Virus record (IMG/VR): IMGVR_UViG_2667528074_000004 | Coordinates: 1 to 42,710 of that record | From: a virus | Lineage: Duplodnaviria; Heunggongvirae; Uroviricota; Caudoviricetes | DNA: 42,710 nt | Strand: one strand, 5' to 3' | Shown here: piece after piece, positions 1 to 42,710 of the stretch | Layout: the number at the start of each line of letters is the position of its first letter | Numbering within the stretch: position 1 is the first letter of the stretch | The notes under the pieces: generated by a model | What the model was told of the DNA's origin: nothing | Database searches by the model: none | The model's input: only the letters and a program-made list of their open reading frames with translations | Made by a program: the position numbers and the translations under genes

Positions 1-489
1 TCATCTGGTCTGAACAGCCGGAGGCGTAGGCCATTCAATATCGGGCGCACTGGAGGTATCGACCACTTCCAGCGCGTCCAGATAATCCAGCCACAAATTA
101 TATTGCTCCAGTTCGTCATCTTTCAGACGACCAATAACTGCTTTACCGGGCCATTGTTTACTGTTCATATAATTGTTAGCCTGATTAATCAATTGCTGCT
201 TTTCCAGTTCGGCTGCAGCAATCTGTTCCTCATGTGTTGGTGGTGGTATATCCACCCAAGCAGGCATCCCGTCATCCCCCACACCAATAGTTTTTCCTTC
301 CGGTGGCTGTCCGGTAAATTCGGCTGATACCTCATCAGAAACATCAATACCATTCTCAGGCCACATGCCAACTTCCTGATATTCGGTCTGGAGGGCGTAA
401 GCCAGTAGCCGCACATTGTTTGCATCCCAGACAAAGCCGTGAATGCGGTGAGGCTCCGGAAGAGTCTTGTCTTCATTTTTAGTTGTCAT
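1..489 (-). CDS. tfa: Tail fibre assembly protein (Tfa-like chaperone)
   Basis: 162-aa ORF; C-terminal motif ...NLWLDYLDALEVVDTSSAPDIEWP... typical of lambdoid/Mu tail fibre assembly proteins; stop codon at positions 1-3. Confidence 0.8.
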   Translation of the reverse strand: MTTKNEDKTLPEPHRIHGFVWDANNVRLLAYALQTEYQEVGMWPENGIDVSDEVSAEFTGQPPEGKTIGVGDDGMPAWVDIPPPTHEEQIAAAELEKQQLINQANNYMNSKQWPGKAVIGRLKDDELEQYNLWLDYLDALEVVDTSSAPDIEWPTPPAVQTR

Positions 490-491
490 AA

Positions 492-1283
492 TTAATATCC
501 AATAGCAAAAAAATAAGCGTCAGAAAGATTAGAGTCGGGGCTTGTGCCTGACGTTAAGCAAGTTACGGCATTGAAACCTGTTGCTGTGACTGATTCGCAT
601 GACGTCACAACTTGCGCATAAGTTGCCTTTGTGCAGAAAACACCCCAGATATTCGTCGGGAACGGTGTCGGATAGGTGACAGGGATTGTTGTCGGCATAC
701 CAATTGATGTTGAGTTGGCAAGCCTGCGCCGAAAGACCTGGATAATTAAACCATTGGGAAGTTTAGCTAACAGATTGTCAGAGCCTTTCCCTGTAAGCTG
801 GAAATAACTCATATCAGGTATTTCAAACGATTGAGTATTACCGACATTACGGCCAGATGCTGTACCGAGTTGTAATATTTGATTTATATCATTAGCTTGC
901 TTCACCCAGCCAGTTGTAACTGAGTTAGGATTGGTCGTATTCCCATTGGTGGTGCAGCGATATACTGTTTTAAGATCATCCCCCAACACAAAGGAACCTG
1001 CAGGATAACCACCAATGGCAGTTGCAAATTCCGAATCATAAGTATTCATTGCCCCTGCGCTAAACCATCGGCATAGGGATGATAATTCATACAAAATTTG
1101 GTTCATGTCCTGCCCTCTTGGAGGTAATCCTCCAGCGGATTTCAGGATCATAGTAATTGGTGGGAAACCCAAATCATAAGAAGCGGTATTATCACCGGCT
1201 GGCGTGGTTGTAAGTAATGGCTCTCTCTGCCCATTTACACCAAATGGTTTAGCCTGTTTGGCTGGTGAGTCTGTGCGATTCAT
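492..1283 (-). CDS. Putative tail fibre protein
   Basis: 263-aa Gly/Thr/Ser/Asn-rich ORF immediately upstream of tfa, 3 nt spacing; position equals Mu S / tail fibre. Confidence 0.55.
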   Translation of the reverse strand: MNRTDSPAKQAKPFGVNGQREPLLTTTPAGDNTASYDLGFPPITMILKSAGGLPPRGQDMNQILYELSSLCRWFSAGAMNTYDSEFATAIGGYPAGSFVLGDDLKTVYRCTTNGNTTNPNSVTTGWVKQANDINQILQLGTASGRNVGNTQSFEIPDMSYFQLTGKGSDNLLAKLPNGLIIQVFRRRLANSTSIGMPTTIPVTYPTPFPTNIWGVFCTKATYAQVVTSCESVTATGFNAVTCLTSGTSPDSNLSDAYFFAIGY

Positions 1284-1285
1284 AT

Positions 1286-1924
1286 TTAATCTCTATAAAA
1301 TGTGCCGTCATTAAATGGATATGCATCCGTAGAAAAACCAAAGTATGGGCTTACAATTTGCCTGATATTCAACTGAACGCCACTTGGTACAGGGGTGACA
1401 TCGTAATTTGTTAAAATAGATTCTTCGTATGGAGCAAGTGCGAATTCAAAAGTAATGCCAATTGTCATATCTCTGTAATTTACGCAGTATACCCTCCCTC
1501 GCTGGTAAAAAAGTATTTTAAGGAATTTATTTATATCTGGAATGGTTGCGATGCTTATATTTGTAAAGGCTTTGCAAAAAATCAATGTTCTGTAAGCATC
1601 ATCACCAAGTCTGACATTCGTTGTTTCCTGAATCCCCCCGTAAAACGGAGAATCATTAAATGGTGATGGGTAATCAGGGTTCCCATCATCTGATTCGCTA
1701 AATCCAAATGAATCACTGTCAATTGGAGCGACAATGTATCTGCTTATACCTACTATTTTCCCCCACATATCAAGGCCAAAAGATTCACACGTTGTCAAAT
1801 CCCATACCTTTTTGATGAATTCATCTGTGAAGTCATCGAGGCTTACCGCCTGATTAAAAGTGTCAATGATAGATAATAGTTTTTTGCTTGCCGAGTATTG
1901 GGTAAGAATTGTGTCTTCCCACAT
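1286..1924 (-). CDS. Tail/baseplate protein (Mu gp48 / YmfQ-like)
   Basis: 212-aa ORF in baseplate cluster; position and size consistent with Mu gp48-type protein. Confidence 0.5.
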   Translation of the reverse strand: MWEDTILTQYSASKKLLSIIDTFNQAVSLDDFTDEFIKKVWDLTTCESFGLDMWGKIVGISRYIVAPIDSDSFGFSESDDGNPDYPSPFNDSPFYGGIQETTNVRLGDDAYRTLIFCKAFTNISIATIPDINKFLKILFYQRGRVYCVNYRDMTIGITFEFALAPYEESILTNYDVTPVPSGVQLNIRQIVSPYFGFSTDAYPFNDGTFYRD

Positions 1925-1934
1925 ACCGCCCCCC

Positions 1935-3164
1935 CTACGATAATGTAACAGTGATATCTGATTCCTGAATGGTTGGAACCTGGTCTATGCCCATAGTCAC
2001 AGCAGGTCCGTATAGCGAACCATCGAGAGAGACTTCAAGAGACAAAATGCCAACTGTATCAGGAGATATTGAAATAACAGGAGCATAGTATTTACCAGCA
2101 TTTATCGTAGAACCAATTCGTGCCTTTCCAATACCCTCATACCCTCCATTGAATACAGTGGCAACTATTTTCTTTACTTGCTTAGTTATATCACTTGGGG
2201 GGTTTAGTGAGGCATCAATATTTACCTTAAAGTAAACCCGAGTAGGTGATGCCTTTTGCCATTGCATTACGTAAGATGGATATGGTGGCATGTAATTAAC
2301 GTTATCGTAAACAGTGAACGTTGTATCACCATTCATATTGGCTCCGGGGTTATAAGTATTGAATATTGACTCAGCAACATCAGTATCAGCACCGCCATAA
2401 ACACAAATATAAACAGAATGCGCAAGAATCGGGAAATTCGTTGTTCCTTTATTTACTGTTTCTGCAGTTCTGTTTGACCATACGTAAGCATCAAGCACAC
2501 CATCAGTCGCAAGTAACGCGGCTAATGTAGATGCGTCCTGATTTCGACTGTTTCTGGCAACTGATTGTCTCCGGCGAGTTTCAAAGGCGATCCGTGATTC
2601 AACATCAACACCAACGACTCCAGGGCTAGTATTATTTACAGCATCCCACCCGGAAACGGCTCGATAAATCTGGTTCAGTGAACCTGCGGCACACGGAATC
2701 GGCCCGGTTGTTGTGTTGACAAACTGCACATCAACAGAGCCTGATGAGGGTATTACAGCATTATCAATTGACTGATATATATACCCGCTCGTATCCACAG
2801 CGGTACTCCCTGCTGGTATTGTTGTTCCAACCTGACCAATGCATGTTGCTGTAACAACTGTCCCCTGAGCAGCGATCCGCTCCATAAAGTAAATCCGACC
2901 AATCCCGTCCTGGAATCTGCCGGTTGAAAAGTCAGGGTTAATTTGATTAAACAAACAAAGAAGCTTGTCGTATTCCTGAGCGATAATTTCAGTGTCAGAC
3001 TGGGCGATCTGCCCTTGCGGTGAACTCAGTGACTGACTTGCGCCACCGCCAAGGGCCGTTGACATGTCTGTAAGTCTTCCCGCCAATACATCTGCTATAT
3101 CGGGGACTGAAAGACCGTTTTCAGTGATGGTTACATCAGGAACAGCCGTATTTAATGTCGTCAT
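1935..3164 (-). CDS. Baseplate J-like protein
   Basis: 409-aa ORF, synteny with Mu gp47 / baseplate J family. Confidence 0.6.
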   Translation of the reverse strand: MTTLNTAVPDVTITENGLSVPDIADVLAGRLTDMSTALGGGASQSLSSPQGQIAQSDTEIIAQEYDKLLCLFNQINPDFSTGRFQDGIGRIYFMERIAAQGTVVTATCIGQVGTTIPAGSTAVDTSGYIYQSIDNAVIPSSGSVDVQFVNTTTGPIPCAAGSLNQIYRAVSGWDAVNNTSPGVVGVDVESRIAFETRRRQSVARNSRNQDASTLAALLATDGVLDAYVWSNRTAETVNKGTTNFPILAHSVYICVYGGADTDVAESIFNTYNPGANMNGDTTFTVYDNVNYMPPYPSYVMQWQKASPTRVYFKVNIDASLNPPSDITKQVKKIVATVFNGGYEGIGKARIGSTINAGKYYAPVISISPDTVGILSLEVSLDGSLYGPAVTMGIDQVPTIQESDITVTLS

Positions 3165-3520
3165 AAGGTGGCCTGTGCAATATTACCATTGATATCTGTA
3201 ACGCGGATTGTCCCGCGAGTTGTGCGTGTATTCTTGTCAAAGAAAACTGACGCCAGAGCATCCTCAACGACGGGTAATTTGAGTGCTTCAGCCTGCATTT
3301 TCTGAGCAATAAAACCAGGAGATGGTCGCCTGCCAAGAACTTCTGCCTTCCATGGGATCCCAAGTGTATTGTCGTAATAACACTCTCCTGAAAACACCAG
3401 GCATGCACTGGCGACATCCTGAGCAACAGAATATGATTCTTCTGCGATCGCCAGATTGCCATTTCCGTCAAGCGTCAAGTCCCACGTAGATGTGTCCAGT
3501 TGCATAGTTCTGTATGTCAT
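3161..3520 (-). CDS. Baseplate wedge protein (gp46/W-like)
   Basis: 119-aa ORF, 4-nt overlap with downstream J-like gene; synteny. Confidence 0.45.
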   Translation of the reverse strand: MTYRTMQLDTSTWDLTLDGNGNLAIAEESYSVAQDVASACLVFSGECYYDNTLGIPWKAEVLGRRPSPGFIAQKMQAEALKLPVVEDALASVFFDKNTRTTRGTIRVTDINGNIAQATL

Positions 3521-4209
3521 GTCGGTTTATCCGTTGCATTGGAATTTATTGTTGCCCCACCACTTTGTACACCTGAAACAGAATGTTTGTGATTGTTATA
3601 ATTGTCCCTTAAATTTTTAACAGTAGATGACTGTGAACTTGCGTTATCCTGAATATCACCGCTAACTTTAAGTAAAGGAGTATTCATGTTGACTCCACCA
3701 GGAGCATCAATATTTAACGATGAACATTTAATATTTAGTGGGTTAGGCGTGGTTATGTTTATTGCACCATCAGCAAATTCAATGAATTGAGTAGGTGCAA
3801 TATTTAATACCCCACCAAGATAAATTGCATCAGATTTACTGTGTCGCCTTTTGCTTCCAGGTACTGATTCTTTACGATTTTTTCTTACCAGTGATGTGTC
3901 TTTGTCGCAGACCGCAATCAGACCAATATCACCTGCCACAGGGTCCATAATTACAGCACTGTTACCTCTCTGTAACCGCCATACAGGAATATCATATAAA
4001 ACCGAGTTGGAAATCATTTTTCCTGTACGGTCTGTTCTGGTAAGCAAAGGAAGAGCATCAACAACTAAATCTGGTGCCTCACCCCTGACTTCCTGAACTT
4101 TTGCTAACTCAATGAAGAAATATCCAGACATCAGCATCTCAAAAATATATTCCTGAGATTGAGCCTCACTTACCTGAGCAGGAGTTGGAGTAAATAGTTG
4201 CTTATCCAT
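3517..4209 (-). CDS. Baseplate spike/assembly protein (V-like)
   Basis: ORF-track ORF 3517-4302 trimmed to internal ATG at 4209 (MDKQLF...) that directly abuts the stop of the upstream gene at 4202-4204. Confidence 0.45.
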   Translation of the reverse strand: MDKQLFTPTPAQVSEAQSQEYIFEMLMSGYFFIELAKVQEVRGEAPDLVVDALPLLTRTDRTGKMISNSVLYDIPVWRLQRGNSAVIMDPVAGDIGLIAVCDKDTSLVRKNRKESVPGSKRRHSKSDAIYLGGVLNIAPTQFIEFADGAINITTPNPLNIKCSSLNIDAPGGVNMNTPLLKVSGDIQDNASSQSSTVKNLRDNYNNHKHSVSGVQSGGATINSNATDKPT

Positions 4210-5191
4210 TATTCTGTTGCGCCTCTGTTCTTTGTTCCGCTGTTCTGGCGGCAATACATATTGAGTGCCATGAACCATTTGGCATCCATGATGATAATTC
4301 ATGCCGAACGGAGGTTAACTTATACCTTCCGCTTGCATGTGGTAGTTCTGTTTTGATATCCACATATCTTCCAATGCAAAGGAGAGATGAATATTGCGTC
4401 TGAAACATCAGTCCCCCATTTGAAAATACAGGATATCCAACAAGTCCGTATTCTCTGGATATAAACGGAATTACATCGTCTCTGTTTTTTTCTGAAGGCC
4501 AGAACTCTACTTTTGTCGGTGGCGTAGCTGACATCGCCAGTCCATAATCTGAACAGACCCTATAAAGTTGCTCAAAAACACTTCCTTCAAAATGCGGACT
4601 TCCTGATGTTGTCATCCCTTTTACATTATTAAACACAGCTTCATAACCTGCACTTGCACAAATGGATGAGATGACATCTTCAACACTTTGCGCCCCCTGC
4701 GCTGTAAACGGGCTTGCTGGCATGTTCTGTAAATCAACATTAGAAGAGGCTGTTATCATCAGACTGCTTTCAGGAGCAGAATTCATGTTTGCTATTGATG
4801 AAAGCATCGTGCCGGAGAAAACAAGAGAATCATCAGCAAATACCTCAACATTTAACTTCTGACCTTCCCCAACAATACCATCAGCCTTCCCTGATATATC
4901 AGCAAGTCTTTCGATTCCTAACCCGTAAAGAGATATATCAGCCTGAGCACCTCCCCGACCGGTAACAAAGTTCAGGGATACTGTTGACTTAACATTTCTG
5001 ATGGAGATTTTATTGTTCCCATTTTTATCAAATGCTGATGATTCATTCGTGAAGTCAAACCGAAGACTGTGATTTTTATACAAGCTCGTTTTCCTCGATG
5101 TAATACAGCAAGTAACGGCTACCCAAACCTTCCCATCGCGGGTCCGATTCCCCATCATTATCAATGAAAATAAGGTCTCCCTTAAATCCAA
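4202..5191 (-). CDS. Baseplate/tail protein (Mu gp44-like); start uncertain
   Basis: 329-aa ORF; its 5-prime end overlaps ORF 5076-5378 so the true start may be internal. Confidence 0.45.
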   Translation of the reverse strand: MDLRETLFSLIMMGNRTRDGKVWVAVTCCITSRKTSLYKNHSLRFDFTNESSAFDKNGNNKISIRNVKSTVSLNFVTGRGGAQADISLYGLGIERLADISGKADGIVGEGQKLNVEVFADDSLVFSGTMLSSIANMNSAPESSLMITASSNVDLQNMPASPFTAQGAQSVEDVISSICASAGYEAVFNNVKGMTTSGSPHFEGSVFEQLYRVCSDYGLAMSATPPTKVEFWPSEKNRDDVIPFISREYGLVGYPVFSNGGLMFQTQYSSLLCIGRYVDIKTELPHASGRYKLTSVRHELSSWMPNGSWHSICIAARTAEQRTEAQQNNG

Positions 5192-5378
5192 GGTAGGAAT
5201 ATCTTACCATCTTATTCCCATGCAGACATGGAACGCCCTGCATAATTGGGACTTCATTAACAGTTAAATCCATGTACATAAAACTCTGTCGCTGAACAAG
5301 TTTTATATTACATTGCTGACCAGCCAGACTTACCGAAATGGACTGAGATTTGCTGGGAAGAACAGATACTGTAATCAT
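5076..5378 (-). CDS. Hypothetical tail protein
   Basis: 100-aa ORF packed between tail genes, 4-nt overlap with upstream gene. Confidence 0.35.
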   Translation of the reverse strand: MITVSVLPSKSQSISVSLAGQQCNIKLVQRQSFMYMDLTVNEVPIMQGVPCLHGNKMVRYSYLGFKGDLIFIDNDGESDPRWEGLGSRYLLYYIEENELV

Positions 5379-6190
5379 GTACTCGCCTTAACTATATTTT
5401 TTGCAATATCTGCCGCTTTTTTTGTTGCGCTGTTTGTGACTTCGAGTATTGGTTTGGATACCGTATCAAGAGCACTCTGGAATTCAGTCTTGATTGTGTC
5501 GGAGATTTTTCCAGTGATTTCGCCAACAGATGACTTCAGTGATGACCATGATTTACTTAGCTCATCGACAGTAGATTCCCTGGCTCCGCCATTGGTTATT
5601 TGCGGATCAACTCCTACATCTCCCTGTGACTTATTGTTATCCGTTGGCTTCTGTTCTGACTGAGATCCAGAGAGGATAACCTCCATTTGCTGAATGACCT
5701 CCTGAAAATCAAGATAAACCGTCAGAAGAGTCACCCCCTTTTGAGAGTTAACTTCGTAATAGTGGTCAACAAGGTCGAAACTCTCCAGAGTTTCCTTTGG
5801 CGTTTCAATATCGTATGTTTTTGCAGAGGACAGCATCGTTTTGATTGTGTTCAGCGTGCTGTTCTGGCTTGTGAATGTGAGATCGAAAATATTCGGGATG
5901 TTGCCGGAAAAACCAGTAAGACCATTTACGATGATTGCACATCTTACTCTGGCTGGTTCTTTAACTTTGTTGATGGACTGGTATTTCCCTTTCTCCACCG
6001 GAGCGTTTGTTATTTGCGCCCTTCCGCTTGGCTGTACGGATGCCATACCACTGAACTCAAGAGCAACCTCGCCAGTTTCCCTGTCACGAATCACATACTG
6101 AGGATGCAGAACGCTGTCGATGATCGAAAGCGGAGAGCCACCACCGATAGCATTGAATATGTCTGCTGTGTTTAAATCGATTATGCCCAT
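5375..6190 (-). CDS. Tail/baseplate structural protein
   Basis: 271-aa ORF at the position of Mu gp43 (N) relative to tape measure. Confidence 0.4.
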   Translation of the reverse strand: MGIIDLNTADIFNAIGGGSPLSIIDSVLHPQYVIRDRETGEVALEFSGMASVQPSGRAQITNAPVEKGKYQSINKVKEPARVRCAIIVNGLTGFSGNIPNIFDLTFTSQNSTLNTIKTMLSSAKTYDIETPKETLESFDLVDHYYEVNSQKGVTLLTVYLDFQEVIQQMEVILSGSQSEQKPTDNNKSQGDVGVDPQITNGGARESTVDELSKSWSSLKSSVGEITGKISDTIKTEFQSALDTVSKPILEVTNSATKKAADIAKNIVKAST

Positions 6191-6202
6191 CTACTCTCCA
6201 TT

Positions 6203-6228
6203 AAACAAAAAACCCACCTGACGGTGGG
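6203..6228 (-). terminator. Rho-independent terminator after the 355-aa moron
   Basis: On minus strand: stem CCCACC, loop GTCA, stem GGTGGG, followed by TTTTTTGTTT (plus-strand aacaaaaaacccacctgacggtgggtt). Confidence 0.6.
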
Positions 6229-6234
6229 TTACTG

Positions 6235-7242
6235 TTACTTGTCTGAATCATCCAGTTCGTCTGTTTTCACATCCTCAAACCTTGGATGCAGGCGATTCAT
6301 TTTTGCAATAAAATCTGAATAGTCGTTAGATAGCTTCATAATCGTAACGGTTGATGACAGATGCTCTCTTAATTTTTGATATCCAATATTTGGCGTCAGC
6401 CCCTGAAACAACTTTGTACCTTTTGAAGCCTTTACGTTCTGCTTTTTAAGCTCCTCAAGGATGTTTGGTGCCAATCGCTTGTAGACGATATCATTTGTCA
6501 AAACGCCAAAATACTGAGGCCGGAAGCGGGGATTTTCCGGCGGGTATTCAAAGCCCCTTAACCTGAAAAGCTCTTCATAATAATCAGCCGGAAATGTTGT
6601 AATATAAGGTTGAATTTCCTTTGCGACAAAGGCCTCGAGTATTTTGGCGAGCGCATCTTTTTCTCTATCTCGCTGGTACCCCGTCGCTTCATCAACAAGC
6701 GCTATTATTCCGACTTTAGCTAATGAGCGCACCAGAATTTCAGCTTTTTTGGCTGTCTCTAACTGGTTTGGCCTGGTGATAGCGCCTGCCTCTCTTGCCT
6801 TTAAATAAACATCGCAAACAAGAGGTATTATGGATGCGTCATAACCTTCTTGGACGGAGCCAGTAATCGTCTTGTATTTGACCTTATTGATCACATCCAT
6901 AACATCTTGATTTATATATTTTTTAAGGTTTGCAGCATCCATAAAAGCGGGCATATTGATCACCCCCTCTTCTTGAGGTGCTCTACCCCCTCTTTGTGGT
7001 CGGCCAAATGCTTTAAAAACAGAAGCTTGTGATATGATACGCCGTCCATTTTCGAGAACCGCGACATCTAATTCCGCATCACCGATCTTTAACTTTCCCT
7101 CATTCGCAGATACGGGCAATAAAGCTTTTTCTTTTTTTGCGGCAACAGCCTTTCTTGAGGATTCTTTTCTTTGCTCTGCTGTCATTTTTGCGGCGCGTGC
7201 CTTACCGCCTTTAGCCTTCCCACTAACATCATCATTTTTCAT
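6235..7242 (-). CDS. Hypothetical protein, Lys/Ala-rich basic N-terminus plus conserved C-terminal domain (possibly P63C-like); moron inside tail operon
   Basis: ORF-track ORF 6235-7302; I place the start at ATG 7242 (MKNDDVSGKAKGGKARAAK...) but 7248 or 7302 are possible; followed by own terminator. Confidence 0.5.
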   Translation of the reverse strand: MKNDDVSGKAKGGKARAAKMTAEQRKESSRKAVAAKKEKALLPVSANEGKLKIGDAELDVAVLENGRRIISQASVFKAFGRPQRGGRAPQEEGVINMPAFMDAANLKKYINQDVMDVINKVKYKTITGSVQEGYDASIIPLVCDVYLKAREAGAITRPNQLETAKKAEILVRSLAKVGIIALVDEATGYQRDREKDALAKILEAFVAKEIQPYITTFPADYYEELFRLRGFEYPPENPRFRPQYFGVLTNDIVYKRLAPNILEELKKQNVKASKGTKLFQGLTPNIGYQKLREHLSSTVTIMKLSNDYSDFIAKMNRLHPRFEDVKTDELDDSDK

Positions 7243-7283
7243 GAGCATATCTCGTGTTGTGATTGATAAGTCAATCATACACA

Positions 7284-7301
7284 TGCACGTTATAGCGTGC
7301 A
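7284..7301. promoter_or_regulatory. Perfect palindrome TGCACG-ttatag-CGTGCA in divergent intergenic region (candidate operator)
   Basis: Read directly; a second copy of ATGCACGT lies at 7312-7319. Confidence 0.3.
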
Positions 7302-7453
7302 ATATTTAAATATGCACGTAAATTGCGAATCAGATAATGAGGAGACTTTCTCCCCCTTGCACTGACATCATGGTATCCTGCGCAAAACTAACCGCTGCGT
7401 GCTTTTGCTTCAGTTAACGGATACAAACAGAGGAAAATTTACAAGGGGAAAGA

Positions 7454-7912
7454 ATGAAATCCAGATTTTTCACAATAGCAATATTTTCTTCCGTTCTTCT
7501 ATCACTCGCAGCTTATGCTGCATCCGACAAAGATAAGGAAAAAATGATGTCTTTAATAAAAGATGCTTCTCCTTATGTTGCAGGCATGGGTAAAAGCATT
7601 GATGAAGTTTGTCAGGATATGGCTAACGACATGGTAAAAAAGTATGGAAATCAACTTAGTGCTATTGGCAAGTCACCGTCAGATATACGAGATTCATCGT
7701 ATGGTATATGCTTTGACGCTGCATCTTCAGCATCATTATCGCAATCCATAGAAGAAGTAAGCATGTGGAAAAATGCAGCAATGCAAAACATTAACGCCAC
7801 ATTCCGAGGCGAGAATGAGCAATCTCCCGCACGAAAATTTCTCGTTGAGACAATTGATCACTCTGAGAAAATGGCAAAAACAATTGCATTCATGCGGGAA
7901 ATTAGTCAATAG
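7454..7912 (+). CDS. Secreted/periplasmic protein of unknown function (signal peptide); opposite-strand moron
   Basis: 152-aa ORF; N-terminus MKSRFFTIAIFSSVLLSLAAYAASDK has the n-h-c pattern of a Sec signal peptide with AYA-A cleavage site; SD aaggggaaag upstream; AT-rich; only plus-strand gene inside the minus-strand tail module. Confidence 0.6.
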   Translation: MKSRFFTIAIFSSVLLSLAAYAASDKDKEKMMSLIKDASPYVAGMGKSIDEVCQDMANDMVKKYGNQLSAIGKSPSDIRDSSYGICFDAASSASLSQSIEEVSMWKNAAMQNINATFRGENEQSPARKFLVETIDHSEKMAKTIAFMREISQ

Positions 7913-7920
7913 CAAATCTG

Positions 7921-9696
7921 CTAAGGCACTGCACTTGAAAATGCCTGATTTACTGATGATCTGCGATTCAACTCCTTAAATCCTTCGGTTAGTTTTGAGG
8001 ATTGATCCGTTTTGGCAATTACCTTTACCTCTCCTATGTGCTGGCTGTTGTAATTGTTAACAACGCTCTGGGCATAGGATTGGTTTGCAGATCCATTAGC
8101 CAATCTTTGCTGGGTTTGGTAGTACGCGGCATTGCTATTTTTCGTTGGGTTACCATAATCAAGACCCCGCTTCCAATCTGGATAACCTTCATGCCTAGCC
8201 ATATAGGCGCTAAGTTTTGCCATAACCTCTGGATCTGAGAGGTTTAGCTTATCATTGGCACCAACGCCCATAGACTTAGAAACCTGGTCAATATACGCCT
8301 TTGTGTTGTTTTCTGAGGATGGTGCCCACTTGCTTATTATCCCTTGCAATGTATCAAGCTTATCTCTTTTGTAGTATAGAGTCAGTTGATTCCTAGCGGC
8401 CTCCCAGCCCTCTTCTGGGTCGAAGTATTGAGCAAATCCGTCCTTGTCTCTTCTTCTGTTTCCAGTAGCTTTAAGATTTAATGGGTTATTGTTTCTGTCA
8501 GGCCTGTTGACACCATTTTTGTTAGGAGGAATCTCTTTATTTGGATCGTCATAATCCATCCCAATGAGCCTTTCCAGCCAATGCTGCTGAAATGCGAATG
8601 GCCGCATCTCATCAGGAACATCTTTATACTGGTCTTGTACCATCTGCCCAAAAATACCAACAGCCCCGATTAATCCCAGCTTGCTTCCTAACCCTTTGCC
8701 GCTAAGAAGAGCCATGGCAGCAAGAATGCCCAATGCGTTTCCAGCGCCACCAACGGCTTTAACAAAACCATCAATACCTGTACTCAGGTTCCTGAAGAAC
8801 CCAACAATGTCACCCTTGTTGTTTTTCAGCCACTCTAAAAACTCCTGTTCTGCTTTAAGCACTTCAGGGCCAAATGTAGCCATTAATTCTTGTTTAACCT
8901 GAGCAAATTGCGAGTCAAGGGCTTTAGTCGTAGCAAGAATATTACGCTGTGCTTCTTCCTGCTCTTTGGTCATCTGCCATCGTTTTTCTTCCTCAGATAC
9001 CATCTGCACAGCTTTTCCGCTTTTAATATCCCCGGCAAGGTTAGGGTCATAACCAAAAGCAGAAAGCACTTGCATTAACTGTTTCTCGTTATGGTTCTTC
9101 CCATATTTCTGAAATTCCGCCAGAGCATCTTCTGATTTACCTCCAAGCTTACTAATATCAATGCCTGTTCTCGCTCCAGTTGTTAGTAAATTCTGAGCCT
9201 CCGGTGTAAGTCCGCCGAAAATTGTTGGGTCTTCTATATTGGCAAGCGCCATCCTGGCGCTCATCTGTGCCCCAAGGAACGCGCCGCCGTTCTGACCAAT
9301 TCGGGAGAATCCATACTGAGTACCAAGAACGTTACTGGCGCTTGTTCCAAGCATTCTCCCCATATTACTGGCTCTTACAATTGACTCCGAAGTACTTTCA
9401 AATGCACGATGAATGCCAATGGCTACGGCAGTCAACACACCGCCAACAGCCACAAAGCGTGTCGAAAGCCCCAAAAAACCATTAAATGAAGCAGTCAACC
9501 CTTTCATTGCAACAGCAGCTTTGTCGGTCTCCTTAGCCGTTTTGGACATCGAGGAGGTTGTTGACCTTTCTATCGCAGATGAAGATCTCTCTATTTCGTT
9601 TTTAAGGTCTTGTGCTTCCTGCTTTACTTTCCGTTTTCCATTCAGGAATTCATCGGCCTTAATTGTGACCTTGTAGGCCAACTCATTGATAATCAT
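7921..9696 (-). CDS. Tail tape measure protein
   Basis: 591-aa ORF directly downstream of the chaperone pair; position and size. Confidence 0.55.
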   Translation of the reverse strand: MIINELAYKVTIKADEFLNGKRKVKQEAQDLKNEIERSSSAIERSTTSSMSKTAKETDKAAVAMKGLTASFNGFLGLSTRFVAVGGVLTAVAIGIHRAFESTSESIVRASNMGRMLGTSASNVLGTQYGFSRIGQNGGAFLGAQMSARMALANIEDPTIFGGLTPEAQNLLTTGARTGIDISKLGGKSEDALAEFQKYGKNHNEKQLMQVLSAFGYDPNLAGDIKSGKAVQMVSEEEKRWQMTKEQEEAQRNILATTKALDSQFAQVKQELMATFGPEVLKAEQEFLEWLKNNKGDIVGFFRNLSTGIDGFVKAVGGAGNALGILAAMALLSGKGLGSKLGLIGAVGIFGQMVQDQYKDVPDEMRPFAFQQHWLERLIGMDYDDPNKEIPPNKNGVNRPDRNNNPLNLKATGNRRRDKDGFAQYFDPEEGWEAARNQLTLYYKRDKLDTLQGIISKWAPSSENNTKAYIDQVSKSMGVGANDKLNLSDPEVMAKLSAYMARHEGYPDWKRGLDYGNPTKNSNAAYYQTQQRLANGSANQSYAQSVVNNYNSQHIGEVKVIAKTDQSSKLTEGFKELNRRSSVNQAFSSAVP

Positions 9697-9911
9697 CGCT
9701 GCTCCTGATGTTTATTCCAGACCCGCTTGTTAAATGATTCCACCGAGATAATTTCCAGAAGGTTATACAGATCACGAACAGATAACCTTTCCTGCAAATC
9801 GGTATAAGTGGCTTTTCCTGAACAGATAATGGCGTTCATTGATGGTGTGACGTTTACGGGGCTAACGAGTTTTGCCGGAAGAGTCTCCTCCTCCATGAAC
9901 GGGTACTTCAC
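9693..9911 (-). CDS. Frameshift extension (GT-like) of tail assembly chaperone
   Basis: 72-aa ORF in the -1 frame relative to 9908-10315, no convincing own start (track start is GTG); reached by -1 slip at 9926-9932. Confidence 0.5.
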   Translation of the reverse strand: MKYPFMEEETLPAKLVSPVNVTPSMNAIICSGKATYTDLQERLSVRDLYNLLEIISVESFNKRVWNKHQEQR

Positions 9912-10315
9912 TCTCCGGCGATCGTTAAAAAATCAAAATTGACTTTAAATACTTTATCCATTACCTGACGAATGGTTGATACCTCTTCAAAGTCGACAGG
10001 CTTCACGGTTCGCACCTGTCTGCTGCCTTCGTGTGTAATCACAATTTGCACAGTTGACATCAGGCGATCACGAAGTTTTCTGGCGACTTCCGGCGATGCA
10101 GCAGAAATAACATTCAGACCAAGGGTGGCAAGGCCAGCACACCCCATGGCAATCACATCAGCAGGAATACCAGAGAATCCCGATTCCCCCATGGAGCGGA
10201 ATAAATCCTGTGCCAGTTCGTCGGCATCCCATGCCGACATCTCTGTGATAATGAACTCTTTCCCATTGTCGCGATTATCGTCTTCCACGATAAAGGGGAT
10301 TTCTTTACGTGCCAT
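9908..10315 (-). CDS. Tail assembly chaperone (G-like)
   Basis: 135-aa acidic ORF between tail tube and tape measure; carries the slippery site near its 3-prime end. Confidence 0.55.
   Translation of the reverse strand: MARKEIPFIVEDDNRDNGKEFIITEMSAWDADELAQDLFRSMGESGFSGIPADVIAMGCAGLATLGLNVISAASPEVARKLRDRLMSTVQIVITHEGSRQVRTVKPVDFEEVSTIRQVMDKVFKVNFDFLTIAGE
9926..9932 (-). other. Programmed -1 ribosomal frameshift slippery heptamer T_TTT_TTA
   Basis: Minus-strand codons GAT TTT TTA ACG (D F L T) of the chaperone, 6 codons before its stop; -1 slip reads TTT TTT AAC GAT CGC CGG AGA GTG AAG TAC CCG = FFNDRRRVKYP, in frame with ORF 9693-9911. Confidence 0.6.
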
Positions 10316-10749
10316 CAGATAGTGCTCCGTGTTACAGACTCAAAGTGAAATACTGCCGGGCGTGGTTGCAGTACGCGCCGACCCGGAGGGGTTGGAGTCC
10401 ATGTATAAAGAACCCCGTTCACAAAATTCCACTTCGCGCCGAGAGCTGGAACTGTAAGCACCGCATTACACTGAAACGCTGAAATTGCAGTTCTCTCCGC
10501 TGCATACCAGTCATCAATCAGCGAGCCAGCATTGGATGTTGGCATCAGGTTGATGGTGAACTCTGTCGGGTTAAAGATAAAACCAGCATGGTATTTACCG
10601 TCCGCTGACATCATGTCTTCTTTGTTCTGTAACGCACCAGTTTCAAACATGTTATCAGCTGCGTAGTCGTCAACATCAAAACCGCCAGGGTAGTAAGCGG
10701 GCACGACGATTCGCAGCTTACTGTTTGCCGAGGTAATATCGATAGGCAT
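10315..10749 (-). CDS. Tail tube protein
   Basis: 144-aa ORF immediately downstream of sheath gene; synteny sheath-tube-chaperone-tape measure. Confidence 0.55.
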   Translation of the reverse strand: MPIDITSANSKLRIVVPAYYPGGFDVDDYAADNMFETGALQNKEDMMSADGKYHAGFIFNPTEFTINLMPTSNAGSLIDDWYAAERTAISAFQCNAVLTVPALGAKWNFVNGVLYTWTPTPPGRRVLQPRPAVFHFESVTRSTI

Positions 10750-10760
10750 GATTTATTCCC

Positions 10761-12251
10761 TTATAAAATCGCGGTTGAGGACATTGTGATGGACTGGATT
10801 AACTGACCATCGACATAATAGAAAATGACACCTTTCAGGTCTCGTTCAATGCGTGCAGAGCCTGACTGTGTCGGGATGTACAGGAACCAGCCCTGTGAAT
10901 ACAGCGTCGATGAGATATCTTTTCCAACTGTGTTATTCACAATTCTGGTTTGCGCATTATCAAGTTTCACGCCACGCTGAATAGCCCCGAAATTGAGAGC
11001 CTGTTCAGCAACATCAATAACAGCGGCAGACACTGCGCCGTATCCTGTCTCATTGAACGGGTACGACTGGTTATTGGTGAACAGGTTGGCAAAAGCACTA
11101 ACCAGATTGGCATTAATCCATACCTGATTAATAAAACTGTCCAGCCATACAAACTTGCCAGTAATGGCACCATCAGATGCGTACTGCGCCATTGTTTTGT
11201 TCAGGCTGTATGAGCCGTAGAAGTTGTAACCGTTTGACTTCAGTGCCTGAGCGGTCGCCAGATCGCTTACGTTGGGTGCTAACCCTGAAAATCCACGGAA
11301 CTTGAACGAGATACGCCCATTGGTGCGTGCAAAATCCACGGATGCAGCATATGCCAGTGCTGTGACGCTATACAGGTATGTTCCGTACACCGGAAAAATG
11401 TTCTCGTAGCCATTTGCCACAACCACTTTCTGCACAAAGCAATTGGCATTATTGGCTACCGTTCCTGCTGAAGTGGTGTCGTGAACAACATATCCAAACC
11501 GGTTTTTACTGCTGCTTGCCCATGCGCACAATTCTGTTTTCTGGTCATCGGTCAGTTCGACCAGCGAGTTAAACAGGATCCAGTTCTGGTTGACGTTGAT
11601 GATGTTGTTCATCGTGTCTGTCAGAGTTACCGCATCAGAACCCGGTGATACAATCGCTGCGGAATCCTGCGTCAGTAATAACCCGGCAGCCAGAGCACCA
11701 GCAGAGGCATAAGACACTTCACTCTCTGCGCCAGTAGTGGCAGAGCGAATGATGAATCGGTTAGCGATTGGCAACCATTCAACCACCACCTTGCTTGCAC
11801 CAATTCCAACCTGCAACTTGGACGCAATGTCACTAAAACTTGTGGCTGTGGACAAATCAATTGATGTGCTGGTAGTCGACTCACCGTCAATGGAAAGGGT
11901 GATTGTGCCTGCTGGTATTGCTTTCAGTGTCGCCAGGGTAACACCTTTCAGGTTGCCGGACAGAAGGTACCCAGCCACTGGTGAAGTAACAATACGATAC
12001 ATCAGCAGTTCACCTGGAATAACAGATGAGTTTTCGTATCCGTTAAAATACTGTTGTGCTGCGAGGAATTCTTTCGATTCACTCCCCATCAAAGCTGATA
12101 CATCAGATGAGGAGTAATAAGATTGTACCGCGCCAACCGGGATAAGCTCGTTATCGGTCAACATCAGGCCGTTAGCATCAACCGCAGAACCGGCAGGCGT
12201 AACGACATTGGGCGTGATATTAAAATCTACAGATAAAGGAATTGTGCTCAT
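10761..12251 (-). CDS. Contractile tail sheath protein
   Basis: 496-aa ORF, size and position typical of myovirus sheath. Confidence 0.65.
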   Translation of the reverse strand: MSTIPLSVDFNITPNVVTPAGSAVDANGLMLTDNELIPVGAVQSYYSSSDVSALMGSESKEFLAAQQYFNGYENSSVIPGELLMYRIVTSPVAGYLLSGNLKGVTLATLKAIPAGTITLSIDGESTTSTSIDLSTATSFSDIASKLQVGIGASKVVVEWLPIANRFIIRSATTGAESEVSYASAGALAAGLLLTQDSAAIVSPGSDAVTLTDTMNNIINVNQNWILFNSLVELTDDQKTELCAWASSSKNRFGYVVHDTTSAGTVANNANCFVQKVVVANGYENIFPVYGTYLYSVTALAYAASVDFARTNGRISFKFRGFSGLAPNVSDLATAQALKSNGYNFYGSYSLNKTMAQYASDGAITGKFVWLDSFINQVWINANLVSAFANLFTNNQSYPFNETGYGAVSAAVIDVAEQALNFGAIQRGVKLDNAQTRIVNNTVGKDISSTLYSQGWFLYIPTQSGSARIERDLKGVIFYYVDGQLIQSITMSSTAIL

Positions 12252-12796
12252 GGGCGGTTATCCACCTGTTCAGTTGAAATTTCTGCTTTGTCGAAATAGT
12301 CCTGCTGGAACGACACGGTGATGTGTGCTTGCAGGGAAAGAGTTAACGTGTAACGCTCCTGCCACTGACTCTCGGCGTTGATCATCGGAGCCTGAATGGC
12401 AGGAGATGAGTAAAGCGGCGCAAGCCGTGCATCAATAGCCTTGATGATGTCGTAGCCATATCCACTGGTGAATGTTGTTTCCAGTGCAATAGCTCTATCC
12501 CCTGCCCCCTGACCATAGATATCTACCTGAATATCAGCCTGGCGAACTTCCGTATATCCCATGGTGCTTGTGTCCGGAGAGCCGGTATCTTGCTTAAGCT
12601 CTCTCGTCGTGGATAGTCTGGTGAATCGCAAAGGAGTCAGGATACAGAACTGATCTTTGGGCATTGGTACACGGTTAGCCTGAGCCTGCAGGCATTTACC
12701 AGCGATAGGTTCTATGTAGCCAGCAAGTACATCGATAATATTATCGACAGTGAAATCATTCATGGGCTTACCTGCAATACAGCAATCAGCCGGCAC
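12248..12796 (-). CDS. Hypothetical head-tail joining / neck protein
   Basis: 182-aa ORF, 4-nt overlap with sheath gene. Confidence 0.35.
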   Translation of the reverse strand: MPADCCIAGKPMNDFTVDNIIDVLAGYIEPIAGKCLQAQANRVPMPKDQFCILTPLRFTRLSTTRELKQDTGSPDTSTMGYTEVRQADIQVDIYGQGAGDRAIALETTFTSGYGYDIIKAIDARLAPLYSSPAIQAPMINAESQWQERYTLTLSLQAHITVSFQQDYFDKAEISTEQVDNRP

Positions 12797-13137
12797 CAGT
12801 CAGGCCACAACTCTATTGGCTCAACAACAAGCCATTGCTCCCCGTTAATCACGAAGATATCTCCGCCCTGCTCCAGTTCTCGCTGAACACTGAAGTAATT
12901 ACCATTGACGTAAATCACTTTTGCCAGCCCCTGAATATTCATTCCATCGACGTGTTGCATGTCGCCGCGACTGATTGGCTGTAGTTGAATGGTAACGTTC
13001 TGGTCAGGGAGATAAGACGGAATCGGCTTGCGACCGGGGCCGATAGTTTCACCTGCATACTTTTTCAGGATTGCTGGGATGTTGGGGTTAATGCTTGTGA
13101 TCGCGTTATTGGCTATCTGTCGAAGATTCAATTTCAC
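12760..13137 (-). CDS. Hypothetical structural protein
   Basis: 125-aa ORF in head-tail connector region. Confidence 0.3.
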   Translation of the reverse strand: MKLNLRQIANNAITSINPNIPAILKKYAGETIGPGRKPIPSYLPDQNVTIQLQPISRGDMQHVDGMNIQGLAKVIYVNGNYFSVQRELEQGGDIFVINGEQWLVVEPIELWPDWCRLIAVLQVSP

Positions 13138-13672
13138 CTACCTCATAATCAACAGCCCTTAACATGTCCCCGGTCCATATGAGAGGCTTGTTGTTGCTCA
13201 TATCAACATCAACCTTTTTCACCGGACCGAAATAGCCCGGACCACCAAAAACATCTTCTCTGGCCTTCACTACATCCCACTTAGTCATTTCCGCCCTGTT
13301 ATTAGGGAATCTACTTCTTAGAAGTACTGTTACCGGGCTTAATGGCGGCTCTTGAATAGTTCGAATGGATTCCTGAATGTCTGCTTTTATGATCTCGCCG
13401 ATAAGATTCAGAACAGTATCCGTATCTCCGTCATGCGATTTCATGAGCTTTTCGACCTTTTCTGACCACTCTTCAGATTTAGAAGCTATAGCATTCCTGA
13501 AGAATGGCCTTGGCGGACTTCCACTTGCCGGGTTACCAAATTCGTTAGATGCTGCAACCATTGGCATAGAAGTACCATCTGGATAGGTGGCATCTTCAAG
13601 AAACCCGACCTTCAATTGCTTTGAGGACAACTCACTACCAACTGAATCAAGGAACTCCATCACCTTATCCAT
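13106..13672 (-). CDS. Putative virion morphogenesis / tail completion protein
   Basis: 188-aa ORF, synteny. Confidence 0.35.
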   Translation of the reverse strand: MDKVMEFLDSVGSELSSKQLKVGFLEDATYPDGTSMPMVAASNEFGNPASGSPPRPFFRNAIASKSEEWSEKVEKLMKSHDGDTDTVLNLIGEIIKADIQESIRTIQEPPLSPVTVLLRSRFPNNRAEMTKWDVVKAREDVFGGPGYFGPVKKVDVDMSNNKPLIWTGDMLRAVDYEVGEIESSTDSQ

Positions 13673-14103
13673 CAGTACCTCCGGTAATACCCATACGGGT
13701 AATTTGATGGAGAATGCCCGCTTATATACTGGAAGGTGCGAAACGGCGCCGTAGCATTCCAGTAATCAGCCCCGTACTTTGTTTGCATGTACCATGCTGA
13801 ATTTGCTGCTCCCCCTGGCATATCGGCATGAACGCTAACCGAACCCTCTGAAGCACTGTCGATTCTTCCAACCAATCCGGATGGAGACTGCCCATTCGCT
13901 CCTGAATACAAACAGGCGATATGGGCAACCAGCATATTCAGCAGCATTGAGCGTACAGCCAAATCCGACACACGACTTGAGTCTGTGTTATCGAGATAAA
14001 TGGTTGCTTGCGTGAAATACTGCTGAAGAAGTGCGTCGTCGACAGATGAGAATTCAGGATAGCGTAGCTTAAATGCGGAGGGGTCAAATATTACGACGCC
14101 CAT
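13672..14103 (-). CDS. Hypothetical head completion protein
   Basis: 143-aa ORF, synteny. Confidence 0.3.
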
Positions 14104-14115
14104 TTGCTGCTCCCG

Positions 14116-14463
14116 CTATTTTTCGTCAGCCTTTTTTACGCCCGGAGCCGGATTTTCCGGGTCAAGGCCTTCGAGGCCAGTTTTTGATTCTTTCAGATCT
14201 TTACCCTGCGCATTCAGACTGCGAATATCTTTCTGAATGAAGATTGCATTGTTCTGAATATACGCGGCATCCTTATAGGTCTCGATGAACTTATCCATGA
14301 AGTCTTTCTCGACCATGGTAACTCCGAAAGCCCCATCAGGAATTGCACCATCAAGACCACGGAGGGCGGTTGTTGCCGCCCCGTTCAGGATTACTGTTTT
14401 GCCATCCAGAGTTACCTGAAGGCCATTTGGCAATTTGCAGCCAACGCTTACCATTTCTGCCAT
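14116..14463 (-). CDS. Hypothetical head protein
   Basis: 115-aa ORF directly downstream of major capsid gene. Confidence 0.3.
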   Translation of the reverse strand: MAEMVSVGCKLPNGLQVTLDGKTVILNGAATTALRGLDGAIPDGAFGVTMVEKDFMDKFIETYKDAAYIQNNAIFIQKDIRSLNAQGKDLKESKTGLEGLDPENPAPGVKKADEK

Positions 14464-14466
14464 GAA

Positions 14467-15507
14467 TTAAACTCCCAACATGCTTGCAAATGCCAGCGGC
14501 TGGCGAATGATTGCGCCCCAGGTGCCACCGGTTTTCTTTTGTTTGTACGCGGACAGGTCAACAACAACCGGATGCGCACGCATTTTTTCGGTAAATGCGC
14601 AGTAGCCGGTGTCCTGACCATCCAAATCGTCGGCGATCAACTGAACCAGTTCGCCGGATTCGGTTTTGTACTCGACAGCAGTAACAACGCGCAGGTTCGG
14701 GAAGTTTTTCTTCAGCTGATCAGACACGTTGACGTTGTACATGTTGGTCTTGGTCAGATTTGCTTCTGACTCTGGACTCATCGCCAGCGTCATCTTGCTG
14801 TCTCGCTCAACGTACCCCTTGGTCTGCTTCACTAACTGCATGTAAAGAGCCTGGATATCGTCATACACCGCCTGACCGTCTTTAGTTGCCCAAGTAGTTC
14901 CACTGCCAGTACCCGTTGCGCCCGGGGTGATTGATGCCGGAAGGTTAGGGTCATTCAGAATGCCGTAGTTCTTCAGACCAGCAACGCCGAAGAAGTATGA
15001 CTTGTTCTGAAACTTATTCAGGGTCAGCGCAGAAGCCGTATTCAGTTGTTGAGCCCATGCAATGCGGCCTTCACCGTAACGATCAAGCTCCAGTTCACCC
15101 CACTGAGTAATGGTCTGGTACAGATAGGACTCACGAGCAACCCAGTTGACGTTAGCATTTACCTGCCCATTATTGTTGTAGTCACCATAACTGGAAACCT
15201 GACCCGTTGATTCCACAACCGGGAATTGTGCGGTCATGGTGGTCCAGTCTCCCTTCTTCGTTTCCCCCAGAATTTCCACCGCTTTCATCGGAGTGACAAG
15301 GATGCGAATCAGTTCCGGGTCAACGTAATTAGTGAAGTACCATGGAATGCCAGAGTTGCTGGTTGTTACCAGTGAAGGCTGAGAGTCCATTGCATAGGAA
15401 TAGCTATTAGCAACAGCATCCGTCAGATAGGCTTTGGCTTCCGGAAGGATTACACCGTAATCTCGCTCAGCCATAGCTTTATGTTGTAAAAATTCTGCGT
15501 TATTCAT
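14467..15507 (-). CDS. Major capsid protein
   Basis: 346-aa ORF downstream of protease/scaffold and decoration-like genes; size and position. Confidence 0.65.
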
Positions 15508-15510
15508 GTA

Positions 15511-15990
15511 TTAGCTCCAGGTGCCCATCTGAATCAATTCGCCAGCCTCGCCAGCACTGCCAACAACAAATTTTGTTTCAACGTAATCCGAGATTGACGC
15601 CCCGGCATCGCCAGCGGTAATGGTTCCATCTGACAGTTTGGCGAAAATCTTCTGCCCTACGGTTGCCGCACCGGCAGTTTTCACCCAGTAGTCGCCAGCA
15701 GTCATCAATGTCATCTGAACTCCAGGCTGAATAGTCATAGATGATTCACCAAGCCATGTGGTGACAGACGCCTGCCCTTCCCGATGAACGAAACCGGCAG
15801 GAGCACCGGTTCCAGTGTTATTGACAACACCATTGCTTACCCATGCAAAGCGACCAACAACAACCCCATTTGCACCGGCAACAAGAGCGCCCTCACCTGC
15901 AAGAAGACTTGCTTTAGGGTTAGCCGAAGCGAAATCCCCTTCAACTCCCGGCGCCTGTTGCTGATTAATTACACTTTGAAAGCCACTCAT
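15511..15990 (-). CDS. Head structural/decoration-like protein
   Basis: 159-aa Gly/Ala-rich ORF between scaffold/protease and capsid genes. Confidence 0.4.
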   Translation of the reverse strand: MSGFQSVINQQQAPGVEGDFASANPKASLLAGEGALVAGANGVVVGRFAWVSNGVVNNTGTGAPAGFVHREGQASVTTWLGESSMTIQPGVQMTLMTAGDYWVKTAGAATVGQKIFAKLSDGTITAGDAGASISDYVETKFVVGSAGEAGELIQMGTWS

Positions 15991-15993
15991 TTC

Positions 15994-17220
15994 TTAGCTC
16001 CGTTTCAGTTTAGTTGCGCCAGGAAATGCCTTGGCGAAAGAATTGGTTGCAGCAGAATCCATCCCCATACCATGAGATGGTTTGCGAACTACCGCTTTCT
16101 GGCTGATAGCAAATTCAACCATCGATTTAAGTGCTGAAGGATGAACGCCTTTATGTTCGGCACCGATTGAATCAAGAGCAAAGCGATAAATAGACTCTGC
16201 GGAATCCATGGCGACCAGACTCACATCACCAACCAAAGCACGAACGCATTCTCGAGCCTCATTGGCTTGACGGATACGCCCCATCACATTCTCTTCAGCT
16301 TTTCGAATCAATGCGGCATCCATAGCTGCTTTATTCTCATCATCGTCTTCATCCTCGGCAGTCTTTTTATCCTTGCCGTCATCATCTTCGTCTTCCGCTT
16401 CTTTGCGGTCACGATCGCGATCCTTTCGCTCACGTTCTTCACGCTCTTTTAGTTCATCCTCTTCACGTTTCAGACGCTCTGCTTCTGACTCATTATCTCT
16501 CTCAGCCTGAGTGGCTTCGTCTTCAACAACCTTTTGCACTTTCTTTTCCACTTCTTCTGGCTTCTCATCACTGGCCAGCATCGGCGTGATAACTGCCATT
16601 AACTTTTTAGTAAGTTCTGACATTGATTTCATTCCTGTTGGTATTGAATCCCCGACAACAACGTCGGATCCGGCTCTTCCCTCTGTTACGAGAGCAACGT
16701 GGTTCCCGACGATATCGCGCATTACACCATCGTATGGCTGGCCTTCATGCACGCCGGGGGTCATGTCAGCTACATATCTGTAGGCCGACGAAAGTTCTTT
16801 CTTCTCGTCTGTCTCGATTCCAGCGATAGAATCTGCGTCCCATACGACAAGCGAGTTCTTGAGATAAGTCCCGTCAAACTCAGCATCAGTACCAGTAGAA
16901 CCAACCACAGCCATCTTCTGAGGGTCTGAAGCAGTAACCGGAATGTGTTCGTTAAGGAGCGGGATGTTGTTGAATGTAGATGCTGCTTTGGCTAACTCTT
17001 TCGGGTCACGAAGCAGGTAGTAAACCTTGTCAGGCTGTAAACCTAGCGATCTGTAATTAGGGATTTCACGTCCATAATAAGGGCAAACGTTAGCCTTACT
17101 GATTGGCGTCACTTCGATATGCAAACGCCCATCCTTATCAAAGGAACGCACCGTTGCCTTGTCGAATGCCAATCCGTGATATCCCCATTGCCAGTCGCCT
17201 TTAACTTTGCGTAATGGCAT
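15994..17220 (-). CDS. Prohead protease / scaffold protein
   Basis: 408-aa ORF with a long acidic Glu/Asp/Lys/Arg-rich central segment ([31 protein letters not shown]) typical of scaffold domains. Confidence 0.5.
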
Positions 17221-17354
17221 GCTTTTACCTTTCGGCAGGCAATAAAAAAGCCGCAGTAGCGGCCATTATTTCCTCTTGGGCATAGCTATTTTCAGCAGTG
17301 CAATCATTAAGCAACCAAAAATCAACACTAAGCCCAGAGACCATAAAACCTCAA

Positions 17355-18173
17355 TCATTTTCTATCTATCCCAGGGATAACAGGAGACCACGTACAACGG
17401 CAGTTGATAGCCTCTCCCGGCAGCACCCATTCACCATCGAGATACAGCCCTTTATCGAGGTCGAACTCTTTACCGTCAGCTTTCACATGGGATGGTCTTG
17501 GCTGCTTCCCGGCGTATGAGTGACGCCAGATTCCTTTGGTGATTCCTAACTTCTTCTGCCGTTCAGACTGAATTACCGCTGTAGCTTTGTTGTTCTGATC
17601 GCGTGCGATCGTCTCAGCGCGTCTGCGTGTAATGCCATATCGCTTAACCAGTTCATCAGTGAGATAGCCAAGGTCACGACCACGGCTGACAGACTGCATG
17701 ACTATCGTCTCAACCTGTGTGTGATAGTGTTCAGGTATGGATTTAATCAGGTTGACGTTCTCGTTAACGACAGCCTGCATCACGTTCTTAAGCTCGTCAT
17801 TCATTGTGAACTTAACGGTAAATCCGCCAGCCTTTAACGCTGAGTGTAACGAAACGTCGGTGTTGCGCAGTGTCTTATCAACGAAGCGATCAGCCAGTTT
17901 CTTAGCCAGTTCATTGAATTTATGCTCCCACTGCTTGCCTAGTCTGGACAATCTGCGCTTTAACTCATTCGCGGGACTGGAATCCATCGCCATGTTGTTT
18001 TTGTATGCGCCCTCAAGCCAGTATCGGTATGACTTATCCATCTCCCTAACCAGTTTGAGAAGCTCAGAGCGATACCACTCATGAACTCCGGCATTAGCTC
18101 TGACTGGACGAAGGGTTTTCCGGGTCTTCGAATCCTTCTTCGACGGACTCGTTTTCGTGCTCTTCTTCGTCAT
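17355..18173 (-). CDS. Head morphogenesis protein (Mu F-like / SPP1 gp7-like); start uncertain
   Basis: 272-aa ORF downstream of portal; 5-prime end overlaps portal 3-prime end by 80 nt. Confidence 0.55.
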
Positions 18174-19629
18174 ATTCAGATTCCATCATGTGGTATGGGC
18201 TGGCCTTATCCGACTGGCGCATGCTTCTTATTGCATCAAGGTCGAATACGCCAGCTTCAGCATAGTTCTTGTCAGCCTCAGACTGATGTTTCATGATCTC
18301 GGCTTTCTCTGCTTCTGTAAGCTCGTACAGCGGCAGGAATTCAAAATCAATGTCAGGGTCAATCTCACCAAATTCGTTTAACTGGATAACATCCAGTACT
18401 GTTTTCAGTGGTCCTCTGAACAGATTCTCCTGCATGGCGTGGATTGAGTCATAGAAGACGCGGATTTCTCCATCAGATGACGCGTTTAGCCCGTTAGGAG
18501 TGATGCCAAGGAGCTTAACCAGGGGAATGCTTGATACCGATGCCATTTGTTCCTGTGCTTGTGCCTGAAGAGCATCGACTCCGGACAGACTTGTCACAAA
18601 CTGGAAGAATTCTTCCGCATCCTTATCAATAAGGAACATTCCGCGATTGTCGCGAACCTTATTGAAGAGCTCGGCACGCATAAACAGGTTTGGGTCTGCA
18701 ATTCCAGACAAGGCATTCTGCATGTTCGTCTTCAGCCCGTGGACCACAAACGAATGAACCAGATCGCTAACGCTGTCACGTGTTCTCAGCCAGTTTTGCA
18801 CATATGGCTCTGCCATCTGACTCAGCGACAAGCCGCCGAAGTTGTACGCCGCTTTGAGAATGTCTGGCACCTGGCGAGAAATCATTGTCAACATGCGACT
18901 GGCGTGAACCGTGCGCCCCATGACATACCATTCAGATGGATTGAAGAAGTCAGGGCTTAGAGGATTGTCAGCGTTATACACGCCCGGGTAAGTCCACATG
19001 GCTTCGATAACGCGGAAACCATTCAGGCTTCCTTTGGTAATCTTGCGCGGACTGATATAGAGCTTCTTATCCAGTTCGTCGGGAACCAGCCAGGCTGAGT
19101 TACCGCTTGGCGTCTTCACGTCGATATAAATCTGTCCGCGTCCGAAGTAGCCGTCATGTTCCGCCGCCTCGCGAAACTTCTCTCGCACTCTGAAACGCTT
19201 TAATGCTTCGTCAAGCTGGCGAATTTTATCGGCCTTGTCGTCACCATCGTCTTTACCTACATGCTTCAGCTCAATCCATTTTCGCGTCATCTCTTCTGCT
19301 ATCGTGCCAGTAATCTTGCGATACTCCGGCAACTGAGCAAGTTGAGACAGATATGGGTAGCCAGGAAATCCACCGTAGCCATATGCGGTGATGTTTGCTG
19401 AGTTAAGGTAACTGTACGGCGTGGAGTCCATCGCCAGAGCTGACTCCCCAATATGTTCAGGAATAACGCCTGGCGGGGGTACGTATCTCTCAATTCTACG
19501 CAATGCCTCGCCTTCATTTTTAATTCGCTCCTGTTCGTTAATAATCGCAAGAACATTCGCCAGAGACATTGGCTGTTTCGCCTCTTCTTTCTGAGGCTCA
19601 GATTTTTTCTTTCTCAAAAAATTAAACAC
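18094..19629 (-). CDS. Portal protein
   Basis: 511-aa ORF immediately downstream of terminase large subunit. Confidence 0.7.
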
Positions 19630-21155
19630 TATGCGAGCCTCAAAAGGTCTTCAGATATACGTAACGGACCATTGCCATTTTTCATCTCATCGATGGCATC
19701 CATCATCGGATCAAGCTGGTCGTCGTGCGTATTGAAATCAGGATTAATGGCTTCCATCTCAACGAGGAAGTCGTTGATGAATGGTGCACTGCTGGGCAAC
19801 TTGATGTAACCGGACTCGATATAACCCTGTACGTCCATCAGTCGTGTGTACTTATCCTTATCGCGCTGAATTGCTTTGATGGGGCATATCGCTTTTTTAC
19901 GGATGTTCTGTATCAGGCCTGTGCCAGATGACTTGTCCTCTATCGCCATGTGGCGAAGCGGCCCATTCTTCAGAGTTTTGCACTTTTCCCAGAATGCAAC
20001 AGCACGGCGTTGTAATTCATCGGCCTCCCATTTACCGCGAATCATATCGATCAGATAGATGTACCCGTCAGTACCAAGCCCCCAGTGCTCGAATACTGAG
20101 AAGTCGTTGACCTCTTTTGTTTTCTGTGCGGTGTCTCCATAGACGGCACGCCATTGCATGGGAGGAAGTACCGAATATTCACCAAACCATTCAGACTTAA
20201 TAAGCCCCCCGCCTTTGGCGGTTGGTCGTTGCTGATAAAGAGCATTCCATACAAGGGAACCTCGCTGTTTGCATTTCTCTACGAACTCTCTCGGCATGCG
20301 CTCAGGGAACAGAATTTCACCGGGATTGCGCAGTCGATATACGTTACCGTTGAGCTCATGAATCTCTTCCTTTTCAGCTTCCATAGGGAAGCTAACTACG
20401 CGCCAGCGTTCCCCGCCCTCTTCAGCTAGTTTTAATAACTGTCCGGCGAGATCGTTTTGATGCCAGCGTGTCAGGATGATGACGATGCCGTTTATCTTCG
20501 GGTCAACACGAGTGAAGAATGTCGTGTCATACCAGTCCATCACCGCTTCCTGGTAAGTTGGAGACGATGCGGTTTTGTAATCTTTCGCGGGGTCATCAAT
20601 AACCCCAATGTTCATACCCTGCCCGGTGATGCCACCGTTAACACCAGCAGAACGATATGAGCCGCCGTGTAGTTCACCTTTGGCATCAACTGGTTCCCAT
20701 AGCTCGGTTTTGTTGATGCCTCCCGCCAAACTGCGTCCTGAGGGTATTTTCACGTCAGGGAAAACATCAGCGTACTTATCAGAGGTGATAATGCGTTTAA
20801 CGTCACGGCTCATTCGGTCTGACAGGTCAGAAGAATATGAGCACGAGATAATGTTCCATGATGGATGCTGTCCTAACACATACGCTGGGAAGCGGCGAGA
20901 GCACAACTCACTCTTTCCTGAGCGCGGAGGGGCAAACACCATTAGCCTGGGCATGTTTCCGGCTTTAACTTCATCCAGAAAGTGATCTAGCTCAGCACAA
21001 AGCAGCTCGTTAAACCAACCTGTTTCGTATTGCGGATTAGTGTACAAAGTGAAATCGAGAAGGTTTTTTCTTGCTGAGCGGATAGCCAGCTCTTTGTGCA
21101 ACTCATAAATCTGAGCGTTTCGATTCAAGCTGATTGGAGCGCCTGCCATTACCAA
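19629..21155 (-). CDS. terL: Terminase large subunit
   Basis: 508-aa ORF; contains Walker A-like segment [10 protein letters not shown] and a C-terminal nuclease-like region. Confidence 0.8.
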
Positions 21156-21690
21156 GCTCCTTCAGTTTCTCTTCAAGTAACTCTTCTGACATATCGGCAT
21201 AACGAACAGGCCCACCATCAGCGCCAGTTATTTCTGTAGATGTTTGCTCTTTAAACGCCTGAACAGAAACATGCTTACCAAGAAGTTCGAGATTTTTGAC
21301 TTTATCAGGCCATTTAACTTTCTTCAGAAGTGCGGCGCTATCTGCGGATACCATCTCCACGACATCCATTCCTGATAGCGTTGTGCGCCATACCTTAGGC
21401 CAGTCTTTAATGGGCTTTAGCTCACCGTTTTGCAGGAGAATGTCGAGCACATCCATCTGGTCGATTTCAATAAGGCGATTAAGTACATATTCTGCATTAA
21501 TACCAACAAGATCATTGCGTTGCGCTTTCAGTTCGGCGATTCTTAACTTGATGTCAGGTTTTGACAGGTTTTCGGATGCGGTACGGTTGGCTGTTTTTGC
21601 GCTGTACCCCGCCCGAATAGCCGCTTGCGTGGCGTTTAAATCGATGAGGTACTCGCGACAGAACATCTCTTGCTTGTCTGTGAGTGCCAT
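21103..21690 (-). CDS. terS: Terminase small subunit
   Basis: 195-aa ORF, N-terminus MALTDKQEMFCREYLIDLNATQAAIRAGYS typical of P27-family small terminase. Confidence 0.65.
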   Translation of the reverse strand: MALTDKQEMFCREYLIDLNATQAAIRAGYSAKTANRTASENLSKPDIKLRIAELKAQRNDLVGINAEYVLNRLIEIDQMDVLDILLQNGELKPIKDWPKVWRTTLSGMDVVEMVSADSAALLKKVKWPDKVKNLELLGKHVSVQAFKEQTSTEITGADGGPVRYADMSEELLEEKLKELGNGRRSNQLESKRSDL

Positions 21691-21710
21691 TTTTTCTCAA
21701 AGGTGAATTT

Positions 21711-22142
21711 ATGAGCTCATTAACGTTTATCGGATTGTCACAGTTACTTTCTAGGAAAGGTGAGTTATTACAGCAAAATACGAATGATTTATTAGAACGT
21801 GTTAACACCGCATGGAATAACAAACGAGACCTTAATAAGCAAATTTCCATAGAGCTAAATGATGGAGAGCTTGAGGTTTCAATTCCACAGCTACGCTTTA
21901 AGTGTTTTACAGAAAGTAAGCTTTCACTTCACGAAGGCTCATTAATTGGGGTTATTACTTTTTACACATCGCGAGATGGAAAAAAACAGGAGTTTCATAA
22001 AATTTTTCTTGATTGGAACAATTGCATGCATTTTGGGGCGCTTGACTCAACAGCTCCAATAGACATCGACTATACCGAAGATGTTGAGTATCTCTTTATG
22101 AACGCTCTAATCGATTCTGCTTATCGAAATAATTTAATCTAA
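21711..22142 (+). CDS. Hypothetical protein; AT-rich opposite-strand moron
   Basis: ORF-track ORF 21684-22142; I prefer ATG 21711 (MSSLTFIG...) preceded by aaaggtga; base composition visibly AT-rich versus flanking phage genes. Confidence 0.5.
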   Translation: MSSLTFIGLSQLLSRKGELLQQNTNDLLERVNTAWNNKRDLNKQISIELNDGELEVSIPQLRFKCFTESKLSLHEGSLIGVITFYTSRDGKKQEFHKIFLDWNNCMHFGALDSTAPIDIDYTEDVEYLFMNALIDSAYRNNLI

Positions 22143-22364
22143 TTGATGTTGGTGGTGAACTTTTGCCACCCAGTTAATCACTCTTAGCAGGATATAAGCC
22201 ATTGTCGAGACCACTCATTGAATGGTCTCTGCAATAACCGATGTCTTTCCATCAGTCCGCCACCACAAAGAATCTTTTTTGCCATAAGGCAGGAGGTTCA
22301 TCTTTCAGTGGCTGCCAGTGTTATTTCCCCACTTACTGGCTTGGGTTGTTTCGCTGTACTGCCG

Positions 22365-22907
22365 TTAATTAGTGAGTCCGGGGATTACGGTTTGCCCGTG
22401 CTGTTCAAGGCGTTCAATTCTCGCCAGTAGCTGAGGCTTCTTAATTTTTCCCCAGCGATTTAGCAGGCGACCTGACATGCTGGCAACATCCTTCTCTTTC
22501 ATGTACTCCAGCATTACGGCATTTCTCTCTTCTTCAAATTGACGATGACCAACCTGAAGCATGGCGTACATCCAGTTAAATGCGTTGATGTAAGCAATTT
22601 TGATACGCATTGCTTCTTTTTTGGTGTAGGACATAACCAAAAGCATCAACCCATCCTTGCGGAGACGGTAGAATTTTTGCGGCTTACCATTCTGTAACTC
22701 ATTGTTTTTATAGCAAAGCTCAAAGTTGAGCTTTGTATCAAACTCAGGAGGGCAAGCTTCTATGGTTCGCTCAATGTCACGGACTACGTTCTTCGGAAGC
22801 TTTCCAAATGCTTTTGCCACCATAAAAGAATCTGTAACCGGATCGTTGTTTGCTACAAAAATTAGGTCTCTGAAATCTATATCGTTAACAACGGTTGGGT
22901 AGTTCAT
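22365..22907 (-). CDS. rha: Rha-family phage regulatory protein
   Basis: 180-aa ORF; N-terminal segment ...NDPVTDSFMVAKAFGKLPKNVVRDIERTI... resembles the Rha signature. Confidence 0.6.
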   Translation of the reverse strand: MNYPTVVNDIDFRDLIFVANNDPVTDSFMVAKAFGKLPKNVVRDIERTIEACPPEFDTKLNFELCYKNNELQNGKPQKFYRLRKDGLMLLVMSYTKKEAMRIKIAYINAFNWMYAMLQVGHRQFEEERNAVMLEYMKEKDVASMSGRLLNRWGKIKKPQLLARIERLEQHGQTVIPGLTN

Positions 22908-23055
22908 TGCGTCTTTACCTTTTAGAAAGATGAGCCTGTTCGCACAGAAAAGCCGTCCCCGAGATGGTCGCCACCATATACGGCAATTCTCAGGCTCAGC
23001 TTTCTGAAAGACTCGGGATTGTTACGCGCTGCGATGCGCGGTTTACTGCAGATGT

Positions 23056-23079
23056 AAAAAAGCCCCGCAAATGCGAGGC
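23056..23079 (-). terminator. Rho-independent terminator downstream of lysis cassette
   Basis: Minus strand: GCCTCGCATTTGCGGGGC hairpin followed by TTTTTT. Confidence 0.5.
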
Positions 23080-23253
23080 TAAATCCTGGTGTTTGTGATG
23101 ACTGGCTCTTATCTCAACGCAGCCCCTTACCGCGCGCCAGATGCTCAACTTCAAGCATCAGCAATGAGATGTTTAATCTGGATTCACTCCAGAAGTGATC
23201 ACCACCCTGTCTACAGAGCCAGATGTGAAGGATGATGAGTAAAATTATCGCTA

Positions 23254-23691
23254 TCATCGAAGGCATTGCGTCCTGATGTATTCCTGCAAGTAGTTAACCT
23301 GCGCGGTTATCCTGTCGATTCCACTTCGGAGACGGTAATAATTGAGTTCAGCATCTGCTGTAAGTCTTGGGCTTTCTCCATCGCCCATGCTGCTGGCTCC
23401 GGTCGTTGACTTTGCACAGGTGGCGGCGACTTGCAGGCGCTTACGCCCAGCAGAAACATCAGCACGGAGACTTTCGATAGTCGCGTTAGCATCAGCAAGT
23501 TCCTTTGTATATCTTGCGTCGAGTTCTGCTACATCACGTTGACGCTTCTGCATATCAGCGATGATGGATGTGGCTTTATCGCGCTGTTCTTTGTAGGTCA
23601 TGGCGTTATCACGGTAATGATTAACAGCCCATGACAGGCAGACGATGATGCAGATAACCAGAGCGGAGATAATCGCGGTTACTCTACTCAT
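23254..23691 (-). CDS. Rz: Rz i-spanin
   Basis: Start ATG at 23691 overlaps endolysin stop (ATGA); N-terminal TM helix [23 protein letters not shown] then coiled-coil. Confidence 0.8.
23307..23498 (-). CDS. Rz1: Rz1 o-spanin lipoprotein, embedded in Rz in another frame
   Basis: 63-aa ORF wholly inside Rz; lipobox-like LLGVSAC followed by proline-rich [12 protein letters not shown]. Confidence 0.7.
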
Positions 23692-24185
23692 TGTTGCCCC
23701 CACAAACAGACTTCACGCTCAATCTCACGGCGAGTCATCAGCCCTTTCCATTGCTTACCGCCAGCGTATGTCCAGCGCCGTAGCTGATCACATGCGCCTT
23801 TGATATCGCCCTGGTTTATTTTGCGAAGAAGCGTCGATGTTCTGAAATTTCCAGCACCAACGTTGTAAACGAACGAGTAAAGAGCGCCGCGCGTTGTTTC
23901 CGGTATATCGACTTTGATGTACGGGTTAATTTGTCTGGCGACAGTGGCAAGGTCTTTATTCAGGAGGGCTTTGCATTCTGCTTCGGTATACGTTTTACCG
24001 AGCATAATGTCTTTTCCGGTATGCCCGTAACATACAGTCCATACACCAACGATATCTTTATATGGTATGTAGCTGACGCCTTCCAGACCATCGTTACCAC
24101 TTGGGCCAGTGATTAACACAGATGCTATAGCAATAGCCCCGCCACCAATAGCCGCAGCAACGGCTTTTCGTAATGATGGAGGCAT
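23688..24185 (-). CDS. R: SAR endolysin (phage-21 R21-type lysozyme)
   Basis: 165-aa ORF; N-terminal Gly/Ala-rich signal-anchor-release segment [20 protein letters not shown]; closely matches phage 21 R as recalled. Confidence 0.85.
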
Positions 24186-24400
24186 TATTCACCTCTCGCA
24201 GCCTTTCTTCTGTCTTCTCTGATTTTGAAGTACAGATTTGTCAGATAGGTGAGAAAGCCCAACACAAGGCTTCCAAGCACCCCAATCGCAGCCCACTGTG
24301 ATGGACTGACCTGATCCAACCACTGCAAAAACCAGTATCCCGCACTACCAGCGGATGTTCCGTAGGCAATGCCAGTTGAGATTTTGTCCATTGATTTCAT
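24185..24400 (-). CDS. S: Pinholin S21 (dual-start holin/antiholin)
   Basis: 71-aa [74 protein letters not shown] matches phage 21 S21 as recalled; second start at MDK. Confidence 0.9.
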
Positions 24401-24518
24401 AGCAACGCCTCCGCCAGTAACGGATTGCGTAGTTCTTATATTGGGAAGGGAGAAAAAGAAGACCGCAGCATAACTATCACTGATGAATTCAGGACATCCA
24501 GTGGCTACGGCTCAGTTA

Positions 24519-24594
24519 TGGTGCTGGTTAACGGACTTGAACCGCTACCCATTCGCTTACAAGGCGACCGCTCTACCATTGGAGCTAAACCAGC
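24519..24594 (-). tRNA. tRNA with anticodon UGU (Thr-like)
   Basis: Hand-folded cloverleaf: acceptor GCUGGUU/AACCAGC, D-stem GCUC/GAGC, anticodon loop CUUGUAA, T-arm AGCGG-UUCAAGU-CCGUU, encoded CCA; one G-A mismatch at top of anticodon stem. Confidence 0.6.
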
Positions 24595-24599
24595 ATATT

Positions 24600-24674
24600 T
24601 GGCGGGACAGCGTGGACTCGAACCACGATAAGAAGGTTAACAGCCTTCCGTAATGACCTTTATACGACTGACCC
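24600..24674 (-). tRNA. tRNA with anticodon GUU (Asn-like)
   Basis: Hand-folded: T-arm CGUGG-UUCGAGU-CCACG, anticodon stem GAAGG/CCUUC, loop CUGUUAA, encoded CCA; acceptor stem has one U-U mismatch and D-stem one mismatch. Confidence 0.5.
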
Positions 24675-24765
24675 AAATAAAAAAAGCCACCGTTGCAACT
24701 TAAGAGTCACTAACGGCAGCTTATGCGAATAGTGTTGCTCATTTGCTCAATGATGTCAACACGTT
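24675..24765 (-). promoter_or_regulatory. Late promoter / Q-utilisation region (approximate)
   Basis: Intergenic between Q and the tRNAs; minus strand contains TTGACA (plus 24753-24758) and a palindrome GTTGCAAC followed by a T-run; exact -10 not identified. Confidence 0.3.
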
Positions 24766-25254
24766 CTATGCTATATGTTTAATTTTCTCTACACGTTTCC
24801 GGTTTTTAAACGCACTATCCAGAACCGGGTAAATCATAAACAACGAGGCATTGATGATTTCGTCAACTTCCCGTCGACAGGTTGCGAGCGATGGTTTTTG
24901 AATGCGCCCGCCGCCCCGGCATAACATCTTGCGAGGTCTTGCGACGCGATGATAGTAAGATGCAATGGCGTGCTTGGAAGAGCCGTGGGCGTAGTAGCTG
25001 AGGAGGATGCCAAAGGCTTTCTTGTCAATGTACATGACGGAATCGACGACCTGAGAAATCAACATTCCATCATCATCATTACACATTGGCCTTGTCATAA
25101 CTCTTCCCGGCTCTACGCTCTCCATGAACTTAGCTATTACGCTGCTCATGCGCTTTTCCAGACGACCTGAATAAACCCATGCGCCCCACAGTTCAAGCCA
25201 GCCATTCAGCCAATCGTGCTGTTCTTTGGTGAGGTTTAGCTCTCTTATGCTCAT
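24766..25254 (-). CDS. Q: Late-gene antiterminator Q (Q21-type)
   Basis: 162-aa ORF at the canonical position between nin genes and lysis cassette; size matches the short phage-21 Q class. Confidence 0.7.
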   Translation of the reverse strand: MSIRELNLTKEQHDWLNGWLELWGAWVYSGRLEKRMSSVIAKFMESVEPGRVMTRPMCNDDDGMLISQVVDSVMYIDKKAFGILLSYYAHGSSKHAIASYYHRVARPRKMLCRGGGRIQKPSLATCRREVDEIINASLFMIYPVLDSAFKNRKRVEKIKHIA

Positions 25255-25439
25255 CGTCTTCCCTTTTTGCCTGGCGTGACCATCAGGACGCCGTTAACTA
25301 TTACGTGACGCTCGCCTTTGCTGTCTCGGTTGTACTTGAGCACTGTTCCTCTTGCGCAGGAAAGCATCCTCGCCACTTCGGTCTGATTGCCTCGTGTCTG
25401 GATAAGAAGCTCTGGTATCGTTTGAATTGTGGCGTTCAT
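25251..25439 (-). CDS. ninH: NinH-like protein
   Basis: 62-aa ORF; motif GNQTEVARMLSCARGTVLKY resembles lambda NinH. Confidence 0.55.
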   Translation of the reverse strand: MNATIQTIPELLIQTRGNQTEVARMLSCARGTVLKYNRDSKGERHVIVNGVLMVTPGKKGRR

Positions 25440-25798
25440 ACGTTCTCCAGCTCGGTGATTTTTATTCCAAGCCTTCCGCCTGGTACTTTCACGCCACGAA
25501 TTACGCGAATGTCATCGAATTGCTCGTCGTCTTCCGCAAATCCGGCGTGGATAAGGGAGTCGAGTAAACCTTTCAGGATGTTGTCGAGGTCGCGGCGGCG
25601 GGAGTCTGGAACGTCTGCGATGACTTTGATGCGGAGTCGTGATTTGGTGAAAATGTCTAACTTAAGTTGGCGGATGATTTTCTGAACGTCTTTTCGGTAT
25701 TTCTGGCCTTTATCGCTGATGTAGTATTGGCTTCCCCGTCTTCGCCAGTAGGTGTTCACCGACGGCGGGTAAGGAAGCACAAACTGATATTCGTTCAT
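25436..25798 (-). CDS. rusA: Holliday-junction resolvase RusA
   Basis: 120-aa ORF MNEYQFVLPYPPSVNTYWRRRG... typical RusA N-terminus and size. Confidence 0.85.
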   Translation of the reverse strand: MNEYQFVLPYPPSVNTYWRRRGSQYYISDKGQKYRKDVQKIIRQLKLDIFTKSRLRIKVIADVPDSRRRDLDNILKGLLDSLIHAGFAEDDEQFDDIRVIRGVKVPGGRLGIKITELENV

Positions 25799-26085
25799 GG
25801 CTTAATCTTTCCCTCCTTCAGCAGTATCGCCTGCGTCCTGATCACTCCTTCGAGGTGGTAAAGTCTGGCGTCTTTGTTGTCGAGATTATGGGTGCGTCGG
25901 TCGATTTCATCGTGACACGCGCTACAAGCCCATGCGCCGATCAGGTCGTCAGGCTTCATTCCCGTTCCGCAAATTCCAGCCATCCGGTAATGTGCCAGAA
26001 CTGTAGTTTCAGGATTGCCATTGCATACACCGTAAATACGTACCTGGCATTCTCTGCCGCGTGCTTCTTTGCGTAGGTTAGCCAT
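25795..26085 (-). CDS. YbcO-like putative nuclease (DUF1364-type)
   Basis: 96-aa Cys/His-rich ORF immediately upstream of rusA, as ybcO is in DLP12. Confidence 0.5.
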   Translation of the reverse strand: MANLRKEARGRECQVRIYGVCNGNPETTVLAHYRMAGICGTGMKPDDLIGAWACSACHDEIDRRTHNLDNKDARLYHLEGVIRTQAILLKEGKIKP

Positions 26086-26290
26086 TTACCTTCCCTCGCA
26101 ATTGAAGAATTGACTGAAGGTCTTTTTTAATAAATATGCGAGTGCGAATTGAGCAGTAGTTTTCCTTCATTCTGGCGTAGTAATACTCCTTTCTTTGCTT
26201 AAGCTTGTTGGCATCCGCTGTCATCCAGTCTTTTACAGCAAACTTAATTAACCAGCGGTGGCAGAGATACCATTTCAGGTAATCACTCAT
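26078..26290 (-). CDS. Hypothetical nin-region protein
   Basis: 70-aa ORF, overlapping neighbours. Confidence 0.3.
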   Translation of the reverse strand: MSDYLKWYLCHRWLIKFAVKDWMTADANKLKQRKEYYYARMKENYCSIRTRIFIKKDLQSILQLRGKVNG

Positions 26291-26459
26291 CGTCTTCTTC
26301 CTCGTACATTGAGCTATTCGGATCGCTCATCAGTTCTGCGCAGCAATCGGAGCACACGTGAACTTCCAGCACATGCAGCTTCTGACCGCAGTTAGCGCAC
26401 GTTAAAGCCCGCTCGACGCTTTCTTTCTGGTATTGAATGGATTGGGATGGGCTAATCAT
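26283..26459 (-). CDS. ninF: NinF-like small zinc-ribbon protein
   Basis: 58-aa ORF not in the track (under 60 aa), translated by hand: [58 protein letters not shown]; resembles lambda NinF as recalled. Confidence 0.5.
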   Translation of the reverse strand: MISPSQSIQYQKESVERALTCANCGQKLHVLEVHVCSDCCAELMSDPNSSMYEEEDDE

Positions 26460-26824
26460 TATTGGATTCTCTGCATCATGAGAAAGACAATCATGGCGGC
26501 GCGGAGGGGATTTTCATGTATAGCTCGCTTAGATTTACAGTAGGCCACACCGCGTGCACCCCACTCGTCTTCATCGAGATTGATAATGCTAATCCTGTAT
26601 TTTTCAATAATCGGCCATGCGTCTGCTGGGTTTGCGCATGGGTTAAAGGATCCGCGCTCAACTTCTACTTCAACTGCGTCTCCGTTTACAATGTCTCCCT
26701 CAAATGAGACAAACACCATATCGCCATTCTCACCTTCTTTGTAATCCGGTGATCCGTTATGAATGGCTTCGAATACCGCCACGTTAATTTCAAAATCACT
26801 TAACTGTGAATAATCCATTGTCAT
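26459..26824 (-). CDS. Hypothetical nin-region protein
   Basis: ORF-track ORF 26459-26860 trimmed to ATG 26824, which overlaps the NinE stop (ATGA). Confidence 0.35.
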
Positions 26825-26997
26825 TTCCTCGCACGATGTCTTAGCCACCGGATATCCCACAGGTGAGCCGTGTAATTGAAGGTTTTTACGTCAGATTCTT
26901 TTGGGATTGGCTTGCGTTTATTTCTGGAGCGTTTCGTTGGAAGGTATTTGCAGTTTTCGCAGATGATGTCGGTGAAACTTCGTCGCTGTCTCCTCAT
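26821..26997 (-). CDS. ninE: NinE-like protein
   Basis: Internal start [40 protein letters not shown]... resembles lambda NinE as recalled. Confidence 0.5.
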
Positions 26998-27404
26998 TCG
27001 TACCTCCTGTCGGTAAATCTGACACCCTGACCAATAGCCCATGCTGTTGTGTACTCAATCAGACTTGCCATACGCTTCACACTCATCTGCGCGCTGCTTT
27101 CGCGAATGTTGACGTATTCGCCTTCAAGCCCGGGCAAAACATCAGCTTCCTGCTTTGTTGCCACTGAATGACCGCTGATCAACAAAACCTTCCATTGTTC
27201 CGGTTTTAACCATTTATCGCGCCACTGAACTTGCCTAGCGATATCTGCGACCATCGCGTGAAATTTTGCGTTCTGGTCAAGGTTGCGCTTGTAGTCAGTA
27301 ATGCGGATGGTGACTGGCTTGTCTTTATCGAGTGGTGTTGCGAGGATGGCGTTGATTGCGGCTTGCTGTTGTTGCTTAGTTCGGAGGAAGATTGTTTGCT
27401 TCAT
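26994..27404 (-). CDS. ninB: NinB (Orf family recombination mediator)
   Basis: Start MKQTIFL...; motif [20 protein letters not shown] parallels lambda NinB SLDQNRKLWACLGDVSRQVEW. Confidence 0.7.
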
Positions 27405-27406
27405 CG

Positions 27407-27595
27407 TTACTCCTTCACTTTGACTCCAGCGGCGCGAACTGCGGCCATCCAAGCCCTGTATCTCTTGTTTATTTCAACTCGTTTATACACAATCACGCCC
27501 AAAATATTCTTGCTTCGCATTTGTCGAATGAAGCAAGCGGAGACACCAAGTTCATCAGCGCACCAATCTTCAAATCTCTCTAAGTTATCGTCCAT
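27407..27595 (-). CDS. Hypothetical protein
   Basis: Small ORF with non-overlapping ATG at 27595. Confidence 0.3.
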   Translation of the reverse strand: MDDNLERFEDWCADELGVSACFIRQMRSKNILGVIVYKRVEINKRYRAWMAAVRAAGVKVKE

Positions 27596-27596
27596 A

Positions 27597-27818
27597 TCAA
27601 TCCCCGTTAATCGTTTCACTCACGAATCTGACAAAACCAGCCATGTTAATTTGCATTAGTTTTTTCAACACCTTGTCTCTTCGACTCCGTTTTGGTTTTG
27701 GCCTGTGGTTGAATCTTTCATAAACTGGAAGGCTTGATGATTTCCAGTACCTATTACGCCTTGCTCCATCTTCCGCCATATCAGCATGAATAAGGTCTGC
27801 GAGTGTGCTCATATTCAC
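27597..27818 (-). CDS. Hypothetical basic protein
   Basis: 73-aa ORF. Confidence 0.3.
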   Translation of the reverse strand: MNMSTLADLIHADMAEDGARRNRYWKSSSLPVYERFNHRPKPKRSRRDKVLKKLMQINMAGFVRFVSETINGD

Positions 27819-27826
27819 CTCTCTAG

Positions 27827-28009
27827 TTACATTGGTTTTGTAATGTTGCTAGTCATCTTGCGAATAAAAAGATGCGTACGTAGCTTTGCTTCCCACATGT
27901 AAATCTCCTCAAGGCGAGATAAATCTACGAATACCGGACCTTTGTAATCTGGTCTTGATGCCCTTATGTATGAGCTAATAGTTTGTGCATCTTGCTCGTC
28001 AAGATTCAT
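27827..28009 (-). CDS. Hypothetical protein
   Basis: 60-aa ORF. Confidence 0.25.
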   Translation of the reverse strand: MNLDEQDAQTISSYIRASRPDYKGPVFVDLSRLEEIYMWEAKLRTHLFIRKMTSNITKPM

Positions 28010-28205
28010 GACTTCCCTCTCTAACAGATTTCAGGTTATTCCACTCTGTTACCGCACTGCGATAATTCGCGGCCGCCACAGCGGCGTGGTTAGTGCAGTA
28101 GATTTGGCACCCGTTCTCCATGTCGAATATTGTCGGTGATTTTCCGCATTTACATTTTTTGGCACGCGGTGCGTCTGAACACATTCCGTTAACGGTGTCC
28201 ATCAT
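27999..28205 (-). CDS. Hypothetical Cys-rich (zinc-ribbon-like) protein
   Basis: 68-aa ORF with CKCGK...C..YCTNH cysteine pattern. Confidence 0.3.
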   Translation of the reverse strand: MMDTVNGMCSDAPRAKKCKCGKSPTIFDMENGCQIYCTNHAAVAAANYRSAVTEWNNLKSVREGSHES

Positions 28206-28286
28206 GATCCCCCTCGTTCTTAATCCAATAAAAAAGGGCTACTGTGTAAATAGCCCCTGTTATTATCTCAGTGATGTAGATGGTCA

Positions 28287-29723
28287 TCAGAATCCTCCTT
28301 TCTTCTTGGATTGCGGTTCCTCGCGTTCACGGCGGCGCATTTCAGCAGACTGTTGGTCTGTGTCATAAATAGCGCCATTTGCCTGAATGCAATACACCGT
28401 GCCGGTATTGCCATGACGATTGAGACGAAGGATTAGTTCGGTTTCACCAGGTGGAACACTGTCATCAAAAGCACCTTCACGATGGATCCCAACCCAATAA
28501 TCGCAATCCTGTTCAATCTGCCCTGTATCTCGGGAGTCACTTGGTAATGGGCGTTTATTGGTTCGGCTTTCCAGTGCGCGGTTAAGCTGTGTCAGAAGCA
28601 CAACAACACAATCAAGCTCTTTGGCAAGGTTCTTCAGTCCTTTTGTGATCATGCCGTAAGCAAGGTCGTTGCGATCGGCCTTCTCAGCGGTCATTAGTGT
28701 CAGGTAATCGACCAGAATCATGCCAACACATCCTTTTTCTCGCTTGATTCGACGGCTTTCGCTAACGATTTGAGCCAGAGATAATCCCGGCGTGTCGTCG
28801 ATGTAAAGCCGGTCGATTTCACTCAAACGATTAGCTGTTTCGATCGCCCTGTTGAAGTCACCATCGTAATCACCATGATAGCCGTCATCGGCGTCATTTG
28901 TCGCCGGAAGGTAAAAAATATTCGGGTTAACACCAGACTTCTGCCCTACCAGTTTTTCCAGTATCTGGTCACCTGGCATTTCAAGGCTGAACATCAGAGC
29001 TGGCTTTTTCTCATGCACTGCGCAGTTGATTGCCATCTGGCTGTATAGCGTCGTTTTCCCCATCTTAGGGCGAGCGCCAATGACAAACAGAGAGCCTTTC
29101 ACCAGACCTTTCGGTGACAGCATCCTGTCCAGCGATGGGATCCCTGTGCTCATTCCTCGTTGTTCGCCTGACGGGTCAAATCGCTTATCAAGGTCGCTAA
29201 CCCAGTCTTCCATGACCTCACCAAATGAGCGAAGGCCGCGACGCGATCCGGTTTTTGCATGGTCTGTCAGTTGCGTGAAAATCGCCTGAATAGCTTCGTA
29301 CTTCTGCGTTGCAGTCATTCCGTTGCGGGAATAGAGCAATTCCGTCGCTTCAGTCATGCGGTTGATGGCGTAGCGTTCCATTGCGGTTTCACGAACCTGC
29401 ATTGCATAGGCAACGATGTTTGCGGCGCTTGGCGTGTTCTTTGCGATCTCAGCGATATAAGCAAAACCGCCAACAGACGCCGTTAACGATTTACGCTCCA
29501 GTTCATCGAAAAGCGTCAGGCCATCTACTGGCTTTTGCTCCCGGTGCATTCTGGTTATTTCTTCGAAAATGATTTTGTGTGGTCGGCTGTAAAATGAATC
29601 AGGCTTCAGCATCGCCAGAACTTTCTGGACGCGCTCACTGCTGTCATCATCCAGAAGCAATCCACCAATCACCGCCTGCTCTGCCTCGATGCTATGGGGC
29701 GGCGCATAAAAATTATCGGTCAT
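28287..29723 (-). CDS. Replicative DNA helicase (DnaB-like, P22 gene 12-type)
   Basis: Walker A GARPKMGKT and DnaB-like N-terminus IEAEQAVIGGLLLD; start ATG 29723 overlaps O-like stop. Confidence 0.85.
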   Translation of the reverse strand: MTDNFYAPPHSIEAEQAVIGGLLLDDDSSERVQKVLAMLKPDSFYSRPHKIIFEEITRMHREQKPVDGLTLFDELERKSLTASVGGFAYIAEIAKNTPSAANIVAYAMQVRETAMERYAINRMTEATELLYSRNGMTATQKYEAIQAIFTQLTDHAKTGSRRGLRSFGEVMEDWVSDLDKRFDPSGEQRGMSTGIPSLDRMLSPKGLVKGSLFVIGARPKMGKTTLYSQMAINCAVHEKKPALMFSLEMPGDQILEKLVGQKSGVNPNIFYLPATNDADDGYHGDYDGDFNRAIETANRLSEIDRLYIDDTPGLSLAQIVSESRRIKREKGCVGMILVDYLTLMTAEKADRNDLAYGMITKGLKNLAKELDCVVVLLTQLNRALESRTNKRPLPSDSRDTGQIEQDCDYWVGIHREGAFDDSVPPGETELILRLNRHGNTGTVYCIQANGAIYDTDQQSAEMRRREREEPQSKKKGGF

Positions 29724-30612
29724 CGTGTTCACCCTCACGAACTTTCAGGTAGGTATTATCGTTAAGCAGGAAATCAAATCCCTTTTTGTGCCAGACGGTT
29801 CCGCGCTGATGGTTTTGGCGCTCTTCGAACATCCATCGGCAATTTTCGCCTACGTAGCTCAAATAATTTCTCCAGTCCTGCATCGTGAACCCATGCCCGT
29901 CAAGCTGGCGGGTTATCACTCCGGCTTTGCGCCAGAACGTTCGGATCTGGTTTTTACGCTTGTCATTCAGTGCGCGGATTTTTGGCGCTTCAGGAAGGAT
30001 TTCGTGGTAAGCATCGACAACATCCTGACAGCTAACGGAAGGTTTTTTCTTGTCAGACTTTTTGTCTGCTGCGGTACTCTCTAATACGTCAGTATTAGAG
30101 ATAATATTATTATATTCTTTATCTGTGGTAATTTGCTGGTAATCTGCTGGTACAGTATTGCTTGCAGGCATTGGTATTGCTGGCTTTGAGGTGGTAATTT
30201 GCTGGTAATCTGCTGGTACAAAATTTGACTGATAATCGTCATATTTCTCTACCGAGAAAACTGAGAATTTACCGTGTGAAACCCAGTCAATCATGCCGAG
30301 TTTTTTGAACTTTCTAAGCAGGTACTGAACGCGATCTGGTTTGAGTCCTGTTTCAAACGCCAGAGAGTTTCTACCGCCAAGTAGCTTCCCTCTGCCTACC
30401 AGAATTTCTCCTGCGTCAGTCATTACATACTCAGGCGTATGCTTTGCTTTGAGGATTAAGTGAACCCACAGATGCGCAGCTTCTGCGTCCTTGTAAAACG
30501 GCACATCCATAATTTTACGGTGCAGCAAGGCATACCCCTTACCGCTGCTTTGATGCGGTTGTTGTAGCCTTCTGGCCTCTCTGGCTTCGGCTAGATTAGA
30601 TATGTTACTCAT
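29713..30612 (-). CDS. Replication initiator (O-like, P22 gene 18-type) with internal origin
   Basis: 299-aa ORF upstream of helicase; contains duplicated peptide [10 protein letters not shown] encoded by DNA iterons. Confidence 0.7.
30096..30220. repeat. Candidate replication origin: two perfect 30-bp direct repeats (30125-30154, 30191-30220) each containing TGCTGGTAAT/TGCTGGTACA sub-repeats, flanked by AT-rich tract (30096-30120)
   Basis: Read directly: gtggtaatttgctggtaatctgctggtaca occurs twice 66 bp apart; architecture parallels ori-lambda inside O. Confidence 0.6.
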
Positions 30613-30751
30613 GACCTTTCTCCTTCTGCATCAGCTTCACTTTTTCCAACTCAGCCCGGAATCGACCAGGCTGCTTGAAGCTGGACAGGAAGCGATCACG
30701 TAGTATGTGTTTGTGAATTTTGTCCTGGTAAGGACTGAGTTGTTTTGTCAT
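30605..30751 (-). CDS. Hypothetical small protein between cII and O
   Basis: 48-aa ORF translated by hand ([48 protein letters not shown]), not in track; stop overlaps O start. Confidence 0.25.
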
Positions 30752-30785
30752 AATGACTCCTGTGGATTGATCCAGTCTTTCTACA

Positions 30786-31064
30786 TCAGGCCTCGAAGAA
30801 TTCGCCGTTCTTCGGGGCTTTTTCTTTTGTCAGCATTCTGGCTACTTGCTTAGCCAGTTCCGCCAACTCCTCGTCTTCAACACCCCATTCCAGCACAGCC
30901 AGAAGCATGGCCATCTTTGGGATAAAGCTGTCTTTCCATCGCGAAATTTGCGATTCATTAATCCCTAACGCGTCGGCAACCTTTCGCTGACCACGTACAG
31001 CAATTCGATTCAGGATGTTGCTTGTAATTGCATTCGCTTTCTTGCGAGTACTTGTAAGTTGCAT
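30786..31064 (-). CDS. cII: Transcriptional activator CII (P22 c1-like allele)
   Basis: Start MQLTSTRKK... within CATATG; conserved core SQISRWK...IPK...[10 protein letters not shown] shared with lambda CII. Confidence 0.8.
31042..31055 (+). promoter_or_regulatory. PRE-like CII-binding site (TTGC-N6-TTGT) overlapping cII 5-prime end
   Basis: TTGCgagtacTTGT located at the same spacing from CATATG as the lambda PRE TTGC-N6-TTGC repeats. Confidence 0.4.
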
Positions 31065-31143
31065 ATGTAAGTATTTCCTTAGATAACAATTGATTGAATG
31101 TATGCAAATAAATGCATACACCATAGGTGTGGTTTAATTTGAT

Positions 31144-31175
31144 GCCCTTTTTCAGGGCTGGAATGTGTAAGAGCG
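31144..31175 (-). promoter_or_regulatory. nutR (boxA CGCTCTTAC at 31167-31175, boxB GCCCTGAAAAAGGGC at 31144-31158)
   Basis: Matches lambda nutR as recalled. Confidence 0.85.
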
Positions 31176-31182
31176 GGGTTAT

Positions 31183-31392
<210 letters not shown>

Positions 31393-31407
31393 TTAGTACA
31401 TGCAACC

Positions 31408-31477
31408 ATTATCACCGCCAGAGGTAAAATAGTCAACACGCACGGTGTTAGATATTTATCCCTTGCGGTGATAGATT
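31408..31477. promoter_or_regulatory. Right operator/promoter region: OR1 31410-31426, OR2 31434-31450, OR3 31457-31473; PR on minus strand, PRM on plus strand
   Basis: TATCACCGCCAGAGGTA, CAACACGCACGGTGTTA, TATCCCTTGCGGTGATA read directly; PR -10 attatc (31408-31413) and -35 agtcaa (31431-31436) on minus; PRM -35 tagata and -10 tagatt on plus; cI mRNA leaderless. Confidence 0.9.
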
Positions 31478-31480
31478 TAA

Positions 31481-32197
<717 letters not shown>

Positions 32198-32309
32198 TCG
32201 GCAAGGTGTTCTGGTCGGCGCATAGCTGATAACAATTGAGCAAGAATCTTCATCGAATTAGGGGAATTTTCACTCCCCTCAGAACATAACATAGTAAATG
32301 GATTGAATT

Positions 32310-33149
32310 ATGAAGAATGGTTTTTATGCGACTTACCGCAGCAAAAATAAAGGGAAAGATAAGCGCTCAATAAACCTGTCTGTTTTCCTTAATTCTCTGC
32401 TGGCTGATAATCATCACCTGCAGGTTGGCTCCAATTATTTGTATATTCATAAAATCGATGGAAAAACTTTTCTCTTTACCAAAACAAATGACAAGAGTCT
32501 GGTTCAGAAGATAAATCGCTCTAAAGCTTCAGTTGAAGATATTAAGAACAGCCTCGCAGATGACGAATCATTGGGATTCCCATCTTTTTTGTTTGTTGAA
32601 GGCGACACCATTGGTTTTGCCAGAACTGTTTTCGGGCCGACCACATCCGATCTGACAGATTTTTTAATCGGGAAAGGAATGTCATTAAGCAGTGGAGAGC
32701 GCGTTCAGATAGAGCCACTGATGAGGGGAACCACCAAAGACGATGTTATGCATATGCATTTCATCGGCCGAACAACGGTGAAGGTAGAAGCCAAGCTACC
32801 TGTATTTGGCGATATATTAAAGGTCTTAGGGGCAACAGATATTGAAGGGGAGCTTTTTGACTCATTGGATATAGTCATTAAGCCAAAATTTAAAAGGGAT
32901 ATAAAAAAGGTTGCCAAGGATATTATTTTTAACCCGTCACCTCAATTTTCAGACATTAGCCTGCGGGCAAAAGATGAGGCCGGAGATATTTTAACAGAAC
33001 ATTATCTATCAGAAAAAGGCCATCTCTCAGCGCCTCTGAACAAGGTCACCAATGCTGAGATAGCTGAAGAGATGGCATATTGCTACGCAAGAATGAAAAG
33101 TGATATACTGGAATATTTTAAAAGGCAGGTGGGCAAAGTTAAGGATTAA
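32310..33149 (+). CDS. rexA: RexA (Rex abortive-infection/exclusion system)
   Basis: 279-aa ORF directly downstream of cI; size and position as in lambda. Confidence 0.85.
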   Translation: MKNGFYATYRSKNKGKDKRSINLSVFLNSLLADNHHLQVGSNYLYIHKIDGKTFLFTKTNDKSLVQKINRSKASVEDIKNSLADDESLGFPSFLFVEGDTIGFARTVFGPTTSDLTDFLIGKGMSLSSGERVQIEPLMRGTTKDDVMHMHFIGRTTVKVEAKLPVFGDILKVLGATDIEGELFDSLDIVIKPKFKRDIKKVAKDIIFNPSPQFSDISLRAKDEAGDILTEHYLSEKGHLSAPLNKVTNAEIAEEMAYCYARMKSDILEYFKRQVGKVKD

Positions 33150-33164
33150 TTATCAGGAGTAATT

Positions 33165-33599
33165 ATGCGGAACAGAATCATGCCTGGTGTTTACATAGTA
33201 ATAATTCCTTACGTTATCGTAAGCATTTGCTATCTCCTTTTCCGCCACTACATTCCTGGTGTTTCTTTTTCAGCTCATAGAGATGGTCTTGGGGCGACAT
33301 TGTCATCATATGCAGGAACCATGATTGCAATCCTGATTGCTGCCTTGACGTTTCTAATCGGAAGCAGAACGCGCCGACTGGCCAAGATTAGAGAGTATGG
33401 GTATATGACATCGGTAGTTATTGTCTATGCACTTAGTTTTGTTGAGCTTGGAGCTTTGTTTTTCTGCGGGTTATTGCTTCTTTCCAGCATAAGCGGCTAC
33501 ATGATACCCACTATCGCCATCGGCATTGCCTCTGCATCGTTCATTCATATATGCATCCTTGTTTTCCAACTATATAATTTGACCAGAGAACAAGAATAA
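33165..33599 (+). CDS. rexB: RexB membrane protein
   Basis: 144-aa ORF with four hydrophobic segments; lambda position. Confidence 0.85.
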   Translation: MRNRIMPGVYIVIIPYVIVSICYLLFRHYIPGVSFSAHRDGLGATLSSYAGTMIAILIAALTFLIGSRTRRLAKIREYGYMTSVVIVYALSFVELGALFFCGLLLLSSISGYMIPTIAIGIASASFIHICILVFQLYNLTREQE

Positions 33600-33625
33600 C
33601 CCGGCCTCAGCGCCGGGTTTTCTTT
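33598..33625 (+). terminator. Terminator after rexB (t-imm)
   Basis: Stem CCCGGC / GCCGGG with loop ctcagc followed by TTTTCTTT. Confidence 0.7.
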
Positions 33626-33775
33626 GCCTCACGATCGCCCCCAAAACACATAACCAATTGTATTTATTGAAAAATAAATAGATACAACTCACTAAACATA
33701 GCAATTCAGATCTCTCACCTACCAAACAATGCCCCCCCCCTGCAAAAAATAAATTCATATAAAAAACATACAGAT

Positions 33776-33837
33776 AACCATCTGCGGTGATAAATTATCT
33801 CTGGCGGTGTTGACATAAATACCACTGGCGGTGATAC
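33776..33837 (+). promoter_or_regulatory. Left operator/promoter: OL3 33776-33792, OL2 33796-33812, OL1 33820-33836; PL -35 ttgaca 33810-33815, -10 gatact 33832-33837
   Basis: AACCATCTGCGGTGATA, TATCTCTGGCGGTGTTG, TACCACTGGCGGTGATA read directly. Confidence 0.9.
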
Positions 33838-33878
33838 TGAGCACATCAGCAGGACGCACTGACCACCATGAAGGTGAC

Positions 33879-33908
33879 GCTCTTAAAAATTAAGCCCTGA
33901 AGAAGGGC
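33879..33908 (+). promoter_or_regulatory. nutL (boxA CGCTCTTAA 33879-33887, boxB GCCCTGAAGAAGGGC 33894-33908)
   Basis: Matches lambda nutL as recalled. Confidence 0.85.
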
Positions 33909-34018
33909 AGCATTCAAAGCAGAAGGCTTTGAGTAGCGCGAAATGCAGCTGCAAGACAGCAACCGTGGAGATAAGCATCACGGCGCGTTACTCAAAGCTA
34001 ACTGACAGGAGAATCCAG

Positions 34019-34345
34019 ATGGATGCACAAGCACGCCGCCGCGAACGTCGCGCAGAGAAACAGGCTCAATGGAAAGCAGCAAATCCACTGTTGGTTGGGG
34101 TAAGCGCAAAACCAGTTAACCGCCCTATTCTCTCGCTGAATCGCAAACCGAAATCACGAGTAGAAAGCGCACTGAATCCGATAGACCTTACGGTGCTGGC
34201 TGAATACCACGAACAGATTGAAAGCAACCTGCAGCGTATTGAGCGCAAGAATCAGCGCACATGGTACAGCAAGCCACGCAGTGAAATGGGTGTGACTTGT
34301 GTTGGTCGCCAGAAAATGAAATTAGGCAGCAAACCACTTATTTGA
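34019..34345 (+). CDS. N: Antiterminator N (lambda-type; C-terminal tail differs from lambda N as I recall it)
   Basis: Start MDAQARRRERRAEKQAQWK (arginine-rich boxB-binding motif); track ORF start at 33929 rejected because PL/nutL lie inside it. Confidence 0.9.
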   Translation: MDAQARRRERRAEKQAQWKAANPLLVGVSAKPVNRPILSLNRKPKSRVESALNPIDLTVLAEYHEQIESNLQRIERKNQRTWYSKPRSEMGVTCVGRQKMKLGSKPLI

Positions 34346-34353
34346 GGTGAGAT

Positions 34354-34824
34354 ATGACAAAATCATGGAGCGTACCTTTTCCTGAATCAGAAACTGAACA
34401 TGATGGAATGCCTGTTTTCTGGAGATTCCAGGCGACAGTTGAAGAAGATGGAATCAAAATATTCGCACTTCAATATATAGCTTTTCATCAGACAGAGCAT
34501 TATGCATGGTTGGTTCCTGCGCATTGGATTGTTAATTTTAAACCAGCACCAAATCAGTGGTTACAGGAATGGAAACAAAAGAGAAATAGATATGCAATTA
34601 AGAAAGTAGCAAAAAATGCAGAAAGATCTTTTGCATTCCCAACGAAGAAACTTGCCATTGAAAGTTTATTGCGCCGGAAGAAATACCATTTAATGAGAAT
34701 CAAACAAGATTTGGCTGTTGTATCAACTCTTGTTGATGGGATGAAGAATATTGATACATCAACACCAGATATTGAATATAACTTTGGACACAACCAAGAA
34801 ACAGAAAACTGGGTATTTTATTAG
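34354..34824 (+). CDS. Hypothetical 156-aa protein, AT-rich, first gene after N
   Basis: ORF with SD GGTGAGAT 8 nt after N stop; roughly 38-40 percent GC by hand count; no recognised family. Confidence 0.55.
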   Translation: MTKSWSVPFPESETEHDGMPVFWRFQATVEEDGIKIFALQYIAFHQTEHYAWLVPAHWIVNFKPAPNQWLQEWKQKRNRYAIKKVAKNAERSFAFPTKKLAIESLLRRKKYHLMRIKQDLAVVSTLVDGMKNIDTSTPDIEYNFGHNQETENWVFY

Positions 34825-34836
34825 TACAAATAAGCA

Positions 34837-34868
34837 CTGTGTATTCATTCCAACGAGTGAATACACGG
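34837..34868 (+). other. Strong RNA hairpin downstream of orf156 (11-bp stem, 10-nt loop, no T-run)
   Basis: ctGTGTATTCAttccaacgagTGAATACACgg read directly. Confidence 0.45.
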
Positions 34869-34926
34869 AGCAATGTCGCTCGTAACTAAACAGGAGCCGA
34901 CTTGTTCTGATTATTGGCAATCTTCT

Positions 34927-34955
34927 TTGCCCTCCTATGTGAGGGCAATTTTTTT
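34927..34955 (+). terminator. Intrinsic terminator within PL operon (tL-like)
   Basis: TTGCCCTC-ctatgt-GAGGGCAA followed by TTTTTTT. Confidence 0.7.
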
Positions 34956-34967
34956 GACGGAGGATAT

Positions 34968-35936
34968 ATGAGTGAAGTAACAGATTTAGTTGTTATTGAA
35001 AAATCAAATGCAATGACTGTATTTCAGTCTGCCGACCAGATTGAAGAAATCCTTCAAAAGGTTGAACGTGAAGTTATGTCCTTTGTGCCTGATATCACAA
35101 CGGCAAAGGGCAGAAAGGAGATCGCTTCTCTGGCATATAAAGTTGCGCAGACGAAAACATATCTCGATGGTCTTGGCAAAGACCTTGTGTCTGAACTGAA
35201 GGAAATTCCAAAGCTAATTGATGCCAACCGCAAGACAGTGCGTGATCGCCTTGATGAGCTGAAAGCCAAGGCGCGCCAGCCTCTTACTGATTATGAGGAA
35301 GAACAGGCGCGGATTAAAGCCGAAGAAGAAGCTAAGGCAGCAGCTGAAGCTCTCGCAAAGCAAATTGAGTCTGACCATGAAATAGCGATTTTGATGGATC
35401 GAGAATTTGACCGCCAAAGAGAAGAGGCAAGACTCAAAGCGGAGCAGGAAAAGCGAGAGCATGAAGAACGCTTAAAAAGAGAAGCTGAAGAGAAAGCCAG
35501 AGCAGAAGCCGAAGCAAAGGCAAAAGCCGAAATTGAAGCAGCAGCAAGGCGAGAAGCAGAAGCTAAGGCCGCAGCGGAACGTGCAGAGCGTGAACGCATT
35601 GAAGCCGAGCAACGAGCACAGCGCGAAGCAAAAGAGGCAGCAGAACGAGCTGAAAGAGAAAAGCAGGCGGCAATTGAAGCAGAACGCCGAAAAGCACAGG
35701 AGGAGGCTGAACAAATCCGTCGCGATGCTGAAGAAAAAGAGCAAGCCAGAATAGCAGAAGAAAAAAGAATCAAGGACGAAGAAGAGCGTAGAGCAAAGGA
35801 TAAAGCTCACCGGAAAGACGTAAATAACAAAATACTTGCTGACCTTATCAAGGTTGGCGCATCAGAAGATGTTGCTAAAAATATCATAACAGCCATCGTA
35901 AAAGGCGAAGTATTCGCAACAAAAATAACCTACTAA
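34968..35936 (+). CDS. Coiled-coil protein with TolA-like Ala/Glu/Lys/Arg-rich repeat region
   Basis: SD GGAGGA then ATG 34968 (MSEVTDLVV...); central 190 aa low-complexity helix (KAEAEAKAKAEIEAAARREAEAKAAAERAERE...). Confidence 0.55.
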   Translation: MSEVTDLVVIEKSNAMTVFQSADQIEEILQKVEREVMSFVPDITTAKGRKEIASLAYKVAQTKTYLDGLGKDLVSELKEIPKLIDANRKTVRDRLDELKAKARQPLTDYEEEQARIKAEEEAKAAAEALAKQIESDHEIAILMDREFDRQREEARLKAEQEKREHEERLKREAEEKARAEAEAKAKAEIEAAARREAEAKAAAERAERERIEAEQRAQREAKEAAERAEREKQAAIEAERRKAQEEAEQIRRDAEEKEQARIAEEKRIKDEEERRAKDKAHRKDVNNKILADLIKVGASEDVAKNIITAIVKGEVFATKITY

Positions 35937-35960
35937 TAAAACCAACATAAGGAACCACCC

Positions 35961-36092
35961 ATGATTTACGCAATCGCGGGAGGCGCTCGCATGGGTGCCT
36001 TCCAACTAAATGAATCTTTACTTGAACGAATCACCCGTAAATTACGTGACGGATGGAAAAGAGTTGAGGTCTTATTATGCGCAATGAAATAG
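35961..36092 (+). CDS. cIII: CIII-like protein (FtsH inhibitor)
   Basis: 43-aa ORF (not in track) containing ESLLERITRKLRDGWKR, the conserved CIII core motif of lambda. Confidence 0.7.
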   Translation: MIYAIAGGARMGAFQLNESLLERITRKLRDGWKRVEVLLCAMK

Positions 36093-36229
36093 CCATCAAT
36101 CACCAGATGCTTCGTGCTGCACAAAACAAAGCAGTAATAGCCAGATTTATTGGTGATTCCAAAATGTGGCTTGAAGCAAATAAAGCGATGAAATCAGCTA
36201 TCAACCTTCCGTGGTATCGCAGGAAATGA
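36077..36229 (+). CDS. kil: Kil-like host division inhibitor
   Basis: 50-aa ORF MRNEIAINHQMLRAAQNKAVIARFIGDSKMWLEANKAMKSA... resembles lambda Kil segment ...TKFTIATFIGDEKMFREAVDAYKK; directly after cIII as in lambda. Confidence 0.5.
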   Translation: MRNEIAINHQMLRAAQNKAVIARFIGDSKMWLEANKAMKSAINLPWYRRK

Positions 36230-36304
36230 GTTTTACAGATAACTGGTCAGACGAAGAATTCATTCGTCAGATGAAAGAATTAATCGGTAACGAAGGAGAT
36301 ATTC

Positions 36305-36475
36305 ATGTCACTTGCAACCACAGTGAAGGAGAGCAAGTTACAGAGACGCATGTACACGCAGAAAGCTCTCTGGTATCGCCATAATGGTGACCGCGAAGGA
36401 ATGCGGGTATGCCTTAATTTGTCCCGAGTAGAAGTATTAAATCAGCGTTATTTCCTTGGGCCATGTCCATTCTGA
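36305..36475 (+). CDS. Small protein upstream of erf (Arf-like position)
   Basis: 56-aa ORF with strong SD GAAGGAGAT; alternative overlapping ORF 36226-36384 (52 aa, ATGA-coupled to kil) cannot be excluded. Confidence 0.35.
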   Translation: MSLATTVKESKLQRRMYTQKALWYRHNGDREGMRVCLNLSRVEVLNQRYFLGPCPF

Positions 36476-36485
36476 GAACAATCAT

Positions 36486-37091
36486 ATGAGCAAAGAATTT
36501 TACGCAAGACTGGCAGCTATTCAGGAGAATCTGAACGCGCCAAAGAATCAATACAACTCATTCGGCAAATATAAATACAGAAGCTGCGAAGACATTCTTG
36601 AGGGTGTTAAGCCGTTACTGAATGGCCTGTTTTTATCAATCAGCGATGAAGTTGTGTTGATTGGTGATCGGTATTACGTGAAAGCCACGGCAACTATTAC
36701 CGATGGCGAAAACAGTCATACGGCAACCGCTCTTGCACGAGAGGAAGAAAGCAAGAAAGGAATGGATTCTGCACAAGTTACGGGAGCTACAAGCTCTTAT
36801 GCACGCAAGTATTGCCTCAATGGTTTGTTCGGCATTGATGATGCGAAAGATGCAGATACCGACGAGCATAAACATCAGCAGAACGCAGCAGCAAAGCAAT
36901 CAAAGCCATCACCTACATCTGAACAGGTTCTAAAAGCATTCACTGACGCAGCAATGCAGAAAAACACCGTAGAAGAGCTTAAACAGGCGTTCGCCAAAGC
37001 GTGGAAGATGCTCGAAGGCACACCGGAGCAGCACAAAGCGCAGGACGTTTACAACATCAGACGAGACGAATTAGAAGGAGCTGCTGCTTAA
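36486..37091 (+). CDS. erf: Erf single-strand annealing recombinase (P22 Erf-like)
   Basis: Start MSKEFYARLAAIQENLNAPKNQYNSFGKYKYRSCEDILEGVKPLL matches P22 Erf as recalled. Confidence 0.85.
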   Translation: MSKEFYARLAAIQENLNAPKNQYNSFGKYKYRSCEDILEGVKPLLNGLFLSISDEVVLIGDRYYVKATATITDGENSHTATALAREEESKKGMDSAQVTGATSSYARKYCLNGLFGIDDAKDADTDEHKHQQNAAAKQSKPSPTSEQVLKAFTDAAMQKNTVEELKQAFAKAWKMLEGTPEQHKAQDVYNIRRDELEGAAA

Positions 37092-37474
37092 TGGCACATT
37101 CGATTACTGTAAGACTAAACAAGCCCGCAAGAGAGTTTCAGGCCGGGGAAAATATCGGATTCAACATCCGTGCTGGCGTTCAGTATTACGATCGCCAGAC
37201 AAAAAAGAAAGAATGGACAAACTACAGCGCCGTTGTATTTGCCAAGCCGGGAGCGCAAGCGGATTACTACCGTAGCGTTCTGGTTGAAGGAGGCATTGTA
37301 GAAATTACCGGAGAAAACATCAGGGTTGATGTTTATCAGGGGCAAAATGGTCAATCAATCACTCTTGAATTACTGAATGCAAAGATTGGATTTGCAACCT
37401 CAGGAAACAGCCAACAGCAGCAAAGTAGCAATCATCAAAATCATCCTGAATACGACGATTCAATTCCCTTCTAA
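37091..37474 (+). CDS. Small SSB-like protein with SSB C-terminal tip motif
   Basis: 127-aa ORF, TAATG-coupled to erf; ends ...QQQQSSNHQNHPEYDDSIPF resembling the E. coli SSB tail ...DDDIPF. Confidence 0.5.
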   Translation: MAHSITVRLNKPAREFQAGENIGFNIRAGVQYYDRQTKKKEWTNYSAVVFAKPGAQADYYRSVLVEGGIVEITGENIRVDVYQGQNGQSITLELLNAKIGFATSGNSQQQQSSNHQNHPEYDDSIPF

Positions 37475-37497
37475 ATTAGCAAAATAAGGATTCCATT

Positions 37498-37791
37498 ATG
37501 CCAGCGCCTCAGTATGGTGCGGATGACCCGCGCCGCTGTTCCGGCAATTCCGTATCGGAGGTGCTGGATAAATTCAGAAAAAACTACGACCGGATAATGT
37601 CGCTACAGCAGGAAACGAAAGAGGAAAAGGAATTTCGCCACTGTATATGGCTTGCAGAGAAAGAAGAACGCGAGCGAATTTACCAGACATCAATCCGACC
37701 ATTCCGCAAAGCCACATATACCCACTTCCCTGAAATTGACCCGCGCCTGCGTAATTACCGCTCACGCTATGGCGCTATCAGTAATGACTGA
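37498..37791 (+). CDS. abc2: Abc2-like anti-RecBCD protein
   Basis: 97-aa ORF downstream of erf as in P22; size and context; sequence match recalled only approximately. Confidence 0.45.
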
Positions 37792-37801
37792 GGAATTTAC
37801 C

Positions 37802-37966
37802 ATGAGAGGACTTACATACAATCCCGGCATTCTTCCGGCAGAAATGATTATTCGCCAACGCGTAAAGCCAATGCCATCGAGAGAGGAATTTCTCAAGAGA
37901 AATTCTTTTCCATCAGTAAATCAAAACAAATATCTGAATGCGATGTGGCGGAGTGGGAAGAAATGA
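37802..37966 (+). CDS. Hypothetical small protein
   Basis: 54-aa ORF, ATGA-coupled to next gene. Confidence 0.3.
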
Positions 37967-38424
37967 AACAAATGTCACTAATTGAGATGGATGGTTTTCT
38001 GAAAGGTAAATGCATCCCACGAGATTTAAAGGTTAACGAAACAAACGCTGAATATCTGGTGCGTAAATTTGCTGAATCAGAGGCCAAGTGCGCGGCACTG
38101 GCAGCGGAGAATGCGGGGCTGAAGTCTGGCGCTATGGACGAAATCAAGGTTATCAACCGTGGAGGGCAGGCATATTGCGTAAAAGATGGAGTGCAAGTTA
38201 ATCCCATGTATGCAAGAGGGTGGAATGACTATCGCGCAAAGTATATACAATCAGACACCCCAGCCACCGATGCTTTCCTGACTGAAATTGAATGCAAAGC
38301 AATCCGAAAGTTCATTAACAGCATTGAGCACATCCTGCGTGACAAGCTGTCTCCGTATGACACCGAAGAGATGCTTGAGGCTATGCGTATTTTTCTGGAA
38401 GAACAGGGAGGTGAGCAAAAATGA
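37963..38424 (+). CDS. Hypothetical protein
   Basis: Start [11 protein letters not shown]... overlapping previous stop. Confidence 0.4.
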
Positions 38425-38738
38425 CGATCACAAAACAACGTGTAGAAGAAATCATATCCCGCATTGAAATGTATGGGCATGGTGCCGGGTATACCGCTGA
38501 CGAGGTTTATAACCTTGCTGTACTGGCGCTGAATTTATCAAATATCGCAAAACTCAAGCGATACGAGCTTGATATGGATGGTTGTGACTCGTTCGGTCAG
38601 GATTGTGGCGCTGACATGACTGAAGATTCTGATGGCGATTATGTCCTGTTTGATGACGTGGTTAAGTTGCTTGAGTTTGATACAACCACTCAGAAGTTCG
38701 AAAGCCCAGCAAAGGAGGCAGCCAGTGAGCAAGATTGA
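38421..38738 (+). CDS. Hypothetical highly acidic protein
   Basis: 105-aa ORF, ATGA-coupled; Asp/Glu-rich C-terminal half (DMDGCDSFGQDCGADMTEDSDGDYVLFDDVV). Confidence 0.45.
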   Translation: MTITKQRVEEIISRIEMYGHGAGYTADEVYNLAVLALNLSNIAKLKRYELDMDGCDSFGQDCGADMTEDSDGDYVLFDDVVKLLEFDTTTQKFESPAKEAASEQD

Positions 38739-39168
38739 TTATCAAAAGCTTCGTGAAATCGCTGAAAAAACAAAAATTGCTGGTGAAGCACCTGTAATGC
38801 CTTTCGATCAGCGAATTAATGCGCTTAACGATTTTATGAAGCACTTTTCGCCAGATATCGCGCTGGCATTGTTGGATGAATGGGAAAGAAACCAGCAATA
38901 CATAAAACGCCGCGATCAGGAGAACGAGGATATTGCGCTAACGGTAGGGAAGCTGCGCGTTGAGCTTGAAGCAGAAAAACAGCGGGCAAAGGTTCTATTT
39001 ATGGAAAATGCTCGGCTTAAGTCAGGCATAGCCGGTCTGATACACCTCGGTATTCGATATGCAGATGTTGAGGTCATGAAAATTGCTGGAGATGCCCAGC
39101 TTTCTACCCCATGCACTGACAGCATCATAAACAGCATTGCAACAGGCATTCGCATCAAAGGAGAGTGA
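38725..39168 (+). CDS. Hypothetical protein (GTG start)
   Basis: SD AGGAGG 6 nt upstream of GTG 38725 (VSKIDYQKLREIAEK...); longer ATG-started track ORF would overlap neighbour by about 100 nt. Confidence 0.4.
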   Translation: MSKIDYQKLREIAEKTKIAGEAPVMPFDQRINALNDFMKHFSPDIALALLDEWERNQQYIKRRDQENEDIALTVGKLRVELEAEKQRAKVLFMENARLKSGIAGLIHLGIRYADVEVMKIAGDAQLSTPCTDSIINSIATGIRIKGE

Positions 39169-39169
39169 T

Positions 39170-39745
39170 ATGACCACTATTACCAAAGAGCGACTACTGA
39201 CAATCAAGGAGTGGCGCGAAACATACGGACCTGGTAGCAACGTTGTACTGCCAGCAGAAGAAGCGGAAGAGCTGGCACGAATTGCGCTGGCATCACTGGA
39301 AGCCGAACCGGTTGCAGTAAACGACGACATGGCTTACGCATTCCATCACGCATTGTCAGATTCATCGCCAGGCGCTGATGAAGTAGAGGAAATTAAGGCA
39401 GGGCTGCGTGCTGCCTTTGCCAACGTTACCGCCCAACCAGCTTCGGTAGTGCCGGAAGCAGAACCGGTGGCATGGACTGATGAAGAGGAACTGCGCGATG
39501 TCAAGCGGTATGGTCTCGGTGAGATATTTCAGTGCCCGCCAGATAAATACGCAGACTCGCGTCGTGTAATTCCGCTGTATCGTGTGCCGCCAGCTTCCAT
39601 AGTGCAGGCACAAGGTATCGAAATCGCAATAAACGAACTGGTTGCTCTGTCCCCGCGGCTGGATAAACGAGCGGCGGAAACTCTTTCTATGGCTGTGGCA
39701 CAGCTACGCAAACTGGTTAAGAAGCAGTTGCAAGCAAAGGACTAA
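39170..39745 (+). CDS. Hypothetical protein, paralogous N-terminal region with next gene
   Basis: Start MTTITKERL...; shares IALASLEAEPVA and PASVVP motifs with ORF 39749-40438. Confidence 0.45.
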   Translation: MTTITKERLLTIKEWRETYGPGSNVVLPAEEAEELARIALASLEAEPVAVNDDMAYAFHHALSDSSPGADEVEEIKAGLRAAFANVTAQPASVVPEAEPVAWTDEEELRDVKRYGLGEIFQCPPDKYADSRRVIPLYRVPPASIVQAQGIEIAINELVALSPRLDKRAAETLSMAVAQLRKLVKKQLQAKD

Positions 39746-39748
39746 CAC

Positions 39749-40438
39749 ATGACTACTTTTACCGACAAAGAACTGATTAAAGAAATCAAAGAGCGTATCA
39801 GCAGCCTGGACGTTCGAGACAATATTGAACGCCGGGCTTATGAAATTGCACTGGCATCGCTGGAAGCAGATCCAGTTGCTTATATTTTCAAACATCCGGC
39901 CGGGAAATTATTCTGGGCTTTAACGGATGAAAGCAATAAAGAGCAACCGGACGTTATTCCTGTTTATGCTGCCGCGCCTGCGTCGGTTGTGCCGGATAAT
40001 GCATCAGAGCCTCTTGCTTATGCTTACAAAGAGCTTACGCCTGAGATTATGCGCAACCAGGCTGCCGAATCCAATCGCGGTAATGAGTGGACCGGCAATC
40101 CTGATATTGATAACGCCATCATCATGCTCGACCGCATAGATACGCTGGAAAATTGCGATGATGACCGTATTGAGGCTGTTAAGGCTGTTTTGCGTAGACT
40201 GGCTGGCAACTCTCCGGTAACTCCGGATGGTTGGATAAGCTGTAGTGAGCGAATGCCGGATAGCAAAACAGCCGTTCTTGTTGCCAGGGAGTTTGACAGG
40301 AAAGGTGACTGGCGAATGAAATGGGCGACTTACATCCCGGGGCATCCTGACGCTAATGATGGGTGGATAATTCCAGGTGCGTCGTGGATACCATCACACT
40401 GGATGCCGCTACCAGAACCGCCGCAGGAGGCGAAATGA
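39749..40438 (+). CDS. Hypothetical protein with DUF551-like C-terminal domain
   Basis: 229-aa ORF; C-terminus DGWISCSERMPDS...W...W resembles DUF551 of enterobacterial prophages. Confidence 0.45.
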   Translation: MTTFTDKELIKEIKERISSLDVRDNIERRAYEIALASLEADPVAYIFKHPAGKLFWALTDESNKEQPDVIPVYAAAPASVVPDNASEPLAYAYKELTPEIMRNQAAESNRGNEWTGNPDIDNAIIMLDRIDTLENCDDDRIEAVKAVLRRLAGNSPVTPDGWISCSERMPDSKTAVLVAREFDRKGDWRMKWATYIPGHPDANDGWIIPGASWIPSHWMPLPEPPQEAK

Positions 40439-40695
40439 TGGATGTAAAAGAGAAGGTTTTGCAGGTGATGCGTTCCCGGGCTGCCCTGCAAGATAAAGCT
40501 CTCGGCGGGGAATATCCATTCAGGATGGCAACCTGGAATTTGCGGTTGGCAATGGAGAAGGAATTTCCTGATGAAGAATGGCGTTCGGCAGATTTGCGCA
40601 AAATTCTTATGGAGATGGCTAAAGACGGAACAGTATCCAAAGATACCCATGCCAGCCGGATTGGTCAGGCGGTATGGAGACTGGAGGTGAGGTAA
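40435..40695 (+). CDS. Hypothetical protein
   Basis: 86-aa ORF, SD AGGAGG, ATGA-coupled. Confidence 0.4.
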   Translation: MMDVKEKVLQVMRSRAALQDKALGGEYPFRMATWNLRLAMEKEFPDEEWRSADLRKILMEMAKDGTVSKDTHASRIGQAVWRLEVR

Positions 40696-40979
40696 TGGCT
40701 AACCTGCAACTTGCCGTCAAAGGTGAATACTTCGATGCCATGATTCGCGGAGAGAAAACGGAAGAGTATCGCCTGTGTAATGACTACTGGAATAAGCGAA
40801 TTATGTTCCGGGAGTATGACCGCCTGATTATCACAAAGGGATATCCGAAGCGCGACGATTCCAGCCGCAGAATTGACGTCACGTATGACGGTTATGAAAT
40901 CAAGACAATCACACATCCGCACTTCGGTGATAAACCGGTAAAGGTGTTCGCGATAAAGGTGAATATCGGCAATGAATAA
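40695..40979 (+). CDS. Hypothetical protein
   Basis: 94-aa ORF (MANLQLAVKGEYFD...), SD GGAGGTGAGG, TAATG-coupled. Confidence 0.4.
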   Translation: MANLQLAVKGEYFDAMIRGEKTEEYRLCNDYWNKRIMFREYDRLIITKGYPKRDDSSRRIDVTYDGYEIKTITHPHFGDKPVKVFAIKVNIGNE

Positions 40980-41050
40980 CAATCCTCGCACTCGCGGGGA
41001 TTTCTTTTATCTGAACTCGCTACGGCGGGTTTTATTTTATGGAGATGATT

Positions 41051-41350
41051 ATGGCCTGTTCAACATTCAACCATCTAACGTTACAGAAATACCAGCCAGA
41101 CCCTGAAGATTTATGCTCACTGTGTGGCGGAAATCATGGTAAAGCCGCCATGATCGAATGTAAGGACAAAATCCACATTTGCCTTAATTGCGTTGATGTC
41201 CTCGTTGATATCAAAAATGAGAGAGAAGATAAAAAGCGTAGCGAGGCTATTCGCGCCTTAGATTCATGGATGCGAGATGGGTATAGCGCTGCACAAATTT
41301 ATGACTTAGCAATATCAAAAGGCGAAATACCAGGAGTACGCATCGAATAA
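41051..41350 (+). CDS. Ea8.5-like protein with Cys4 zinc-binding motif
   Basis: Start MACSTFNHL...; CSLCGG...C..C motif; immediately upstream of xis as ea8.5 is in lambda. Confidence 0.4.
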   Translation: MACSTFNHLTLQKYQPDPEDLCSLCGGNHGKAAMIECKDKIHICLNCVDVLVDIKNEREDKKRSEAIRALDSWMRDGYSAAQIYDLAISKGEIPGVRIE

Positions 41351-41391
41351 GACGTAACCAACATTCGAATTGAAGAACTGAAAGAACACCA

Positions 41392-41414
41392 AGCCGCCTG
41401 ATGGCGGTTTTTTC
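41392..41414 (+). terminator. Rho-independent terminator upstream of xis
   Basis: GCCGCC-tgat-GGCGGT followed by TTTTTT. Confidence 0.6.
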
Positions 41415-41428
41415 TTGCGTGTAATTGC
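41415..41428 (+). promoter_or_regulatory. PI promoter CII-binding site TTGC-N6-TTGC
   Basis: TTGCgtgtaaTTGC immediately upstream of xis, as in lambda. Confidence 0.7.
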
Positions 41429-41440
41429 GGAGACTTTGCG

Positions 41441-41659
41441 ATGTACTTGACTCTTCAGGAGTGGAACGCACGCCAGCGGCGCCCAAGAAGCCTTGAAACA
41501 GTTCGTCGATGGGTACGCGAGTGCAGGATATTCCCTCCTCCGGTTAAAGATGGAAGAGAGTATCTGTTCCACGAATCAGCGGTAAAGGTTGACTTAAATC
41601 GACCAATAACAGGTAGCCTTTTGAAGAGGATCAGAAATGGGAAGAAGGCGAAGTCATGA
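41441..41659 (+). CDS. xis: Excisionase Xis (lambda-type)
   Basis: 72-aa ORF MYLTLQEWNARQRRPRSLETVRRWVRECRIFPPPVKDGREYLFHESAVKVDLNRPIT... matches lambda Xis as recalled. Confidence 0.9.
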   Translation: MYLTLQEWNARQRRPRSLETVRRWVRECRIFPPPVKDGREYLFHESAVKVDLNRPITGSLLKRIRNGKKAKS

Positions 41660-42710
41660 GCGCCGGGATTTACCCCCTAACCTTTATGTAAGAAACAATG
41701 GATATTACTGCTACAGGGACCCAAGGACGGGTAAAGAGTTTGGTTTAGGCCGAGACAGGAGGATAGCAATCACTGAAGCAATACAGGCCAATATTGAGTT
41801 ACTCTCAGACAGCGGACGCAAATCACTAATAGACAGAATTAAAGGCGGTGACGCAATCACTCTTCATGTGTGGCTTGACCGATATGAAAGAATCCTCACC
41901 GAAAGGGGGATCAGGCCGAAAACTCTACTCGACTACGCCAGCAAAATCAGGGCAATCCGAAGAAAATTGCCGGACAAACCGCTCACTGACATATCAACGA
42001 AAGAAGTGGCAGCAATGCTAAACACCTACGTAGCAGAAGGTAAAGCAGCTTCCGCAAAATTAATCAGGTCAACCCTTGTTGACGTTTTTCGTGAAGCAAT
42101 AGCCGAGGGGCATGTGGCAACGAATCCGGTAACAGCAACCCGTACAGCAAAGTCAGAAGTAAGGCGCTCAAGGCTGACAGCTAATGAGTATGTCGAGATT
42201 TACCATGCAGCCGAACCTCTCCCTATCTGGCTAAGGCTGGCGATGGATTTGGCCGTCGTTACAGGGCAGAGAGTCGGCGATTTGTGCAGAATGAAATGGT
42301 CAGACATAAACGACAACCATCTTCACATTGAACAGAGTAAAACAGGGGCTAAACTCGCCATTCCGCTAACGCTAACGATTGACGCGCTCAATATCTCATT
42401 GGCTGATACACTACAGAAATGCAGGGAGGCCAGCAGCAGTGAAACTATAATCGCATCAAAGCATCACGATCCGCTTTCCCCGAAAACAGTATCAAAGTAT
42501 TTTACAAAGGCGAGAAATGCATCTGGACTCTCATTTGATGGAAACCCGCCAACATTCCATGAACTGCGTAGCCTGTCAGCGAGGCTATACCGGAACCAGA
42601 TTGGCGATAAGTTTGCTCAACGTCTTCTCGGACATAAATCAGATTCAATGGCGGCGCGGTATAGGGACAGCCGTGGACGGGAATGGGACAAAATTGAAAT
42701 CGACAAATGA
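41637..42710 (+). CDS. int: Tyrosine integrase Int (lambda-type)
   Basis: 357-aa ORF MGRRRSHERRDLPPNLY...; catalytic region ...HELRSLSARLY... near C-terminus; overlaps xis 3-prime end as in lambda. Confidence 0.95.
   Translation: MGRRRSHERRDLPPNLYVRNNGYYCYRDPRTGKEFGLGRDRRIAITEAIQANIELLSDSGRKSLIDRIKGGDAITLHVWLDRYERILTERGIRPKTLLDYASKIRAIRRKLPDKPLTDISTKEVAAMLNTYVAEGKAASAKLIRSTLVDVFREAIAEGHVATNPVTATRTAKSEVRRSRLTANEYVEIYHAAEPLPIWLRLAMDLAVVTGQRVGDLCRMKWSDINDNHLHIEQSKTGAKLAIPLTLTIDALNISLADTLQKCREASSSETIIASKHHDPLSPKTVSKYFTKARNASGLSFDGNPPTFHELRSLSARLYRNQIGDKFAQRLLGHKSDSMAARYRDSRGREWDKIEIDK

Follow-up and report, generated by a model that had tools for sequence, protein, structure and literature searches.

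What are two non-structural genes doing in the middle of a phage tail operon, and did they arrive there together? The question is posed by positions 6191–7920 of the window, by which we mean the whole 42,710-nucleotide stretch of viral DNA analysed here (IMG/VR record IMGVR_UViG_2667528074_000004), where two such genes, hereafter gene A and gene B, separate the tape-measure gene (7921–9696) from the first baseplate gene (5375–6190). From 1 to 21690 all family-assignable ORFs are on the minus strand, in agreement with the strand layout first described for this DNA. The original prediction read the interval as a single accessory insertion splitting a Mu-like tail operon between the baseplate and tape-measure genes. 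Prophages use the accessory slots of phage late operons to house genes that act in the lysogen (exclusion, immunity, conversion). The analysis presented below indicates that the interval is indeed accessory, being a variable locus of a lambdoid prophage with an E217-type contractile tail, and that its two genes are separate acquisitions, that is, two independent modules and not one insertion.

A variable slot between tape-measure and baseplate genes

The slot is bounded by the following features.

5375–6190, minus strand: first baseplate-side gene (Dit-like / baseplate hub-plug neighbour; Pfam Dit_like, E = 1.2e-4; phrog_1830, E = 6e-74)
7921–9696, minus strand: tape-measure-like tail protein, right flank of the slot (phrog_873, 2013, 2276 and 7182), coming after the tail assembly chaperone
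8137–8514, minus strand: residues 395–520 of the tape-measure protein, forming its muralytic (endolysin-like) domain (phmmer against PDB)

The Dit-like gene forms the conserved left flank and served as the anchor with which 85 related loci were gathered; this survey contains near-duplicates, so that the counts drawn from it overstate independence. Among the 85 loci the distance from the tape-measure stop to the Dit-like start ranges from −4 bp to 4950 bp, the cargo in between falls into 62 protein clusters, and 6 sites are essentially empty, the tape-measure stop overlapping the Dit start at L075, L078 and L095. Related prophages have the junction either empty or filled with quite different cargo, which in some of them is of the defence type, for example a Panacea-domain pair. 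The presence/absence polymorphism that had been anticipated at this junction is confirmed among the related loci and, as it is not the case that all relatives share the same genes with homology to virion proteins, the accessory reading stands.

As regards the phage itself, int, N, cI, rexAB, cII and Q are all present, which makes the genome lambdoid, and its CI, encoded at 31484–32197, is of the cleavable type (HTH + S24). The sheath matches DUF3383/E217_gp31_N and the tube E217_Gp32, the baseplate also matches Pfam E217 families, and E217_GP41 and Pam3_gp18 are matched in relatives; the only Mu-like feature is one Phage_Mu_F head protein. The tail is therefore an E217-type contractile one, carried by a lambda-like E. 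coli prophage, and not the Mu-like tail first proposed. The muralytic domain of the tape-measure protein is matched in the PDB by the entries named 'Endolysin' (7q47_A, E = 1.8e-10) and 'Gp29' (9vvp_L, E = 9e-13), and the PHROG annotation 'tail injection transglycosylase' spans its residues 418–504. Scanning of the whole window with Rfam at the gathering threshold recovered only two tRNAs, both outside the slot, and scanning of 6100–8000 at E ≤ 1 added only a sub-threshold, terminator-like sroH fragment.

Comparison of the related loci reveals a recurrent order: the tape-measure gene is followed by an antisense secreted-protein gene, a sense P63C gene, an antisense Arc/Mnt-like gene, a sense Arc-like gene and a sense P22_AR_N+C antirepressor gene. 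Antirepressors occur in 33 of the 85 loci and Arc-like genes in 34, while ANT, ORF6N, Rha and an HTH+S24 repressor are found as alternatives. For this site a comparison with the P22 immI/sieA region consequently offers a better description than the notion of a random moron site does; this 'immI-like' label rests on the relatives, the window itself having no mnt, arc or ant gene. The moron architecture originally recognised here is retained for gene A, whose anatomy it fits, and gives way to the P22 comparison for the site.

The P63C cassette and its operator-like array

Gene A and the elements surrounding it are distributed as follows.

6205–7391, minus strand: P63C cassette of 1.19 kb, a discrete unit, exchanged horizontally, whose ends coincide across three unrelated phage settings
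6235–7248, minus strand: gene A, P63C-domain protein of 337 aa, start ATG at 7248
6202–6230, no strand assigned: 29-bp boundary sequence holding the terminator (blastn joints)
6211–6230, minus strand: intrinsic terminator of the P63C gene, AACCCACC-GTCA-GGTGGGTT followed by a T-run (hairpin scan and fold)
7274–7302, minus strand: putative sigma-70 promoter of gene A, with −35 TTGCAC (7302–7297), 17-nt spacer and −10 TATGAT (7279–7274)
7284–7319, minus strand: operator-like array ACGTGCA-N11-TGCACGC-TATA-ACGTGCA, overlapping the promoter at its −35 hexamer and spacer
7302–7313, no strand assigned: perfect 12-bp palindrome ATATTTAAATAT, lying as spacer between the first two operator sites
7339–7355, minus strand: weak hairpin upstream of the promoter, GGGGAGA-AAG-TCTCCTC (fold z −2.0)
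7366–7423, no strand assigned: conserved element upstream of gene B (blastn), of which 7366–7391 is the right recombination joint

The gene had been given as encoding 335 to 355 aa. Its longest ORF (6235–7302) does yield 355 aa from a TTG at 7302, and RefSeq homologues start at 7284; the N-terminal consensus of the family led us to retain the ATG at 7248 as the likely start, hence 337 aa. The product, predicted to be a basic cytoplasmic protein, matches the Pfam family PF10546 (P63C) over residues 202–292 (E = 4.5e-24; 85.3 bits against a cut-off of 26.1), as do all 34 aligned homologues, and phrog_2384 with E = 4e-146, the number of homologues exceeding 7000. Its C-terminal half contains many invariant polar residues (D185, E186, Q191, R194, E204, E210, N251, R257, H295 and H320). 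In the 34 family members only P63C was detected, no antirepressor profile (ANT PF03374, P22_AR_N/C, Bro-N, KilA-N, Rha) being found at E ≤ 1. PADLOC-DB 2.0 gave no significant match (best E 0.006 and 0.014, over short stretches), NCBIfam and PDB sequence searches were uninformative and yielded no relative of solved structure, nor could a catalytic fold be recognised. The P63C domain was reportedly defined in 2002, in a study of how domains are shuffled among the transcription regulators of DNA viruses; our literature search found no paper on the function of P63C, PF10546 or L0095. The family is almost confined to phages, where it occurs in varied operons and not in defence islands, and homologues of gene A are also found outside tail operons, in siphovirus- and podovirus-type genomes.

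The cassette has well-defined limits. It shares 98.7% nucleotide identity over 1187 bp with 933W and other Stx phages, upstream operator and terminator included, although there it is located in the nin region with a methyltransferase gene on one side and roi on the other. A P22-like prophage carries a copy of 99.2% identity between its DNA-transfer genes and the tailspike gene (immI slot). In complete E. coli genomes, copies occur at 54 places in 49 of the 5426 genomes, mostly in other phage types, and all 54 cover at least 80% of the cassette. At the left joint, identity with the relatives' left flank extends to 6230 and the 933W cassette begins at 6205; the 29-bp block at 6202–6230 is common to the relatives' flank and the cassette, and it is doubled as a direct repeat in L004 (second copy 3878–3906) and L005 (second copy 8799–8827). 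At the right joint the 933W match stops at 7391 and that of L004 begins at 7366, the overlap (7366–7391) being 26 bp; L003 matches 7366–7423 at 86%, there upstream of a different secreted-protein gene. From these alignments, the cassette has probably spread between unrelated phages as a unit, through recombination at the short shared ends (the 29-bp block and 7366–7391). A homing-endonuclease reading of the cassette was set aside, as neither a fold nor a motif typical of nucleases turned up and the flanks show no co-conversion. The copy in L001 is frameshifted, a pseudogene, which indicates that gene A is dispensable for the phage.

The terminator predicted for gene A is confirmed, with corrected limits: the hairpin runs from 6230 to 6211 instead of occupying 6203–6228, has an 8-bp stem with 5 GC pairs and is followed by TTTTTGTTT, and its fold of −16.8 kcal/mol (z = −3.7) is equalled by none of 200 shuffles. 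The promoter was read by eye and lies under the 9/12 threshold of the scanner, hence its designation as putative; a Chromobacterium locus (L100) has the equal layout TTGCAC-17-TATACT. In many other P63C cassettes (L101–L104, L123–L128 and L152–L157) a strong upstream terminator stands where this one has the weak hairpin. Together with a GC content of 0.424 against 0.46 for the window, a modest difference, and with the near-identical copies in unrelated phages, the putative promoter region and the terminator support a textbook moron anatomy for gene A.

The perfect palindrome pointed out in the intergenic region is present as ATATTTAAATAT, and its frequency is no higher than chance: the window holds 6 perfect 12-mer palindromes, where about 10 are estimated (window length / 4^6, assuming uniform base composition), so that alone it is not significant. 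The significant feature of this region is instead the presence of three TGCACG half-sites within 35 bp (7284–7318), only 12 occurring in the 42.7 kb. The array is found nowhere else in the prophage, and the same arrangement lies upstream of P63C genes of about 57% identity in Morganella and Chromobacterium, which suggests that the P63C protein may autorepress through it. Across the P63C family the repeat is enriched (58% versus 12–17% in controls), and in 22 of the 22 viral contigs having both the inverted repeat and a P63C gene the two are adjacent. When the operator class was compared with the N-terminal and with the C-terminal domain of the proteins, both domains tracked phylogeny equally. 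Scanning viral contigs with TGCACGT-N4-ACGTGCA yielded 80 loci, 58 of them without a P63C gene, mostly chance-like and in coding DNA; it is thus adjacency to a P63C gene, and not the motif by itself, that has diagnostic value. A recurrent high-GC group from the same scan represents a switch operator of the CI/Cro type that has no relation to P63C.

The secreted protein encoded antisense to the late operon

The second module consists of a single gene.

7454–7912, plus strand: gene B, whose 152-aa product is secreted and all-helical and has two cysteines (C53 and C86); orphan family (AF2 pLDDT 87)

Gene B had been described as convergent with gene A. The two are in fact divergent, and it is with the tape-measure gene that gene B is convergent; it runs antisense to the late operon, and 8 bp separate its end from the stop of the tape-measure gene. 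The signal peptide ascribed to its product is borne out by sequence features (MKSR followed by FFTIAIFSSVLLSLAAYA|AS, with a hydrophobic peak only at the N-terminus) and is kept in 23 of 23 aligned homologues; C53 and C86 are invariant in the family and the AF2 model is a helical bundle. The AT-richness claimed for the gene is real but modest, with GC contents of 0.386 for the gene and 0.405 for the intergenic region against 0.46 for the window and 0.444–0.448 for the genes flanking the slot. No consensus promoter emerged from the scan, which leaves the conserved 57-bp upstream element only; no significant RNA fold was obtained for the element at 7355–7435 on either strand, and no terminator was found.

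Searches of Pfam, PHROG, PADLOC, NCBIfam and PDB gave no match for gene B, nor is a sequence or fold relationship detectable with Spackle, SieA, gp15 or any known exclusion protein. With neither protein having a PADLOC match, a solved relative or a paper on its function, the initial statement that both are uncharacterised is upheld. The gene B family comprises 9 clusters among 1.84 billion representatives and is confined to these prophages. The gene occurs in one of the 5426 complete E. coli genomes, as compared with 49 for the P63C cassette, mostly in other phage types, and this disparity argues against the single two-gene insertion first envisaged.

In every locus seen the gene B family abuts the tape-measure stop, and it is grouped with the tape-measure end of the locus. 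This position follows a wider pattern: of 46 antisense genes abutting a tape-measure stop, 43 encode signal-peptide-like N-termini, and they belong to at least six families. Pairwise hhalign comparison of the three main secreted families of the slot (C2, which is the gene B family, C6 and C8) gave probabilities below 6%, and in consequence homology is not claimed despite like size and cysteine spacing. When slot family was set against tape-measure C-terminal type, all the C-termini formed one homology group, within which adjacency would confound a finer association; the linkage of gene B to the tape-measure gene is indistinguishable from plain adjacency.

Proposed roles and comparison with known systems

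Taken as a whole, we favour with moderate confidence a model in which the interval is an immI/sieA-like variable locus made up of an autorepressing P63C cassette and a periplasmic exclusion gene. The P63C protein most likely binds the TGCACG half-sites and represses its own promoter, which would maintain it at a low steady level, uncoupled from late transcription; as to what it does downstream, our best guess would be that it resembles the Ant/Rha/Bro proteins, regulating in trans or serving in exclusion. Gene B, being antisense to the late genes, is predicted to be expressed in the lysogen and to be shut off when late transcription reads through it. By analogy with T4 Spackle, HK97 gp15 and P22 SieA, it would most plausibly encode a superinfection-exclusion factor, its product most likely acting on incoming tails or on the muralytic/injection step of the tape-measure protein.

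Several other explanations were weighed against this model. Gene A could be a strict antirepressor, an analogue of P22 Ant inactivating CI-type repressors of its own or of co-resident prophages and kept off in the lysogen through the TGCACG sites. Its location is consistent with such a role, as it occupies the slot where relatives hold P22_AR, ANT, Rha or ORF6N proteins, the copy in the P22-like prophage sits at the ant position with an Arc gene adjoining, P63C genes stand beside Arc + P22_AR_N modules in P. aeruginosa and Morganella prophages, and the cleavable CI of the prophage offers a possible target. However, a bona fide P22-type antirepressor is also present in 5 of 7 loci with P63C, which makes the latter no simple replacement of Ant; moreover, Ant, Bro and KilA domains were not detected in the 34 members at E ≤ 1, the 933W copy lies in the nin region and is transcribed with delayed-early genes, and the window is without Arc/Mnt control, so that we regard a strict antirepressor as unlikely. 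An anti-phage defence or abortive-infection protein expressed in the lysogen, in which the C-terminal P63C domain would serve as effector or sensor and which would spread by protecting the host, appears about equally improbable. The insulated, self-contained transcription unit is typical of prophage-expressed morons (PMC3594210), defence-type cargo (the Panacea-domain pair) occupies the same site in relatives, the C-terminal half of the protein is rich in invariant polar residues, and the uniqueness of the array in the prophage implies that the protein is seemingly no regulator of resident phage genes; against this reading are the PADLOC result, the failure to recognise a catalytic fold and the near-confinement of the family to phages in varied operons rather than defence islands.

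Concerning gene B, a lysogenic-conversion or host-fitness factor (a periplasmic stress, envelope or virulence protein) whose adjacency to the tape-measure gene is accidental would agree with the lack of any homology or fold match to exclusion proteins and with a linkage inseparable from adjacency, and many secreted moron products do serve host phenotypes (PMC3594210). Since at least six unrelated secreted families (43/46) fill the antisense position abutting the tape-measure gene across genera, a function tied to the neighbourhood is indicated, and the restriction of the family to these prophages also speaks against a host-fitness role, to which we give little credence. That both genes are lineage-specific tail assembly or virion components, as their location inside the tail operon and the late-sense orientation of gene A might suggest, is effectively refuted by the empty junctions with overlapping tape-measure stop and Dit start, by the gene A pseudogene and the copies outside tail operons, by the strong terminator after gene A, and by the antisense orientation and secretion signal of gene B. 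A broader proposal, put forward tentatively, combines two parts: the antisense genes abutting the tape-measure gene (the gene B family and at least five other, unrelated secreted families) would form a fast-turnover class of periplasmic exclusion proteins directed against the muralytic/injection end of the tape-measure protein, a temperate-phage counterpart of Spackle, and separately the more than 7000 P63C proteins would be self-repressing, sequence-specific DNA-binding proteins carried on portable cassettes for inter-phage conflict.

Returning to the favoured model of a P63C cassette beside an exclusion gene, the putative operator ACGTGCA-N11-TGCACGY-N4-ACGTGCA provides a handle on a large uncharacterised family that is present in Shiga-toxin phages, and the positional rule of an antisense secreted gene abutting a muralytic tape-measure gene may be used to mine superinfection-exclusion proteins. 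If neither prediction is true, the region is a mosaic joint with two function-unassigned genes.

Among known systems, morons were defined on HK97 and HK022, and gene 15 of HK97, in the tail operon beside the tape-measure gene, encodes the superinfection-exclusion protein gp15 (PMC3594210). The present locus resembles these morons in being extra DNA relative to its relatives, with a terminator, a putative promoter region and lower GC next to the tape-measure gene. Whereas gp15 belongs to the YebO family and is small and located in the inner membrane, the products here are a P63C protein of 337 aa, predicted to be cytoplasmic, and a protein of 152 aa, predicted to be periplasmic. The P63C protein of the Stx nin region (933W ST933Wp35 / L0095) is encoded by essentially the same gene and cassette, located in the early-right operon of a short-tailed Stx phage and not, as here, in a late tail operon; no function is reported in the literature for it or for gene A. 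T4 Spackle (Sp) is a periplasmic inhibitor of the tail lysozyme gp5 (PMC7677548), to which gene B may plausibly be functionally analogous: both are small, secreted helical bundles with a cysteine pair, in phages whose tail has a muralytic domain. Spackle is an early gene product of a virulent phage with 75 aa in its mature form, whereas that of gene B has about 130 aa and is prophage-borne. Tab, the tail assembly blocker of JBD26 (83 aa, encoded between terminase genes), was checked and found unrelated.

The closest parallel is the immI/sieA region of P22, which consists of mnt-arc-ant plus sieA between genes 16 and 9 (PMC8022706). As in P22, the slot lies inside the late operon right after the last DNA-delivery gene and is highly variable among relatives (PMC8022706). 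The relatives of the window carry, from the delivery gene onwards, an antisense gene, then a Mnt/Arc-like gene also in antisense, an Arc-like gene in sense orientation and P22_AR_N+C. [quoted passage not shown] Thus, the locus is an add-on site of a well-known kind, and the logic of P22 immI/sieA is now seen also in lambdoid phages with E217-type contractile tails.

The interval and its prophage

The window is a lambdoid prophage, in which a lambda-type integrase, N, rexA/rexB, cII, Q and a cleavable CI (HTH + S24) are present, together with a DnaB-type helicase, NinB/NinX, two tRNAs, lysozyme, Rz and a Rha-type regulator. Its late genes lie on the minus strand between position 1 and roughly 21.7 kb, and the interval analyzed here interrupts them between a tape-measure-like (TMP) and a Dit-like gene.

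Features of the interval and its flanks (window coordinates)
5375-6190, Dit-like baseplate-side gene, one flank
6202-6230, 29-bp terminator block, within the conserved left flank of relatives
6230-6211, minus strand, strong intrinsic terminator directly after gene A (fold)
6205-7391, P63C cassette, with match ends identical in three phage contexts
6235-7302, minus strand, gene A (ORF call), encoding a P63C-domain (PF10546) protein
7319-7284, minus strand, operator-like array ACGTGCA-N11-TGCACGC-TATA-ACGTGCA upstream of gene A
7454-7912, plus strand, gene B (ORF call), encoding a 152-aa secreted protein
7921-9696, tape-measure-like gene, other flank

Genes A and B are divergent, and gene B converges with the TMP gene, the two stop codons being 8 bp apart. 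GC content is 0.46 over the window as a whole, but 0.386 in gene B and 0.424 in the gene A unit. The terminator of gene A folds with -16.8 kcal/mol (z = -3.7; none of 200 shuffles as good); since late transcription of lambdoid phages is Q-antiterminated, such a terminator is tolerable within the late operon. The presence of two non-tail genes within the tail operon, as originally predicted, is real. The tail itself was taken to be Mu-like, but the sheath (DUF3383/E217_gp31_N) and tube (E217_Gp32) are E217-type, the genome is lambdoid, with a Phage_Mu_F head-morphogenesis domain as the sole "Mu" signal. Tail families in relatives are E217_gp27, E217_GP41, Pam3_gp18, Sheath_initiator, Baseplate_J and Phage_Wedge1. 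The perfect palindrome ATATTTAAATAT at 7302-7313, which had also been pointed out, means nothing alone, the window holding six 12-bp perfect palindromes against about 10 that we estimate by chance (window length / 4^6).

Elsewhere in the prophage, the tRNA genes (24522-24594 and 24603-24674, minus strand) directly follow the Q gene (24766-25254) and precede the lysis genes, an arrangement as in Stx phages, with no space for a toxin operon. The rexA and rexB homologues (32310-33599; Pfam E 1e-97 and 8.5e-92) adjoin the CI-type repressor gene (31484-32197), so that a Rex exclusion system of the lambda type is present. Between the lysis and terminase genes, a Rha + ORF11CD3 regulator gene (22365-22907, minus strand) marks a second moron-like slot, holding an antirepressor-class protein.

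A cargo slot and a portable P63C cassette

With the Dit-like protein as anchor, 85 loci were gathered from E. coli and Yersinia genomes, GTDB representatives and IMG/VR contigs. The slot, measured from the TMP stop to the Dit-like start, ranges from -4 bp to 4950 bp; it is essentially empty in six loci, and the TMP stop overlaps the Dit start at -4 bp in L078 and L095 and at -1 bp in L075. Slot cargo ORFs group into 62 clusters, with ANT, ORF6N, Rha, an HTH+S24 repressor, a Panacea-domain pair, TnpB and an IS transposase as substitute cargo. The Panacea-domain protein and its partner were seen in E. coli TB354 (L003, 7235-8102), the repressor, TnpB (IS605 OrfB/Cas12f-like) and the transposase in other relatives (L020 and L067; L088; L086), and their occurrence at one junction implies that the slot takes very diverse cargo. 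The tail module is found in only 21 of 5426 complete E. coli genomes, and the structural module and gene B are each absent from the isolated phages of the INPHARED collection.

Gene A is a portable cassette, for which the accessory (moron) reading proved right. In the Stx phage 933W, and in 16 further Stx-phage records, a 98.7% identical copy sits in the nin region, flanked by a DNA methyltransferase gene and roi; a copy in a P22-like prophage, 99.2% identical, is sited between DNA-transfer genes and the tailspike gene, that is, at the ant position. In E. coli, copies occupy 54 places in 49 genomes, all full length. L004 and L005 each have two copies of the 29-bp terminator block in direct repeat, the 933W-type cassette shares 7366-7391 with the L004-type locus, and both cassette ends fall on short sequences also found in other versions of the locus. 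From these boundaries we infer that cassettes are swapped, and intervening genes lost, by recombination at short shared sequences.

Instead of the single two-gene insertion originally predicted, the region consists of two modules. The exact pair of gene B and this P63C cassette occurs in no other surveyed locus nor in the 5426 E. coli genomes; three E. coli genomes combine the cassette with a different 152-aa secreted protein, one combines gene B with a different P63C allele and the full Arc/antirepressor set, and in Yersinia L007 gene B is the sole slot cargo. In the one inspected of the three genomes (SC407; L001, 4237-5288), the cassette at this junction is annotated as frameshifted; the neighbouring secreted protein belongs to another family than gene B, C6, but has precisely its length (152 aa).

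The P63C protein and its putative operator

The length of the protein, about 335 aa, is kept throughout more than 7000 gene A homologues. The N-terminal 42 residues are strongly basic (+7.5), and the AF2 model (pLDDT 71) has a beta-rich domain at about 45-136 followed by helices. No Ant, Bro, KilA or Rha domain was detectable in the protein, PADLOC gave no match, and our literature search found no paper on P63C function. In P. aeruginosa and Morganella, P63C genes lie in tail-operon slots adjoining Arc and P22_AR_N modules; Morganella also has P63C at the same TMP/Dit junction, and Chromobacterium has it in an early region.

The operator-like array overlaps a putative promoter, with -35 TTGCAC within the second site, a 17-nt spacer containing the third, and -10 TATGAT. 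Three of the window's 12 TGCACG hexamers fall in these 35 bp, and the array is present nowhere else in the prophage. Both the array and this promoter layout recur upstream of P63C genes in Chromobacterium and Morganella, where protein identity is only about 57% and the DNA all around is unrelated; a divergent allele, in L004, has ATGCAAGCAT/TGCTTGCA four times in place of the array. Of 48 independent regions upstream of P63C, 58% contained a non-AT 6-mer repeated three or more times within 110 nt, versus 17% of Markov shuffles and 12% of other tiles from the same loci, the related repeat classes being ACGTGC, GCAAGC and TAGCAT. Scanning viral contigs for TGCACGT-N4-ACGTGCA placed the repeat directly upstream of P63C in 22 of the 22 loci having both; the remaining matches are apparently chance or an unrelated CI/Cro switch. 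The most economical reading would be that gene A is negatively autoregulated, because, of all genes, only P63C accompanies the sites every time. This conserved putative operator is one of two points worth follow-up.

In many P63C cassettes a terminator immediately precedes the array; at this place the window has only a weak hairpin (7339-7355). A conserved leader, CACAACACGAGA (7249-7262, minus strand), directly precedes the P63C start codon and recurs in E. coli, Morganella and several metagenomic contigs (L101-L104, L123, L124, L126, L134), with differing DNA further upstream; it may act as a signal at the translational or RNA level. An inverted repeat identical to the P63C one, TGCACGTTATAACGTGCA, also occurs in L197 (3986-4003) and in some 10 comparable high-GC IMG/VR contigs, unrelated phages in which it separates divergent HTH repressor-like and Cro-like genes; a CI/Cro switch there appears to reuse this operator sequence by coincidence.

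Gene B, secreted slot genes and known exclusion systems

The N-terminus of gene B is by sequence a classic Sec signal (MKSR, hydrophobic core, AYA|AS), kept by all homologues. Two cysteines, C53 and C86, do not vary within the family, the mature protein has an acidic pI of 5.2, and AF2 confidently models an all-helical bundle (pLDDT 87). The family is tiny, with 29 clusters at 90% identity, every named one from Enterobacterales, and nine at 50% identity among 1.84 billion representatives; sequence and fold searches found no relative of known function. A 57-bp element upstream of gene B (7366-7423), in which neither a sigma-70 consensus nor a significant fold was found, is 86% conserved at L003 (8442-8498), there preceding a different, unrelated secreted-protein gene. 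Longer relatives of 259-287 aa in IMG/VR (L039, L059, L070, L037), likewise antisense and abutting the TMP stop, consist of a gene B-like domain, a Pro-Ala repeat linker (PAPAPAPAPAPAPA in L039, the protein inspected) and an extra C-terminal domain, an architecture that suggests a periplasm-spanning or anchored form.

All gene B copies examined abut the TMP stop on the opposite strand. More generally, the first gene after TMP is antisense and abutting in 46 of the 85 loci, and a simple heuristic finds a signal-peptide-like N-terminus in 43 of these 46, which represent at least six families unconnected by hhalign. The TMP carries an endolysin-like domain (residues 395-520) matching the solved chains 7q47_A (E 1.8e-10) and 9vvp_L (E 9e-13). 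The second point worth follow-up is this rule of a muralytic tape-measure gene abutted by a gene for a secreted protein. We propose, on analogy and position rather than homology, that the gene B product could be a prophage-expressed periplasmic exclusion factor against the incoming tail tip, with three precedents: T4 Spackle, an inhibitor of the tail lysozyme that is periplasmic and folds as a disulfide-containing helical bundle (PMC7677548); HK97 gp15, a moron product whose gene adjoins the tape-measure gene (PMC3594210); and P22 SieA, whose exclusion is overcome by escape mutations in ejection proteins (PMC10883804).

The recurrent slot order in relatives, read in the late sense, is TMP, an antisense gene abutting its stop, P63C (sense), an Arc/Mnt-like gene (antisense), a small Arc-like gene (sense), a P22_AR_N+P22_AR_C antirepressor gene (sense), one or two more sense genes, and Dit. 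This is the organization of the P22 immI/sieA region, with mnt-arc-ant and sieA (PMC8022706). An immI/sieA-like locus is the best frame for the region, of which the window holds a reduced version, with the antisense gene and the P63C gene only.

Follow-up and report, generated by a model that had tools for sequence, protein, structure and literature searches.

The window, that is, the whole stretch of 42,710 nucleotides analysed here, is a hybrid prophage in which a lambda-type early region (CI, Cro, CII, Q, Xis and Int) is combined with E217-like myovirus late genes (DUF3383 sheath, E217_Gp32 tube, tail assembly chaperone, Dit-like hub, Pam3 plug and baseplate J). Its immunity region, comprising cI, cro and cII, is 98.4% identical to that of HK544, where cII is annotated. 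The gene under study, referred to below as the target gene, occupies positions 7454–7912 of the plus strand and encodes a protein of 152 amino acids from an ATG start codon. All other plus-strand ORFs of at least 90 amino acids in the first approximately 24 kb are nested inside a longer minus-strand ORF, which agrees with the first-pass annotation of this DNA in placing a separate gene for an exported protein antisense within the tail operon. The Shine–Dalgarno sequence that had been ascribed to the gene is AAGGGGA at 7443–7449 (plus strand), which ends 5 nt before the ATG and belongs to an AAGGA/AAGGG motif conserved across the leaders of related cassettes. The AT-rich composition noted earlier holds in a modest form, with a GC content of 0.375–0.40 against 0.42–0.49 in the flanks. 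The AT skew reverses its sign at the gene, and the skews flip relative to the flanks. Across the family, pS ranges from 0.73 to 0.88 and pN from 0.11 to 0.33. Because synonymous sites are saturated while pN is low, the frame is under purifying selection, and the ORF is conserved as coding in relatives, as the first-pass annotation had presupposed. The target ORF is a genuine conserved gene of an uncharacterised protein family.

Homologues with 44–99% identity occur in E. coli, Citrobacter, Enterobacter, Salmonella, Cronobacter and Yersinia. The family is small: it forms 29 clusters at 90% identity in 5.8 billion proteins and nine clusters at 50% identity in a profile search of 1.84 billion representatives, and the target allele is present in one of 5,426 complete E. 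coli genomes. The hosts include environmental Yersinia and water isolates. In the related loci examined, the family is found solely in a slot adjoining the tape-measure gene. The target protein has no match in Pfam (E ≤ 1), PHROG, NCBIfam or PADLOC, and a tblastn search of 50,697 phage records in INPHARED returned none. A profile search of the PDB yielded noise only, no solved or viral fold matched the protein, and a scan of GTDB representative genomes returned no target homologue and a single tape-measure locus. The searches run revealed neither sequence nor fold similarity to any known exclusion protein.

The target gene is convergent with a gene for a tape-measure/lytic tail protein of 591 amino acids (7921–9696, minus strand; PHROG 873, 2013 and 2276), and this convergence is kept in every related locus examined. 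The stop codons of the two genes lie 8 bp apart in the window, and the genes abut or overlap in relatives. The tape-measure protein contains a muralytic 'W-type' domain at approximately residues 376–525 (8122–8571, minus strand), recognised by its matches to PDB chains 7q47 'Endolysin' (E=5e-11) and 9vvp Gp29 and to PHROG 7182 'tail injection transglycosylase'. The lysis genes are located about 15 kb from the target gene. The divergent left neighbour (6235–7302, minus strand) is a P63C-domain antirepressor-like gene with 98.7% identity to 933W L0095, and its true start is probably an ATG near 7242–7248. In the window, this gene occupies the place of the Arc/Mnt-Ant (immI-like) module of most relatives. 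The left neighbour is mosaic among relatives, with Arc/Mnt, Ant, Bro-N, pRha or P63C; the usual arrangement is an Arc/Mnt-like gene that diverges from a small ORF and an antirepressor (P22_AR, Bro-N or pRha). Four loci whose target proteins are 99–100% identical have four different left neighbours. The mosaic junction is marked in the window by GGTATCCTGCGCAAAACTAA (7372–7391, plus strand), where homology to the 933W module ends and the leader of the slot begins, and a nearly identical string occurs upstream of P22 sieA.

The exported protein

The first 22 codons of the target gene (7454–7519, plus strand) encode a predicted signal peptide of the Sec/signal-peptidase-I type, MKSRFFTIAIFSSVLLSLAAYA, with cleavage predicted between AYA and AS and a following sequence that begins with ASDK. 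The n-region is positively charged (K2, R4), alanine occupies positions −3 and −1, and the h-region, FFTIAIFSSVLLSLAA, reaches a best 10-residue Kyte–Doolittle mean of 2.3. The assignment is rule-based and draws on conservation across homologues: the layout, consisting of 20–23 residues with one or two positive charges and small residues at −3/−1, is kept in 26 of 26 aligned homologues. The signal segment is the fastest-diverging part of the protein (pN 0.36–0.47 versus 0.11–0.32 in the mature part). A lipobox, [LVI][ASTVI][GAS]C, is absent, and the window protein has no Cys in residues 1–30; a Cys in the h-region appears in just two target homologues and is not conserved. The features of the N-terminus are those expected of a protein exported by Sec and processed by signal peptidase I, and the Sec signal peptide with an AXA site that had been read from this sequence is upheld as a prediction.

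The mature protein (7520–7912, plus strand, stop codon included) comprises 130 residues and is acidic, with a pI of 5.2. It contains no transmembrane-like stretch, the best 19-residue hydropathy mean being 0.49. AlphaFold2, run on the family alignment, produced an all-helical model with six helices (pLDDT 87, pTM 0.79), in which residues 1–19 form a disordered segment with pLDDT below 50. This confident model predicts a six-helix bundle for the mature protein, which would be soluble and periplasmic with a mass of about 14 kDa. Two cysteines, Cys53 and Cys86, do not vary within the core family and probably form a disulfide.

An exchangeable slot beside the tape-measure gene

Alignment of the tape-measure protein retrieved 76 IMG/VR loci, in which the slot gene was defined as the first gene 3' of the tape-measure gene. 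In 70 related loci, the slot holds 59 distinct proteins that belong to at least 18 unrelated families. A crude signal-peptide/lipobox rule flagged 47 of the 59 (80%) as signal-peptide- or lipoprotein-like, versus 15 of 548 control proteins (2.7%), the controls being late-operon ORFs of at least 110 amino acids. The unflagged slot proteins are mostly still exported or two-helix membrane proteins, and about three families fall outside the envelope class, namely an Arc-like gene, the hub gene itself and a transposase-like ORF. Some of the slot genes, those of family 1, point in the same direction as the late operon. The target belongs to family A, which also occurs in natural fusion proteins with family C (E. 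coli KCJ3K291), a slot family unrelated to it; P0035 is such a fusion, and its C-terminal part shows 39% identity to family C (E=3e-29). The cassette is dispensable, being absent in locus L069 and in the family-4 loci. In L069, the tape-measure gene abuts the baseplate hub gene, and the neighbours of the slot are thereby adjacent to each other without a cassette. The view that the target behaves as an accessory cassette in an exchangeable slot is supported. Among the features of a moron (Juhala/Hendrix), the adjacent flanks in L069, the lower GC content and a likely promoter of its own were found, and a terminator of its own was not. The search for a terminator after the target ORF gave one weak hairpin at 8192–8209, which is fewer than expected by chance.

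Exchange of the cassette tends to be accompanied by change in the lysin domain of the neighbouring gene. The window and the SC407 prophage (L010) are 96–100% identical over 5375–9911 except for two separate patches. In the first (7400–7946), an unrelated 152-amino-acid signal-peptide gene replaces the target; the second (8187–8620) covers approximately residues 360–503 of the tape-measure protein at 56–71% nucleotide identity, and the roughly 240 bp between the patches are 96–100% identical. Near-isogenic pairs were defined by at least 95% identity over tape-measure residues 1–320, and these pairs collapse to about five independent groups. Cassette and lysin domain are both the same in 65 pairs, while an unrelated cassette accompanies a diverged lysin domain in 62 pairs and the same domain in 20. 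Cassettes that are diverged but related are found with the same domain in five pairs and with a diverged domain in one, and no pair combines the same cassette with a diverged domain. The muralytic domain is basic (pI 8.7), whereas the mature target protein is acidic. A strict cognate pairing between cassette family and type of lysin domain is ruled out by the Yersinia loci L006 and L007, in which an identical family A protein lies beside an SLT-type and a W-type domain, respectively. The co-change could result from the physical linkage of the two regions, and the coupling between cassette and lysin domain is suggestive only.

The shared leader and its probable promoter

The roughly 60 bp that precede the ATG are shared by convergent cassettes that are otherwise unrelated (A, B, C, families 3, 5 and 11, and the fusions), and one leader with the layout of a CII-dependent promoter is common to about seven slot families. 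The consensus of this leader is TTGCGTGTTTTTGC, followed after 13 nt by TAGAAT and then by approximately 25 nt to the start codon. A GC-rich hairpin is frequently present in front of the leader, and in relatives the cassette follows terminator hairpins. A TTGC-N6-TTGC box with at most one mismatch is present in 31 of 39 distinct leaders of convergent slot genes and is exact in 18 of the 39. A −10-like hexamer lies 13 nt downstream of the box in 28 of the 31 boxed leaders and ends 23–36 nt, mostly 24–27 nt, before the start codon. Among control upstream regions, 27 of 829 (3.3%) carry a box with at most one mismatch, two of them exact, and the box is missing from all 25 slot genes that run in the direction of the tape-measure gene.

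The copy in the window departs from this consensus. Its tetrad-repeat box, CTGCGTGCTTTTGC (7395–7408, plus strand), is a one-mismatch TTGC-N6-TTGC with the geometry of the CII site annotated at HK544 pRE, and the −10-like hexamer TACAAA (7422–7427, plus strand) lies between the box and the ATG, 13 nt from the former and 26 nt from the latter. The first tetrad reads CTGC, and TACAAA lacks the final T. The box is exact, TTGCGTGCTTTTGC, in the closest relatives (L022, L030, L031 and L094), and the hexamer at the −10 position is TAGAAT, TATAAT or CATAAT in most relatives. The slot promoter in this window may be weak or dead. One-mismatch boxes are not significant by themselves, with 70 found in the window versus 62 expected; because the window copy carries a mismatch, the assignment to the CII class rests on the family of leaders.

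The first-pass annotation had pointed to 7303–7453 as the place of a promoter. The CII-type box and −10 arrangement lie within it, while a scan of the same interval for the sigma-70 consensus found no promoter. A search of the leader against Rfam and an RNAalifold analysis of 15 leaders detected no RNA element or conserved structure. Reading TTGCGT as a −35 element was rejected for a spacer that would be 21 nt. Direct repeats of the OmpR/PhoB and ArcA types were considered and dropped; the CII box was recognised through the pI site of the window. An exact TTGC-N6-TTGC at 39933–39946 (minus strand) lacks a −10-like hexamer at the 13-nt distance downstream and was regarded as a chance occurrence.

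The window encodes its own CII. The cII gene (30786–31064, minus strand; PF05269 Phage_CII, E=3.4e-42) would supply the presumed trans-activator of the slot promoter, and three canonical sites of the same geometry are present. The box is TTGCGAGTACTTGT at pRE (31042–31055), TTGCGAGGTCTTGC at paQ, antisense inside Q (24929–24942), and TTGCGTGTAATTGC at pI, before a lambda-like xis (41415–41428); the hexamers after N13 are AAGTAT, TAAGAT and TGTACT, respectively. The CII site annotated in the HK544 record corresponds to the pRE site of the window. It spans 14 nt at pRE, with the −35 element inside the N6 and a −10 element that starts 13 nt after the box. CII acts during the establishment of lysogeny and not in the stable lysogen. 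It binds TTGCN6TTGC at PRE, PI and PaQ (PMC4651098), and the nearest precedent is the proposal of CII sites upstream of gtr conversion genes (gtrA) in phage epsilon34 (PMC2629481). The slot leader displays the sequence elements of a CII-dependent promoter, namely the box (with one mismatch in the window), the 13-nt spacing and the −10 hexamer, and a cognate CII is encoded by the same phage. The promoter of the target gene is probably of the CII-dependent class. The expression in lysogens that had been suggested earlier finds no backing in the sigma-70 scan and sits poorly with the CII-dependent layout of the conserved leader.

Proposed function and comparison with known systems

The observations on which an interpretation can build are a real gene, its export signals, the conserved synteny, the hypervariable slot and the shared promoter layout. 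The reading that we favour, tentatively and at somewhat less than an even chance, is that the target is a Sec-exported, periplasmic helical protein timed by CII, which acts on incoming phage tails in superinfection exclusion. That CII activates the promoter, when the protein is made and what it acts on are what we infer here. Transcription would most likely begin some 20 nt before the ATG, at a CII-dependent type of promoter with a weak −10 element, and the protein would be made when CII accumulates after infection, that is, during commitment to lysogeny. In the periplasm, it would act on the tips of further incoming tails, either by inhibiting the muralytic C-terminal domain of the tape-measure protein or by blocking the passage of the tape-measure protein. 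The outcome would be superinfection exclusion together with protection from damage by tail lysins at high multiplicity of infection. High multiplicity raises CII in lambda, and it would also be the condition in which many tails attack one cell. If CII dependence is strict, little target protein would be present in a stable lysogen, unlike in classical prophage exclusion.

A different role for the exported protein would be that of a lysogenic-conversion or host-fitness factor, conferring serum resistance, adhesion or stress tolerance with no action on phages. The protein is exported and prophage-borne, its gene is slightly AT-rich like many morons, and CII sites have been proposed upstream of the conversion genes of epsilon34 (PMC2629481), all of which would suit such a factor. 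However, the target lacks a lipobox, its model shows no beta-barrel, and it is homologous neither to Bor, Lom and Ail nor to any Pfam or NCBIfam family; its family is tiny and seen only in the slot, and its hosts include isolates from the environment and from water. Moreover, unrelated envelope proteins alternate at this position in near-identical phages, which is typical of conflict between phages. Because many unrelated envelope proteins alternate there, the slot looks like the product of phage-against-phage conflict, and a role in host virulence fits poorly with this alternation and with a family confined to the side of the tape-measure gene. We consider a host-fitness factor rather unlikely, and the target more likely blocks incoming phages than serves as a virulence factor. 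Of the earlier interpretation, the exported accessory protein with its own upstream control region stands, and the Bor/Lom-like factor expressed in lysogens probably does not.

The same CII-promoter layout could instead point to RNA as the main product, in which case a transcript antisense to the 3' end of the tape-measure gene would damp the late (tail) genes during lysogenisation, as paQ does for Q, with the ORF as a passenger or secondary product. The convergent arrangement, with its short or overlapping junction, and the weak hairpin at 8192–8209 as the one terminator candidate after the ORF would accommodate this idea. We nevertheless hold it to be of low probability: the ORFs are under strong purifying selection, an RNA-only role leaves unexplained why they almost always encode envelope-targeted proteins, and the phage already possesses a paQ-like site in Q. 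An antisense RNA and a protein function of the slot gene are not mutually exclusive. A link to CII, if real, would also be compatible with a periplasmic protein that modulates the lysis-lysogeny decision or, while lysogeny is being established, the host envelope, for example one that stabilises CII in a positive feedback through the periplasmic face of FtsH-HflKC, which controls CII stability (PMC1838920). Such a modulator is very unlikely, being pure inference with no similarity to CIII or a known partner, and the alternation of unrelated slot proteins is hard to square with one conserved host target. Finally, the adjoining virion protein gene with its muralytic domain, and the co-orientation of some slot genes with the late operon, raise the idea of a lytic-cycle helper, either a periplasmic regulator of lysis or an aid to assembly or injection of the phage's own tail. 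The target gene, however, runs antisense to the late operon, terminator hairpins precede it in relatives, the lysis genes are far away, and the cassette can be missing altogether, which makes a helper of this kind highly improbable.

The superinfection-exclusion reading has consequences beyond this gene. Envelope proteins of prophages that act against other phages are well known, and they are usually regarded as constitutive in lysogens and have been found one by one. Here, one precisely bounded slot beside the tape-measure gene accommodates all the unrelated families counted above, nearly all of them envelope proteins. If control by CII is true, the classic CII regulon of three promoters (pRE, pI and paQ) would be enlarged, exclusion would fall in the vulnerable interval that precedes repressor immunity, and the slot would represent a catalogue of candidate anti-phage envelope proteins, with the tail lysin domain as their probable target. 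Should control by CII prove false, the target would be an ordinary uncharacterised prophage accessory gene. A bolder version holds that a fourth class of CII-activated promoter drives an exchangeable cassette, and that the target is a new tail-lysin inhibitor made only during commitment to lysogeny, which protects against injections and lysis-from-without at high multiplicity and co-evolves with the muralytic domain; taken as a whole, it is unlikely. Among the papers searched, none joins 'CII-dependent promoter' with 'superinfection exclusion' and none gives the accessions of the target protein. The protein family is new, and the value of the finding lies in the slot and its CII-type promoter more than in the target ORF alone.

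Several known systems resemble parts of this arrangement. In the record of P22, the gene order is 16 > < sieA < orf59a < mnt, arc > ant > 9 >, which places sieA convergent with the last injection gene and beside the Arc/Mnt-Ant module in the late operon, as the slot is convergent with the tape-measure gene. Judged by gene order, the target holds the sieA-equivalent position in the 'ant moron', a term from PMC2629481, with the P63C gene replacing Arc/Ant in the window. The likeness extends to a promoter of its own downstream of a terminator (after the mnt terminator in the case of sieA, probable in that of the target) and to several unrelated sequence types at the position (PMC10883804 for sieA; the slot here). 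SieA prevents injection, and phages escape it through mutations in the C-termini of ejection proteins (PMC10883804). The proteins differ, in that SieA is a multi-pass inner-membrane protein and the target is predicted to be soluble and periplasmic, and a BLASTP comparison of SieA with all slot proteins gave nothing better than E=1.9. The sieA leader also has no TTGC-N6-TTGC box, unlike the slot leaders, and P22 is a podovirus with ejection proteins, whereas the phage in the window is a myovirus with a tape-measure protein.

T4 Spackle (gp61.3), a disulfide-containing helical bundle of the periplasm, inhibits the gp5 tail lysozyme of an incoming phage (PMC7677548). The target is predicted to share its small size, periplasmic location, helical-bundle architecture, cleaved signal peptide and pair of cysteines, and would likewise be made soon after infection and not from a stable prophage. 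The neighbouring gene of the target carries a tail muralytic domain that tends to change with the cassette. In contrast, there is no match in sequence or fold, and mature Spackle has 75 residues compared with 130 in the target. Inhibition of a lysin is established for Spackle and putative for the target, whose coupling to the type of lysin is not strict (L006 versus L007). HK97 gp15 is encoded by a moron beside the tape-measure gene and blocks DNA entry (PMC3594210), and TP-J34 Ltp acts on the tape-measure protein and blocks DNA entry (PMC3952083). Both resemble the target as accessory envelope proteins tied to the tape-measure gene or protein; they differ from it in being a small inner-membrane protein (gp15) and a lipoprotein (Ltp), both expressed from the prophage, with no homology to the target.

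At the level of transcription, the slot leader resembles pRE, pI and paQ of lambda in the TTGC-N6-TTGC that straddles the −35 position, the spacing of 13 nt and the weak −10 element, in a phage that encodes CII and the three canonical sites. It differs from these as a candidate fourth class, which would drive an envelope-protein cassette inside the tail operon. Bor and Lom of lambda, which had been put forward as precedents, are likewise envelope proteins that prophages encode in addition to their core genes. Lom forms a beta-barrel in the outer membrane, and Bor is a lipoprotein. The target has no lipobox, is all-helical in the model, gave no match to Pfam Ail_Lom (E ≤ 1) and belongs to neither family, which makes the two poor analogues. 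P22 sieA, T4 Spackle and HK97 gp15 are closer precedents for the target than Bor and Lom.

Alternative proteins in the exchangeable slot

The small exported protein encoded at 7454–7912 (+) occupies an exchangeable cassette position 3′ of the convergent tape-measure gene (7921–9696, −), in which unrelated protein families alternate. The other cassettes found in this slot (L010, L012, L020, and L022–L097 among the related loci compared) encode unrelated signal-peptide proteins, lipoproteins, or two-helix membrane proteins, as at 5531–5989 of L010 (the SC407 prophage), 3155–3715 of L012, and 2781–3254 of L020. None of the alternative cassettes has a match in Pfam or PHROG. Taken together, their products form a catalogue of candidate anti-phage envelope proteins with putative activity.

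In 15 loci, listed as L039–L044, L055–L058, L064–L067, L072, and L076, the slot protein is 66–93 aa long with two predicted membrane helices, and its gene points in the same direction as the tape-measure gene. In these 15 loci, the gene lacks the CII box, TTGC-N6-TTGC. Given this orientation and the missing CII box, expression of this protein would accompany that of the late genes. Within the window, a fourth exact TTGC-N6-TTGC lies at 39933–39946 (−), where the hexamer 13 nt downstream, AGCCCA, does not resemble a −10 element; this occurrence was rejected as a promoter site and is probably due to chance.

Fusions between slot families

Natural fusion proteins of 241–287 aa also occur (P0035 and P0036; loci L056, L063, L071, and L073). 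The N-terminal domain of P0035 belongs to the target family (family A), and its C-terminal domain shows homology to the slot protein of family C, which is unrelated to family A. In L021 (GCA_028620695.1), a tape-measure gene and a convergent A–C fusion gene adjoin a P4-like primase (Zn_Ribbon_Prim/Toprim/DUF927), and other tail genes are absent nearby. This locus may be what is left of a prophage, or a satellite in which the pair has been kept.

Mosaic surroundings and hybrid make-up of the prophage

To the left of the target, the P63C-domain gene (6235–7302, −) and its leader (6205–7391) share 98.7% identity with the nin-region module of the Stx phages 933W (L0095) and BP-4795, and replace the Arc/Mnt-Ant genes of relatives. 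Phages of unrelated types have recently exchanged this module. At its edge, the 20-nt string GGTATCCTGCGCAAAACTAA (7372–7391), whose opposite strand reads as a Shine–Dalgarno sequence and the ATG of a divergent gene, recurs with one change directly upstream of P22 sieA (L098, approximately 4843–4862), and may be a recombination linker common to morons.

The immunity region, with lambda CI and Cro and a lambda-family CII, is 98.4% identical to that of HK544. The prophage is a hybrid of lambda-type early genes (CI, Cro, CII, Q, Xis, and Int; 24766–25254, 30786–32197, and 41441–42710) and, within 1–21000, E217-like genes for a myovirus head and tail, including the DUF3383 sheath, the E217_Gp32 tube, and the Pam3 plug.

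Follow-up and report, generated by a model that had tools for sequence, protein, structure and literature searches.

The window analysed here, i.e., the whole 42,710-nucleotide stretch of IMG/VR record IMGVR_UViG_2667528074_000004, very probably (about 90% in our estimate) encodes a programmed -1 ribosomal frameshift, predicted from sequence to yield a 135-aa tail assembly chaperone and a 207-aa fusion protein. The locus belongs to an E. coli prophage that is GF-2-like (Gofduovirus-related), and its layout is of the ordinary lambda G/GT type. Its features are collected in Table 1.

Table 1. Coordinates of the frameshift locus and the neighbouring tail genes in the window.
Feature	Position	Strand	Remarks
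Tail sheath gene (496 aa)	10761..12251	minus	PF11863 DUF3383, E 4e-107; phrog_205 tail sheath, E 4e-103
Tail tube gene (144 aa)	10315..10749	minus	PF22764 E217_Gp32, E 5.5e-17
Zero-frame tail assembly chaperone ORF (G-like, 135 aa, ATG start)	9908..10315	minus	Includes TGA stop at 9910..9908
Slippery heptamer T_TTT_TTA, X_XXY_YYZ phase (gaT TTT TTA)	9926..9932	minus	Phe129-Leu130 codons
-1 frame extension (T-like domain), 77 codons	9693..9926	minus	From AAC (9926..9924) to TGA (9695..9693)
Possible stimulatory hairpin	9874..9919	minus	GCCGGAGAGU (9919..9910) pairs with ACUCU-U-CCGGC (9884..9874)
Tape-measure-like / lytic tail protein gene (591 aa)	7921..9696	minus	phrog_873; phrog_2013 lytic tail protein; phrog_2276 tape measure

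The chaperone ORF ends with ...VFKVNFDFLTIAGE*, and the TTA codon of the heptamer lies six codons 5' of its TGA; the coordinates given for the ORF and the heptamer in the initial annotation, as well as the distance to the stop, are all correct. The -1 frame opens exactly at the heptamer, with an in-frame TGA directly upstream, and its translation from there reads FFNDRRRVKYPFMEEE... up to a TGA that overlaps the ATG (9696) of the downstream 591-aa gene as ATGA. The predicted product of a -1 slip is a fusion of 207 aa (130 + 77). The 72-aa ORF (9693..9911, listed with a GTG start) had been named rightly, and in the right frame, as the continuation after the slip, while the junction "FFN" proposed with it is a conceptual reading and the real predicted junction is DFL-NDRRR or DFF-NDRRR. 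In-phase heptamers occur by chance at 0.0039 per codon in the window ORFs of at least 100 aa, and the chance of any heptamer falling within the 8-codon overlap is around 3%. One sequence would for that reason be suggestive at best, and the case rests on conservation across relatives.

The gene order is that of a contractile tail module: sheath, tube, chaperone, -1 ORF, and tape-measure-like lytic tail protein, the stop of the tube gene overlapping the chaperone start. The placement between tube and tape measure, which the initial annotation had compared with the lambda layout, is borne out by the PF22764 tube gene on the 5' side and the phrog_2276/phrog_2013 gene on the 3' side. E217 gp32, the namesake of the former family, is the tail tube protein in a cryo-EM structure, and the RefSeq label "phage tail fiber protein" on this gene looks like a misnomer; in near-identical prophages RefSeq calls the 591-aa gene product a "transglycosylase SLT domain-containing protein". 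The chaperone matches phrog_1932 "tail assembly chaperone" over its full length (E 1.1e-51), and its score against PF21822 Phage_TAC_15 is 20.2 bits, just below the 22-bit cut-off. PF21822 matches at E<=0.01 were obtained for 4 of 13 members of the chaperone family (best E 2.1e-5), and a metagenomic homologue, P0023, bears a precomputed match to it. The -1 extension matches phrog_3976 (E 1e-15). An AlphaFold2 model of P0023, in which the two parts are fused, was of too low confidence (pLDDT 65, pTM 0.50) to support a TAC fold, and a Foldseek comparison of this model with the PDB gave no match at E<=0.001. Sequence searches of the PDB with the tube protein and the fusion returned nothing meaningful.

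Relatives were sought at the protein level because megablast against phages gave only a single weak DNA match. The set of close relatives comprises 66 related loci from IMG/VR, Edwardsiella phages GF-2 and Edno5, and Vibrio phage IKEMa6-1, corresponding to 59 distinct sequences with G proteins 66–100% identical. The heptamer T_TTT_TT(A/G) occurs in phase and at the same place in 59/59 distinct sequences, and a -1 ORF continues for about 72 codons past the G stop in all 66 loci. Lack of in-frame conservation of the downstream ORF, named beforehand as the result that would speak against frameshifting, was not observed, as ORF and heptamer are kept in every close relative examined. Among isolated phages the two-frame arrangement spans at least five genera, and it recurs in 20 complete genomes of E. 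coli. The codon 5' of the heptamer varies (GAT, AAT, TCT, AGT or GGT, encoding D, N, S or G) but ends with T in all 59 sequences, and within the heptamer the Phe codon TTT is never TTC and the Leu codon never CTN; at the level of sequence comparison, there is nucleotide-level constraint on the slip site. The zero-frame stop follows a few codons past the heptamer in the large majority of relatives and lies further downstream in a few. Pairwise differences in the -1 ORF are distributed 26/16/58% over codon positions 1/2/3, indicating that it evolves as coding sequence and that purifying selection acts on its own reading frame.

Counterparts in Gofduovirus (Edwardsiella GF-2, Edno5), Popoffvirus (Aeromonas vB_AsaM-56), Acinetobacter phiAC-1, and Burkholderia PE067 share with the window a homologous chaperone followed by a -1 ORF and the same conserved Phe codon, but differ in their lineage-specific heptamers (G_GGT_TTT, T_TTT_TTC). 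Among six distant relatives, five (25–36% identity; phages of Burkholderia, Aeromonas, Acinetobacter, Pseudomonas, and Acetobacter) have an in-phase heptamer (G_GGT_TTT, T_TTT_TTC or T_TTT_TTA) at this Phe codon, within a homologous h-x-F motif and followed by a homologous -1 ORF; the sixth, from Klebsiella phage KP12, offers no more than T_TTT_G there. In other homologues the two parts form a single ORF. Ralstonia phage PQ43W gp47 (E 2e-12) and the proteins of phrog_18181 and phrog_4774 are collinear across the junction, and the 210-aa P0023 is read in one uninterrupted frame (...NFSFFFNRRRV...). A second "tail assembly chaperone" gene beside PQ43W gp47 was considered as a short-form paralogue and rejected, as it shows no similarity.

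Three other explanations of the two-frame layout were weighed, none of which we consider probable. The one that survives best, at long odds nonetheless, holds that the downstream ORF is an independent small gene of 72 or 67 aa and that the heptamer is incidental. Its start would be either the GTG at 9911, which overlaps the TGA stop of G as GTGA and could act by termination-reinitiation, or the ATG at 9896, five codons beyond, used by RefSeq/PGAP. Indeed, a hypothetical protein is called separately here by PGAP and by other gene finders; however, the starts they choose are inconsistent among records (products of 48–73 aa), and neither candidate is conserved. The GTG is present in 18/59 distinct sequences and replaced by GTA or GTC in the other 41, the ATG is present in 30/59 and replaced by CTT, CTC, ATC, ATT, TTA, ATA or TTC in the other 29, and 13/59 lack any ATG, GTG or TTG within the first 40 codons. 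The earlier remark that the 72-aa ORF has no convincing start thus holds, and, judged by these alignments, the -1 ORF is without a conserved independent start. In the window, GGAG is found 1 nt upstream of the GTG and 16 nt upstream of the ATG, so neither has usable Shine-Dalgarno spacing. Moreover, peptide conservation (R-x-R-V...P-F) begins at the junction, upstream of all candidate starts, and the fused homologues PQ43W gp47, phrog_18181, and phrog_4774 also speak against a separate gene.

Transcriptional slippage, in which RNA polymerase would add or drop a U at the T6 run in some of the transcripts, is less probable still. In its favour, the site consists of six T in a row, P0023 is read in one frame as though the length of its T run differed, and polymerase slippage is a real alternative route in other systems (Atkins review). 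P0023 may, however, reflect a homopolymer sequencing error, and at the same position relatives carry G_GGT_TTT, with only three G and four T; tandem tRNA re-pairing therefore fits, while polymerase slippage does not. What is conserved is the codon phase of X_XXY_YYZ and not the length of the run. Productive transcriptional slippage generally needs about 8–9 or more A/T, which counts against it here. Least probable of all is decay or mis-sequencing, by which a 1-nt indel in the T run would have broken up a chaperone ORF that was once continuous: single-ORF homologues (PQ43W gp47, P0023) are known, but independent assemblies would not repeat one error across all 59 sequences, the phage genera, and the complete E. 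coli genomes mentioned above, and a pseudogene would not hold both frames under selection.

Under programmed frameshifting, the majority of ribosomes would stay in the zero frame and stop at the TGA to give the 135-aa chaperone. A minority would slip by -1 at U_UUU_UUA while the P site holds tRNA-Phe paired to UUU and the A site holds tRNA-Leu paired to UUA; in another version, tRNA-Phe might slip by itself while the A site is empty and the rare UUA codon is waiting. The slipped ribosomes would translate 77 more codons into the 207-aa fusion, with the junction ...NFDF(L/F)-NDRRRVKYPF..., where ...DFL-NDRRR is the outcome expected from tandem slippage, and ...DFF-NDRRR that expected from slipping in the P site while the A site is empty. 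E. coli ribosomes have been proven to shift by -1 at U_UUU_UUA, and frameshifting of the G/GT type is conserved among long-tailed dsDNA phages (Atkins review). According to the same review, this heptamer is far less prone to shifting in E. coli than A_AAA_AAG, so the efficiency of slipping may be low. If the two forms act as lambda gpG/gpGT do, the N-terminal part common to both would coat the tape-measure protein, the C-terminal domain present only in the frameshift product would recruit the tail tube protein, and the slip frequency would set a fixed, low ratio of long to short form. The G part would in this way bind the tape measure and the T part the tube protein, and both forms would be absent from virions. 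We infer the slippage itself, its efficiency, the role of the hairpin described below, and the binding partners of both domains. Indirect support for the making of both proteins comes from the purifying selection on the -1 frame and from the fused homologues.

The hairpin starts after a 6-nt spacer (9925..9920) and consists of 10 bp with one bulge, the G stop codon being located inside it. RNAfold gave -18.8 kcal/mol for a 55-nt segment, and within the structural module just 2% of the positions in register fold as well. Compared with shuffled versions of its own sequence, the structure was not significant (z -0.65 to -0.9 for 66–88-nt stretches). Of 32 distinct relatives, 25 have the hairpin, and these include one A-U to G-C change and an altered GGCGGCG/CGCCGC version; since the arms are themselves coding, this covariation could be incidental. 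The hairpin was not found in the GF-2 clade, RNAalifold of the window with GF-2, Edno5, and IKEMa6-1 detected no shared downstream structure (-3 kcal/mol), and Rfam contained no family matching within 9500..10500 at E<=1. A stimulatory role, with the hairpin raising the slip frequency in the clade of the window, is possible, a grade chosen because the element was seen only with the wider set of relatives and the positional background.

The closest functional parallel is the gpG/gpGT pair of lambda (Levin et al. 1993; Xu et al. 2004, 2013, 2014, as summarised in PMC5009743). Both systems have the gene directly 5' of the tape-measure gene, a heptamer within a few codons of the stop, and a -1 shift appending a C-terminal domain from an ORF without a conserved start; a long form of low frequency would be a further likeness and is expected in the present phage. 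In contrast to lambda, the heptamer is T_TTT_TTA and not G_GGA_AAG, a downstream hairpin may contribute, the phage is a myovirus with a contractile tail (its sheath and tube genes lie upstream), and its chaperone has no detectable sequence similarity to lambda G/T. In tail type, the locus resembles that of P2 gpE/gpE+E' and of Mu-type phages, with sheath, tube, -1 frameshifted chaperone, and tape measure, although the chaperones belong to different protein families (here phrog_1932 / PF21822-like). The P2 proteins have about 91 and 142 aa, as compared to 135 and 207 aa here. The frameshift efficiency in P2 is 2–3 fold above that of lambda (Atkins review). The signal itself is of the HIV-1 gag-pol kind, with an identical heptamer U_UUU_UUA, a short spacer, and then a stem-loop; the HIV-1 signal functions on E. 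coli ribosomes, giving around 80% Phe-Leu and 20% Phe-Phe junctions, a ratio that changes when tRNA-Leu(UAA) is over- or under-expressed. The genes and the biology are nevertheless unrelated, and the phage hairpin differs in sequence and is not universal in its family.

A wider reading, to which we give slightly less than an even chance, is that throughout the phrog_1932 family of gamma-, beta-, and alpha-proteobacterial myoviruses the frameshift has stayed anchored on one conserved Phe codon, while lineages swapped heptamers (T_TTT_TTA, T_TTT_TTC, G_GGT_TTT, T_TTT_G), acquired or lost a hairpin (at a fixed spacer of about 6 nt, its sequence unrelated from lineage to lineage), and in some cases (Ralstonia PQ43W, phrog_18181/4774) fused the frames. 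If true, the family would constitute a natural series for the co-evolution of slip-site strength, stimulator, and G:GT ratio, as well as for how a phage copes with the long form alone. The natural variation in heptamer and hairpin, together with the fused forms, could make the family useful for studies of frameshift efficiency. The locus also adds a bacterial-virus case of the HIV-type U_UUU_UUA heptamer. The understanding of tail assembly is unchanged, as the -1 trick is well known in tailed phages, and the main value lies in the annotation, which should show a single joined CDS carrying a ribosomal slippage site. In the literature on GF-2 or Edno5, we found no paper mentioning a frameshift. 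RefSeq does not annotate it either and lists two "hypothetical" genes instead. The records of the GF-2, Edno5, vB_AsaM-56, phiAC-1, and PE067 counterparts hold two separate genes or the first alone, and across RefSeq (GF-2, Edno5, vB_AsaM-56, and phiAC-1; prophages of E. coli, Citrobacter, Cronobacter, Salmonella, and Yersinia) the chaperone is accompanied by an orphan "hypothetical protein" whose start varies by record.

The chaperone locus is an unannotated member of the well-known G/GT-type frameshifts, and we estimate the probability that it is a genuine programmed -1 frameshift, as judged from comparative evidence, at about 0.9. It combines the genomic hallmarks of this type, i.e., the position, a -1 overlap whose second ORF lacks a conserved start, and a slippery site that relatives keep in phase. 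Such frameshifts are described as conserved in long-tailed dsDNA phages by Xu et al. 2004, as cited in PMC5009743 and PMC10274946. The order of sheath, tube, chaperone, -1 ORF, and tape measure corresponds to the lambda arrangement in its myovirus form, a layout common to P2 (E/E+E') and the window locus, and the Pfam and PHROG matches support the lambda G/GT-like placement between tail tube and tape measure proposed in the initial annotation. The chaperone matched Pfam Phage_TAC_15 weakly (20.2 bits; cut-off 22), a model matched by 4 of 13 diverse members of the chaperone family. Fold-level confirmation failed, as no confident structure model was obtained. The tube protein carries the RefSeq label 'phage tail fiber protein', and Pfam gives PF22764 the description 'Tail fiber protein gp32'; this wording appears to be a propagated misnomer, because the cryo-EM structure of Pseudomonas phage E217 (PMC10329688) identifies Gp32 as its tail tube protein.

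Features of the chaperone locus and of other sites in the window
Feature	Position	Strand	Remarks
Tail sheath, 496 aa	upstream of chaperone		PF11863 DUF3383, E 4e-107; phrog_205
Tail tube, 144 aa	10315..10749	minus	PF22764 'E217_Gp32' match
Chaperone, 135 aa	10315..9908	minus	ATG start; phrog_1932 'tail assembly chaperone', full length, E 1.1e-51
Heptamer TTTTTTA	9932..9926	minus	phase gaT TTT TTA = X_XXY_YYZ
Possible hairpin, 5' arm	9919..9910		GCCGGAGAGU; 6 nt past heptamer
Possible hairpin, 3' arm	9884..9874		ACUCU-U-CCGGC
Closing TGA of -1 ORF	9695..9693	minus	overlaps next gene's ATG as ATGA
591-aa gene	ATG 9696, downstream of -1 ORF	minus	matches lytic tail protein and tape-measure PHROGs
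Baseplate, tail-fibre, fibre-assembly genes	after 591-aa tape-measure-like gene
152-aa ORF	7454..7912	plus	between tape-measure-like gene and baseplate genes
Tail fibre gene, 263 aa	1283..492	minus
T_TTT_TTT	507..513	minus	in phase, near end of tail fibre gene
Tail fibre assembly gene, 162 aa	ATG 489

The sequence of the window proved to be as first described with respect to the ORF, the heptamer, its phase, and the distance to the stop. The zero-frame ORF ends ...VFKVNFDFLTIAGE-TGA, with Phe129 of the heptamer in the P site and Leu130 (TTA) in the A site, six codons before this stop. A TGA lies directly 5' of the heptamer in the -1 frame, which therefore opens exactly at the slip site and runs for 79 conceptual codons (FFNDRRRVKYPFMEEE...EQR). 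Tandem slippage would yield a 207-aa product composed of 130 zero-frame residues and 77 from the -1 frame. Within window ORFs of at least 100 aa, the frequency of in-phase X_XXY_YYZ heptamers is 0.0039 per codon (59 in 15,139 codons), and the chance of finding any of them within the 8-codon overlap is roughly 3%. Taken singly, the site is thus suggestive, and the decision rests on the relatives.

The comparison encompassed 66 related loci (62 of the 64 loci that the chaperone retrieved from IMG/VR, at 66–100% identity, three phages, and the window), representing 59 distinct sequences. In every one of the 59, TTTTTT(A/G) occurs correctly phased at this site, together with a -1 ORF reaching about 72 codons past the zero-frame stop; the downstream ORF, whose loss of frame among relatives would have spoken against the frameshift, is kept along with the heptamer throughout. 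The codon 5' of the heptamer is GAT, AAT, TCT, AGT, or GGT, encoding four amino acids but always ending in T, while Phe is invariably TTT and Leu is TTA in 58 sequences, TTG in one, and never CTN. The constraint at the slip site, as read from these codons, is on nucleotides and not on amino acids alone. Past the overlap, pairwise differences fall at -1-frame positions 1, 2, and 3 in proportions of 26%, 16%, and 58%, in this alignment the pattern of translated sequence under purifying selection. Independent initiation of the -1 ORF, for which the initial annotation had seen no convincing start, finds little in the relatives to build on, as neither candidate start of the window is conserved: 41/59 have GTA or GTC in place of the GTG at 9911, which overlaps the stop as GTGA, 29/59 have a non-start codon in place of the ATG at 9896, and ATG, GTG, or TTG is missing from the first 40 codons in 13/59. 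Moreover, peptide conservation starts at the junction (F-F-x-x-R-x-R-V-x-x-P-F), 5' of any possible start.

In each of the six distant phages examined (25–36% identity), the -1 ORF has a homologue that shares the motif A-T-(L/Y)-x-E-L-x-T-(V/I)-x-x-x-D-x-x-x-L-L-E. Five of them have an in-phase heptamer at the conserved h-x-F position of the chaperone: G_GGT_TTT in Burkholderia PE067 and Aeromonas vB_AsaM-56, T_TTT_TTA in Acinetobacter phiAC-1, T_TTT_TTC in Pseudomonas Amjad_SA, and overlapping G_GGT_TTT and T_TTT_TTA in Acetobacter phiAO1. The sixth, Klebsiella phage KP12, has only GCT_TTT_GTA (T_TTT_G; locus L069, about 2940..2950) and no full heptamer, and may shift via P-site slippage alone. 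Homologues fused in a single frame were also found. Gp47 of Ralstonia phage PQ43W (locus L070, 1738..2313), a 191-aa ORF with no frameshift, is collinear with residues 58–207 of the predicted fusion straight across the junction (E 2e-12), as are phrog_18181 (residues 76–196) and phrog_4774 (residues 112–203), families of 170–177-aa proteins. A 210-aa ENA metagenome protein (P0023), 52% identical to the predicted fusion over its full length, has ...NFSFFFNRRRV... where the slip would occur; the frames are either fused naturally in this protein, or sequencing may have misread the homopolymer length of the T run. Taken together, the distant -1 ORFs and sites and the fused homologues show, on comparative grounds, that both parts are portions of a single polypeptide. 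In PQ43W, the gp47 gene is closely followed by a gene for a 134-aa protein labelled 'tail assembly chaperone' and by the tape-measure gene, and no similarity was found between gp47 and the 134-aa protein.

U_UUU_UUA is the HIV-1 gag-pol heptamer, with overall efficiency and Phe-Leu:Phe-Phe ratio similar in E. coli and mammalian cells. Either tRNA-Phe and tRNA-Leu shift together during translocation, giving Phe-Leu (about 80%), or tRNA-Phe slips in the P site with the UUA codon unoccupied, giving Phe-Phe, the balance being set by tRNA-Leu(UAA) abundance (PMC6547452, PMC5009743). In E. coli this heptamer is far less shift-prone than A_AAA_AAG (PMC5009743), in keeping with a chaperone that requires little of its long form; the lambda G:GT ratio is about 30:1 (PMC5009743). 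By analogy with lambda (PMC5009743), binding of the tape-measure protein would fall to the N-terminal part shared by both forms, and recruitment of the tube protein to the domain encoded in the -1 frame. Transcriptional slippage is an unlikely source of the frame change, since relatives use G_GGT_TTT, without a long homopolymer, and the conserved property is codon phase.

A downstream hairpin of 10 bp with one bulge was predicted; its 55-nt segment (-18.8 kcal/mol) was equalled at only 2% of 4,317 in-register positions of the structural module. Among 32 distinct relatives, 25 have a hairpin predicted at this place, with one A-U pair replaced by G-C in the GAAGGG/CCCUUC subgroup and a GGCGGCG/CGCCGC version in one locus (L056), and GC-rich stems start 5–7 nt past the heptamer in PE067, AsaM-56, phiAO1, and Amjad_SA. 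Folding of the downstream stretch revealed no hairpin in the GF-2/Edno5/IKEMa6-1 clade, phiAC-1, or KP12. Because of these missing clades, weak z-scores against shuffled sequence, the location of both arms within coding sequence, and the readiness with which GC-rich genomes fold, the hairpin is plausible as a lineage-specific enhancer and not an established part of the signal.

The main value of the locus lies in annotation; the HIV-type heptamer, the variable hairpin, and the fused homologues add modestly to it. Records of the nearest relatives carry no frameshift annotation and pair the chaperone with a 'hypothetical protein' of 48 aa or 67 aa. Gene calls for the -1 ORF across a large protein collection give 48, 58, 65–67, or 71–73 aa, always 'hypothetical', an inconsistency expected for an ORF without a real start. 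The chaperone is 97–98% identical to E. coli proteins and 75–85% identical to those of Citrobacter, Cronobacter, Salmonella, Yersinia, Enterobacter, Pectobacterium, and Dickeya. Of the complete E. coli genomes, 5,426 in number, 20 carry the DNA on the chromosome. The nearest isolated phages, Edwardsiella GF-2 and Edno5 (genus Gofduovirus) and Vibrio IKEMa6-1, show 60–65% identity over the fusion. Lifestyle may differ within the group, since the E. coli relatives (27 places) are all chromosomal, none on plasmids, whereas Edno5 has a 'partition protein ATPase' gene annotated near the tail module (locus L001, 5400..5629).

The sole other site of the chaperone type in the window, T_TTT_TTT, lies six codons ahead of the tail fibre gene's stop, and the -1 frame is open from it into the tail fibre assembly gene. 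It is probably due to chance, because the latter gene starts from an ATG of its own and only 8 codons separate the two in the open frame. The opposite-strand 152-aa ORF gave no PHROG match; a near-identical E. coli prophage has a RefSeq opposite-strand hypothetical gene at this place, and the ORF may be a moron or cargo gene within the tail module.

Follow-up and report, generated by a model that had tools for sequence, protein, structure and literature searches.

A member of the HK97 gp45/933W L0079 gene family between N and the PreS/tL2a element of a lambdoid phage

The interval after N in lambda and in the analysed phage

In phage lambda, the pL transcripts made independently of N end soon after the N gene, at tL1, and the leader of N is sensitive to RNase III and controls N translation. 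Further along the same operon, ral sits between N and the PreS/tL2a element and codes for a small soluble early protein that alleviates type I restriction, enhances modification, and is dispensable for growth. SieB is a hydrophobic protein expressed in the lysogen from a promoter of its own, and the lambda sieB gene is annotated on the opposite strand. In the phages P22 and H-19B, gp17 is another early-left accessory gene, located between N and cIII. As for the spacer separating ral from ea10 in lambda, it was found to encode LPR1, renamed PreS, an Hfq-dependent sRNA of ~88 nt that is processed to ~68 nt and has the early-left terminator tL2a as its 3' end (bioRxiv 10.1101/2024.10.31.621285). 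PreS is made in the lytic cycle only, activates the translation of dnaN, represses alaS, and is conserved in sequence in >2,500 genomes (bioRxiv 10.1101/2024.10.31.621285).

The DNA analysed here, hereafter referred to as the window, is the 42,710-nt stretch of the IMG/VR virus record IMGVR_UViG_2667528074_000004, whose + strand runs in the direction of the lambda leftward operon. Its early region has the mosaic make-up typical of lambdoid phages and resembles those of HK022, HK633, and phiv205-1, and its recombination system is of the Erf type, with the erf gene at 36486-37091. Positions 1-22000, upstream of the lysis genes and presumably corresponding to the virion module, are nearly devoid of nucleotide matches in the 50,697 phage records searched, the top hit, to a Vibrio phage, covering 12% at 70% identity.

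From 31224 to 33931, the window is 99.7% identical to lambda 38200-35496, a span comprising cI, rexA, rexB, OL, and pL. The leader that separates nutL/boxB from the start of N is unlike that of lambda, consisting of 61 nt (33932-33992) of different sequence, compared to ~109 nt in lambda and Huey, and N translational control may therefore differ in this phage. The N gene itself is a hybrid, being of the lambda type up to 34275 and then continuing as a diverged version of the lambda C-terminus (...SKPRSEMGVTCVGRQKMKLGSKPLI). Since the identity with lambda stops within the 3' part of N and only returns at 34834, the segment in between replaces lambda 35103-34046 (Table 1). In line with this replacement, no match to lambda ral, sieB, ea10, gam, or kil, nor to gp17, was detected anywhere in the window.

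This replaced segment carries the gene under study, ORF156. The original prediction, made from the letters of the DNA, had placed a 156-aa ORF 8 nt past N, preceded by a Shine-Dalgarno sequence, in the slot that follows N. All of this is borne out: the TGA stop codon of N (34343-34345) is separated by 8 nt from the ATG, the Shine-Dalgarno sequence GAGGTGAG overlaps this stop codon, and ORF156 sits exactly at the position of sieB, orf28, and ral in lambda. The layout of the junction would allow translational coupling of ORF156 with N. The ORF had also been described as GC-poor, which holds, at a hand-counted 38-40% GC, which turns out slightly too high, the computed value being 35.9% (28% at third codon positions). 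Base composition is thus not uniform along the locus, N having 50.2% GC and the entire window 46.0%. When the whole window was scanned, the lowest-GC 471-bp stretch was the one starting at 34377 (35.2% GC), and 0.43% of the stretches of this length were as GC-poor as ORF156, nearly all of them overlapping it.

Table 1. Features of the pL-N-ORF156-PreS interval, in window coordinates
Feature	Position	Strand	Description
pL promoter	33810-33838	+	TTGACA-17-GATACT, inside the lambda OL operators; promoter-like site and lambda identity
N antiterminator gene	34019-34345	+	108 codons including stop; Pfam N36, E 3e-25
Mosaic segment	34276-34833	+	Replaces lambda 35103-34046 (N 3' end, sieB, orf28, ral); blastn against lambda
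N stop / Shine-Dalgarno / ORF156 start junction	34343-34356	+	TGAGGTGAGATATG; same in 933W, HK97, H-19B, and PA28
ORF156	34354-34824	+	156 aa, ATG start; HK97 gp45 / 933W L0079 family, PHROG 1636
Hairpin	34837-34868	+	CTGTGTATTCA / 10-nt loop / TGAATACACGG; 11 pairs, one G.U
PreS (LPR1) homologue	34868-34955	+	5' end approximate, from the reported ~88-nt length
Intrinsic terminator, lambda tL2a equivalent	34927-34955	+	8-bp stem, 6-nt loop, T7

The PreS/tL2a element, early transcription, and the joints of the cassette

Downstream of ORF156, positions 34834-34954 are 96.7% identical, over 121 nt (blastn), to lambda 34045-33925, namely the ral-ea10 spacer, and this element is nearly invariant in 933W, H-19B, and PA28. 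Based on this match and on the published description of PreS, the terminator at 34927-34955 can be equated with tL2a. The downstream element is, by its sequence, a member of the PreS/tL2a locus, in which PreS should span roughly 34868-34955. Compared to lambda, it shows a C instead of an A at 34918, in a single-stranded stretch of PreS, two changes in the terminator loop (34936-34937), a U.G to U.A change in the terminator stem (34947), and one extra T in the T tract (34949-34955), whereas the terminator hairpin and the U-tract are kept. The 141 nt extending from the ORF156 stop codon through the terminator (34822-34962) have a folding energy of -47.5 kcal/mol (z = -4.45 compared to shuffled sequences). 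An Rfam scan of 33000-37500 returned no known RNA family, PreS not being among the matches.

The AT-rich gene had been predicted to be inserted together with an 11-bp-stem hairpin at 34837-34868, followed by an intrinsic terminator. Both structures are real and the ORF is indeed an insertion relative to lambda, but the hairpin and the terminator are not part of the insert, since they belong to the conserved ral-ea10 spacer and thus to the lambda backbone. The picture of the locus is thereby corrected, the 'strong hairpin plus terminator' being the PreS/tL2a element. The hairpin is invariant in lambda, 933W, H-19B, and PA28, and its 3' end coincides exactly with the expected 5' start of an 88-nt PreS, so that it may define the 5' end of PreS or shield the upstream message at its 3' end. 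This upstream message is a point of divergence, the gene preceding PreS being ral in lambda and ORF156 here. With PreS and tL2a lying behind ORF156, PreS corresponds in these phages to the 3' end of the gp45 message (after the HK97 counterpart of ORF156, see below) rather than to that of the ral message.

Regarding transcription, no promoter-like site was detected on the same strand between pL and ORF156, leaving pL as the only one upstream, and no terminator-like site was detected on this strand between pL and 34927, the terminator at 34927-34955 being the first after pL. Besides, the region located just after N in lambda, where tL1 lies, is replaced in this phage. Given that no terminator precedes tL2a and that the tL1 region is replaced, ORF156 and PreS are probably included in the earliest pL transcript. 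They may consequently be made without N, as judged from the intrinsic terminators scored.

The upstream joint of the segment can be traced in other phages. In 933W, HK97, and H-19B, the 48 nt that form the end of N in the window are also present, as a non-coding remnant between the stop codon of their own unrelated N gene and the Shine-Dalgarno sequence of ORF156 (positions 3005-3054 of the compared 933W locus), whereas here ORF156 directly follows a lambda-type N whose frame is open to 8 nt before the ATG. In PA28, the equivalent stretch is found downstream of a small annotated ORF and upstream of the ORF156 gene. On comparison of these sequences, the N remnant appears as a fossil recombination joint. 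The ORF156 cassette would once have been joined to a lambda-type N, and would now move between phages by recombination in the N remnant and in the conserved element located after the ORF. Consistent with such mobility, the ORF156 gene follows three different N alleles in E. coli phages, and the gene that comes next also varies, being ssb/ea10 in 933W, gp17 in H-19B and PA28, cIII in HK97, and a 322-aa coiled-coil ORF in the window, Huey, and 683R2. As judged from its sequence context, ORF156 is an accessory gene that stands alone on its mosaic cassette, the latter being found where lambda has sieB-orf28-ral.

The 322-aa ORF (34968-35936), rich in Glu, Ala, Lys, and Arg, belongs to phrog_1376, of unknown function, and is annotated as 'TolA protein' in 683R2; it fills the slot after tL2a that is held by ea10 in lambda and by gp17 in H-19B. 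It is followed at 35961-36092 by a small ORF with a cIII-like stretch of 35 aa that is 69% identical to lambda CIII.

Family membership and predicted fold of ORF156

The protein had been said to match nothing recognisable, which proved wrong. ORF156 matches phrog_1636 over residues 1-156 of 156 (E 5.4e-112), PHROG 1636 bearing the label 'unknown function', and it has the same length as HK97 gp45 and 933W L0079. At the amino-acid level, it is 100% identical to an H-19B ORF that is unannotated there, 99.4% to the proteins of 933W (L0079), phi24B, Min27, BP-4795, and many Stx1/Stx2 phages, and 98.7% to HK97 gp45. The HK97 and 933W loci also have the same Shine-Dalgarno junction upstream and the same PreS/tL2a element downstream. 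By sequence and by position, ORF156 therefore belongs to the HK97 gp45/933W L0079 family, of which it is read as a functional copy; this identity, together with the anatomy of the locus as described, can be stated with very high confidence.

The gene is widespread. A tblastn search retrieved 88 phage records with a match, the exact protein sequence is present on at least 1,000 public contigs, and the gene occurs in 598 of the 5,426 complete E. coli genomes (~11%), where it is always annotated as 'hypothetical protein', the carriers including Stx phages of O157:H7. Orthologues with 55-74% identity are found in prophages of Pectobacterium, Brenneria, Rosenbergiella, and Cronobacter, a copy with 63% identity is present in the BASEL phage Bas81, and an exhaustive profile search recovered 87 relatives of 130-165 aa. 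An alignment of 22 orthologues, sharing 55-99% identity with the window protein, has 40 invariant columns, and dN/dS ranges from 0.07 to 0.16, synonymous sites being saturated. Together with the confident structural model presented below, these data indicate that ORF156 is a genuine gene. The gene had been catalogued before, belongs to a phage-specific family, and is an extremely common orphan, with neither a name, nor a Pfam family, nor a solved relative, and the literature search found no published work on the function of the gp45/L0079 family.

The ORF156 protein has a mass of 18.6 kDa and a pI of 9.05, with an uneven distribution of charges: residues 61-120 carry a net charge of +13, and acidic stretches flank this centre on both sides, over the first 60 residues and the last 36. 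The maximum Kyte-Doolittle mean over 19 residues is 0.56, so that the protein has no membrane segment. AlphaFold2, provided with the deeper alignment from the profile search, gives a model with a pLDDT of 95.5 and a pTM of 0.83, in which three strands (19-30, 33-46, 50-55) form a long sheet, accompanied by two short helices and a short strand (83-86) and followed by a helix of 33 residues (98-130) and an extended tail closed by a conserved FGHNxETxxWxF motif. Across the wide family of 74 sequences, little or no variation is seen at G33, T47, K87, and A101, and the close orthologues all share R91, R107, and K109. Foldseek comparison of the model with BFVD yielded 13 matches at E <= 1e-3, all of them uncharacterised phage proteins, including those of phiAxp-3, Delftia RG-2014, and Erwinia phiEa2809. 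The first two are virulent N4-like phages, and the third is a virulent Vi1-like phage.

A DNA-binding motif of the AP2 or Int-arm type, suspected by eye in 'RSFAFPTKKLA', found no support, the hhalign probabilities being 0.6% and 0.8%. Scans of Pfam, NCBIfam, and PADLOC, as well as PDB sequence searches made with the single protein and with the 74-sequence profile, gave chance-level matches only, and no significant homology to any characterised protein; in PADLOC, which gathers curated defence models, the sole match was Cas1_II, at a chance-level E of 0.0097.

Membership of the Ral, SieB, or gp17 families can be set aside. The hhalign probability of the 74-sequence profile was 0.1% against lambda Ral, 0.6% against SieB, and 1.4% against H-19B gp17, and tblastn searches with Ral and with SieB gave no match in the window. 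Clear homology to one of these three proteins had been named as counter-evidence to the original prediction, which therefore stands in this respect. In terms of position and general properties, ORF156 nonetheless resembles Ral, as it lies in the same slot and is likewise small, soluble, and early, the two proteins differing in length (156 aa for ORF156 and 66 aa for Ral). It differs from SieB in that it lies on the strand of the pL transcript and lacks a hydrophobic segment of the SieB type as well as a promoter-like site of its own. Finally, it shares with gp17 an accessory character and an early-left location between N and cIII, but the two are different genes, since they are adjacent and both present in H-19B and PA28. 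In every phage context examined that carries ORF156, ral and sieB are absent.

A proposed counter-defence role and competing functional readings

The explanation that best accounts for these observations, which is put forward tentatively and at somewhat less than even probability, is that ORF156 is a cassette gene of the gp45/L0079 family, expressed from pL and involved in counter-defence or host takeover. Once repression is lifted, ORF156 would be transcribed from pL and perhaps be translationally coupled with N, the PreS sRNA arising from the 3' untranslated portion of this transcript. During lytic growth, the basic centre of the protein would then engage a component of the host or of its defences, be it a nucleic acid or an acidic protein, making ORF156 comparable to Ral in role though not in sequence. 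[quoted passage not shown] Taken separately, the assignment to the counter-defence or host-takeover class is plausible but rather doubtful.

Part of the argument for this class comes from the neighbourhoods of the relatives. The orthologue carried by prophages of Brenneria and Pectobacterium has no N gene next to it and directly precedes xis-int. Of seven distant relatives located on contigs of metagenomic or chromosomal origin, six are embedded in long runs of small early genes that all share one strand, and the seventh (P0074) is surrounded by opposite-strand genes and adjoins a tail-terminator gene. DNA methylases are found near relatives in five of nine chromosomal or metagenomic contexts, and other nearby genes include a Lar restriction-alleviation gene, RdgC, YqaJ, RecT, SSB, and integrases. 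No conserved partner gene emerged, the genes that flank nine relatives on either side sharing no similarity. The early-gene runs, the methylases, and the Lar gene, as well as the absence of ral and sieB wherever ORF156 is found, were counted in favour of counter-defence. The accessory-slot position is weak evidence for it, given that such slots also hold unrelated genes (ea10/ssb, cIII, kil). More specifically, an anti-restriction or an exclusion role, as was originally envisaged for the slot, is a guess made from position, exclusion being the less likely of the two.

The only recurring neighbour seen among the homologues is a ParB-like gene, located one to two genes downstream in two non-lambdoid phages, Bas81 (63% identity; locus 3501-4798) and the Klebsiella phage VLCpiS10a (31%; locus 3459-5194).

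Among the alternatives, the one that best withstands the data holds that ORF156 is a nucleic-acid-binding factor serving phage DNA metabolism or gene regulation, namely replication, recombination, partition, or transcription control, rather than counter-defence. The basic centre equally fits a DNA or RNA regulator, and the +13 net charge of residues 61-120, the near invariance of K87 among the 74 sequences, and the invariance of R91, R107, and K109 all point in this direction, as do the neighbouring RdgC, YqaJ, RecT, and SSB genes and the ParB-like gene downstream in two phages. This nucleic-acid reading is regarded as rather unlikely.

A second alternative, in which ORF156 would be expressed from the prophage and protect the lysogen as an exclusion or defence gene analogous to SieB or RexAB, draws on its location in the sieB slot of lambda, on its moron-like low GC, and on its very high frequency in prophages. 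The comparison with morons, which are autonomous transcription units acquired by phage genomes, is nevertheless divided: the base composition is unlike that of the flanks (35.9% vs 46% GC), but no promoter and terminator of its own accompany the gene, the terminator being a backbone element common to lambda. Exclusion is made less likely by the lack of a membrane segment, by the lack of an own promoter-like site in a gene that has the repressed pL upstream of it in the same orientation, and by the relatives in virulent phages. The opposite-strand annotation of sieB in lambda and the chance-level Cas1 match as sole PADLOC hit weigh in the same direction, so that a lysogen-protecting function seems improbable.

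Even less probable is a function as partner or modulator of N-dependent antitermination; it would explain why the ORF156 gene always comes after N in E. coli phages, but orthologues exist far from any N gene. As for a chance ORF in AT-rich filler DNA, a kind of DNA that readily gives ORFs and that here also contains an antisense 79-aa ORF (34554-34793), this reading has practically no likelihood left, being refuted by the conservation pattern, namely the low dN/dS, the 87 profile-search relatives, and the confident fold, and by the antisense ORF not being kept in the Brenneria and Pectobacterium orthologues. For the same lack of conservation, the antisense ORF was not retained as a sieB-like gene.

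Returning to the counter-defence or host-takeover reading, its furthest extension would make gp45/L0079 a new class of such factors, having a fold without solved relative and ~90 relatives in temperate and in virulent phages, and forming in lambdoid phages a 'first strike' unit with N and PreS in the first pL transcript, where it would stand in for Ral and SieB; this extension is considered rather doubtful. The present findings leave current understanding unchanged, but they identify a known orphan gene and sharpen its testing. ORF156 lies in the first-expressed part of a lambdoid genome, in the slot which in lambda is devoted to restriction alleviation and exclusion, and this location makes gp45/L0079 a sensible and cheap target for anti-defence screening in HK97 or 933W. 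Their value lies in singling out a well-placed and confidently folded family, without solved structural relative, as a candidate for anti-defence testing.

Follow-up and report, generated by a model that had tools for sequence, protein, structure and literature searches.

Organization of the locus

The window, that is the whole stretch of 42,710 nucleotides that was analyzed, contains an early-left operon in which N, kil, erf, an open reading frame for a 127-aa protein (hereafter ssb) and abc2 follow a PL-like promoter (Table 1). Besides the genes listed there, cI, rexA, rexB, N, and kil were recognized by Pfam, and no convincing terminator was found on the + strand between erf and abc2. The ssb gene is one of the Rec genes of this operon and lies apart from the O/P replication genes, and the order erf - ORF - abc2 is also that of HK97.

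Table 1. Coordinates of the features discussed in the text (positions in the window).
Feature	Position	Strand	Basis or remark
PL-like promoter heading the early-left operon	33810..33838	+	TTGACA-17-GATACT; promoter scan
erf, Erf-family single-strand annealing protein, 201 aa	36486..37091	+	Pfam ERF, E 1.6e-44; PHROG_155 Erf-like
Erf C-terminal module of ~55 aa, candidate partner-binding domain	36921..37088	+	homologous modules on other annealases
AGGAG Shine-Dalgarno / ribosome-binding site	37076..37080	+	10 nt 5' of the ATG, read from the sequence
TAATG stop/start overlap of erf and ssb (translational coupling)	37089..37093	+	sequence; 79/79 related loci
gp40-type ("SSB-1b") predicted single-stranded-DNA-binding protein gene (ssb)	37091..37474	+	127 aa plus stop
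Predicted OB-fold core, residues 1-103	37091..37399	+	
A6 run within ssb, frameshift-prone	37201..37206	+	one A missing in the phage HF4s copy
Short disordered linker, residues 104-119 (SGNSQQQQSSNHQNHP)	37400..37447	+	pLDDT <50 at 108-119
Acidic C-terminal tip EYDDSIPF, residues 120-127	37448..37471	+	[FWY]-D-D-x-I/P-P-F family-wide
abc2, anti-RecBCD (RecBCD-hijacking) protein, next Rec-module gene	37498..37791	+	Pfam Anti-RecBCD_p2, E 5.6e-62

The sequence-only reading had described a 127-aa ORF that overlaps the erf stop through TAATG and ends in DDSIPF, and this observation on 37091-37474 was confirmed when the sequence was read again: the ATG (37091-37093) and the erf stop TAA (37089-37091) have one A in common, the ORF ends at TAA 37472-37474, and its translation is MAHSITVRLNK...SSNHQNHPEYDDSIPF, with EYDDSIPF as the last residues. 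The list of open reading frames also contained a longer ORF starting at GTG 37001, which we rejected as the gene start because essentially all full-length homologues begin with MAHSIT or MHSIT.

Several database copies of the gene are damaged. The "ssb protein" of phage HF4s is a truncated frameshift product with one A fewer in the A6 run, so that this record describes a fragment and should be corrected, and further copies are frameshifted at other places. The record of the prototype, HK97 gp40, needs a similar correction, one extra C in the HK97 reference changing the terminal DDSIPF (stop) to DDSNPILI (stop); this 1-nt indel masks the tip in HK97, whereas the tip is intact in the protein of the window. 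The frameshifted copies form a minority of the phages and prophages, the HK97 reference being affected at the tip, and their existence indicates that the gene is dispensable.

A divergent family of probable single-stranded-DNA-binding proteins

The 127-aa protein matched PHROG_44, which is annotated as SSB (E 1.8e-28), and we found 320 homologues. It is 94.5% identical to HK97 gp40 over 127 aa and 100% identical to the mEp213 and PhiR12_2 proteins. The gp40-type family is small: clustering at 50% identity gave 211 clusters in a set of 1.84 billion representatives. Its gene is common; it was present in 579 of the 5,426 complete E. coli genomes, for which the NCBI annotation has "hypothetical protein" as the product, as well as in HK97, HK022, the mEp phages, and Stx-converting phages. 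HK97 gp40 has been named "SSB-1b" from its AlphaFold3-predicted fold (Subramaniam, Casjens, Smith et al., Genome Res 2025, PMC12315714), and it differs in nothing essential from the protein studied here, being a member of the same family (SSB-1b, PHROG_44) at the same erf/abc2 position. An SSB identity had thus already been inferred for the gp40 family and is not novel as a kind; the main text of that paper does not mention the C-terminal tip. Our literature search found no experimental study on any member of the gp40/SSB-1b family.

Curated models did not recognize the protein: Pfam gave no match at E<=1, the TIGR00621 score was 16.4 bits (cutoff 53.95), and a profile search of PDB sequences reached only E 0.55 at best, with a small SSB of Streptomyces. 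PF00436 was not matched either by four relatives from the family, the best of which, P0099, gave E 0.1. We read the lack of an acceptable Pfam or NCBIfam SSB match as a sign of divergence and not as evidence that the protein is no SSB. Alignment of the family profile with E. coli SSB (a sequence that we checked against PDB 1EQQ/4MZ9) by hhalign indeed gave a probability of 92.6% (E 4.6e-7), with residues 32-93 placed on 41-101.

AlphaFold2 predicted an OB fold of the SSB type, with a mean pLDDT of 85.6 for the whole protein and above 90 in the core. The model has the SSB topology (b1-b3, helix, b4-b5, with long L23 and L45 hairpins), and the solved structures nearest to its core are those of bacterial SSB and PriB, the structural alignments with SSB showing ~18% identity. 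In the hhalign alignment, Y32, W42, F50, and Y82 correspond to W40, W54, F60, and W88 of E. coli SSB. In a set of 40 family members, Y32 and F50 never vary, W42 is kept in 39 with Y in the remaining member, and the residue at position 82 is always Y or F. At the position of His55, a tetramer-interface residue in E. coli SSB, the protein has Thr43. The core is basic (pI 8.96) and the tail acidic, a charge pattern like that of E. coli SSB, and conservation is far higher in the core than in the tail region overall.

The sequence-only reading had considered the protein too short for a canonical SSB. It is indeed short overall, but it is not a reduced SSB: the core, of ~103 aa versus ~112 aa in E. 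coli SSB, is comparable in size and is not reduced, and the difference in length comes from the disordered linker (~16 aa versus ~55 in E. coli SSB). A similarity to T7 gp2.5, the type of SSB that triggers Retron-Eco8, was also considered and was not observed in the structural comparison; there is thus no basis for placing the protein in the class of Retron-Eco8 triggers, since those of SECphi4 and T7 are gp2.5-like and belong to another fold class.

Conservation of the C-terminal tip

The likeness of DDSIPF to the SSB tip, which had been proposed from the sequence, held when homologues were compared. E. coli SSB ends in MDFDDDIPF, a tip of the same type, and some relatives, such as P0094, have the exact host tip DFDDDIPF. 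Among 107 homologues with an intact core, [IPVALM]-P-[FY] forms the C-terminal end in 82, and the linker before it, which ranges in length between 24 and 84 residues, shows no sequence conservation. When representatives clustered at 50% identity were considered, x-P-[FYW] ended 67 of 118 full-length proteins, and several others had IPF followed by one residue or differed by one substitution. The IPF tip is absent from some family members, including several of those linked to RecT. A disordered linker followed by an acidic tip is also the arrangement of the host protein, and the family-wide comparison of sequences shows that the terminal motif is not a chance resemblance.

Linkage to annealases and the Erf C-terminal module

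The ssb gene is tightly associated with erf. All 80 loci with the Erf of the window carry it, 77 of them intact, and the TAATG overlap is kept in every one of the 79 related IMG/VR loci whose gene start could be located, with Erf upstream in 77 and abc2 directly downstream in 56; the family-alignment search of IMG/VR from which these coupling statistics derive returned near-identical loci only and added no diversity. More distant members of the family are found directly after Erf, after RecT and a nuclease, or after Sak4. Eight of the nine divergent members that we examined share an operon with an annealase (three families), the stop and start codons usually overlapping or abutting.

In loci L102-L106 and L108, the ssb slot is taken by a canonical SSB (PF00436, E 1.1e-40) that ends in DFDDDIPF, and the Erf that precedes it bears the same C-terminal module as that of the window. 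This is a functional displacement in situ.

The Erf of the window is 75% identical to P22 Erf overall, with 92% identity over the N-terminal 135 aa and 38% over the last 55 aa. Homologous C-terminal modules (38-51% identical) terminate annealases with four different cores, namely ERF, RecT, Sak4/AAA_24, and Rad52_Rad22. The next gene encodes an IPF-tipped SSB in the case of the window's variant and Abc1 in the case of the P22 variant; in 68 of 70 loci, Abc1 travels with the latter. Strict covariation between the Erf C-terminal variant and the downstream gene could be taken as evidence for a specific pairing, but this argument is weakened because homologous modules are also present in phages that do not encode an SSB.

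With the 56-aa Erf module as query, all the homologues retrieved were fragments. When its profile was compared with the PDB, the C-terminal domain of lambda Red-beta was not matched, and the sole match, a short resemblance to the coiled coil of colicin E, is probably fortuitous.

Comparison with known systems

E. coli SSB and the canonical phage SSBs (PF00436/TIGR00621; "SSB-1" of Sf6 and ES18) share with the 127-aa protein the OB core, the four aromatic positions, the succession of a basic core, a disordered linker and an acidic IPF tip, and, as seen above, the slot after the same type of Erf. The 127-aa protein differs from them in scoring below the curated thresholds, in its ~18% identity, in its shorter linker and in the lack of conservation of His55.

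The SSB of T1-family phages (T1 gp27-like, e.g., vB_ecoS_OzMSK) and those of the RecT operons of Vibrio phages are distant members of the family (~30% and ~50% identity, respectively) that are encoded after Erf or after RecT and a nuclease and end in QFDDDIPF or GWDDEPPF. They differ by a longer linker rich in Q, which brings the proteins to 144-154 aa, and by their lytic or non-lambdoid contexts.

HkaK of HK620 ("SSB-2," Hutinet et al., 2018, PMC5928155), the cognate SSB of Sak4, occupies the same slot in the order annealase - ssb - abc2 and, like the protein of the window, has a C-terminal hexapeptide of the PPF/IPF type. Its last six residues (NDYPPF) are required to stimulate Sak4 (PMC5928155). 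In contrast to these similarities, HkaK has 195 aa, its partner is a RecA-like Sak4 that lacks the C-terminal module of Erf, and no sequence relationship was detectable (hhalign probability 0.3%), so that we rejected a truncated or related form of HkaK; the two proteins resemble each other in function and position only. HkaK is nonetheless the best functional model for the possible working of the 127-aa protein.

Proposed role and alternative explanations

The suggestion of the sequence-only reading that the ORF encodes a small OB-fold SSB partnering Erf is supported by the predicted fold, the remote SSB homology, the conservation of the aromatic residues and of the tip, and the annealase linkage, together with the ORF itself and its coupling to erf. 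Of the two outcomes that would have spoken against it, the lack of an OB fold and a motif that is not kept in homologues, neither was observed. We consider it probable that the protein consists of an ssDNA-binding SSB-like OB core, a short linker and a host-type tip, that it is expressed from the PL operon in coupling with Erf, and that it coats ssDNA while its tip recruits Erf and/or host SSB partners. The binding to ssDNA, the oligomeric state and the target bound by the tip are what we infer here, and the most likely function is the coating of ssDNA in the recombination pathway combined with this recruitment. During lytic growth, phage ssDNA exposed by Abc2-modified RecBCD or by replication would be coated by the 127-aa protein; the tip would then act as a docking peptide for Erf, most likely via its C-terminal ~55-aa module, and/or for host SSB-interacting enzymes, and Erf would displace the SSB and anneal complementary strands. 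The Erf module would thus be the receptor of the SSB tip. Interactions between single-strand annealing proteins and SSB C-tails are held to be general (PMC12054835).

The neighborhood of erf and ssb could also reflect the mosaic assembly of modules, the protein being a phage SSB of general use, in replication or in the protection of ssDNA, with no functional link specific to Erf. The presence of Erf-module homologues in phages without their own SSB would fit such a role, as would the three small genes that separate erf from ssb in P0087, the P0099 ssb near which we recognized no annealase, and the 23 of 79 loci that are cut or have no abc2 downstream. We nevertheless give it only a small chance: lambdoid replication runs on the host replisome and host SSB, the gene is located in the Rec module and not with the O/P replication genes, the TAATG coupling has no exception in the related loci, and nearly all the divergent members examined have in their operon an annealase gene that belongs to one of the three families. 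Less probable again is the decoy for the host SSB interactome that had been put forward from the sequence, in which the main task of the protein would be to titrate or block ExoI, RecQ, RecO, PriA, Ung, and others through its host-like tip, ssDNA binding being inessential. Its tip does belong to the host class (EYDDSIPF versus DFDDDIPF), some relatives reproduce the host tip exactly, the short linker would make a compact tip carrier, and the neighboring abc2 encodes a host-takeover factor. However, a pure decoy needs neither a basic surface nor a 103-residue core in which every ssDNA-stacking position is conserved, and this core is far better conserved than the whole tail region; in addition, a canonical SSB can take the same slot, and HkaK, the analogous protein of HK620, is a true SSB. 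The decoy proposal thus found no support, and a pure-decoy role is unlikely.

The position of the gene, in the erf/abc2 interval and with the same overlap between its start and the erf stop, is that of P22 abc1, so that the protein might be an analogue of Abc1 that modulates RecBCD together with Abc2 and has no role as an SSB. This appears very improbable, as the evidence from fold and homology all points to an SSB and Abc1, which is unrelated in sequence and has no SSB tip, is tied to the other variant of the annealase module. BLASTP against P22 Abc1 gave no alignment at E<=100, which also rules out a truncated or related form of Abc1.

The activities of an SSB and of a decoy are compatible, since an SSB that is bound to DNA and bears a host-like tip would compete for partners as well.

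Implications for phage recombination modules

An SSB acting with Erf explains the layout of those Rec modules of the Erf type that do not encode a nuclease, which would consist of Erf, SSB, and Abc2, and the prediction that the gene encodes an SSB whose partner-docking tip is intact fills a gap in annotation. The module common to the four annealase families provides a wider lead, as a candidate for the site, long sought in phage annealases, at which the SSB tail docks. We tentatively propose, as a possibility that we hold to be doubtful at present, that this module of the Erf, RecT, Sak4, and Rad52-like annealases is the receptor of the IPF tip and that gp40-type mini-SSBs are dedicated hand-off adaptors, the host-like tip allowing the module to use either the phage or the host SSB. 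The two would form a portable two-part interface, in which the P22-type variant, linked to Abc1, would have switched partner. If this were true, the interface between module and SSB would account for the range of hosts in which recombineering systems work and would offer a means of engineering it. Independently of this proposal, the compact 127-aa predicted SSB is a candidate for co-expression with Erf in recombineering.

Gene structure and family of the 127-aa ORF

The ORF that follows erf encodes a product of 127 residues (MAHSITVRLNKPAREFQ...SGNSQQQQSSNHQNHPEYDDSIPF). The final base of the erf stop codon (TAA, 37089-37091) doubles as the A of its ATG, forming a TAATG overlap. The ORF listing stretches the same frame back to a GTG at 37001; homologues have MAHSIT or MHSIT as their N-terminus, and we thus consider 37091 to be the true start. 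The ORF, the overlap with the erf stop and the DDSIPF ending described in the sequence-only reading were all recovered in the window sequence. The window was also scanned for + strand terminators between erf, the 127-aa ORF and abc2, with no convincing one.

Features of the erf-abc2 region and its promoter in the window
Feature	Position	Strand	Remarks
PL-like promoter TTGACA-17-GATACT	33810-33838	+	between rexB and N
erf	36486-37091	+	Pfam ERF, E 1.6e-44; upstream neighbour of the ORF
C-terminal module (~55 aa)	36921-37088	+	last 56 codons of erf; shared by annealases with four cores
AGGAG	37076-37080	+	10 nt 5' of the ATG of the ORF
127-aa ORF	37091-37474	+	ATG 37091-37093 to TAA 37472-37474; read from the sequence
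A6 run	37201-37206	+	one A lost in the phage HF4s copy
Region compared with HK97 gene 40	37454-37474		3' end of the ORF
abc2	37498-37791	+	Pfam Anti-RecBCD_p2, E 5.6e-62; downstream neighbour of the ORF

The DNA is 97-98% identical to that of HK97, HK022, HK106, HK544, Sf101, CUS-3 and many Stx-converting phages, and the protein is 100% identical to those of mEp213 and PhiR12_2 and 94.5% identical to HK97 gp40. The gene is mostly labeled "hypothetical protein" or "Gp40" in RefSeq/GenBank, and "hypothetical protein" again in the 579 out of 5,426 complete E. coli genomes that carry it. The protein had no match in Pfam and scored 16.4 bits against the NCBIfam ssb model TIGR00621 (cutoff 53.95); it matched PHROG_44, "single strand DNA binding protein" (E 1.8e-28). 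HK97 gp40 was recently named "SSB-1b" on the basis of a predicted structure resembling bacterial SSBs, in a study of lambdoid Rec modules that notes the lack of experimental work on these proteins; the C-terminal tip goes unmentioned in its main text (PMC12315714, 2025). As a kind, the protein is therefore known: PHROGs already annotates its family as SSB, and the Genome Res 2025 study presents it as an SSB-like component of Rec modules. The present analysis adds a record of how the tip is conserved, a map of the aromatic ssDNA positions, the finding that the HK97 tip is masked, the exchange with canonical SSB in situ and the C-terminal module common to annealases.

Predicted fold and ssDNA-contact positions

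The OB fold that the sequence-only reading had offered as one possibility was recovered in the AlphaFold2 model, computed from an alignment of 40 family members (mean pLDDT 85.6; mostly >90 for residues 1-100, <50 for residues 108-119). The predicted strands (3-8, 14-18, 21-34, 39-51, 69-74, 76-84, 87-95, and 98-103) and helix (55-63) correspond to an OB barrel with two long hairpins and a helix between strands 3 and 4. In a Foldseek search of the PDB, the top 50 matches were all bacterial or mitochondrial SSBs or PriB (best E 2.3e-5, TM scores 0.4-0.54, identity ~10-19%), and the BFVD structure matches were phage SSBs. These moderate scores fit a divergent member of the fold rather than a close relative.

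The profile of the same alignment matched E. coli SSB (sequence identical to PDB 1EQQ/4MZ9) with a probability of 92.6% and an E-value of 4.6e-7, residues 32-93 aligning with 41-101. Y32, W42, F50, and Y82 were thereby paired with W40, W54, F60, and W88. The latter are the four aromatics that stack on ssDNA in the E. coli SSB-ssDNA structure; all 40 family members share Y32 and F50, 39/40 have a tryptophan at position 42, and only Y or F is found at position 82. Like E. coli SSB, the protein pairs a basic core (pI 8.96) with an acidic tail.

Linker and C-terminal tip

The protein had been considered too short for a canonical SSB. It is indeed short, but this does not extend to the core, which has ~103 aa vs. 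~112 aa in E. coli SSB; only the linker is reduced, to 16 low-confidence residues rich in S, N, Q, and H, compared with ~55 in E. coli SSB. Family members range from 123 to >200 aa, with a tail of 24-84 aa after the core (median 28). Because this difference lies wholly in the linker and the core is close to the E. coli size, the 127-aa protein has all the parts of an SSB, the linker being minimal, and is not a truncated SSB. Going by the general understanding of what the linker does in E. coli SSB, the short linker may lower cooperativity relative to E. coli SSB.

The proposed resemblance of DDSIPF to the SSB tip was borne out in the homologues. An [IPVALM]-P-[FY] ending preceded by two or three acidic residues was present in 82 of the 107 homologues with an intact core, most of the others being partial or frameshifted, carrying single substitutions (ILF, ITF) or belonging to a metagenomic subgroup with Q/P-rich endings. 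Among full-length representatives at 50% clustering, 67/118 ended in x-P-[FYW] and several more in IPF plus one extra residue. In many family members the ending is DFDDDIPF, exactly as in E. coli SSB. A terminal peptide that stays conserved behind a hypervariable linker is the signature of a functional SSB tail.

The metagenomic subgroup (P0091, P0095, P0097, P0103, P0106-P0108, P0117, and P0118; 154-182 aa; locus L253) lacks the acidic IPF tip and ends in ...NFQQPR, ...FNQPQR or ...FPQHQG, perhaps because their partner or the host tip differs. P0118, the sole member examined, is located downstream of RecT and YqaJ.

In HK97 gene 40 (NC_002167, record ~23786-23807; ~4060-4081 of the compared locus), a single additional C close to the 3' end, absent from the window and from HK022, masks the tip of the prototype: the reference reads GATTCCAATCCCATTCTGATTTAG, giving DDSNPILI* and an annotated gp40 of 129 aa. 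Without this C, GAC GAT TCA ATC CCA TTC TGA would encode DDSIPF* (cf. locus L019). The extra C is either a sequencing error or a genuine tip-destroying mutation. In HF4s (MT833387, locus positions 2661-3056), a 94-aa "ssb protein" and the next 36-aa ORF ("putative phage protein") together make up one gp40 gene, split by the loss of an A from the A6 run. Other prophage copies and several database homologues are frameshifted at other sites, indicating that the gene decays in some prophages and is evidently not essential.

Linkage to annealases and exchange with canonical SSB

Among IMG/VR loci with a near-identical Erf, the gp40-type gene followed erf in 80/80 and was intact in 77. In loci centered on the gp40-type gene, the TAATG was present in 79/79, a full-length Erf of the window type was upstream in 77 and abc2 was the next gene in 56. 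More divergent members were found directly after Erf (Chimaeribacter and other prophages, and a T1-like phage with ExoVIII-Erf-SSB), a few genes downstream within an Erf operon (P0087), after RecT and a PD-(D/E)XK or YqaJ nuclease (a Vibrio phage and a metagenomic phage) and after a Sak4/AAA_24 protein (a Leminorella prophage); P0099 had no recognizable annealase nearby. An annealase operon was thus the setting of 8 of the 9 divergent members examined.

In six IMG/VR prophage loci (L102-L106 and L108, ~3109-3582), a canonical SSB (153-157 aa; MASRGVNKV...DFDDDIPF; PF00436, E 1.1e-40) takes the gp40-type slot, and the Erf before it shares 80-85% identity with the window Erf over the last 55 residues. 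Two very different SSB sequence types, both IPF-tipped, thus swap behind one Erf type, and the exchange is a non-orthologous (or very distant) displacement in situ. That a canonical SSB can stand in for the 127-aa protein in this setting argues strongly, from context, that the latter does the job of an SSB.

A C-terminal module shared by annealases

The window Erf is 92% identical to P22 Erf over the first 135 residues and only 38% over the last 55. In L095-L099, an Erf with a P22-like N-terminal domain (99%) and a window-type C-terminus is followed by a gp40-type SSB. The P22-type C-terminus was present in 68/70 Abc1-linked loci whichever the annealase core; only 3/70 had an Erf core, the remaining ones encoding a protein of 235 aa in which a Rad52_Rad22 core (Pfam E 1.7e-24) is fused to the P22-type C-terminal segment. 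The window-type variant precedes the IPF-tipped SSB. Homologues of the module (41-51% identical) terminate RecT of phiEt88, the RecE-RecT fusion of phiV10, and Sak4/AAA_24 proteins of Erwinia phage EhrS_59 and of a Leminorella prophage in which the next gene is a gp40-type SSB; the Sak4 of HK620 is without it. The consensus, LKxFTxAA..S..EL..AF..AW..L.G.....KA.DVY.IR..EL, was obtained at 38-51% identity across ERF, RecT, Sak4/AAA_24, and Rad52_Rad22 cores (window erf, L005, L326, L327, L328, L007, and L265). Four annealase families in Enterobacterales phages, and perhaps in a few Vibrio phages, thus carry the module as a portable C-terminal appendage, and it is a candidate portable partner-binding domain. 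Because some phages without an SSB gene of their own still carry it, the host SSB tip could be its common partner, which would fit the published dependence of annealases on the SSB C-terminal tail (PMC5928155, PMC12054835).

The module profile searched against the PDB showed no link to the Red-beta C-terminal domain. It matched the coiled coil of colicins E2/E3/E9 (residues ~338-362, QAKAVQVYNSRKSELDAA; E 5.6e-4) over the last Erf helix (window 37040-37088), probably a fortuitous likeness between helices.

Proposed role and alternatives

The main interpretation of the sequence-only reading, an OB-fold SSB partnering Erf, is supported by the fold, the remote homology, the aromatics, the tip and the annealase linkage. 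The 127-aa SSB would be expressed early from PL, translationally coupled to Erf, and would coat phage ssDNA produced by Abc2-modified RecBCD or present at replication forks and DNA ends. Its tip would bring in Erf and/or host SSB partners, allowing Erf to load and anneal. DNA binding, an oligomeric state and a binding target of the tip are all presumed in this scheme.

That reading had also offered a decoy of the host SSB interactome. A pure decoy is unlikely, as the DNA-binding core is conserved and the slot is interchangeable with canonical SSB, although competition for host partners could be a side effect of an SSB. A generic replication or protection SSB with no link to Erf is possible but disfavored, because the coupling recurs with three annealase families. 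In P22, the slot of the ORF is occupied by Abc1, which is unrelated to the 127-aa protein and has no IPF-type tip; an Abc1-like modulator of RecBCD was rejected, being ruled out by sequence and fold.

Genomic setting

From ~31.5 kb, the + strand carries cI, rexA, rexB, the PL-like promoter, N, several small genes, kil, a 56-aa ORF, erf, the 127-aa ORF, abc2, a DUF2737 gene, more early-left genes, xis and int. The region corresponds to the PL (early-left) operon of a lambdoid phage or prophage, in which a lambda-type immunity region is combined with an HK97/HK022-type recombination module. The joining of cI, rexA, rexB, PL, and N (31484-34345) to this Rec module is an ordinary lambdoid mosaic that puts RexAB into one prophage with Erf, SSB, and Abc2. 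RexAB mediates abortive infection and is believed to detect intermediates of recombination or replication. A 323-aa protein (34965-35936), very rich in E, A, K, and R, has a composition that alone suggests a coiled coil; it has no Pfam match and matches PHROGs of unknown function, and its homologue is labeled "similar to phi80 Agt / Gam antitoxin" in the HF4s record.

Follow-up and report, generated by a model that had tools for sequence, protein, structure and literature searches.

The window considered here is the complete 42,710-nucleotide stretch of the Caudoviricetes record IMGVR_UViG_2667528074_000004 (IMG/VR). On its plus strand, positions 38421 to 38738 hold an ORF of 105 codons that starts with ATG, ends with TGA and encodes a protein of 105 aa assigned to phrog_3126. 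We identified genes for recombination on one side of this ORF, namely Erf (36456-37091; PF04404), SSB (37091-37474; phrog_44) and Abc2 (37498-37791; PF11043), the anti-RecBCD gene abc2 lying 630 bp upstream. On the far side of the accessory block are Xis (41441-41659; PF07825) and a lambda-type Int (41637 onward). The ORF thus lies between the recombination genes and xis, as the original prediction had placed it.

The signals for translation can be read directly from the DNA. A ribosome-binding site, GGAGG (38407-38411), is followed by a 9-nt spacer and the ATG (38407-38424 in all, plus strand), and this start codon overlaps the TGA of the upstream ORF in an ATGA at 38421-38424. At the other end, AGGAGG (38713-38718) and a GTG start at 38725 belong to the downstream gene, which shares 14 nt with the acidic ORF. 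Given the ATGA overlap with its GGAGG on one side and the overlapping AGGAGG and GTG on the other, the earlier claim of translational coupling to the neighbors is correct. The upstream coupled gene (37945-38424, plus strand; phrog_614) is an Ead-like mosaic encoding a coiled coil, a PATDAFLxE linker and a C-terminal module. The downstream gene (38725-39168, plus strand) is Ead/Ea22-like (PF13935, E 9.8e-23). An Rfam search over positions 37000-40500 at E up to 1 returned zero matches, and a promoter and terminator scan around the acidic ORF found nothing exceeding the shuffled expectation. Thus, we infer that the ORF is a protein-coding member of an early operon. It counts among the early accessory genes of a prophage of lambdoid or P22-like type.

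The encoded protein has a net charge of -14.4 at pH 7 and a pI of 4.16 (23 Asp and Glu versus 9 Lys and Arg), and is the most acidic among the 55 plus-strand, ATG-started ORFs of at least 60 aa in the window. The stretch that had been singled out as dominated by Asp and Glu, ELDMDGCDSFGQDCGADMTEDSDGDYVLFDDVV, is present, with Asp or Glu at 12 of 33 positions and zero Lys, Arg or His; the description of the product as small and strongly acidic agrees with its calculated pI and charge. Close homologues (90 clusters) have pI values of 4.05-4.59 and net charges of -9 to -17. The whole-gene dN/dS is 0.27 (NG86; 25 distinct 105-codon alleles). The acidic ORF is therefore a genuine conserved gene under purifying selection, and no chance feature.

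No homologue of the protein had been recognised when it was first noted, a statement that did not survive database searches. The protein matches phrog_3126 with E 1.5e-66, residues 1-105 aligning onto profile positions 1-105 of 105, and belongs to this family without any difference from it; phrog_3126 carries no functional annotation. A protein search returned 264 homologous clusters, in which every source name is 'hypothetical protein'. The gene is present in 533 of 5426 complete E. coli genomes (megablast) and in 66 phage records (tblastn), including IME10, Sf101, Stx2c phages, PhiR12 phages and many Salmonella siphoviruses. A 100% identical CDS occurs in a prophage of E. coli FJ_Ec_21, adjoining ybhC (WP_057697616.1, hypothetical protein). 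Start codon, reading frame and ribosome-binding site are kept in hundreds of genomes and several phage groups, and allele lengths range from 94 to 278 aa. A tblastn search of phage records with a divergent variant (P0220) gave no match, and a literature search on phrog_3126, ChristineMuster and Bas80 yielded nothing relevant.

In most of the 66 related loci, the upstream ORF is similar to that of the window (31-99% identity by BLASTP) and the 4-nt ATGA overlap is kept. The upstream proteins are mosaics: their N-terminus varies, a coiled coil and a PATDAFLAE linker follow, and the C-terminal module is one of several alternatives. They are thus no fixed partner of the acidic protein. We considered a specific partnership with the upstream gene and dropped it, as the upstream ORF is variable and only its last few codons, which hold the ribosome-binding site of the acidic gene, are constant. 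The gene that follows the acidic ORF also varies among these loci and is often Ea22-like with the 14-nt overlap. The two-gene cassette of an Ead-like gene and the acidic gene, joined by the ATGA overlap, was also identified in Bas80 and in Salmonella phage ViII-E1 (Macdonaldcampvirus). Integrase and excisionase are absent among the 84 annotated features of ViII-E1, which speaks against a role that depends on integration or lysogeny. In general, gene neighborhood in phage early regions is a weak clue to function.

When 1.84 billion cluster representatives were searched with a profile, 113 matched, many of them over residues 1-38 alone or residues 41-84 alone. Because so many matches cover just one part, we divide the protein into two separable modules, A and B, followed by a tail. 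Module A (residues 1-40; 38421-38540, plus strand) is predicted by AF2 to form a helical hairpin (residues 5-21 and 26-43) with a conserved loop, RIEMYGHGAGYT. It is the most constrained part of the protein (dN/dS 0.12, NG86) and, according to the profile search, heads many otherwise different proteins, DUF551-type proteins included; many products of the ea region have this N-terminal module in common. Two such genes lie nearby on the plus strand. The gene at 39170-39745 encodes a module A paralogue at its N-terminus (MTTITKERLLTIKEWRETYGPGS...), with 42% identity over 38 aa to module A (BLASTP, E 2e-4). The gene at 39749-40438 is a DUF551 gene with a module-A-like N-terminus (MTTFTDKELIKEIKERI...). 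Direct BLASTP produced no alignment between the acidic protein and this DUF551 protein; it is linked to module A by its N-terminal pattern and by matches to phrog_3323, which are common to the acidic ORF and both of these neighbors.

Module B (residues 41-84; 38541-38672, plus strand), IAKLKRYELDMDGCDSFGQDCGADMTEDSDGDYVLFDDVVKLL, is an acidic mini-domain with a net charge of -8 and a dN/dS of 0.29 (NG86). Its signature consists of RY[DE]L, a Cys loop and E[DE]xDG[DE]YVxFx[DE]V, the last part reading EDxDGDYVxFDDV in the acidic ORF. In the model, a strand (47-51) is followed by the Cys loop (52-64, with C55 and C62), a second strand (65-68) and a helix (77-83), with block-mean pLDDT values of 67-85 (AF2). 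R47, D56, C62 and G72 are invariant in a 41-sequence set. The divergent carriers of the module match phrog_3126 at profile positions of roughly 28-85, and in 52 of them its net charge is -4 to -11, mostly -8 to -10, with frequent interchange of Asp and Glu. The property that is conserved in module B is its negative charge. We rejected an EF-hand-like calcium loop in DSDGDYVLFDD, as homologues differ at its positions (EEPDGDY, EDLDGEY) and Pfam gave no match. Mimicry of the SSB C-terminal tail was also rejected, as the motif is internal and away from the C-terminus.

The tail (residues 85-105; 38673-38738, plus strand) shows low model confidence and a dN/dS of 0.90 (NG86). The block-mean pLDDT is 62 for residues 81-90, and each of residues 91-105 is below 50. 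Longer alleles are collinear with the DNA of the acidic ORF through CCCAGC (38705-38710) and diverge at 38711. The tail is thus encoded across a recombination junction and across the AGGAGG and GTG start of the downstream gene, and is essentially unconstrained, a by-product of the way in which the ORF joins the next gene. In other phages, the tail position runs into the PATDAFLAE linker and another C-terminal module (alleles of 148-205 aa, that of Sf101 included). Natural fusions of the acidic protein to an Ea22-like protein also occur (P0121, of 278 aa, and P0137). Taken as a whole, the acidic ORF protein consists of two portable modules from an Ead/Ea22/DUF551-type mosaic pool plus this tail.

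With 20 close homologues the pLDDT of the AF2 model was 54, and with 41 diverse sequences the model was of moderate confidence, with a mean pLDDT of 70 and a pTM of 0.40. Scans of Pfam (E up to 0.1), NCBIfam and PADLOC returned nothing for the acidic ORF. Among PDB sequences, neither the single sequence nor the module B profile found more than chance matches (E at least 1.4), and Foldseek with the moderate-confidence model matched nothing in PDB (best E 6.6, TM-scores of at most 0.26). Foldseek against BFVD gave weak matches (best E 0.019) that pointed to orf14 of Pectobacterium phage PP90.

PP90 is a virulent podovirus, and its orf14, located between the genes for primase and helicase, encodes an acidic protein of 61 aa. 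In Foldseek against BFVD this protein had a probability of 0.96 at a non-significant E of 0.18, and comparison of the module B profile with orf14 (hhalign) gave a probability of 94.8% and E 5e-8, with 43% identity over 42 columns. We identified relatives of orf14 in Phapecoctavirus and other virulent phages, inside arrays of small early genes. Like module B, orf14 and its relatives of about 60-90 aa have the core RY[DE]L ... C ... EEDxxGD[YF]V.[FY]ED..L; they are acidic and occur in early or replication gene blocks. They differ from the acidic ORF in lacking module A and in having one Cys instead of the two-Cys loop. An alignment across all these proteins leaves a core of RY[DE]h ... C ... E[DE]xxG[DE][YF][VL]...D[VY]..L. 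One GenBank record labels orf14 as a 'single-stranded DNA binding protein', a name that we found unsupported and that RefSeq replaces with hypothetical.

Module B is carried in several other contexts. It is the C-terminal cargo of coiled-coil proteins such as P0148, P0152, P0158, P0159 and P0169, and three members of alignment A3 match PF13935. In P0211 and P0215, module B follows a domain that resembles the ASCH type by eye. Standalone module B proteins of 53-77 aa (P0185, P0217) are encoded near helicase, VapE-primase, Pyr_excise and exonuclease genes, and in Aeromonas phage AeroV_348 a module B protein is encoded downstream of a primase/helicase gene. A protein search with a 46-column module B profile recovered 12 short proteins. 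Phages of Enterobacteriaceae and Aeromonas account for most occurrences of the two-Cys-loop form. The degenerate DNA pattern for CDS[CF]GQDCGA[DE]M was found in three species-representative genomes, two of Aeromonas and one Novosphingobium assembly; in the latter, the match sits on a contig at 0.9x coverage. The Pfam scan showed no family covering the core, and module B is a portable acidic mini-domain described by no domain library.

The only studied member of the surrounding gene pool is Ea22, a tetrameric protein at full length (PMC10834534, PMC7093339) that is reported to be pro-lysogenic and to modulate the lysis-lysogeny decision by an unknown mechanism (PMC7093339, PMC10834534). In this family, an N-terminal segment is followed by a coiled coil, which takes up more than half of the Ead/Ea22-type protein, and by C-terminal domains that can be exchanged and are 'predominantly acidic' whatever their sequence (PMC10834534). 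Genes of the exo-xis or ea region are among the earliest transcribed (PMC10834534). The acidic ORF shares with Ea22 its niche between the recombination genes and xis, the mosaic organization of its modules and the acidic terminal domain. In addition, Ea22-type coiled-coil proteins carry module B as their C-terminal domain, and fusions with the whole acidic protein occur. However, the acidic protein has no match to the Ead/Ea22 profile (PF13935) at E up to 0.1 and lacks the central coiled coil. Its AF2 model shows a hairpin of two 17-18-residue helices and then strands, with no long coil, and its length is 105 aa versus 182 aa for lambda Ea22. The C-terminal domain of lambda Ea22, for which a structure is available in PDB, is unrelated in sequence to module B, and no match between them was found. 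Thus, the acidic ORF lies outside PF13935, yet draws on the same pool of modules, and among described groups this mosaic family comes nearest to it.

The most likely reading, which we favor tentatively, is that the acidic ORF encodes an early accessory factor that binds a host protein via module B. Module B would be the working part, its conserved negative patch binding a positive surface of a host or phage protein. The target would probably be a nucleic-acid-binding protein, bound early in infection. Module A may act as a docking or oligomerising handle, a purely inferred role that would parallel that of the coiled coil on Ea22-like carriers of module B. The product would be a stoichiometric binder or sequestering factor and no enzyme, and its role may not be tied to integration or lysogeny. 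The binder model is supported by the fact that charge is what the divergent carriers of module B and the close homologues keep. It agrees with the lack of any catalytic or known domain in Pfam, NCBIfam, PADLOC, PDB sequences and Foldseek against PDB. Other considerations count against the binder model. Conservation of an acidic segment would also be seen in a metal site or a disordered linker, and the only functional data for this gene pool, those for Ea22, point to modulation of lysis versus lysogeny.

In another reading, possible if somewhat unlikely, the acidic protein would be a partner or detached head of the adjacent Ea22-like protein and would bias lysis versus lysogeny or induction. 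It would fit the coupling on both sides (Ead-like gene upstream, Ead/Ea22-like gene downstream), the natural fusions to Ea22-like proteins (P0121, P0137), the replacement of the C-terminal domain by module B on Ea22-type coiled-coil scaffolds, and the reported pro-lysogenic effect of Ea22 (PMC7093339, PMC10834534). However, a phage without annotated integrase or excisionase also has the cassette, and virulent phages encode simpler relatives. Furthermore, this reading names a phenotype and no mechanism, as the mechanism of Ea22 is itself unknown. Recombination debris, in which the ORF would be functionless and open merely as fragments of neighboring mosaic genes, agrees with the tail as a junction by-product (dN/dS 0.90) and with alleles of 94 to 278 aa. 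We consider it highly improbable, given the purifying selection on modules A (0.12) and B (0.29) and a frame, start codon and ribosome-binding site that hundreds of genomes and several phage groups retain. It is also quite unlikely that C55 and C62, together with C58 or a nearby His or Asp and possibly across a dimer, hold zinc or iron as a structural knuckle or redox sensor. Within the Cys-loop subfamily C62 is invariant and C55 nearly so; about 105 sequences have a third Cys (CDSCGQDC), and in the GGHCDSFGQDC group the residue before C55 is His. Yet the acidic ORF itself has two Cys (F58 taking the place of the third), as have roughly 70 other sequences, and the wider family of PP90 orf14 and its relatives keeps one. 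Any one monomer falls short of four ligands, and the searches gave no zinc-ribbon or zinc-knuckle family.

The original prediction had raised the possibility of a DNA mimic of the Ocr or ArdA type, the acidic surface of which would imitate the phosphate backbone and block type I restriction-modification or another DNA-binding defence nuclease. Ocr (T7 gp0.3) and ArdA are, like the acidic ORF product, small, expressed early and encoded among counter-defence genes, and their pI is about 4 (bioRxiv 10.1101/2023.04.06.535777). The pI of 4.16 and the charge of -14 over 105 aa are within this quoted range. In addition, the charge is conserved among homologues, the gene is part of an accessory block and has abc2, an anti-RecBCD gene, 630 bp upstream of it, and some distant relatives of module B adjoin DNA methyltransferase genes. 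Nevertheless, the acidic protein shows no similarity in sequence or fold to any solved structure, Ocr and ArdA included, and has no Ocr or ArdA Pfam match. The fold of Ocr is an elongated helical bundle, whereas the model of the acidic protein comprises a helical hairpin, a beta-hairpin and a helix. As DNA mimics have diverse folds, the missing fold match lowers the case for membership in this group without excluding the mechanism. The motif was absent from the supplementary text of two accessory-gene screens, from EVADES and from a structure-guided anti-defence survey, texts that may not list protein sequences. Acidity is a general trait of the Ead/Ea22 gene pool and of Ea22-type domains, which weakens the inference from charge to mimicry. 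Also, the folded acidic part is just about 40 residues, so mimicry would need oligomerisation. We regard a DNA mimic of this type as possible but improbable, to about the same degree as the metal site. These readings (binder, developmental modulator, mimic, metal site and debris) are not mutually exclusive.

A broader proposal concerns the mini-domain defined by RY[DE]L ... E[DE]xxG[DE]YVxFx[DE]V, which could be an undescribed, widespread phage inhibitor domain. It would act as a warhead that mimics nucleic acid or binds a basic surface, directed against a conserved host protein of DNA metabolism or defence. The domain would be deployed in three formats: standalone, in early or replication blocks and in several cases by a helicase or primase gene; with a helical-hairpin handle, as in the acidic ORF; and as cargo on tetrameric Ea22-type coiled coils. 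We consider this proposal doubtful, and less probable than the developmental role discussed above.

The acidic ORF is an uncharacterised phage accessory gene of an already known kind, and the definition of the mini-domain is a mildly interesting by-product. The protein splits into a shared N-terminal handle and a portable mini-domain, the latter a small, well-defined unit of about 40 residues. If the mini-domain has no target, the acidic ORF would be one more conserved hypothetical accessory protein. If it has a defined host target, this would explain the recurrence of acidic terminal domains in the gene pool. The exo-xis or ea region of lambdoid and Shiga-toxin phages influences the lysis-lysogeny decision and induction, and its proteins are without known mechanism. 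Should the inhibitor-domain reading be true, it would provide the first mechanistic handle on this long-uncharacterised region.

Module shuffling is visible locally in the sequences of three window genes, at 38421, 39170 and 39749 (all + strand). Clear paralogues of an N-terminal helical module (MT(T)ITK[EQ]R...) open the first two genes, and a looser likeness to this module is found in the third, which starts MTTFTDKEL.... Beyond it the proteins are unrelated, and continue as an acidic mini-domain, as unknown sequence and as DUF551, respectively. At the 3' end of the 38421 gene, comparison with the related loci L062 and L064 (around 4280-4300) places a recombination breakpoint directly after CCCAGC (38705-38710, within window positions 38700-38740). 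Past this hexamer there are two kinds of allele, one with PATDAFLAE and another module and one, that of the window, with the ribosome-binding site of the next gene. The PATDAFLAE junction motif also recurs in the upstream gene family.

The upstream gene itself (37945-38424, + strand) has a counterpart in L001, another related locus, at 4543-5004. A protein 95% identical to its product, WP_219362801.1, carries the RefSeq/PGAP name 'hNH endonuclease'. No match to an HNH domain, or to any other Pfam or NCBIfam family, was identified in the window protein, which contains a coiled coil and a PATDAFLTE linker and in sequence resembles an Ead-type mosaic. Thus, the name is probably a misannotation.

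We identified an SSB-family protein of 127 amino acids (phrog_44) at 37091-37474 (+ strand), for which there was no Pfam SSB match at E values up to 0.01. Its last residues, ...PEYDDSIPF, are similar to the acidic tip of the C-terminal tail in E. coli SSB. In Pectobacterium phage PP90, an acidic protein of 61 amino acids, orf14 (L087, 7766-7951), is encoded between the genes for primase and helicase. GenBank gives orf14 the label 'putative single-stranded DNA binding protein', and RefSeq calls it hypothetical. It lacks SSB features; its sequence marks it as a remote homologue of module B, the acidic mini-domain.

In the homologous proteins P0211 and P0215, module B is joined at the C-terminus, and the N-termini look like a putative ASCH-type domain (MKHELKIKPEYFAAV..GEKTFEIRNN). 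A window ORF at 40674-40979 has a similar-looking start (GEYFDAMIRGEKTEEYR). The only non-gammaproteobacterial genome matched by the DNA pattern for the Cys loop of module B was Novosphingobium silvae (L091, NZ_WVTD01000063.1). Given the small size (1000 bp) and very low coverage (0.9) of this contig, the match is probably contamination rather than a true alphaproteobacterial occurrence.

The cassette of an Ead-like gene and the acidic gene (38421 in the window) was also found in Salmonella phage ViII-E1 (L084, 42940-43700; VIP0050/VIP0051), where VIP0050 itself opens with the mini-domain in degenerate form (SEVKRYDLVGYMDGNC...DDGVYVKHKDY), and in Bas80 (L082, 3028-3848). These are siphoviruses of ~45-47 kb that lack an annotated integrase, into which the cassette has moved.
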